A stretch of DNA of 45,362 nt from Hyphochytrium catenoides. Lineage: Eukaryota; Protista; Hyphochytriomycota. Made by a program: the position numbers and the translations under genes. Shown here one piece after another: positions 1 to 45,362 of this stretch; within the stretch, counting starts at the first letter, position 1; every line of letters begins with the position of its first letter. The stretch lies in the NCBI GenBank assembly GCA_900088475.1, contig FLMG01001637.1, forward strand, positions 1 to 45,362, given 5' to 3'. Under the pieces are notes generated by a model that was not told where the DNA came from, searched no databases, and saw only the letters and a list, made by a program, of their open reading frames with translations.

Positions 1-2
1 AG

Positions 3-7663
<7,661 letters not shown>

Positions 7664-8034
7664 TCGACAGTGTAGGAAATGGCACCATATTTAGAAGCAA
7701 TGACATAATCCATAGTCTGGCTCCAATCCTGAGCCGTATACTCTTGATAGCTCCTCCACTCTCTCGTCTGCCTCTGGGCAGCACAGGTTTTAGATCTCTA
7801 TTGGCCGCATTACTTCCACTTACTGGGACCGACATACTACTATTTTCCCCGGACGAGTATCTCTTCTAAAACGCTCGCACGGCGACCTATCTCAGATTCC
7901 GTCAACTCTATCGGCTACCTCTTTGCGCGCAAATATCCTAAGCGAAAGACAGATGGCCCTTCACGTCCAACCTATCAGGTCAAGACGTGCGATTAGTTCT
8001 TGCACTACTCGAAGATCTTGGTGCTCATCCTTGC

Positions 8035-9338
8035 TTAGACGCGAGCCCAGCCTCTGTATTTAGCGATATCACAACCATTGGCAATACTGGTTGACTCCTC
8101 CATCTGGCGGTGTACAAACATACGCAGGAAATCTGCTGTCATAGCCATTAGTAAAGGCATATCCTCCTCCTCGCTCTGGGAAAACTTGCCTAGGACGTAT
8201 CGATCTAGGGATGCCTGCAGGAGGTAATGCCCCACATAGAGAAACAAGCCGGCCCGAAAGTAGGTGGTAAGTAGCATGTACGGAGTTAGTCATAGGAAAC
8301 TGCAAGCACTCTACCGCACTTTTAATCTGTCTCCATTGCGGTTTCCGATTCCGATCTTTAGCCGCGAGAACTTGTCAGTATGAAGCCTCTTGATGACATC
8401 CTCCACGCCATTCTGACCTCCTGGCCCGCCTTGTCTCACAAAGCGGCAGCTTCCGAACGGGACGGTAACATCGTCTGAACCATAAGCGTCCAAGTGGGTA
8501 AAAATTGAGCAGGGGACTGCAAAATTCACCTAGCGAGCACGACGCACCGTGAACAACTAGCACTCGATGTCTAGGGCTGGTGCCTAGCTTTTTCGTGTGG
8601 GGAGGACTTATTCGGAACAGCTCTAAGGCTTGTCGCACCGCGGTACCGCTGAGGTTCATGTATGTATGCGGTCGCAAGACAGTGACCTCCACCGGAGTTG
8701 TAACTCCCTTTATCTTTGTCTTCTCTCGCCTCCTCTCGGAGATTCTGTCAATCAAATCGTACTTCTGCTTTTCATCTGGCCACTCCGCCTTAAAAGTGGC
8801 AGTGAACTTTAAAGGAGTAGCTCAGAGATTGCCAAAAATGCAGTGCCCCTGAGTGCGTTGTTTGGTGAACGTCTTACCTGACAAACCTCACCGTTTAAGG
8901 ATTTGTAGCGCTTGAAAGTTGGACTTACCACTCCATGCTCATGGGCCTTCCTTATGAACGGGTTTAGTGCTGATCAGGGCTAGCCACGTATCCTCTACAT
9001 ATACCTGCATGTGATATCCGCACATCCTCAGGAAAGTGTCTATAGCACGAAAGCCGATGTTATGCCTAAGCCCCCAAGTGCGAAGTCAAAGCGTCATACC
9101 AAGCAGTAAAAAAGTAAGACAGTCAATGACCACACCTTGTATTTTCATACTCAAGACCGGGATTCCCTAGCCCTACGATGAGGAGCTTATAGACCTTATT
9201 ATGCTTTATAGACTTCTCCTTGCCTGAACTGCCAGAAGAGGAGGACTTGCTTACTAGCTCGGAGCTTGAGAAAGAACGTTTGGCGGTCGTCGTCAACTTG
9301 GCCCCTTTCAGAGCCATTTCCGCAGCATACCGTTTCAT
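8035..9338 (-). CDS. PTH1: Bacterial-type peptidyl-tRNA hydrolase, probably mitochondrial; 6 exons
   Basis: Motifs [12 protein letters not shown]|HNIGF (catalytic His), [13 protein letters not shown]|DD, GGQNG, RLKIGIG and YVLGKFS. The N-terminus is Ser/Thr/Lys/Arg-rich ([19 protein letters not shown]), like a presequence. The start is ATG 9338 or 9317. Confidence 0.9.
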
Positions 9339-10228
9339 GCTACCTCTTAAACGCACCAGCCAGCCCTGGGCTTCGTAACCTAGCACCTTGCCGGCAGGAC
9401 ACAGCTGCAGCGCTCAATGTCGTCTCTTCATAGTGAGTGAGGCTGCCAATAAAGCGCCCTCAGCTAACAGTCAACAAGTTGTTCTGATGGGTGAAGCTGC
9501 TGAAACGCAATAAAGCTCAACAACTGACATCTGATCTGCAGAATGACCGAAAACTACTGAAGGATTCCCGAAAATACCAGAGCTTCCCCAGGACTGACTC
9601 CAGTGCTCCTCCTCGAATCTGACCCGCAAGCCTCCAGACTCTCTCAGATAGCGAGCGTAGTAGTGCCGCCCGCTCCTCAGTCTAAGCCTTGAAGGGCTAA
9701 GATACCCTGGATAGTACGCCCAACGGAAGACTGCAAAAATAAGGTACGACGTCGCTCATCGTAGTAAGAGACTCTGCATACATCCTATTCCTCGAAACCC
9801 TACTGAATAAAATAATAGCTCTGGGCTGTTAGACTAACCGCTACGACAGCAGCGAACGAAGAAATTTTCCACAGGTTGGCGGAGGAACAATAACCACCGC
9901 GATTCGGAGCTTCATCAAGGCCTTCATTATCTGCTTGGGCCACTGCCATGAAGCAGCAGTAGCAGCAGCTCACGCTAGGCTTTGGAACTGTGTCTCTCCC
10001 TCCTATGATCAGAAGCTCTCTTCTCCGCTCTATTGATCTTCACGTTTCTGACGAAGCGACAAAATATTCAGAAAAAGATATGCGCTCTTGAAGTTGATAG
10101 AAAGAAGCCAGGCTTTTTCTAAGCCTTTGGCGGGCAGCGGGTTACACAGAGTCCGAGTGGAAACACCATGCAGATTCTGAGGAAGTGACAGTGGTCATAC
10201 ACTCGACAGTGCTTCTCCTTTTGTCGCG

Positions 10229-12734
10229 ATGGCTGACGTGGACCTGTCTCGAGACGTTTCAGTGGATGAGTCCTCATATCTAAGAGCTAAAGCCCTTCAT
10301 AACGGCAGCCCTATTAACCCAGCCCGGCGGCTAAACTTTGACTTTGAGGTAAAAGTTGTAGTGTGGGCGGTCTTCCTGGCATTCGACCAATTTTCCCTCT
10401 TCCCCTATACAGGGAAGACTAGGCTCTTCCATCCAATCCTCAGGAGTTATACTGGATTCACAGGGATCTCCTCGAAACAAGCGAACAACAGATAAAAGTT
10501 GCAGCACGAATTTCAGGACTCCTAAGATATCTCGGACTCGTCGGACAAGTGATGTTTATAGCGATAGATTCATTCCTAGCAGAATGGGCTCCCTTCTGGA
10601 GTCCGGCTTCTCTGTGCTTGACGACAAGCGTTGCCGGACGCCAAACGCGTGAGTAGCATGGATATCTTCTTCTTGTCACAACTGAGAAGCGAATCGTCCG
10701 CCTAATCGTTATCCTCCGCCAATAGGCAAACAGGGTCAACCCCAAATCGCAGTTCTGCGGCTGAAACCACAAAGGATGGAGCAAATACCATGTCCATGCT
10801 TCTTAGAAGTGAGCTTCTCGGATTGGATTCCCCTCCACTTCGTGATAAGCCTGAAGAAAGTAGGACAAGTTTATTTTTATTTTTCTATTTCCCAGTCGTC
10901 CAGGGGCTTACCCTGGGACAAATGTCTCTAGGATATACGCCCTGCACTCCAAACCGTAACATTTTCAAGTTCAAAAGCACACGTCAGACAACACACGAGG
11001 AGCTGAAGCGATCATTTACACTGTCCTCCCTTGGGACCTCCACTGAGCGGTGGGTCATCAAGGCCCGCGAACATTCTTGCATAGCTTAGCTCTAATAACC
11101 GTGTTGCTGAAGGTTCCTTGTTAGCCCAGTCAAGACTAAAAGGAAAATCCCGAAAGTACCCTTCAAAGTTCTTGATGCGCCGGCGCTTCAGGACGACTTT
11201 TACTTGAACCTCGTGGACTGGTCTTCACAGAATGTGCTAGCCGTTGGCTTGGGTTCTTGTGTCTATTTATGGAGTGCGTGCACCAGCAAAGTGAGTCGTT
11301 AGTGTATATCCTCCTTCAGGTTATCTCTCAGCCTTACTCCCGCTGTGCTCTGTCTTAGGTAACGAAACTCTGCGATCTGGGTCCTGACGATTCGGTCACC
11401 TCTGTGGCGTGGACTCAACGGGTAAAGCTGCAGCTGGACTGCTTTACCTCTTTCGCCGACTAACTCTACGTTCAAACTGTAGGGCACGCATCTTGCTGTA
11501 GGAACCAATCTTGGCGAGGTCCAAATTTGGGAGGCTAGTCGCTGCAAAAAAATTAGGGTTATGGGGTTAGTCTTCAGCGTACATGCTTCATGCCTTTTCA
11601 GTTTCCGAATCCGCTAACAAGACTCTGATTCTAGGGGTCACTCTGCCAGAATCGGGACTATGGCTTGGAACTCCCAAATGCTGGCATCAGGCAGTCGAGA
11701 TCGGCTCATTTGTCTGCGCGATGTGCGGTGTCCAGAGCCAACAGTGAGCTCTCTAGTAGGCCACAAACAAGAGGTAAACAGTGATGATATCGACGGAAAT
11801 AGTCAAACGGGAGACTTACTCTCAAATGTTAAAGATCTGTGGTCTTAAGTGGTCGTTCGATGAACAGCAGCTTGCATCCGGAGGCAATGATAACAAGGTA
11901 AGGATGAATACAGCAAGAGAGTAGCGTTAAGGGAACCCTTAGGAGAGCATTGTTGAGTAATGACAGCAGAAATATCTTGGAAAGTCCAAGCAGTGAGCTG
12001 GGAGTAGGGCATGGGATGGTCATTGTCCAGCTGTCCTCAAATACTAGAAACACCCTGAACAACTTTCCCGTAGCTCTTTATATGGAATGCGCGATCGAGC
12101 ACTCCGGTGCTAAAGTTCANNNNNNNNNNNNNNNNNNNNNNNNNNNNNNNNNNNNNNNNNNNNNNNNNNNNNNNNNNNNNNNNNNNNNNNNNCCGATCGA
12201 TGTATACGGTTCTGGAATACCCTTACGGGCACTGCACTGAGTCATGTAGATACTGGTTCTCAGGTACAGAGAGGTCGTGTCGTGTAGTTTGAGTTGTTGG
12301 TGGCAGTGGCAGCTCCTTCAAAACTGTTCATAGTGGTGTACTGCAGTACACCTAGACTGCGTTGCGCTTTGCCATCCTATTGTGTCGTCCATCTTTGACT
12401 CATCCTCCGAGATATTTTCCCTTACATTGTGTCTACCTTACAGGTTTGCAACCTCATGTTCTCCAAGAATGTCAACGAAATAGTGAGCACACATGGGTAC
12501 TCACTAAATCAAATAATCGTGTGGAAGTATCCTTCGATGACTAAAGTTACCACGCTTACCGGACACACCTACCGTGTGCTCTACCTTGCCATGTCTCCCG
12601 ATGGACAAACCATTGTTACAGGAGCTGGCGATGAAACCCTCCGTTTCTGGAGTGCGTTTCCAACCTCGAAGGACAAAGATGGGTCTCGCTTAGGGTCATC
12701 CTTACTCTTCCCTTCCGGGTCTGAGATTAGATGA
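10229..12734 (+). CDS. FZR1: APC/C co-activator Cdh1/Fizzy-related (WD40)
   Basis: C-box YSDRFIPSR (about 10557-10583), [32 protein letters not shown]|[16 protein letters not shown], the Cdh1-type [11 protein letters not shown] and the C-terminal IR tail (SEIR*). An N gap at 12120-12192 hides part of one WD40 exon. Confidence 0.94.
12120..12192. other. Assembly gap (73 N) inside an FZR1 coding exon
   Basis: The flanks read PVLKF and (A)DRCIRFWNT. The missing conserved WD40 segment is of about this length. Confidence 0.95.
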
Positions 12735-13034
12735 AGCTTTATTTTGGTACCCATTCGCGGTCCGTTGTCCTTTCGATATCTTCTGTCTGGCATCGTTCCC
12801 ATTGCGCGATGACGCTAGCATTGCTCCTGTTTCCATAGCCTGCTGTCCATAGTCACTTCACCCTCTTTCCACCCCTCTCAGCACTTCTCTTTCTCTGTTA
12901 TTGTTGTACTGCTTAGACATCTATCATTTGTTTTCGTCGTGGTGCTAAAGCTCTTATATATACCAGCTGATCGGCATATATATATGTTACATTTGAGCGT
13001 TTAAGCTTACACGCTTTCAAGACATGATATCTGC

Positions 13035-14454
13035 CTATCCGGTCCTGCTCTTTCCTTTCTTTTTGGGGGGAGGGCGACGGCCTCCTTTTTTCTTCTTCAA
13101 AAAGCGCTCCACTTCTTCCCGAGCTTCACCATCTTCTTCGGGGGACGCTCGTTTCTTTCCTCTCCCTTGATTCTGATGCTCGCGTAGTTCTACTGCGGCA
13201 ACTCTTTGTGCCTCTGCAACTCTGTCTGCGAGCACTAGGACTGTCTCCTCTTCGCAGTTATAGCCAGGTAACTTCTTTCCTAATAAATGCTCAATTCGTT
13301 GATAGTGCTCCACGTCATATTGGGTCACGAATGAGATAGCCACACCCGCACGGCCGGCACGAGCTGTCCGGCCAACTCTATGGATATAATCCTTACCATG
13401 AGTGGGGATGTCAAAGTTGAGGACTACGTCCACTGAAGGAATATCCAGTCCTCGACTGGCTACATCAGTAGCAATGAGGATATTACGCTGCTTTGCTTTG
13501 AACTTGTTTAAGGCTCCAAGCCGCTTGGGTTGAGTCATCTGTCCATGGAGACAGATGGCTTCAAAGCCCAGACATCGCAGCAGAATGGCTATTCTCTGGG
13601 CATTGTTGCAAGTAGCAACAAAAATAAGTATCGATTGCCCCGCGAACTCGTTGCAGATATAAGCTAGGTAGCAGTCCTTGTACTTGGCCGGGATGAATAA
13701 ATACTGCTGCACCAAAGTCTCCGGGGTTGTGAACTTGTGGCTGATCTCCACTTTAACAGGATCGGTAAGTGAGGCTCGCTGAAGCTTTGCCACTTTGCCT
13801 GTCATTGTGGCACTGAAGAGATAGGTATTCCGCTCTTTAGGGATAAGCTGGAGAATCTTGTTGATCTCTTCCTCAAAGTCCATACTTAACATTCTGTCTG
13901 CCTCGTCTAAGACAAGGTATTTGATACTTCTTAGGGAGAATCCCTAGCAATAGGAGATGAGGGATTAGCTCTTTCTCTGCCATACTGTCGAAGACTTATG
14001 AGGCTTGCCTCACCTTTGTGTTCTCGAGGTGGTCGACCAGGCGCCCTGGAGTGGCAATGACAATGTGAGGCTTTTTGGCGAGGGCGACGGCCTGTGTCAT
14101 CATATCTATGCCTCCCACTACGCAGGCACATTTAACTCCGATAACTGCTCCCAATGCCTCAAATTGCTCAGAGATCTGGAAAGCCAACTCTCTCGTCGGG
14201 GCAAGCACGACGGCATACAACCGCTGGGGGTTCTCTAGTAGGTTCTGTAAGATGGGGATGGCAAAGGCTCCGGTTTTACCGGACCCAGTTTCGGCAAGTC
14301 CAATGATGTCTCTCCCTTCCAGTCCAGCTGGAATACATTGTGCCTGAATCTTGGTTGGGTGCGTCCAGCCAAGAGCTGCTGCTGCTTCACAAATAGAATC
14401 ATGAACACCTAAGCTCTTAAATGTCGCCGGTTCTTCTTCCTTACTGCCCGTCAT
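13035..14454 (-). CDS. DDX47: DEAD-box RNA helicase DDX47/Rrp3 (18S rRNA processing); 2 exons
   Basis: Motifs [31 protein letters not shown]|[25 protein letters not shown] and [13 protein letters not shown]. There is a single intron at about 13945-14013. Confidence 0.96.
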
Positions 14455-15090
14455 TGTACCTTACTCACGAGAAAGCTATGCTCACCAGGCGTTTGGAGAT
14501 AACTTCTGAGCTACTCGTTATAGCAGATGTGACAATGAACTTCCAGGTGTCCTAGTAAGCCGTGGAGAGGAATGCAGTGTTGCCAAGCAGACGCAATAGT
14601 ACCAAGCAGAGACCATAGAATGCGAGAGTATGGGTCTCAATGCTGACTTTGATGATGGCAGTGCCAATGAGAACCGACGAAGCCTTCTTCCAGGTCGCAA
14701 CCATTCAAAATAAGAACCACAGCACGACAGCCCTTCATGGGGTTATTTCACTGATGATTTCAGATCAATAAGGAGAAAGAGTCATTTGCACGTTAGCGAC
14801 TCCGCTCGGCTCGTATCAAGTGCGCACTTTGCGTTTCTTGCCCGCTTTCAAGGAAGCTCCGCGGGCTGTCATCATCTTGGCCGTCTTGAGAAGCCGTCTT
14901 CAAAGCCCATAACTGTCGGCTGGATACATCCGCGGTGGCGTGATCCTTGTAGCCATTTTTTGGTTGTTACCAGCAAGGACGGAGTTGCCATAGGGCGGGT
15001 TCATGACGGAGAACGGCGGCAACCGCTGTTAGGGTTCGGCAGAGGGGTTCTACTAGTACAGCCACTGAGCTCTCTGTCGCCACTTTCAAG

Positions 15091-17396
15091 ATGTCAAGGG
15101 ACGGCACTGATGATATCCTGGCTTACTGGATATCAAGAGGAGAGGAGGGGCTGCTCAAGAATGTACCCGCCACTATCCACGGCGTATCCTTAGACCTTTA
15201 TAAACTCTACGCCGTCGTCGTGGGAAAGGGAGGCATAAGAAAGGTCAGCACTAGGTTCCATACACCTAACTCGTAGCTCTAGCATCTGAACGGTGCTCTT
15301 GTCTGCTGCTAGCTCCTACTTGAGAATAGATTTGACACCGTAACCGAGGCTCTTGGCTTCAATAAAGCCTGGAAGATAAGCTCGGTGAATCTTAGTGAAG
15401 CTCGAGGTGAACTTCTTGATATTTATTTTAGGTATGATGACGCTATTCAATAGCTCGGACAAACCTCTGCTGAGCAGTTCTCTCTATTCGCAAGATACTT
15501 GTACGATTATGAAAGATTTCAGGCTAGCGGGATCGACCATGGCAGGAAGCGAGACATTAGCAGTAAGCTGCATCCCACGGCCTCACCCAAGAAGAAGCCG
15601 AGGCTGGAGCTATCATCGGCGCCCTACGTGGACCTCCGAAAGGCTCGTAACATGAATGCTTCGGAGACTGCCGCTCTTCTGGGACACAAGCGATCGAGGA
15701 GCTCTCACACTGGAGGTAGGCGATCTGCGCACTTTGGGGGAAGCTTCTTCTGAGCTAAACGGCATCTTTCTCAACTTTTGGCCTGACAGTGATGAGCAAC
15801 TGCAAGCGTTTGCTATTATCTTTGGAAAGTAGCATACCAGCAGAATCCAAATGTGCTCTGCACCATCTTCTCACTCTCTCCTCCAATACCGAAGGAGAGT
15901 TCATAATCTCGCAGGCGCCGTCAGTACTGGACGTTCTACTGAGAGTGCTTCATAATACTGAACTGCCCGCAATTTTCGACGAGTATAAGCCTTCAAAGAA
16001 TGGCAACAGAGTTACCTGGGACAGTGGCTCATGGTACTTTGATGAGTGGGACAATGAAGAAAGAGACCTCATAGAAAGAGAACTTCACGCCCATTTCGTC
16101 CTTACCATCGTGCGCAATCTATCCTACGTTACTGCTAACGAGCAAGCGATCGGCCTCCATAGAGGCTGGGTAGAGGCTTGTGGGCGACTGCTCCGGATGC
16201 TGGGTTCTGAGGCAGCCCTGATGTCCTTAGAGATCCTGGCAAATGTTGCTCGACACATTCCTTTGGGTCCTGACGAGTTGACTCTAACCAGGTACAGTGA
16301 CTGGTCTTATTGCTTGCTAACAGCGATGTGGACATGAAAGAAGGTCCACAGACAGAGAGGGTTGGCGTTTTGACGGACACTGGTACTAAGTAGACTTAGT
16401 CTCAGCAAAGATGTGCGTGAGACTGTACCTTAGGAAGGTTTATAGTAGCGAAAAGCCGGGACAGCCGTGGGTGTGGCTACGATAGGAGGTTGTACATGGA
16501 AAGCTAACTGCTACTGCAGAGAACTGAGCCATCTGGCGGAGCAGAATCCTGCGCAACGAAAAAGGAGGACGATGGCGACCCTATCGGTCCTTTTGCCCGC
16601 ATTGACTTCAACACTAAGAGAGAGGAGAAGAAAGGCAGTTCTCTTGGCACTGACAGTGTTATCTGGTATCATTCAGCCATCCTTGGCTACTGAGCTGGCG
16701 GTGCGGAAATATGGTGCAAGTCTGATTGAGCGGCTGATAGAGCTTCTGTTTTGCCCCACTCACGGCCCGGATGCGCTGAAGACGGAAGAGACTTCAGAAA
16801 ACTTGCTGCAGCACACAAAACCTCTCGCCCCTTGGATGGACCCAATCAATGACTTCAGTCTTGCAGCATCTTCGGTTGTACCCGCTGTAACACGAGGCAA
16901 GCCGACAGAGGTAGTTGCCCCTGTGGATGAGTTTGTAGATGAGGAGGTGCGAGATCTTGCCATTGAAGTCCTGGATACTCTTTCAACCTTGGGAGTGGCA
17001 GTGCAGGTTAGTGTCAGTGGCGATCCTTGGCTATTCGCGGAGCACTGATTTTCAATTTTCCCTTTCACTGTCTCCATAGAGGATGATTGCCAAAGTACCT
17101 AATAGTGTGCTATTGCTTACTTCCTTGCTGAGTACTAGCATTGGCAAGGTAAGCTCACACAGTTTGAGCAAGCCAGAAAGATTGGTTGAGTTGGGTCTGG
17201 ATGTTCACGTCACCTCCTCCTCCTGTAGGCAGAGACGCCAGTCTTGGCATCTCAAGTTCTCCTCCGTCTAGTGGATCATGCAGAGCTGCGCTTCCTTTTC
17301 TTGCGAGTGGAAGACGAGCTTCTTGCTCTCAGTGGAATTCAAGGAGAGCACTCGGACGCGGTGGCTGAAGTCCTGCGGTTGATGTACGCCTCATGA
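15091..17396 (+). CDS. ARID-domain plus armadillo-like (BAF250_C/ARID1-ARID2/Swi1-type) SWI/SNF subunit
   Basis: ARID: PATIHGVSLDLYKLYAVVVGKGG...LLDIYFR|YLYDYE. Conserved ARID1/2 blocks follow: RLLLSLESSIPAESKCALHHLLTLS and LTIVRNLSYVTANEQAI. Leu-rich helical repeats run to TGA 17394-17396. A short upstream exon (ATG 15002) is possible. Confidence 0.8.
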
Positions 17397-17848
17397 GGTC
17401 CTGGACTTGGTGAGGTGGCGACTAGGAAGCCTATAGTGAAAGGGCATTGTATGAGCCCACTTAGAAAGATGAGAATCAGACAAGAATCCTCTCATCTACT
17501 TGTCATCTGTTATTCAGTACATATCTATAATAAGACGCGAATTTAGCGCTTATATTAACGATATCATTGTACTGGTTCTGAACTGGATTTGATGAAGTCT
17601 TTGTTGACACATCTCAACCATGACACTGACAGCCGTGCTTTCAGCTGCGGTCATCTTCCTCTTCATCCGCCGTCACCGTGTCTCCAGGCCGCACCGACAT
17701 CTCCTCCCGCTGACTTCTATCATTCAAGCAATCAAGGGAAGCCTTGACAGTCAGGGCTACTAAGGGTCCTTGTGCACGAGTTGATGGGCACATCCAAAGG
17801 TGGCATGAGCGCCACGTAGGGTCAGAGAGAGAGAGACACTTGGGAGTC

Positions 17849-20375
17849 ATGGAGCAGTTCGTCCTGAAGCTGCCCGATGAGCTGGCGGCAAAGACCCGTG
17901 AGATGCTGGCGCAAGGGAAAGTTGAAGATGTTGACTATATTGCCCTGGGTGAGTGCATATTCTCTAGTGTCATAGGAGAACTAGGCCATGCTTTGGTCTC
18001 CTATCCTGTGGCAAGCTACCCAGCCCCCCAATCAATCCAAAAACTGCTCGCCAGCGAAGACGTCTGTTTGACCGATCGACTCTCCCATTTAAAGGCGATA
18101 ACAAGCACTTTGCATTTCGGTTTGCTGGCAAGGAGTACCCCGCTGTATTAGGTATCAGCCATACGTGATGCCGTGTTTCTCCTTCACTGGCTCTAACCAT
18201 GAATCTAAAAGCAAACCTTCCTTGCATCATCGAGACCCATAAAACCTATGACCACGCTACATACTACAAGAGCGGGGAAGTAGGGCAGGTGACTAATCAG
18301 TGTCTTGTTTGAGTCTCCTCCTGCTTTTGATATGTATGTGTACTTCGAATATGCCCCTCTTGTCCTATGTCAACATGGGCGATTAACTGTGAGAGTAAGG
18401 ATTTCGTCTCGTCGTCATCGCTTTCTGTTTGTCGACAACCCTAACTCTCTCCTCATCGGTTCCAGATGATCGTGGTGTTCATGGATGAAGAGGAAATGAA
18501 GAAATTTGAGCAAAGAGAGAAGGCAGACGGGCCAACGTTACCAAGTGGCTTGACGCCTCCCACAACCAACATAGTAAAGCGAAAGTGGGCAAAGACTGCA
18601 CAGCACAAGATAGGAACCTACGATGTAAGTCCTCACTGAAAGAGAGAAGTAAGGAAGCCGAGAGTGGGGAGGATATTACCTCGGAAGTGAAAGACAGGAA
18701 CTCCCAGGCTATCGGCAGCGGATGGGTTGGGTTACACAGGCGATTAAAGGGTTTTGATATCTCCGATGGGTAAACGTACAGACTGCGATAGTAGGAGGTG
18801 TTCCGCTCACTGAAGGACGCATACTAGAAGACTTTGTTGCACTAAAGAGAGTCCGGGAGTTCTACTAAAACGGAATGCTGCAGGCGGCAACCGTCGCAAA
18901 ATTAGAAGATGAGATTGAAAAGATGAAAGCAGGCCCAGTGGAGCAATCAGGTAGGGTCACGACAAACGGATAGGCTTCCACTAGGACTGAGGCCCCAATC
19001 TTCTCTTCTCATTCACAGAGGAGGAGCTTGTAAACTTCGAAGACTACATGGTGGATGCAGAGCATCCGCATGGCGTTGTTATCGACGATGAAGTTGCATT
19101 CTTGCAGCAACACCCTGAGGTACGGACAGCCATGCCTTACCTGACCCTCTTTACCTTTTGAAGCCTTCACTGCCCTTGCTATCCTCTCGCCGTAGCGTCC
19201 TCCGAGCACCACACTACGCTTTTGACCTCAAGAACGCTGACATTTTGCTGCAGATTCTTTTGAGGAAGCTGAGAGAGTCAATGACGGGAGAAGGCGGTCC
19301 GGGTCCCAGTCCGTCTTCACATGTCCCCAGAACAGGTGTTCGAGGGTCACCAGCTCCTTCTGTAGGTACAGGTGCTTCAGGTACATGACCTATAAGTTTG
19401 TTCGGATGAAAAGACTTATCTAGCTCCAGCTATGACATTTTCTCTTTTGGGCCCTACTCCCTTCCTCCTTGATAAGTTGATTTAGGGTTAGCGTTAGAGT
19501 ACATTGTGAAGAACCTCACGGAAGGAGACGACGCGTGCGTCACTTCTATCCACTGTACTTGACTTTAACTGCTTTGCAGTCTTTCTCATGTCTTCCAAAT
19601 AGAAAGAGTGCGTTGCGTTCTATGCTAACTCTAAGATTAAGGACCCATGCGAGCGTCGCCAGCGACGGTTTCCAGTCTATCTCAAAGAGCAGAGAAAGGT
19701 AGAGACGAGTCTTCGGATGATGAAATGGCTCGCGAGATCGAGGCCGAGCTACAGCTTGATGTTGGTGGTATAACAAGTAGGCCCACAACTCCCGGTCTGC
19801 CATCTGCTGGGACGTCACTGTCCATTCAAGGTGGGTGCACAAGGGGAAGTTAGCTGCATTAGTATAAACCCCGTGACAGCGACATGAAATTTGATCATCT
19901 TTGCCATTGCAGGCCAGGAGAACCAGATCATGGTCAAGCAACGCGAACTAGCACGGTTGCGTGAACGGCTGGTAGCGGAAGAGCGTCAGGTGGTGGAGAA
20001 GAGAGCTAAGGCTAATACTACGAATGCAGTTCTCAAGGTAGGGCAATCTTAGTTGATCGTCTTACAGCTAGCTTTCGCCCGCATGTCAACCCATCCCCGG
20101 GCTGACAACTGACAGTCATGACCCCAAATGCCCTGTTATACTCCCTCCACTAACAACTTCCTCTTGTTTCTCCCACCCCATCTCCTTCTATTGCCCGGTA
20201 GCCTCGGTTCGAAAAGAATCTTGAGACTGCCATTCAGGCGGCGGAAGCTACACGGAAGGCCATTCAAAAGGTAAACGATTATGCCTTCCAATCTCTGTTC
20301 TTGACCCTTCTGACTCCCTCTGGCTCTTGACTTATTTCTTTTGAGTAGCTGGAGCAGGAGCTTCGGTCGGCTTAA
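17849..20375 (+). CDS. TAF7: TFIID subunit 7 (TAFII55 N-terminal domain plus C-terminal coiled coil); about 11 exons
   Basis: MEQFVLKLP, YPAVL|ANLPCIIETHKTYD...YYKSGEVGQ|MIVV, SGLTPPTTNIVKRKW and C-terminal NAVLK|PRFEKNL. Stop TAA at 20373-20375. Confidence 0.87.
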
Positions 20376-20611
20376 AAATGCGATGGAGCGGATCTGAGGG
20401 GACTGGCTAAAATAACAGACTATTACAGGACAAAACTGCAAATACTTGCTATTGATGGGCTCATAAGAGTGACTGAGCCATAGGTTAATCTAGTGGAGGC
20501 GAAAAGACGGACAGAGGGACGGGGGGAGAGATATAGGAGCATCTGATTTGGAAGTCGGCTTAGGGCTGGAAATGATAAGCAAGCACACGACAAGCAAGGT
20601 GGACTTGGGCG

Positions 20612-23600
20612 TCAAGGCTTGCCCTGGAGCTGAGCAAGTAGGCGTGGGTTTTTAGAAGCGAGTTTGCGAAGGGCCTCCTTCCTCTTTTCTTCCAACATGG
20701 CACGCTTTGCTTCCTCGTCTTGAGTTGATGACGAGCAATGGTTGAAAGGAGTAAAGGACTGAAGATAAATGTACGGACAGTTGTGGCGGCAACAAATGAT
20801 GTGATGAGGAATTTGTCAGGTGGCTTTTCCCACATAAGCCAATGGTCAATACTACTACCCACCGAACTATTGCTGGGTAACTCCTTCTTGTTGTTCTGCT
20901 GCGTCGGACACGAACTTGGCGCCTGTACGTACATCGTTAAGGGGATTGAAATAATGAAAGGAACAGCTATTTTACCTTGAGAATTGTTCTGCTGCGCTCG
21001 ACATAACCGTCGTGCTGGTAAGTAAGGCACCGTACGCAGCGCGGGAGAGTAGCAAGTCGCAAAACGAGGAGGGTAAGTATCGGTCGCATTTGAGTTGTCT
21101 CTGAGACGCCCATACCGCTTGGAAGCTCCTAGGAGGAATATCCTGCCCTTTGGCAGCCTTATGTAAGTTGCCGGCTGTGGGCTTTGGCGTAAAGCACTTG
21201 CTAAGCCTGGTGGGGGCGATCTCCTCATTTGGCCCTTCAATTCTTGATTTATTAACTCTAAGGGGGATGGGACCGTATGAGACACATGATGGTTATCGGG
21301 GACAACAAAGACAGTGCTTTCAGAATGGCGACAATTCAGCAGAGGCATTGAGCTAAAGCAAAGCTGGAAATGGAACGTAGGTAAATCTACGAAGAGAGGG
21401 GCACACTAAGCTCGAAGTGAGTCTAGGATCGACACTTAAAGAGAACCACTGCCGCAAAGGCGGCGCGAACCTTACCTTGGAGTGAAGGGTGACAGTAGCT
21501 GGAAAGTATGTTTCTTGCTATGAAGCCTGTGCCTGTCTTGGTAGCAGCTCTGGCACATGAGGAAGGCCACACATTGTTGGCACTGGTAATAAGATAGAGT
21601 CGATCTCGAGTAAGCTGACGATGCAACGTGGCACCGGCTACACTTCAGATCATAATAAGCCGATGGCGAGTGAGTTGGACCTTGAAAGAGACGTCAGACA
21701 AGTCTTGAAATGGAGAACTTCATATCAGAGGAAGAATCAGTAGCAAATGATGAGAGGACCAGACAATGACAAAGACTATATTATCCAATAGCAGGAGAGT
21801 CGTTTTAGAAAATCGTACTAATAGAACAACTTCATATCAGACATTTGGCCGGAGTCCCTGCCAACTCACCATTGCCAGCTCCAGTAGATTCGTCAACGTC
21901 AATGTCTGGAGTGACTACCTCATCTCCCTCCACTACGTCGGCGCCACCTTCTAAAAGAGAGCGAACGATAGGCATTTGATCCATATTTAGTCGCCGCTCA
22001 GCTCCTCTTCGAACCCCAACAACAGGCGGAGAGGATATCAATGACTCTACATATACAGCCTAGGACATGCGCAGCGGTAAGTTTGGAGCGATATTTGATA
22101 AGACCTCCGAAAAGGAGGTTCATGAGGCCCGGAGCTGGATAAGATGGGCATAATGGAGAAACCAATCAACAGGTAACCGGGCTCAAAGACCATCGTAGTT
22201 TGTTTTAGAGCAAGACGCCTCAAGATCAGTAATAAACTTCATAGCATTTTTGCCTCAATCAACTGAGGGAACAAGCAGTTCTGACGGATTTCCAGCATAG
22301 GCCGCCGATAAGCAATCGAAAATGTTGCGCAACCTGGCACTCACTTGCATTGCTCTAAAATCGGGAGTTTCTTGATCCTCGGTCCCGTGATCAATGAAGC
22401 TGCCATCAATGCTATTGTTGTCATCGTCTTCTTCGTCATCGCCAGACTGAAGTAAGAGTGTACAAGTAGAGGCCGTGGATATTATCACCGAGGAGAAGGG
22501 TTTTGCGCATTGTTGGAGGATGAAACGATAACAGAGTATAAAGCCAATAACACATAGAGAAGAGGTGCAGCAGAATAGTTGTGTCTAAGCAATTGAATCA
22601 CTTGTTGGAAACAGCCATCCGCGAGGGTTGAGAAGGTAGATATACAGAGTGACCGTACATCAGAGCCGGAAACCTCAGCCTCCTCGTCGCCGTAAGTCTC
22701 GCCGATGACAGCTTTTCTCTTTTTCCAATCAACGTGGTCCGGCTTGCGTTTCCGTTTTTTACTTTCCCTTCGTTCCCCAACTTGTAGGGGCCTGTGATCT
22801 GAAATGTCCCTTCCTGATTCATCCTTCGCCTTCGCTTCTCCGGTTTTCTGCAACCTCTTCAACCTTTGTGGCCGGTCCACTAGCTGGTCAGCCTACGAAG
22901 CTAATACTTAGAACCGATTTAAAACACTGCAAGCTTCGAAAACGTTTTAAGGCCCAGATGGCAACCGAAGAAAACATCAGGAACTCAAATCTTGCGAGGG
23001 GAGGGAATACTGAAGTACCTTCTTTAGGCGCAAACCCTGTTTCTTGGTCGCCGGAGGCACCGCCCGAGCCCCTTGGGGTTCTGTGAGAACATTCGCGCAC
23101 AGCCATTAAGTAGCAGCCTCAAGCGACCACGTGGCTTTAGGATTCAGATACCTGGAGAGCCATCGTCGATCACTTGCCGCCTTTTCACTCCTCTAATAAC
23201 CTTGATAGGTGTGAAGTCTGGGCTATCTTCATTGTCTGAGATCCCGCCTTCATTGCCTCTTTTGTCGCCCATCTCTTGTGGGGCGGTTCTGATGCACTGC
23301 CACTCTCGGTTACCGTGATCTGAGCAACTTCGATCTTCGCACCGCACCATTTCATGAAACTTTCCCCCAGAATGATGTGGACAGTAGGCCTCGTAGAACA
23401 CTTCCCTTCTCGCAAGATCCTCTCTCTGCAGATCATGCGACAAGCAATGAATTCAAAAAAAAGGGCAACTCACTATTGCTAAATGTGTCCCGGGCATCAG
23501 ACGAGAGGTAAGCACGGAGGTAACCACTCTATCTCAGCCGCAAGAAAGGTACAGAGTATACCTCAACAAATTTCTGTCCATTGTCTAAACCACAGAGTGG

Positions 23601-26600
23601 ATGGAAGCAGTTGTCACAATCCTGCACTGCACAGTCAATGACGCAGCCGCGTTCGGTACGACAGACCGTGCACAGTGAGAGATGGGAACATTCTGGCTGT
23701 GGGAGAAATGTTGAACACTGTAAGCCCAGAAAGTTGACGCATAAATCCAAAGGCGTGGAATGGTCCTACCAGCTCTCTGACAGACAGAGGTCTAAGCTTT
23801 TCATCGAACTTTATGGCGGGCACCCACAGGGCACATACAACATGCACCCAATCTCCATCTGAAAAGACAAAGGAGTGTTATCAGTTAGAATATCGTGTGG
23901 AACTTGTAAGAGCCTCAAGCACCGCAATGCTTGTGATAGCGTACCTGCTGTAGCCTTAAGAGCTCCCCCAGGTCGTGGGCAAACTCGACACCGGGGAACA
24001 GGTGACAGTGGAGACTCATCCCGCTGGATACAAGCCTGGGATAGATTGAGAGCGAATTAGCAAATTGATAAAACTCATTTGAAAGCCGTGAAAGAGAAGA
24101 AGCATTGACTGTTAGCCACATTAGCGAAAAGTTCCACGTCGTGCTACCAGTCACATTCGCGAAGGGTTCGCACGTCGTACTAGAACCAGAAGAGACTCGT
24201 ACTGAGAGCCCTGCGAAAGAGGAAAGTGTGAAAGGATGGTACCTCGCAGAACCATGCGCCCTGTGGGACTGCATCAATACCTACATTGAGATAGCATGTT
24301 AGTTGCTATATATGTCTTGAAGCGCGGACTGGTAGCCCTTTACTTAACATATCGACCCTCTCACCCAGAGACAACCCCGGCCTCCCAACCCCTTACTCCC
24401 TTTCTGTCTAGCACGTTACCGTAGCAGTTTTGGTGCACTCCAATGTCGCAACGATCACAAAAAACGATCTCGTCATTCTCATAAGCTTCTCGGCCTCTAC
24501 AGACAGAGCAAAATTCGCTATCCAGATCGTCTACGGGCTTCACAGGATTGCCATTCATTGAGCGAGCGTTCTGGTCACACTCTATGGGCCATGGCGCAGG
24601 CTCTGCTACTGTAACGGCAAGAGAACTACTGGATGGACCCACAGGTTTCTCTGCGTTGAAGGAACGCTCACCTGGAAGAGCAAAAGAGTGAACAGGAGAA
24701 AGCTGGAGCTTATCCGATGCAAGGGATAGTCTGGGGCACTGTTCAGCTGTTGCCTGCCTTGAAAGCCCTATCAGGACTGCAGTCTCGACGTTAAGACGAG
24801 AAATTGACTCTACAGGCTTGACCGCAACTGACTCTACAGCCTTAGCCAAGATTGGAGAAGCTTGTCCCATTCCTTCAATCTGCTCTCCTGTGGAAGCTTG
24901 GGAAGCGGTCCAGGTCTTCTTTGCTTTCTGCTGCTGAATCTGGCAACTCTCAAATTCTGGAGCTATAACGCTAGCTGTGGTGTCGTGTGTAGCTTTCGGC
25001 GAGCTTGAATCCTTGGCATTCACTTGGCTAGTTCCTCTCTGCATAGCTGGCCAATTTTCCTTTTCATTGATTTCGGGAGGTCTTTCCACAGACCTTGGCT
25101 CATTTCGTGACGGGAGGGGCTCAGCCGAAAAGAAAGGGTTAGGAGGTGGTGGCCTCAAAAGGGCTGCACATCTGCGAGCTGGCTGGCAAGGAGTATTGCC
25201 TCCAGTCAGGAAGGGAGACAAAAAGGTGTCAAAAGGAAGAAAGGTGGTGTCTTCGCTGGACTTCCACTTCTTCGTAGCCTTGTTTGGGCTCTTCCGTGTA
25301 GCACGATGTTCTAGTCCTGCCAATGGTGTTGTTTCATTGCCCAACCCCCGTCGATCTTCCTCCATTTGGTGATCTGGCAATATTTTGGCATTTGACCTTG
25401 TCCACCTCTCAGCAGCTCGGACGAGGGGAGGATCCACAGATTCTACTGTGCTCTCAATCCCCCGACCACGCATCCCTACCACTGAGTCGGAGACAGGGGA
25501 TCCCAGCTGGTGAACTGTTGGAAGCTGAGGTTCATGACTCTTTGCGCTCAGTGCCGGGTGCTTCCCCCTATCTCCTGCTTTATCTTCGACAAACGTATCC
25601 CCGTCATTGTCCGTTCTGTCCTCATCAGAATCTGAATCTAGGGTGACGGGAGCTAGGCAACGCTGGCGAGAAGGTGCGTTTTCCTCTCTCTTCTTTGTCA
25701 GCGTTTGCATGCAAGCCTCCATCTCTTTCTCTTCGTACATCACTAACCATTCTTCATCCCGAATGAACTGGACGAGGTGTCGCAGGGCAGACGCGCTAAA
25801 AGATTAAGAGTACGTGAATGACATGAAGGGGCGCAGGATAGAACGAAACAAAGGAGGAGGAGACTCACGAGAGTGTGACTGGCGCGACTGCTTACTAAGA
25901 AAACAGAACATCAAAAGGGCAATTCTGCCGATCTCAGGAGAGAGTAAGAGCACAGTGCCCATGAGATGATTAGACAAAATCAGACGTAAAGTCAACGCAT
26001 AGACGTCAGAGAAATGAGCGTTCTCCACGCTTCTCACAGACCTTGCAGAATGCCCGACTCTGCACGTAGGAGCATCGTTAAGGACATTTCCCAAATAAGC
26101 TGTTACGCTGAGTGGAGGTGGCCGGGGGTCCGCTTTCAGCATCTGCAAAGCCCGCTCTTCTTCAACTGCATCCAAGCCCCAGTCCTGCAGGCGATTGCTC
26201 CTTTTACCTCCAAGGCTGACGTTAGGTCCCTGTTTGCTACTGCTCCGTTTCTTCCCTCTACCACCCACCTAAGAATTAGGCGTTAGATCCAAAACAAGGA
26301 AAGTTTAAGTTTGCTGCCGAGCTGCTGCTGCCGCTTACTTGTGAAAGATGCCACTCTGATATTTCAATCCGCTGCTCCACCAACTCTGGCTGAATATGGT
26401 CTGGGATCATCCTTGGCGAATGAGCATAGAGATTAAACTGTCCCAGAATATCAGTTAAGTATGAGTATCAAAGGCCGCACGCATAGAAGTCAGATTCTTT
26501 GTGCAATATATGAGCCTTGATGTGTGCTGGATAGGAATCAAAGAAGAAACACCGCTTTCCACACGAAGAGACAGATGGTATCGTAATAACAAAAATTGAT

Positions 26601-29600
26601 AGGGTCAACATTTGTGGCCTTGTAACAGCTCCAAGTACCTTCGAGCACCGTAGGGCGCCTGAAATGCTCTTGGCAGAGCTTGCACTCGCTTTCAACTTTT
26701 TCTCTTCTGCACCCTCTGTAACCAGGATCATTACCTGTGGTCCACAGTATAGGGTACTCTCTTAGAAGAGAAACAATGGGTCCATTTTGGGAAAAGAGAA
26801 CACTGAGTAGCTCGACAACGCGTAAACTTGAGTACAATAGAGGAAAGAAAAGGCGCCCGAAGGGGGAGGAAAGGAGTGAGGAAGGAAGGAGGAAAAAGAA
26901 GGGAAAGTCTACCTTGCCATGCCTCTTCCTTCCTGTTCTGCCCATTCTTTGTATCATTCGGGTGGCAGAGGTAAGTGCGTCAAAGGATATGATCAGATCC
27001 ACTTCGCCAATATCCAGCCCCTCTTCTGCAATGCAGGTCGCAACCAGCACATTGTACTCTCCCTTCTTAAAGGATTCAATGATCTGCTGTTGCTCTTTCT
27101 GCGTTTGCCCCTTAACTGTTGCCTTCTTTTGCTGCTCTTCGTAGAATTCATTGTCATCAAATGTCCCTCCGTGGCCCGCCTTTGGTTTCTTTAGACGAGT
27201 ACCCTGTCCTACGAACTCCTTGGGCTTGATGAGTGGATGGGGTGACTTATTCAACGTATCGATGATCTCCTGCACGCTGTCTCGGAACTGACTGAACACT
27301 ATCACTTTCGTGTCCGACGAAGTTGAGCTCTGCTACCAGCAACCGCGGACTTTGTAAGCATACAATAGAAGGAACGGAAAGCTAGATAGTTAAGAGCCGA
27401 TAGTTAATCGTAAACGAGTGGTCATTGGACATAATGGGCCTCGTGACCATTACACCAGAAAGTTATGGCCACTCAGCTCTCCCAGCCTTGCAGTAGAGTA
27501 GGACACGCTCACCGTATGCCCGCTTTCCATGTCGTCCCGATTCCTTGCTTTTCTGACAAAGTGCTCGACCAGGATCTCCCTGAGTTTGAACAGTTTCGGA
27601 TGTGCAGAACGCCCACTCCCAAAACTCTTAACCTAGGAGGGATTGCAATGGAAGCATGTTAGACGAGGGAGATAGTACAGAATCCGTCAGCCATCGCCCA
27701 GGAGGCAAAGATAGGAATACAGCTTAGGGGTGCTCAACCTCCTCCATTAGCATCTTGAATTGTTCAGTCTGTGTCAGTTGTAGCTTTCCCCTGGAACCTT
27801 GGCCTCTACGAGTCTGCTCCATCATATTTTCTAAATATTGGCGTAAACTTCCAACTCCATGGCTCAAGAGGAGCTTTCGGCCATGCACAAGCGAGGTCAA
27901 CAACCCCAGGTCGGCCTCTATAGCTCCAATGCTGAAATTGTAACATGTAAAGAGAGCCAAGAAGAGTCAAAGAGGCGAGTCAGAATGGAAGGTCCAAGTC
28001 TTGACAGGTGAACAAGGGATTCAGAGGGCTGACAAAAAAGATACAAATAAACTTCAAAGCTAATCAGGGTCAGCAGGCGACTAACTCTAGGCCTGGCAAG
28101 TGGTGAAAGAAAGGGGGCCCTACTTTGCATTGTTGACACAGTTCGGCGGGTTCGTCCTTAGCCTCTCTTTTAGGAAAAGAAGCTGCTGGGTATTGATTGC
28201 GGATGGCTCTTTAGTGAAAAGGACGCCAAAGGCAGAGAGGCGAGAGATAGCCGGTCTCATAATCTCAGCATAAAGATTGCTCACTCGCTGGATCTCAGGG
28301 GTCAGGGTGCACCTAATCACAATCTCCTGTGTGTGAGCGAAGCAGTGGCGAGTGAGTTTGGCTAGTGAGCATCAAGAAAAAGGAGCTATACTCTGGTCAA
28401 GCAACTGTGCTACACTTGCTAAAACCCAGTATCCCATATTGTGAATTGAGCATTAAGTCGGTGTGACTCAATGGGTGTCCTAACGGCACCTGTCTTTGCT
28501 TCATATGCTGCCGGACATCAGGATCGTTGGCATCCTTGCATTCTATGTGAGATATCAGAAGGTTGTTCAGGACATTCTGTACCACCTCCGCCTTGGACCC
28601 AGGCGTAGCACTCAAGGCTAGAACTCTAAAAAATCTATGTCGCGCGAGAATGAGCCGGATGACGGCGCAGTATGCGTAGTTGCCCGTGGCTCTGTGGGCC
28701 TCGTCAATTACGAGGCACACGAATTGCTTGGGGTCACAGATTCCCTTTTCTAGGTCGTTCTGCAGACTTTGAGGAGTGCAATAGAATACCCGCCTGCTTT
28801 TCCAGAGTCGAGCTCTTTCTGTTGGATGTACTGAACCCTACGTAAGGAGCAATAATATCAAGAAGAGTCACCACCAAGTGCCAACGACACTCTTCAGTCC
28901 CGGGTTAGGTTGAGAGAAGAGGACGTAAAACTGGGGGACATTTAGGGATAATAGAATTCGATGAGACGATGAGGGATGAAAAGAGCCAGTACTCGCGGTC
29001 AGAGTAAGAACTTCGTTTGGACCAAACCTGCAGTTCAGCAGTGTCTTCTTGTGGGATGGCGGTAATGTTATGACAGGCTTCGATTTGTTGGGACACCAGC
29101 GGCTTCGTTGGCGCCATAAAGCAGACCTTCCCTCTGGGAAACCAGCGATAATAGTTGAACATGACCACCGCCGCAATCAACGTTTTACCAAGCCCCGTAG
29201 GGAGGGAAACGAGAGTGTTTCTGAAAAGGGCCTAAGAGACAAAATGAGCCCGGCACATACTGTTCACCACGCTTTGCTTCTCTCAAAGACCTTCCTTGCT
29301 ACCTACGGTCTTTCTGGTACCATTTGCTGGCACCTGGTGCGACGCATCGTCATACCATATCTCAGGTTCGTATCATGAGTACCGCCTACAACCTCTTAGA
29401 CCGTTCCTTACCCTATGATGTCCGGGCTACTTCTTCGCACGTACTAAAACAGAGAGTGCCTTACCTTCTCAACTATTTGCTGCTGATAAGCCCGGACTGG
29501 GTAGTTTGTGGGATAGATCCAGTACTCCGCTGCTTCCTCGTCACAGATGGAGAATTCATTTGGCGACATTGGATGTTCATCATCAGCACTCTCTTGCCGT

Positions 29601-30285
29601 TGCGCTTTGCGAGGAACACTTGAAAGCGTGTTCTCTTGTATGCGTTGAGCTACATTCTCCTTGCCTTCTCTCTGTCGCTGGAGTTCGTCTGCCCTTGTGG
29701 GTCTCCCAACATGATGCCGTGGGACGTTAAGAGCTCGGTCCTCTAAAGGAGCGAAGGGCCTCTCCGCCCTTTGAGGCCTTGAGCGGCCATCCAACATTTC
29801 TTCAGGAGCTATCCTGTTATCTCTTCGTCCTACATCTGCACCACCAGGTGCTGCTTGTGCCTTATCTAATGTGTTAGGCTTCTTTACCCTCCCCACGCCG
29901 AACATATTGGTCTCCTTAACAACGAAGGTGCCGTTTTCTTTTGACTGAGGTTTGTAGCCAATCGACCAACCAGCTCCACCATCGTTAGGGTTGACAGCCC
30001 TGATTTTCCCGCACATAAGACAGGAGGGGTTGCCGACAGGATTGTGATAGGTACACGTAGGACAGCTCCAGATGGAGCTGTTGCAGACTCCATGTTGGAC
30101 TGGTGTTCCGCGCACACTCTCTGGTCTGGAGCTGCGGGGTTCTTGATGCTTCGATATGAAGGATTGCTCAATGGCGTCAACTGTCGTGAGATCGATCACA
30201 CTCCAATCCACCTGTACAGCTTGTCAGTTAGTATAGATTATGATGATCCTGCCAGATTCCATACCTCATCCGGAAAGTCTGCCAT
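20612..30285 (-). CDS. FANCM: FANCM/Mph1-family DEAH helicase/translocase with extra NZF, PZP and ZZ zinc fingers and a C-terminal RPA-binding-like helix; more than 20 exons
   Basis: Motifs [92 protein letters not shown] and [20 protein letters not shown] motif and an acidic MM3-like motif ([10 protein letters not shown]...GSFID...DFRAMQ|AVYVESL) follow. Exon phases join continuously to TGA at 20612-20614. The 3' exons are less certain than the helicase exons. Confidence 0.88.
21508..21642 (-). other. ZZ-type zinc finger in a FANCM 3' exon (absent from the ORF track)
   Basis: Exon 21680-21476 translates to [52 protein letters not shown], i.e. CxxC..CxxC..CxxC..HxxxH. Confidence 0.8.
23372..24510 (-). 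other. PHD finger-Zn knuckle-PHD (PZP/ePHD) module in FANCM
   Basis: [31 protein letters not shown]|[12 protein letters not shown]|[60 protein letters not shown]. This matches the AF10/JADE/BRPF-type pattern. Confidence 0.92.
30008..30070 (-). other. RanBP2/NZF-type zinc finger near the FANCM N-terminus
   Basis: [21 protein letters not shown] fits W-x-C-x2-C-x3-N-x6-C-x2-C exactly. Confidence 0.9.
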
Positions 30286-31336
30286 GACTCGTAGAAAACC
30301 CTAGAAAAAATCAATGGTACTTCCCAAACCTCGGCTCATGAGTAGGGTCCAACATAAACCTTAGCGCGGCATCATCTCCCCTCGAGGCATCCGCCCCAAG
30401 CGAGCTTGACTCAGCAATGCTGCTGACCTTCAGCCCGCCGAGGATTTCGTCTGCTCATGCATTGCGCTATCGACCGGCCATGTTTCGAGTCATTTTACCT
30501 CTACATCTTCTTAGCTATCCTCTACAGTGTCCGATGGTGTCTTAACCTCCACCATCTCATTGCCTCATTGCCTCTCATTGCCTCCCCAGTGGTACGTTGA
30601 GCACTGGCTTTATGGCTGTTTCCTCCTTCTCCTTCTCCTCTCGGTCCTCTTCGCCTACAGAAAGGTGCAAAAAAAAAACGCTGATGAGAGCTTCATTGAG
30701 CTCAAAGAATGCGAAAAGCTCGGAAAGATTTGTAATTTGTCTGTTGGCGCCATTTTAAGGGTGTTGCATCTAGAATCTGGACTTTTTCGATCCGGAATGA
30801 ATCTGCTAACGGCTTTGTATATGATACTCGACTTGCCAGAACTGCACAACAGCAGAGAGAAAGGGCACCCTCGCATTGCTTTGTCGGATGCCGAGCAATG
30901 ATGGTAGAGAGATGATAGATATGTAGAAGGCTGCTGTCCTGTGAGACCGCCGGAGGTCTGTCAAACAAACTACGAAGGTAACGGTGAAGACAGGAGACAA
31001 GCTCCACATGGGTAGCGAAAGAAACTTCAAGAGAAGGCAATCATAGACACCCTACAAAGAAGAGCTGGAGAGGACAGAAGCCACTGGCACGGGTGGGATT
31101 GGGTTAGAAACATCGGTGGGCTTTGGCAAAGGCTGTACGCCTCTAAGAAGACGTGAAGGAGTCTCCTACCTTCAAGGGTGCCAGGGACCCTCATGTCAGC
31201 TTCACATCCTTCGCCATGCCTCCGCATTTGCCCACTGCACCCAAGAAAGGGACTTTAAGATATTCGGCAACTGGGCCTGTCTTCTCAAGTGACTTATGAC
31301 TCTTAGTTCTCTATGATCGTGTCTTCTTTGGGAGGG

Positions 31337-34300
31337 ATGCCTGGCAAGGGGAAGCTGCACGTGCGCGGTAGGAGTTATCATTATCTATGACCGGTGCACA
31401 CACCGCCGTGGCGGTAATCTGAGGTGATATTTCTTGTCTTACAGTGATTGAGGGCATTGATCTCTACCGAGCGCCGCGAGGAGGCAAGAAACGGACAAGC
31501 ATAAAGGATCTTAGAGAGGCGTATGAGAAGACAAAGGATGCCTTCGAGAAGACCCTAAGTGCCGTAGGCATTGGTGATTCTCTGGAGGAAGCGAAGGAGA
31601 CACCCTTTCTCGTCTTGAAGGTTGGAAGCAAGACAGTGAAAACCACGCCTGTACTTTTCTCCACAAAGTGTCAATGGAACGAGGTCAGCTTCCTGATCCC
31701 TGCCAAGATAATAATCCTCTGGATAAAGTGTACTGATCTTTGCACTAATGATCTTAGGACTTTCTGTTCGACGATGTGCTGTTGTCGGATGAGCTTAGGG
31801 TCACTTGCCTAGATAGGCGAAAGGTTGGAGAACCAATGGATGACTCGTCTGGAGGTCTTGGGGACGGCTATCTGGGCCATGGTGAGTAGCAACATCCTAA
31901 TATAAGTTATAGAAGGATATTAGCTAAAACTGGCCCTCTTTAGTCGACATTCCCGTCTCGCGGCTTCCTCCGAACGACAAGGTTGAGCAGTGGTATCAGC
32001 TTATGGCAGAGGTACCACCATGCTTTCGTCGACCAATCGCTCTTTTGTGTTACTTATTCTTTGTCTTCCAACAGTCAAATGCTGCGATAACATTCGGTGC
32101 CGTTCGACTCTCTCTCTCCTTTGAGGCCCTGCAAGGGGAAGGAGGGGACTCTAAGAGCTCCGAAGAAACCCTGCAGCCTCGGTCACTGGCCCCTCTTATT
32201 ATGGCCAGTCCACCGTCTACCAATCTAACACCGCCCGCTCTTGTCAATGTCTTGACTCCTGAAAATGGTGTGACATCCTCTGTGGAAGAGGTTACCCCGA
32301 GACCTAGTGAAGATAGCCGGCCCTCGTCAACAGCTTCAACTCCGGGGAATAGACTTTGGCCCGCGTCCTATCTCCTCACTCCGGGCAATCGCCCTGACTC
32401 GAACAGAAGCCCCGCACGCTCTCCTCTCCGCAGGTCTCATAGACCGCAGAAGGTTGTTCTAGAAGAGCTTCCACCAGGTTTGATTGACTACTTTGCTGTG
32501 GTAGGTCTGGCGCCAGGACCAATTGGCCCTCCACCCGACAGCTGTCCCACCCGAGCCTTCTTATCACCTGCTTCGACCACTGACAGCATTCTGTCAGAAG
32601 AGGTAGAAAGTATTGGGGGAGGAAGTTCGGCAGAGCTGGAACCCGTTGTGCTAGACAGATTTCCTCTTGAAGATCATCCGCCCTCCCCTCTCCCTACCAA
32701 GCTTGAGTGGTTCTGTTTCCCAGCTGGTCTAAAGGTTGTTAGAGGGGAGAAGCCACCTAAACCAGGCTTTAACTCCTTTGTGCTCATTGGAGGCTCAGAA
32801 GGGGCACAAAAAACCTATGTTGCAGCTTTTACATATTTTGTAGTTAGCTCGTCCAATGCCGAACTCTCCCTGGGTTCTGGGCCTGATAAGGGTGGCGGTG
32901 CCGGTGGTGGTGCTTCCCAAGCTAGTGATCGCAGTGGTACGTTTTTTTCCCCTCCAGTATCAATTCCGCTTCCCTCCAGACTCCCTCCCAACCTTCGAGA
33001 GACACACTGACCACTGACCGCTGTGTATGTAGGTGATGAGGCTTGGGCTCCAAGATGTCTATGCCTTCTTTCTCGTTATCCCCTTCTCAAGACACTGGAA
33101 GATATGCTCCTTACTAAATACTCCTGTATGCAGCTGTCGGAAGACCAAACCTACGCTTCTGTCGAGGATTACCTACACTACATTATCTGGAATGTGCCAG
33201 CTCCTATTCCGGGGGTGTTGTCTGTTCAAATAGAGCTAGAAGGGGACAGGAAGAGGTTCAGTCTCCCAGAAGCGGACGATCTTCCACATCTTTCTGTGGG
33301 AATGTCCTCTCTCTTTCAACGCTTTCTGCTGAAGGACGTGCTAACGCTGATTGGTTTGGTGCTATTTGAGTGCAAAATTGTTTTACACTCGTCATCTCCT
33401 GAGCTCCTTACCGAAGTTGCCGAGACCTTGACAGCGCTCATTTATCCTTTCCAGTGGCATCACCCCTATATACCAGTCCTGCCTCAGCTGCTCTCTGAGT
33501 ACATCCAGGCACCTCTCCCTTTTATTTTAGGCGTACAGGTGGGCATGTCGTACTAACTGTGGTAACTCCCGGTCATCGCAGTCTGTCCTAGAATCCCTTG
33601 TTGGAGCTCGTCTGCTTTATGAACTTACCAACTGCCTTCATCTCTCATGTTTTGGATGGCTGAGCTGCGTTGCTGCCACCTCAGTCATACGTTCTCCCTC
33701 CTCATCCGTTACCCATATCAGTGTCCAAATCAGTGCCCTGAATCTAGTCTGTTACATTTCGTCCATACTCTGCCCCATTTACCTTCTCCTTTGCATATTC
33801 AATAGTCTGAAGTTCTCGAGGAAACCCTGATATCAGAGCCTGAAAATCTGGTGTTGGTGGATGTTGACAAGGGGGAGTTGAGGGAGCTGAAAGGGTTGCC
33901 GCCACTCCCACCAGCACACACAAAAATGCTTTACAATAAGCTTCACGAGATTTTATTTCCAGTCAATCTCGAGTAAGTCGTTCTTTGATTTCTCGTGGGT
34001 AGCTTGAATGCGAGAGGTGGTTGGCCTTTGCCTCTCCACGCGCGCTGCATTGCTCCTTCCTTTCCGCTTCCTGCATTTTCTTGAGGCAATTATGATGATT
34101 GTGCTCATGCGAGACTTTGACCTATACCACTCACTGGTCGGCTATTTGGCTGGGCATTCCGTACAGGGGATCTCCAGCTGCGCATGGCCATACCCATTCC
34201 CCGGCTCACTCTGAGCCATCGGGTTGGCAATCGGATGCGTTGGGTGATACCGAGAGATTTCAGGAGGAGCTCGACTCTGGCCAAACGTTAGAGATCCGTT

Positions 34301-37300
34301 GGGCGTTCTGTGAATACTTTGCCTCGCTTTTATATGGGTAACNNNNNNNNNNNNNNNNNNNNNNNNNNNNNNNNNNNNNNNNNNNNNNNNNNNNNNNNNN
34401 NNNNNNNNNTCTTGACATGGACCCATTTGCTCTAGCTTGTCGTTGTACCACCTTACTAGGGGATAGTGCCAGCTTACGCTCACGGCATGGTCTTCCTTCA
34501 AAATGTTCGTTTCTCCGCAGATATCGTGACTGCCTTTTCTTTCTTGATGAGGGCCACCCTATCTTCAACAAGAAGCGCTTTCTCAAGAGTTTTGCTGCCC
34601 AAAGCAGCGTCCCGTTTTTATCCAAGTTGGTAGACTCTCAGGTAATCGGGAATGGGGTGAGAGGTAAAGAGGCATCGATGAGGGATTCCACCGGTAGGCT
34701 GAGTGCGCTCAACTGTAAGGTATTTGGGGTCGTGGGCGAAGAAGGGCAATGCATCAAGGAACAGTAACTTGACCTGACACTGTAGCACCAGACAATGGGA
34801 AGCCTTGCTGAGATTTGCCGCACCTCTGCTTATCCCTGACAGGCTTTTGTGACCTTCCTGGACAATCTGCATGAGCCACGGCTAATGGCGTTTCACGCTC
34901 TGGTGGCTGATTATAGAAGGAGGAACCAGAGCAAACGATTGGCGGCAGACTCTGCTACAGTGAAGCTGAGAACCGAATTGGAGGATAGACACGGAAAAGT
35001 ACCTCTTCTTATCGTCCCTCCCCCTTACCGCGAGTAAGTGTATTGGCCAGCAATCCTTATCTTCCAGTGCTTTATACACCGAGGGATCTTCCTTCTTCGT
35101 CCGGTACTTTTGCAATCTATCTCTATATATAGTGTTATTGGTATCAGGGCTGTTTCTGAAGACATCACTTCAAAGTCTGCTCTCACAGCCCTCCCTTCTA
35201 GTCCTGTGAAGAAGTCCTGAGCCACACCGGGCTTGTAATCTATCGTCTAGTCCTCGATGTTACCTTCCTAAACAAACTCCGACCCGCACCTTGGTACATA
35301 TGGACTTCAAAGGACTCACATGACCTTACTCCATTAATTCTTTCACACTAGGCTTTCCACAAGAGAGATGAGGGCCCCACACTCTAACCAAAGTGCTAAA
35401 GACGAGCTCAATATTGAGCAGTCTGCATTTGCTACACCTCAATCGAGCACATCGGGGACTGCCTCAAAAGAAAAAGGAGACCTGGGCGAAGGAGGCGTTC
35501 AAGCAAGCGCTGACAGACAACCTACGAGCTCTTCAGAAAGAGCTCCGGCACAGGAAAGCGGTCGAATTCTCCAGCATGGTCGGCTTGCGGCTAAGCTACG
35601 AAAGGTCTGGACAACCAAAGAAGTAGCAGCATTGTTAGGAGTGCAAGAGAGCCATTTCACGGTAAGCTTGAAGCTCAAAAGATTTGAAATGGGGTGAAGC
35701 CTTACTGATCACTCACCACTTAGCATGAGAGATTGCGAAATGGGATAGGGAAAGATGCATAAATAGTACTCCTCGCATGGCCCCTCCTAGGGTCTTCATA
35801 CTTGGCAACCACCTTCAAAAGCCGACAGGGTTAGCCTAACACTGACCATGTATGGTGCTAGGATTAGCTGGATCAAGAGCTAACTTCTTCTTATCATAGG
35901 TGGACTTCCCCTCAGGCCGCAATATACTGGGCCGCAACAACTTAAACGAAGAGCGCGAATTGAGTCCAGAACAGCAAGCCATAGAAGAGACACTTCAAAG
36001 GGCCATTGCTAAACTCTTTGCCTCGGAACCTGTTTCCGAGGATGAGGTCAAGGTGAGGATGGTGGGAAGAGAAGAGCAGCGTTATCGGTAAGGGTGCATG
36101 CACGTAAGAAGAGAGCTATGAACAAGGGTGAACAGCGACGAATGAGTAGGACTAGGGAGGGAAAGAGTTCAGCAAAGGTGCCTGCTAGCACCTCGACGGT
36201 TAGTAGTCTCTCTCTGAGCTTCGTTAAGAGAGAGTCTAACAGTTTCTTGTTTGCGTGTACGAACGCTCTAGAATTGTGAGGGATCTTTCAATTCGCAGTA
36301 CGCTCGCGACCTATTTGCGCTGATTCTGCACCAACCCCAACAAAGAGTGAAAGAAAGTAGCCAAACAGTAATCAGCATTTGGGGTAAGAACATTTCCGAG
36401 TATATTTCGTTTGGACTAGGCTGAATTGACTGTACGGCTCTTCACTAATGAAGCACTGTCGTATCATCACTGTCAGCTTATTTTCTCGGTCCGTTGTTCG
36501 TCATTCTCGACTTTCTTTATCGTAGAGTTTCTTGGCAGCTGTCCTACTTCGTTCTGGAGCACACATCGTCAGGTACTCTGGGACTTACTAATGATCGCTA
36601 AACAGGCCGCGACGACTACAAGGGCAGTGCACTCAACAAAGAGAGTTTTGATCTCCTTACTCGTCTCAGCCGCGCCATGCTACATTGTTGCGAGACCTTC
36701 CACGACTATGCCAATGCAAGAGTTGTGCTACAGGTCCGACTTTCAGCTTTCCTTTTCCGGTCATCCTAGAGTCCCATGGAAGTGCTGTCAATCATAGAAT
36801 AACTTCGCTCTGCCACTTGTTTCGCATACCTTGTCCCCGCATAACGTTTTTAAACTTTCCCTACGAGACTCGCTTCTGTAAGGCCCCCTGGCTTTTAAAC
36901 TAACAGACACGTTCAGGCTGCAAGCGGGTATTATCTTAGTCAGGGTACCCAGGCTTCTGGAACAAGGGTATATTTGCAAGAAAAGATTAGAAAGCATGCT
37001 ATCTGCAGAAACCTTGTATTCTGGGAGCACGCATTCAGGTATTGAGTCCTCCTCCACCGTAGCTCTCCTTTCGATGTCCAGCTTCCTTTAACTAGACTTC
37101 AAGCCTTCCTCCCCTCTTGGCTACCAAGTACTAAAGTAGAGTTATTTCGCATTGTATACAGTGACGAGATGGGGCTTATTGCAGAGATGCATGAATTAGA
37201 GAGACAGAGGTAAATGCACATTCCCCATCGAAGAGCTGGCACGATAGGCCTCCCTTGACCATGATTTGATGGGTAGCGATCCCAGCTCTCAAGAGTCGAA

Positions 37301-40002
37301 GCCTAAGGAGCAAGTTATCTTTGAGCAAGCCGGTGCTCTTATCTTTGACATGCTAAACGTCGGACTACCAGTGCATAAGGTATTACCCACATTCTTACCA
37401 CTACATTCTTCACCATTCTGTCGTCAGCAACGCTTTCCCTCGATGTCATTCGGAGCTCCTTCCTGTCACCTCTCAGAGCAGCAAACTTCTGCACGCGAGG
37501 CCATTCCCTGCCCTGTTCTTTGCTCAGCCCGTCTGCATCGCGTTTTGTCACTGGTGATCCATGTCAAGATAATAGTCATTGTTACGTACAGTGGCTCTCG
37601 ACCTTGAGTGTAATTTGCTCGTAACACTTTATTGTGATGTCGCTTATTGGAAGGTCAAAGCTTTCGTTCAAAGAATCTGTGCCGTGTGCGCTATGGACCC
37701 TGAGTATGGGGTGACTCTGGCTCAGTTAGTCACTAATGTGGATAAGGCGATAAGAATGTCGTCAGTGGTTGACACCAAACTTAGTGCTGGCTTTGATCGG
37801 TAAGACCCCAGGGGCATGTCGACTATTGGGGGCTTTACTCTCATGAACTCTCGCAATGTCCTTCAATCTCAGGATGAGAAAAGAGTCCGTAATTACCATT
37901 TCAAGACATATTGATCAGACGCCAACATCTGCACCAACCGCGGCGGAGAATGGCGGACGAAAGGAGAGGTAGACGTTCATTCTCTCTTTAGTCATACGGT
38001 CATAGGGGTGTGTCGATTTGATTCATTCAGGATTATTGCCCTCTGCAGCTGCCATCAATTTTTCCTATGTGCACGGCTTTTAGTGGGTCTATCTTGTGGT
38101 GGTTCAACCAGCTGAAAGTCTCTTGACCTAGGTCTGATAGCTGGCGGGGCTATGATTTGGATAGTGTCATTAGAAGACATGTTGGAGGAGAAGAGGCCTT
38201 CGCAGGTACTACCACACTATGAGTATGCAGCCGCTATTCATTTGACTAGTATGCAGGCCCTGGCCCTCTCTGTTGTGTTCGTTATGTGCGTTGGTTTGTG
38301 GCCAATGGCTTCTCATTCTAATGTCGAACAAGCTCAGCCATTTGCCCTTCACATACTTTCTCTTTTTGGTCTTCTTGCGTCCATTTGTAGGCGAGAAAGA
38401 GGATGAGACATCCGTGACGAACCGTGACGGTGCTTCTGTCATAACGTTAATGGGATCTTCACTACCAGCACACAAAGGACCTGTACTATGTCTCGACCTT
38501 TCAAATGGCAGGGTGGCCAGTGGTGGAACAGATAAAACAGTTGCGGTCTGGTAAGCCTTTCGGAGGTTGTATCCTTACATTGAAGGTCACCGTGGTTCTT
38601 TCATTTAATGTGTTTGACCCTTTCTCTCACTGTTTCTTTAATTTTGCCCTACCTTTGGCATTAGGGATCTTAAGGACCGCGTTCAAATCCACGCGCTCTC
38701 AGGCCACACTGGTCCGATCAACTGCATCCAGTTTAACGATAGCTACATCCTGTCCGGATCTTTTGACAAAACTCTGCGATTATACAACCTGAAAGGGGCG
38801 GTATGTGTTTGATGCGCTCAGTTCAATTAGACGAAGCCTGCCACGGTTGATGTATTTTCCTCAACTTCGTTGTGTCTTTGATCCGTTTCATCGGCGCTGA
38901 CTTCTAACTCTGGCCTATCGTAGACGACTTCAACGTGGATGCCCCCGTCCATGAAGCCACCCAAAGTCTCAGTTAAGGTGATGAAGGGGCACCAAGGGGC
39001 AGTTCTGTGTGCACAGGCACTTACCCTCCCAACTGCCGATCCCGAGAGTTTACTTATGCTCTCTGGCTCTAATGATGCTACGCTTAGAATATGGACTGGC
39101 CGGAGCGGGAAGTAAGTCGAACCTCTTTGCCAAGAAAAACAGTCTCCTTACCGTGCGTTCCCAACTCTGCCAGTCCTTGCTGCCAAACTTACGCATGCTC
39201 TTCTTTTCTGGGTAATATTTGCTAGATGTCGCTCGGTTCTAGCGGGACACTCGGCTTCCGTCAACTGCCTCGCAGTGAACAGCACTGTAAATGTAATTGC
39301 CAGTGGGTCGAGGGATTCGGTGGTCTGTCNNNNNNNNNNNNNNAGACCCAATATAATAACGGGATGTGGTAGTAGGGGCGTTGATGCAGAAGGGGCAGGC
39401 CATCAGAGGCAAGAATAACAAGAACCTGACATGCCGTCTTGTTTATGTGATGTTTGCGCAGGTTTGGGACCACCGCGCTGCTAAGGCTTGTGGGACGCTT
39501 CGGGGCCACAGTGGCCCTGTCCATTGCCTCCTGTTGGGTGGGCCGCTTGACCCGACGGTGGTCAGTGGATCAGCAGACGGGACTATTAGGGTGTGGGACC
39601 TAAGATATGCAGGAAGAGCCAGTCGCCTGATGCTCACAGGACACACAGACAAGGTCTGGATACAGCTCTTTACTTGTTGATGTCATTCTGTCATATCCAG
39701 ACCTACTGCGTCCAACTGCACTTCTTTTGTTTACTTACTCCTTTTGCCATTGCACCCTGTTTGCGTCGCAGGTGACGTGCATCAAGGGTGACTTTACCAA
39801 GCTATTTAGCGGGTCTGACGACAAGTCCGTCAAAATCTGGGACCTGCAAACTGGAGATTGCTTACACACATGCTACGGGCACTCGCTTGGAGTATCTTGT
39901 GTCGGGTTCGAGGAGCGGCGGATAGTGTCAGGGTCATGGGATAGCACAATTAATGTCTGGTTTGTCGACGAAGAGTCAGAAGGCAGGGCAAAGAACAGTT
40001 AG
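31337..40002 (+). CDS. C2 + tripartite DENN + SBF2-like + WD40 protein (SCD1-like putative Rab GEF); more than 20 exons
   Basis: C2: GKLHVR|VIEGIDL..CQWNE|DFLF..VDIPVSRL..EQWYQL. uDENN: LIDYFAVVG..VLDRFP..LEWFCFPAG. cDENN: PRCLCLLSRYP..LIYPFQWHHPYIPVLP..APLPFILGV. dDENN: GYRDCL..FNKKRFL..DSQ|AF. SBF2-like: RVYLQEKIRKHAICRNLVFWEHAF. Seven or more GH..WD repeats follow, to TAG 40000-40002. Confidence 0.88.
34343..34409. other. Assembly gap (67 N) in an intron of the DENN gene
   Basis: The N run directly follows a GTAAC donor. Confidence 0.95.
39330..39343. other. Assembly gap (14 N) at an exon/intron boundary of the DENN-WD40 gene
   Basis: The N run follows IASGSRDSVV and probably hides the splice donor. 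Confidence 0.9.
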
Positions 40003-40527
40003 GACTTGTGAAGCAACCTTCTTTGCTTATGGCCTGGTAATCCTTTCACATGTATCTAGGGAAGTCACCACGCATCCTAGCGCCCTTCTTTCACAGGATT
40101 GTTCTGTAGGCCCTGTCTAGTCTCAACCGGGGATGTATACTATGGTCAGGAGAGGGAGACAAGTAGAACTCCTTTTCTAGCTGTAAAAACCAAAGCTCGC
40201 CTTTTCCCTTTTTCTCTATGCCTTCAGATCTCCCACTCACCACCAATTGCTCGACCCTAGTTAGAAACGACGGACTAACGATGTCAGTGGGTTCAGAAAC
40301 TTTTATTTGGCCTTTAGTTTGGCAGGTCACCCACCCGGAAGACCGGGTTGCCTTTATCTGATGGCTAGGCACACAGCAAACTGTTCTGCAAGTGTAAAGT
40401 ATTATAACGTGCTCACAGCAGTATCGGAGCTGCCTAACAGTTATGAATGCGCTAGGTCAAGCTTCACTGTGAGCACATAAATAGACGTGGCTTGAAAATG
40501 CTTGTATCCCAGCTTAAGGTGCGGTCG

Positions 40528-42042
40528 TCACAAGCCGCTAGGCGCAAAGGTATCATTGATCCTTTGGGGACAGCTATTGCCCATTCTCCATCTGTACTGC
40601 TCGACCGAGCCTACAAAGTGAACCAGTGCCGCACTGAGGACGAATAGATGCCAAATTTGATGGCTGGACAACCAAATGTCAAACTTGCCGGGGAAAAAGC
40701 ACTCAGGGATTCGGAAGACGTAGACGACCACTCCCGTTAGATACAAAGCTCCCATGGCTAACACGTAGCCCAAAATTTGCGTGATCTCCGCACTCCTGAA
40801 GCCGTACGTCGCAATCATGTGAGTGAAAGGAATCAAGCCGAACATTCCGAGACCCACAAAACACAAAGTACGAAAGACCAGCCATTTCGCTGAGGCGAAC
40901 TGTGGCATAAGGCTGATCATAAAGGTGCAGAAGGCTAGGAAGGTCGCCAGTCCCAAATAAACGAAGCTCCAGAAGGGGATGCAGTACATCCCATAATAGC
41001 AGATGGGGTAGAAGCTTCCAGCTATCAAAACGGAGATGCCCGCATAGTCTAAGCGTGAGAGAAAGAAGTATGCCTCTTTGCCTCGAGCGTAAAGCAGGTG
41101 GAACGTAGCACTGCAGAATAAACAGACAACTGCGCTGAGTATAAACACTGCTACCGGCCATCGCGGAACAGCAGAGGCGAGGGACATCGGCACCTCTGGA
41201 GAGTTGAACATGCTTGGCTCGAACGGCAGGTGCGTCAGTGCTTCAGCTAGATGCTCCAACTCTCCAATAAGGTACTTGGCTTTCTCGTCCACGTAGTGCC
41301 CAGAATCCTTGACATACGTGACCACCTTGTTGGCTCCGGTGGTCAACCGTTCTTTCATCTCTGCCAGCCTGGCAGGAGACGCATGGTAAGTCCGCGAGAC
41401 GGCATCCAGTTCGGCATTCACCTCGTTCTTAATATCTCCCACAATCTTTCGAAGGGAGGTGACATACTCCTGGACGGCACCCACATGGAGGGTCTCTGTC
41501 AGATGGTAATTCTCATCAAGATAGCCGTGCATAGTCTCTAAAGCTGGCAGCGCCTGACCAATTCTGTGCGAGAGAAGACCAGTAAAAGAGCCTTGGTAGT
41601 CAGATTCCCTTTGTTCGTAATCTTCGTACCCGTACTTTAAAAGGCGTTCCGCTATAATGTACTGAGAAGTATGATGCCCACCTTCCACAACCGCGATGCC
41701 AGGCAAACAGTTGCCATGCAAATCTCCACTGTAGGGAAGATGGACGTGGAAGGAGGTTGAGCAGATGTAGATAAAGAGCGTGATGAAGGTCAGCGCTCCA
41801 ATCAAATGTGTCCAAACGTTCAGAGTCTCGTTGTGCATACTGAAGAGAGACCAGAAGCACTGAGACCAGGTGTATCTCACTCGATAGCCACTGTGTATGA
41901 AGACATTATCAGCGAGGTAATCCAAATCATCATCACCCTGCAAATGCTCCAGTTTGAACAGAGGGCATTTCGGGTCTAGTCGACAGGGATCTGCCTTCAC
42001 AACCTTCTTCGTTAAGATCTGCGTGGCCCGCTCATCTGCCAT
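40528..42042 (-). CDS. PAQR/adiponectin-receptor (hemolysin III family) seven-TM protein, apparently intronless
   Basis: Motifs DNVFIHSGYR, HNETLNVWTHLIG, FCSATFH, SRLDYAGI and PECFFPGKFDIWLSSHQIWH (Zn-binding His retained). It is a single uninterrupted ORF. The first ATG is at 42042, although the frame stays open further upstream. Confidence 0.93.
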   Translation of the reverse strand: MADERATQILTKKVVKADPCRLDPKCPLFKLEHLQGDDDLDYLADNVFIHSGYRVRYTWSQCFWSLFSMHNETLNVWTHLIGALTFITLFIYICSTSFHVHLPYSGDLHGNCLPGIAVVEGGHHTSQYIIAERLLKYGYEDYEQRESDYQGSFTGLLSHRIGQALPALETMHGYLDENYHLTETLHVGAVQEYVTSLRKIVGDIKNEVNAELDAVSRTYHASPARLAEMKERLTTGANKVVTYVKDSGHYVDEKAKYLIGELEHLAEALTHLPFEPSMFNSPEVPMSLASAVPRWPVAVFILSAVVCLFCSATFHLLYARGKEAYFFLSRLDYAGISVLIAGSFYPICYYGMYCIPFWSFVYLGLATFLAFCTFMISLMPQFASAKWLVFRTLCFVGLGMFGLIPFTHMIATYGFRSAEITQILGYVLAMGALYLTGVVVYVFRIPECFFPGKFDIWLSSHQIWHLFVLSAALVHFVGSVEQYRWRMGNSCPQRINDTFAPSGL

Positions 42043-43278
42043 TGTGTGCACCTCGCTTTGTAAGCAGCTCTGGGTCCCAAATGCAGCACAGACTATAGCG
42101 GGGGTCGTGAGCTTCTTGTGCTTAGGATGTCTGATGGGGAAGTGAGAACTGCACGTGGGGGCAGCCGCGAGCGCGGGGGTCGACAGTCTACTTGTTCGTA
42201 GGAGTCCAAGGCCATGTAGCCTTTCACAGTCTCACTGTCCAGCGGTGAACTCGCTCTCAGGTTTGGGTTCCCACTTTGGTCTCTCTCACGGTAATGTTTC
42301 TCGCAGTAGAGCCATCTTTCACCTGCTAGTTCCGACCTCTCCACTAGACTCTGTCTCGCCAATGATCCAGCTTATGTAGGAGGAGAGACACAAAGGAAGA
42401 GCGCCTTTGATAAGCACGTTCATGTGTACTGGCTGGAGTAGTAATAAGCTCTTATATGTGCACCTCTACTTGGCATAACATTACCGTAAGACCTTGCTCC
42501 AGGATCAATAATACGCGAGCCCTGTCAAAGTGAGTGACCAACCGACAGAAGAGAAAATGAAAAAGGGCAGGGGCAGCACAGAAAGAGACAGAGTGGGATA
42601 CACAATCAAAGGAACACGGGAGAAGAGAGAGGAACAAAGAGAGGAGATGTGAGAACTTTCTGACCTGGTTAGATAAATAAATAGGGCGAAGCGCTAACTT
42701 CGGAGGACTTCAGTTTTAGGGGAAAAGTTGGAAAACTGGCCTTTCAGGAATATCATCTATGGAGTTGTTGGAGCCCTTAGACCTCCCAAAACGGCCTACC
42801 CATCCTTTTGAGTTATTCTCGTCTGAACCCCCATAGCTAATATTCCTAGAGGCCCAGATTCGTAACTTTTCCCTAGATCTGAATTCTTGTACGGTACTAC
42901 TCGTACTCTGTAGCTTTCTATCTCACAGAAGAAGAGCTGTCGCCGCCTCAACGCGGCATCATCAGAATCTAAAAGAGGAGGTTTGTTTGCTGGCTGGTGC
43001 TCTTTCTACTACCACTCGCTCGTCGTCGTAGCACCTGGTGCTGCTCTGCAAAGCGACACCATCGCTTTGCTAGCTGACGTTTCTTCTCATCACAGCCCTC
43101 TCCACTTGACAGAAGAACTTTCGTTTTCGTTTCAATCCTGTGCTCCCCACCACTGCTGTGATAAGGGCAGCAGCGAGCAGAGATCGAGCACGTATTATCA
43201 GACATTTGCTCTCACTTATTATGACCTTTCTTCACGTGGAAAGAGATTGTTATTTTACTATGAACATTCTGCAGCAGG

Positions 43279-44785
43279 TCAGTATGGAATACCTCTTCTT
43301 GAAGGATTTGTGTTTTTTCGCAGCTCGAGACGATCCAACAAGTTATTAGTACAGAGATCGAGCCAGCCGCGCCAGGCCCCTTCATTATTATTAATCATTG
43401 CTGTAAGGTCAGCAGAATGGTCCAACTTGAAGTGATTCCTTCGGCACCCAGAGAGCGCCTTTATTATATAGTCACTCCTGCTCACATCCATACCCAATCA
43501 TCCCGTGTTGACTGGAAATGTAGGAGGAGTGATCATCAAATCTAGGACGTGATTCACCAACAGTCTACCCATACTACGTCCATTACCATCGACAAACGGA
43601 TGGATCGTGAGAAAGGTCAATCAACAGTGCCGATCCACAGAGATCGAAGTAATACGTTTTTTGTTACGAGTTCCGAAGACCTTAGAGTGTGTCAAGGTCG
43701 AATTTGTTGACAACATCCAATCATCGACATCCTTCGGGTCCGGATAATAGTAGTAGAGAAGCTTCCCATCATCATTATCTATCTCTGGTGAAGACAGTCT
43801 CATAGCAGCAACGAGTTCTTCTTCTTGCTGCTGCTGGGGCTCCTTCGTTGTCAAACCCTCCATTAGCAGCACCTTCTGAAGAACACAGAGCTTCTCTTCA
43901 GTTATAGAGCTCGGACGAGTACGTGCACGGCTGCTCTGGTCTATCATCATCATCGTGCTTCTCTTCATCCTTCTGATGAAGAAACAGCTCATGGATTATC
44001 ATCGTCAGAAGAGCCATATTATAACGTTGGCGTTACTTACGATTTGGTTTGCACTTAACGTCACTTCGTTTGTGTCGACTTATTGAGTTCAATCAAGAGT
44101 CACTTATTATCTTCAACAAGAGCCACTGATGATCAACAAGAAGAGGAGTCACTTCTTCCTTGAATAGTCACTATCTCACTCTTATCATTGCAACAGACTT
44201 TGTGTTTCTCCATACATTTCTTTAGTACTTGTAATTGTTTTCCCATAATACTATTATACTTGCTTTCTTTCTTCCTCTGTTTTGTAGGATCTATCATAAC
44301 TCATTCACTCATTCAGTAAAACTTTTTTTCTCATCAAGACACAAATGCACCTTAGCTAAGACTCTCGCTCACACTGAGCAGCCTCTGCGCGTTCACCACT
44401 CCGCTGACATATAAGAAGTCTGCAGCGTGTCTTTCTCCTTCAATGGTGCGCTGCAGTAGAATGATGCTGGTTCTTTTGTTGTTTCGCGACGGCTGAAGCG
44501 TCTACTAGTTGGTCTTGTATCAGACTCTCTCTGTGTTTGCATGCGACATGGATCCCACGTTTTCAAGCATGTTGAAGAAGATGATGAACACGTACTACTC
44601 CACAACCATTGCCTTTTCTACAACGAAAATCTCGTCAACAAACAACTGTTTTTTGCTGAAACCGGCAACTCCCTTGAAGTTCTGCCAACCATGTCTCGAC
44701 TTGCTCTTTTAATAACATCTTTGAAATCAAAGGAACACCCTTCTTCTTACGCCAAGATGGGTTCTCTGTGGCATCAATCAATCCC
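43279..44785 (-). pseudogene. Decayed Fic/Doc-domain (AMPylase-like) gene
   Basis: Reading past the TGA at 43623-43621 in the frame of ORF 43621..43992 gives LTFLTIHPFVDGNGRSMGRLLVNHVL (Fic motif at 43602-43576). A second TGA follows, then ORF 43279..43497 in the same frame. Upstream Fic-like blocks are LCVLQKVLLMEGL and YYPDPKDVDDWM. A frameshifted candidate N-terminal part (NPSWRK..KAMVVE*YVF..NMLENVGSMS) lies at about 44400-44785; that extension is less certain. Confidence 0.8.
44089..44155. repeat. Degenerate tandem repeat, three copies of an approximately TCAACAAGAGTCACT core
   Basis: tcaatcaagagtcact / tcaacaagagccact / tcaacaagaagaggagtcact, seen directly. Confidence 0.55.
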
Positions 44786-44983
44786 TAGTAGCGGTAGGGA
44801 GGGAAGAAGCATACATTTTCTCTTTGAAAGTCTAGGGATGGCGGAAAGAAGATCCCTCCTTTACTACGTACTAGGACATGATGTATAGAACCTACGTAAT
44901 ACTGAATAGGATCAGTACCAATAGTTGTTTTGCCAAGTCATTGCTGCTTCATCAGTTGAGAAGTTGCCTCTGTAGATAGGCAG

Positions 44984-45029
44984 GCTTCTGAGCTTCTGAG
45001 CTTTGAGCCGTGAACTTCTGAGCTTCTGA
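44984..45029. repeat. Imperfect 7-8 bp tandem repeat (GCTTCTGA)n, 6 units
   Basis: gcttctga gcttctga gctttga gccgtga acttctga gcttctga. Confidence 0.75.
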
Positions 45030-45362
45030 AGCATTCACTAAATGATAATCCGTCAATGCTATGCTGCGGTTATCTTAACTGCGCATAAGTTAGTTACTCC
45101 TGAAGTAGTTATCACGTGTGCCGTGTAGAGGTTCTCTGCATTCGGTATAGGCAACCATACTACATTCTGGATATGTTGGACTATTCACCTATTCATTGAG
45201 AATCCGCATTCCGGTTGTGTGACTGTATGGCGGTCAGCGTCAGTCAGAGACCAGAGGGTGAATGACAGGAGAGCGAAAGACAGAAAGAACCCCAACTTTT
45301 CTGGCGTTTCTGCACTCTGTTGCCATCTTCTACTTCCTATCATCGGAGCTACAGTCTCAGGC

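What the first reader, a model, noticed from the sequence alone, without database searches (positions are those of the whole stretch)
20612..30285. All-in-one fork remodeler: FANCM fused to ubiquitin-, histone- and RPA-reading modules
Seen in sequence: one phase-consistent spliced frame gives NZF - DEAH helicase - PZP - acidic MM3-like motif - ZZ - C-terminal helix, with no ERCC4/HhH2 domain. Established: human FANCM and yeast Mph1/Fml1 do not carry these fingers. In animals, NZF-mediated ubiquitin binding recruits ZRANB3 and an RPA32-binding helix recruits SMARCAL1. Inference: this lineage may have merged several stalled-fork recruitment signals (ubiquitinated PCNA, RPA-ssDNA, histone H3 tail state) onto one translocase, replacing FAAP24/core-complex targeting. 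This is the best candidate for an undescribed system in the window.
Basis: partly seen in the sequence, partly recalled or inferred. Interest (0 to 1): 0.82.

Follow-up and report, generated by a model that had tools for sequence, protein, structure and literature searches.

The report
FANCM helicase with built-in reader domains
This is one real, intron-rich gene for the DNA-repair motor FANCM that also carries ubiquitin-, histone- and probably RPA-binding modules; the design is shared by all water moulds, is visible in public databases, and has apparently never been described or studied.

Summary
On the minus strand, 22 GT-AG exons (30285 down to 21478) join without a stop into 1,824 residues. 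In order they encode an NZF zinc finger, an intact DEAH translocase, a 480-codon linker, a PZP, the conserved FANCM MM3 acidic module and a divergent ZZ finger.

It is one gene, not two:
- Exon borders coincide with tblastn borders of oomycete proteins.
- The PZP is flanked on both sides by FANCM-specific sequence.
- The Phytophthora capsici orthologue holds the same modules in one uninterrupted ORF.

The last join, from the ZZ exon to the C-terminal helix (20651-20719), is phase-possible by many routes but unproven. No RNA run was listed. No ERCC4/HhH2 domain lies in the window.

About 30 named oomycete species already carry this architecture in public databases, auto-named FANCM. Saprolegniales carry the ZZ as well. 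Those orthologues keep the ERCC4/HhH2 domain, so there the reader modules were added to it rather than swapped for it. Their helix profile best matches SMARCAL1's RPA32C-binding peptide.

I found no paper describing this architecture. The scan also noted the PZP on this same window (s1-345863).

Verdict: a real gene and an undescribed but database-visible FANCM variant, of moderate interest.

The parts
30265..30285 (-). Exon 1: ATG plus 6 codons, followed by a 53-nt intron with GTATGG donor and TACTAAC branch site
   Evidence: Read from the sequence; in phase with exon 2. No homology support for this start codon.
29465..30211 (-). Exon 2: N-terminal region with the NZF finger (29999-30070; W-x-C-x2-C-T-Y-x-N...C-x-M-C) and the start of the helicase (Q-motif region)
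   Evidence: Pfam Zn_ribbon_RanBP E=1e-4. Aligned with orthologue NZFs; the profile matches HOIP/HOIL-1L/Npl4/TAB2 NZFs at E about 4e-8.
26339..29231 (-). Exons 3-10: DEAH translocase core (GLGKT, DEAH, SAT and QRMGRTGR all intact) and its conserved C-terminal extension
   Evidence: Pfam DEAD and Helicase_C. 60-66% identity to oomycete FANCM proteins. tblastn borders equal exon borders.
24420..26268 (-). Exons 11-12: end of the FANCM-specific post-helicase region, then a long low-complexity linker running into the first PHD finger
   Evidence: An oomycete motif (VGYSTRS..L.SLVRKINGxEE) is split by intron 11 (RVGHSA | ..[13 protein letters not shown]). A 480-codon open frame lies beyond all 200 random sequences.
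23372..24510 (-). PZP (PHD, zinc knuckle, PHD) spread over exons 12-17, with all Cys/His ligands present
   Evidence: Pfam PHD and zf-HC5HC2H on exons. Orthologue PZP HMM E=3.5e-42 on the spliced model. Orthologue PZP vs PDB: JADE1, JADE3, BRPF1, AF10 at E 1e-36 to 1e-30.
23019..23371 (-). Rest of exon 17 and exon 18: basic/acidic linker
   Evidence: Phase-consistent GT-AG joins; no homology support for exon 18.
21870..22892 (-). Exons 19-21: FANCM MM3 module (RLKRL ... EEAEVSGSD ... acidic ... GSFID ... FRAMQAVYVESL)
   Evidence: Orthologue HMM E=2.5e-9. The same module is in plant, chytrid and animal FANCM. Guide RNAs that delimit mouse MM3 translate to EVSGEDV and KDSFTDE. The motif continues across the 285-nt intron 20, as in oomycete MRAIYARSL.
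21478..21680 (-). Exon 22: divergent ZZ-type zinc finger; in-frame TAA at 21474-21472 overlaps the only donor
   Evidence: ZZ HMM from Saprolegniales and P0030: E=3e-7, the only significant piece of 1,866. tblastn with Aphanomyces ZZ. Pfam ZZ sub-threshold.
20759..21477 (-). Unresolved 3' stretch: one or more exons, or 3'UTR. It includes a 281-codon open frame (21405-20563) that is phase-compatible with the ZZ exon donor through the acceptor at 21353
   Evidence: 3,231 phase-consistent one- or two-exon routes. The open frame is longer than 95% of random window maxima. No homologue found.
20612..20758 (-). Proposed last exon with the basic helix (20651-20719: ..[22 protein letters not shown]..) and TGA at 20614-20612
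   Evidence: Best-scoring of 1,866 six-frame pieces for the orthologues' helix HMM, but only E=2.2. Same order as in Aphanomyces (ZZ, then helix).

Best explanation
The region is a single gene for the FANCM/Mph1/Fml1-family branch-point translocase of an oomycete-related stramenopile. It has an architecture that arose before oomycetes diversified.

Shown:
- An intact DEAH motor.
- The ancestral FANCM MM3 module.
- Three added zinc modules in the same reading frame: an N-terminal NZF, a PZP inserted between the motor and MM3, and a ZZ after MM3.

Inferred mechanism. The motor remodels stalled forks and D-loops as FANCM does elsewhere, but it is brought and held there by several weak contacts on one polypeptide:
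- The NZF binds ubiquitin. It has the T-aromatic...Met contact pattern of ubiquitin-binding NZFs. The target would plausibly be ubiquitinated PCNA or another fork mark.
- The PZP, and perhaps the ZZ, bind the unmodified histone H3 tail and DNA of nearby nucleosomes.
- A C-terminal basic helix binds the RPA32 C-terminal domain on ssDNA, as in SMARCAL1 and XPA/Rad14.

In oomycetes these modules sit alongside the ERCC4/HhH2 domain. In the window's copy that domain is not present within 45 kb, so here the readers may carry more of the targeting.
For: One gene:
- 22 exons, 5,472 nt, no stop.
- Exon borders equal tblastn borders.
- BLASTP of the model is collinear with P. capsici and A. stellatus proteins, including PZP and ZZ.
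- FANCM-specific sequence lies on both sides of the PZP.
- The P. capsici orthologue is one uninterrupted ORF, L001 2842-9462.

Family:
- The best hits of 1.84 billion representatives are oomycete FANCM proteins of 1,881-2,303 aa.
- The same Pfam set is found in them.

Modules:
- NZF profile vs ubiquitin-binding NZFs, E about 4e-8.
- PZP vs JADE1/BRPF1/AF10, E 1e-36.
- ZZ of A. stellatus vs ZZZ3/HERC2, E 5e-10; window ZZ E=3e-7.
- Helix profile: the top PDB hit is the SMARCAL1 peptide bound to RPA32C, with the Rad14 N-terminus third.

ERCC4/HhH2 is present in orthologues and absent from the window.
Against: - No transcript evidence: no RNA run was listed.
- The window's NZF and ZZ are below Pfam cut-offs.
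- The window's helix is weak (E=2.2), replaces the near-invariant Asn of the oomycete/SMARCAL1 motif with Lys, and is joined to the ZZ exon only by unresolved exons.
- An in-frame stop directly follows the ZZ exon.
- All binding functions are inferred from homology; none was tested.
- Absence of ERCC4/HhH2 from one 45-kb window does not prove absence from the genome.
Confidence: 0.75

Rival explanations
1. Two or more adjacent genes: a FANCM helicase gene, and a separate PZP/ZZ chromatin-reader gene wrongly joined by the reader.
For: No RNA data. The linker is long and low-complexity. Some database models of relatives are split: Aphanomyces astaci fragments and 900-aa Phytophthora megakarya models.
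Against: - A conserved FANCM motif is split by intron 11, and the next exon runs open for 480 codons into the PHD finger.
- The FANCM-specific MM3 module lies downstream of the PZP.
- P. capsici has everything in one uninterrupted ORF.
- About 30 species show the same single-protein architecture.
Confidence: 0.04
2. The gene ends at the TAA right after the ZZ exon (21474-21472). The 'RPA-binding' helix at 20651-20719 would then be a chance match in the 3'UTR or intergenic DNA.
For: - The in-frame stop overlaps the only donor of the ZZ exon.
- The helix scores only E=2.2 and lacks the conserved Asn.
- No unique route joins the two.
- No homologue was found for the intervening open frame.
Against: - The helix exon is the top-scoring of 1,866 six-frame pieces, and it lies on the right strand, in the right order, within 900 nt. 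That is roughly a 1-in-150 coincidence.
- The ZZ-then-helix order is conserved in Aphanomyces.
- A 281-codon open frame that is phase-compatible with the ZZ donor follows.
- Codon bias favours the helix frame at 20800-20700.
Confidence: 0.3
3. The ERCC4/HhH2 domain has not been lost. It is encoded elsewhere in this genome, as a split gene or behind an assembly break, so targeting through a FAAP24-like partner persists here as in oomycetes.
For: All complete oomycete orthologues keep the domain. Only 45 kb of this genome was visible.
Against: No match to a 39-sequence HMM in any frame of the window. The reading frame with the helix ends in TGA with no usable donor before it.
Confidence: 0.3
4. 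A decaying pseudogene whose exons only look joinable.
For: No expression data; divergent NZF and ZZ.
Against: 22 exons in phase without a single stop. All helicase motifs and all PZP zinc ligands are intact. A 480-codon open linker.
Confidence: 0.03

Closest known systems
Oomycete proteins auto-annotated 'Fanconi anemia group M protein'. Examples: Phytophthora capsici KAG1690078.1, Plasmopara halstedii XP_024584363.1, Aphanomyces stellatus Aste57867_9069, P. infestans 'PHD-zinc-finger like domain'.
   Same: Same order of modules: NZF, DEAH motor, long linker, PZP, MM3, (ZZ in Saprolegniales), basic helix. 60-66% identity in the motor; collinear BLASTP.
   Different: They are intronless or nearly so (one ORF in P. 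capsici), against at least 22 exons here. They keep the C-terminal ERCC4/HhH2 domain and repeated PSFxLL motifs, both absent here. Peronosporales lack the ZZ.
Human FANCM, and yeast Mph1 / Fml1
   Same: DEAH branch-point translocase core. MM3 module shared with human and other animal FANCM. By established knowledge, fork reversal and D-loop dissociation.
   Different: Among the animal, plant and fungal FANCM hits retrieved here, none shows a PZP, and ZZ occurs only in oomycete-like proteins and one unnamed EukProt entry, P0018. An NZF is otherwise seen only in the ascidian Styela clava. Animal FANCMs have the Pfam FANCM-MHF_bd and ERCC4 families, which are not detected here. Human FANCM uses a PIP box, MM1 and MM2 for its partners.
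ZRANB3
   Same: A fork-remodelling motor carrying an NZF. By established knowledge that NZF binds K63-polyubiquitinated PCNA.
   Different: ZRANB3 is an SNF2-family motor with an HNH nuclease and PIP/APIM boxes. Only the type of finger is shared, not descent. Ubiquitin binding was not tested here.
SMARCAL1 (and XPA/Rad14) RPA32C-binding helix
   Same: The oomycete motif R-I-E-A-N-R-L-K-A-L-E-K-L aligns with SMARCAL1 K-I-E-E-N-R-Q-K-A-L of PDB 4MQV (E=0.01) and with the Rad14 N-terminus.
   Different: The motif is C-terminal rather than N-terminal. The window's version ([12 protein letters not shown]) is weaker. SMARCAL1 is an SNF2 annealing helicase.
JADE1/JADE3, BRPF1 and AF10 PZP domains
   Same: Full-length PZP match at E 1e-36 to 1e-30. 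These bind the unmodified H3 tail, and DNA.
   Different: There the PZP sits in acetyltransferase or DOT1L scaffold proteins, not in a DNA motor.

Membership tests
FANCM/Mph1/Fml1/Hef SF2 translocases | Helicase core with motif I GxGKT, motif II DEAH, motif III SAT and motif VI QxxGRxGR | tested here: met
   PTGLGKT, DEAH, SATPG and [10 protein letters not shown] are read in the spliced model. Pfam DEAD and Helicase_C.
FANCM/Mph1/Fml1/Hef SF2 translocases | Closest relatives are FANCM orthologues | tested here: met
   Top hits of 1.84 billion representatives are oomycete FANCM proteins, followed by plant, fungal and animal FANCM.
FANCM/Mph1/Fml1/Hef SF2 translocases | MM3 acidic module C-terminal to the motor | tested here: met
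   HMM E=2.5e-9 on the model. Same module in plant, chytrid, cnidarian, mollusc and fish FANCM. Its boundaries match the mouse MM3 deletion guides.
FANCM/Mph1/Fml1/Hef SF2 translocases | C-terminal ERCC4-like plus HhH2 domain (FAAP24 interface; present in animal FANCM and archaeal Hef, absent in yeast Mph1 and plant FANCM) | tested here: not met
   No match in any frame of the window. Present in oomycete orthologues. This feature is not universal in the family, so it does not exclude membership.
FANCM/Mph1/Fml1/Hef SF2 translocases | MHF1/2-binding region (Pfam FANCM-MHF_bd) | tested here: inconclusive
   PF16783 is listed for animal FANCMs but for no oomycete orthologue. A conserved post-helicase stretch exists, but its function is unknown.
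NZF (Npl4-type, ubiquitin-binding RanBP2 zinc finger) | W-x-C-x2-C-x3-N-x6-C-x2-C scaffold | tested here: met
   [10 protein letters not shown]-x6-C-L-M-C at 29999-30070. The profile with orthologues matches HOIP, HOIL-1L, Npl4, TAB2/3 and TRABID NZFs at E 4e-8 to 1e-5. Pfam on the window alone gives 21.8 bits, below the cut-off of 27.
NZF (Npl4-type, ubiquitin-binding RanBP2 zinc finger) | Ubiquitin-contact signature: Thr-aromatic after the first CxxC, and a hydrophobic residue inside the second CxxC (rule recalled from the literature) | tested here: met
   T-Y and C-L-M-C in the window; T-L and C-x-V-C in oomycetes. Binding itself was not tested.
PZP (PHD, zinc knuckle, PHD) histone/DNA readers | PHD1, Cys2HisCys knuckle and atypical PHD2 in one unit, with all ligands | tested here: met
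   Pfam PHD and zf-HC5HC2H. HMM E=3.5e-42 over residues 1318-1489. Orthologue vs JADE1/BRPF1/AF10 PZP structures over the full length.
ZZ zinc finger | Two cross-braced zinc sites: CxxC...CxxC...CxxC...HxxxH | tested here: inconclusive
   Ligands are readable (C-S-R-C, C-Q-Q-C, C-Q-S-C, H..H), but the first loop is enlarged. Pfam ZZ gives 11.2 bits against a cut-off of 21.4. The orthologue-ZZ HMM gives E=3e-7, aligned only to the C-terminal half.
RPA32C-binding helix (SMARCAL1 / XPA-Rad14 / UNG2 / TIPIN type) | Amphipathic basic helix of the E-x-N-R-x-K/R-A-L type that docks on the RPA32 winged helix | tested here: inconclusive
   Oomycete profile: the best PDB hit is the SMARCAL1 peptide of 4MQV at E=0.01, with Rad14 at E=1.2. 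Window motif: top-ranked piece, but E=2.2 and Asn replaced by Lys.

The most novel reading that the evidence does not exclude
In this oomycete relative, FANCM has shed the ERCC4/HhH2 heterodimerisation domain that its oomycete cousins keep. It would then be aimed at stalled forks only by reader modules on the same chain: NZF for ubiquitin, PZP and ZZ for the H3 tail, and a helix for RPA32C. That would make it a natural FAAP24-independent, self-targeting FANCM that combines the recruitment logic of ZRANB3 and SMARCAL1.
Probability: 0.3. Interest if true: 0.6.

Novelty: new variant of a known kind. Interest (0 to 1): 0.5.

Why it matters
FANCM, SMARCAL1 and ZRANB3 are parallel fork remodellers in animals, each with its own recruitment signal. 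Human FANCM and SMARCAL1 are synthetically lethal (bioRxiv 10.1101/2024.02.27.582393).

A whole eukaryotic lineage, the oomycetes and their relatives, including major crop and fish pathogens, puts a ubiquitin finger, two histone-tail readers and an RPA32C-type helix on FANCM itself. This is a natural experiment on how recruitment signals can be combined on one motor. It directly suggests that FANCM reads chromatin state at forks in these organisms.

The MM3 module, whose function is still unknown in humans, turns out to be conserved from animals to plants to stramenopiles. Here it sits next to the readers, which may help assign it a role. The gene is also a clean example of an intronless oomycete gene whose counterpart in a sister lineage has more than 20 introns.

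Tried and rejected
- RNA evidence: the look-up of sequencing runs listed no run, so read laying could not be used.
- Own-genome protein model: none in the 1.84-billion representative library; best identity 66%.
- Codon-bias scoring of the 3' stretch: too weak to choose a route.
- Homologues of the 281-codon open frame 21405-20563: none.
- Pfam on the oomycete C-terminal domain: nothing. It was recognised only by a profile search against PDB.
- PSFxLL repeats of oomycete orthologues as a possible MM2/RMI-binding motif: no PDB match, and absent from the window model. Dropped.
- Identity of GCA_024449665.1 (the P0020 source): no paper found.
- The neighbouring plus-strand ORFs (17744-20052) looked TAF7-like to me, but Pfam gave nothing, so I make no claim about them.
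- Literature searches for FANCM with oomycete, Phytophthora, PHD finger or stramenopiles found no description of this architecture.
- Presence of ZRANB3, SMARCAL1, FAAP24 and MHF1/2 in this genome could not be checked, because only the window is readable.
Full report
**What is there.** The window is eukaryotic and intron-rich. I read the minus strand between 30400 and 20300 and the stop-to-stop frames. From these I derived 22 exons from ATG 30285 to 21478. Every intron is GT..AG, 53-285 nt long, often with a CTAAC-like branch site. The joined sequence is 5,472 nt with no stop and encodes 1,824 residues.

Pfam on single exons finds the following:
- A RanBP2/NZF finger: 21.8 bits, below the cut-off.
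- DEAD.
- Helicase_C: 72 bits.
- PHD.
- zf-HC5HC2H.

The helicase motifs GLGKT, DEAH, SAT and QRMGRTGR are intact, and so are all zinc ligands of the PZP.

**Relatives.** A helicase exon was searched against 1.84 billion representative proteins. It found no protein of this genome. It did find a tight group at 57-66% identity and 1,881-2,303 residues. These are oomycete proteins from Phytophthora capsici, Plasmopara halstedii, Lagenidium giganteum, Aphanomyces astaci and Albugo candida, plus unnamed assemblies.

Their Pfam content is Zn_ribbon_RanBP, DEAD, Helicase_C, PHD and zf-HC5HC2H in one chain. Wider searches list the same set in about 30 named oomycete species. Saprolegniales (Aphanomyces, Saprolegnia, Thraustotheca) add a Pfam ZZ. 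UniProt names these proteins 'Fanconi anemia group M protein'.

Other agents' notes call this genome an oomycete relative. My hits agree, but I did not identify the organism.

**One gene or several.** Four lines of evidence say one.
1. tblastn of seven orthologues against the window ends exactly at my exon borders and is collinear from the NZF to the PZP, and with Aphanomyces to the ZZ. BLASTP of the spliced model gives the same picture.
2. A motif that is contiguous in oomycetes (VGYSTRS..L.SLVRKINGxEE) is split by intron 11. The exon that follows stays open for 480 codons until the first PHD finger. No random 45-kb sequence out of 200 reached that length.
3. The acidic module downstream of the PZP is FANCM's own MM3. 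An HMM from the oomycete proteins finds it in plant, chytrid, Cryptococcus, cnidarian, mollusc and fish FANCM. The guide RNAs used to delete mouse MM3 translate to EVSGEDV and KDSFTDE, which are the two ends of the module. The PZP therefore lies between two FANCM-specific parts.
4. In P. capsici the whole protein is one uninterrupted ORF of 2,206 codons.

**The modules.**
- *NZF.* The window has W-x-C-x2-C-T-Y-x-N...C-L-M-C. Aligned with the orthologues, the profile matches the ubiquitin-binding NZFs of HOIP, HOIL-1L, Npl4, TAB2/3 and TRABID.
- *PZP.* The orthologue matches the H3-tail-bound PZPs of JADE1, JADE3, BRPF1 and AF10 over its full length.
- *ZZ.* Pfam ZZ is sub-threshold on the window. 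An HMM from the orthologues' ZZ hits the exon at E=3e-7, the only significant piece of 1,866, and aligns mostly to the second half. The A. stellatus ZZ is closest to ZZZ3 and HERC2, both H3-tail readers.
- *Helix.* Oomycetes share R-I-E-A-N-R-L-K-A-L-E-K-L. Its profile's best PDB match is the SMARCAL1 peptide crystallised on RPA32C (4MQV, E=0.01), with the Rad14 N-terminus third. The window's candidate ([12 protein letters not shown], 20651-20719) is the best-scoring piece in the window, on the right strand and in the right order. It scores only E=2.2.

**The 3' end.** The ZZ exon's only donor overlaps an in-frame TAA (21474-21472). Between it and the helix exon there are thousands of phase-consistent routes. 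One uses a 281-codon open frame (21405-20563), which is longer than the longest open frame in 95% of the random sequences. That frame has no homologue. Codon bias is too weak to decide. No RNA run was listed. I put the chance that the helix is translated at about 0.65.

**ERCC4/HhH2.** The oomycete C-termini, aligned as A1, match the human FANCM ERCC4/HhH2 domain solved with FAAP24 (4M6W, 4BXO, 9HJO; E about 1e-7). Nothing like it exists in any frame of the window, by either the 7-sequence or the 39-sequence HMM. For the family, however, the readers were added to the FAAP24-type module rather than exchanged for it.

**Wider spread.** Outside named oomycetes, helicase+PZP occurs in:
- an AT-rich unknown organism, P0030, which also has MM3 and ZZ;
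- a genome assembly, GCA_024449665.1 (P0020);
- environmental clusters.

The Lagenidium model lacks the PZP. An ascidian FANCM also has a RanBP-type finger.

**Novelty.** Five searches of the held literature found no description of this architecture. It is visible only as automatic annotation. I therefore class it as an undescribed variant of a known family, real and conserved, with its mechanism inferred from the modules only.

Noticed in passing
window 13314-13685 (-): A second, unrelated SF2 helicase gene: Pfam Helicase_C at 105 bits. It cross-hits weakly with FANCM queries in tblastn.
   Followed up: partly
window 20563-21405 (-): A 281-codon open frame with no homologue. It overlaps the proposed last exon in another frame and is longer than the maximum of 95% of random 45-kb sequences. 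It may be part exon and part chance, or an alternative C-terminus.
   Followed up: partly
oomycete orthologues, e.g. P0002 1768 and 1891, P0280 933-1868: One to four copies of an acidic-then-PSFxLL motif flank the RPA-type helix in most oomycete FANCM proteins. No match to any solved structure, and absent from the window model.
   Followed up: partly
P0030 (Logan assembly, 1,588 aa): An AT-rich unidentified organism has DEAD, Helicase_C, a marginal DEK_C, PZP, MM3 and ZZ in one protein. Its motor is closest to oomycete FANCM (48% identity).
   Followed up: partly
P0004 (Lagenidium giganteum DAZ96450.1): This orthologue has the NZF, motor, MM3, helix and ERCC4/HhH2, but no PHD or PZP hit. This is either a loss or a gene-model gap.
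   Followed up: no
P0343 (Styela clava FANCM-like): An ascidian FANCM also lists Pfam Zn_ribbon_RanBP, suggesting an independent NZF-FANCM fusion in a tunicate.
   Followed up: no
window 20612-30285 versus L001 2842-9462: The gene has at least 21 introns here, while the P. capsici orthologue is a single ORF. This is a sharp contrast in intron density between sister lineages.
   Followed up: partly
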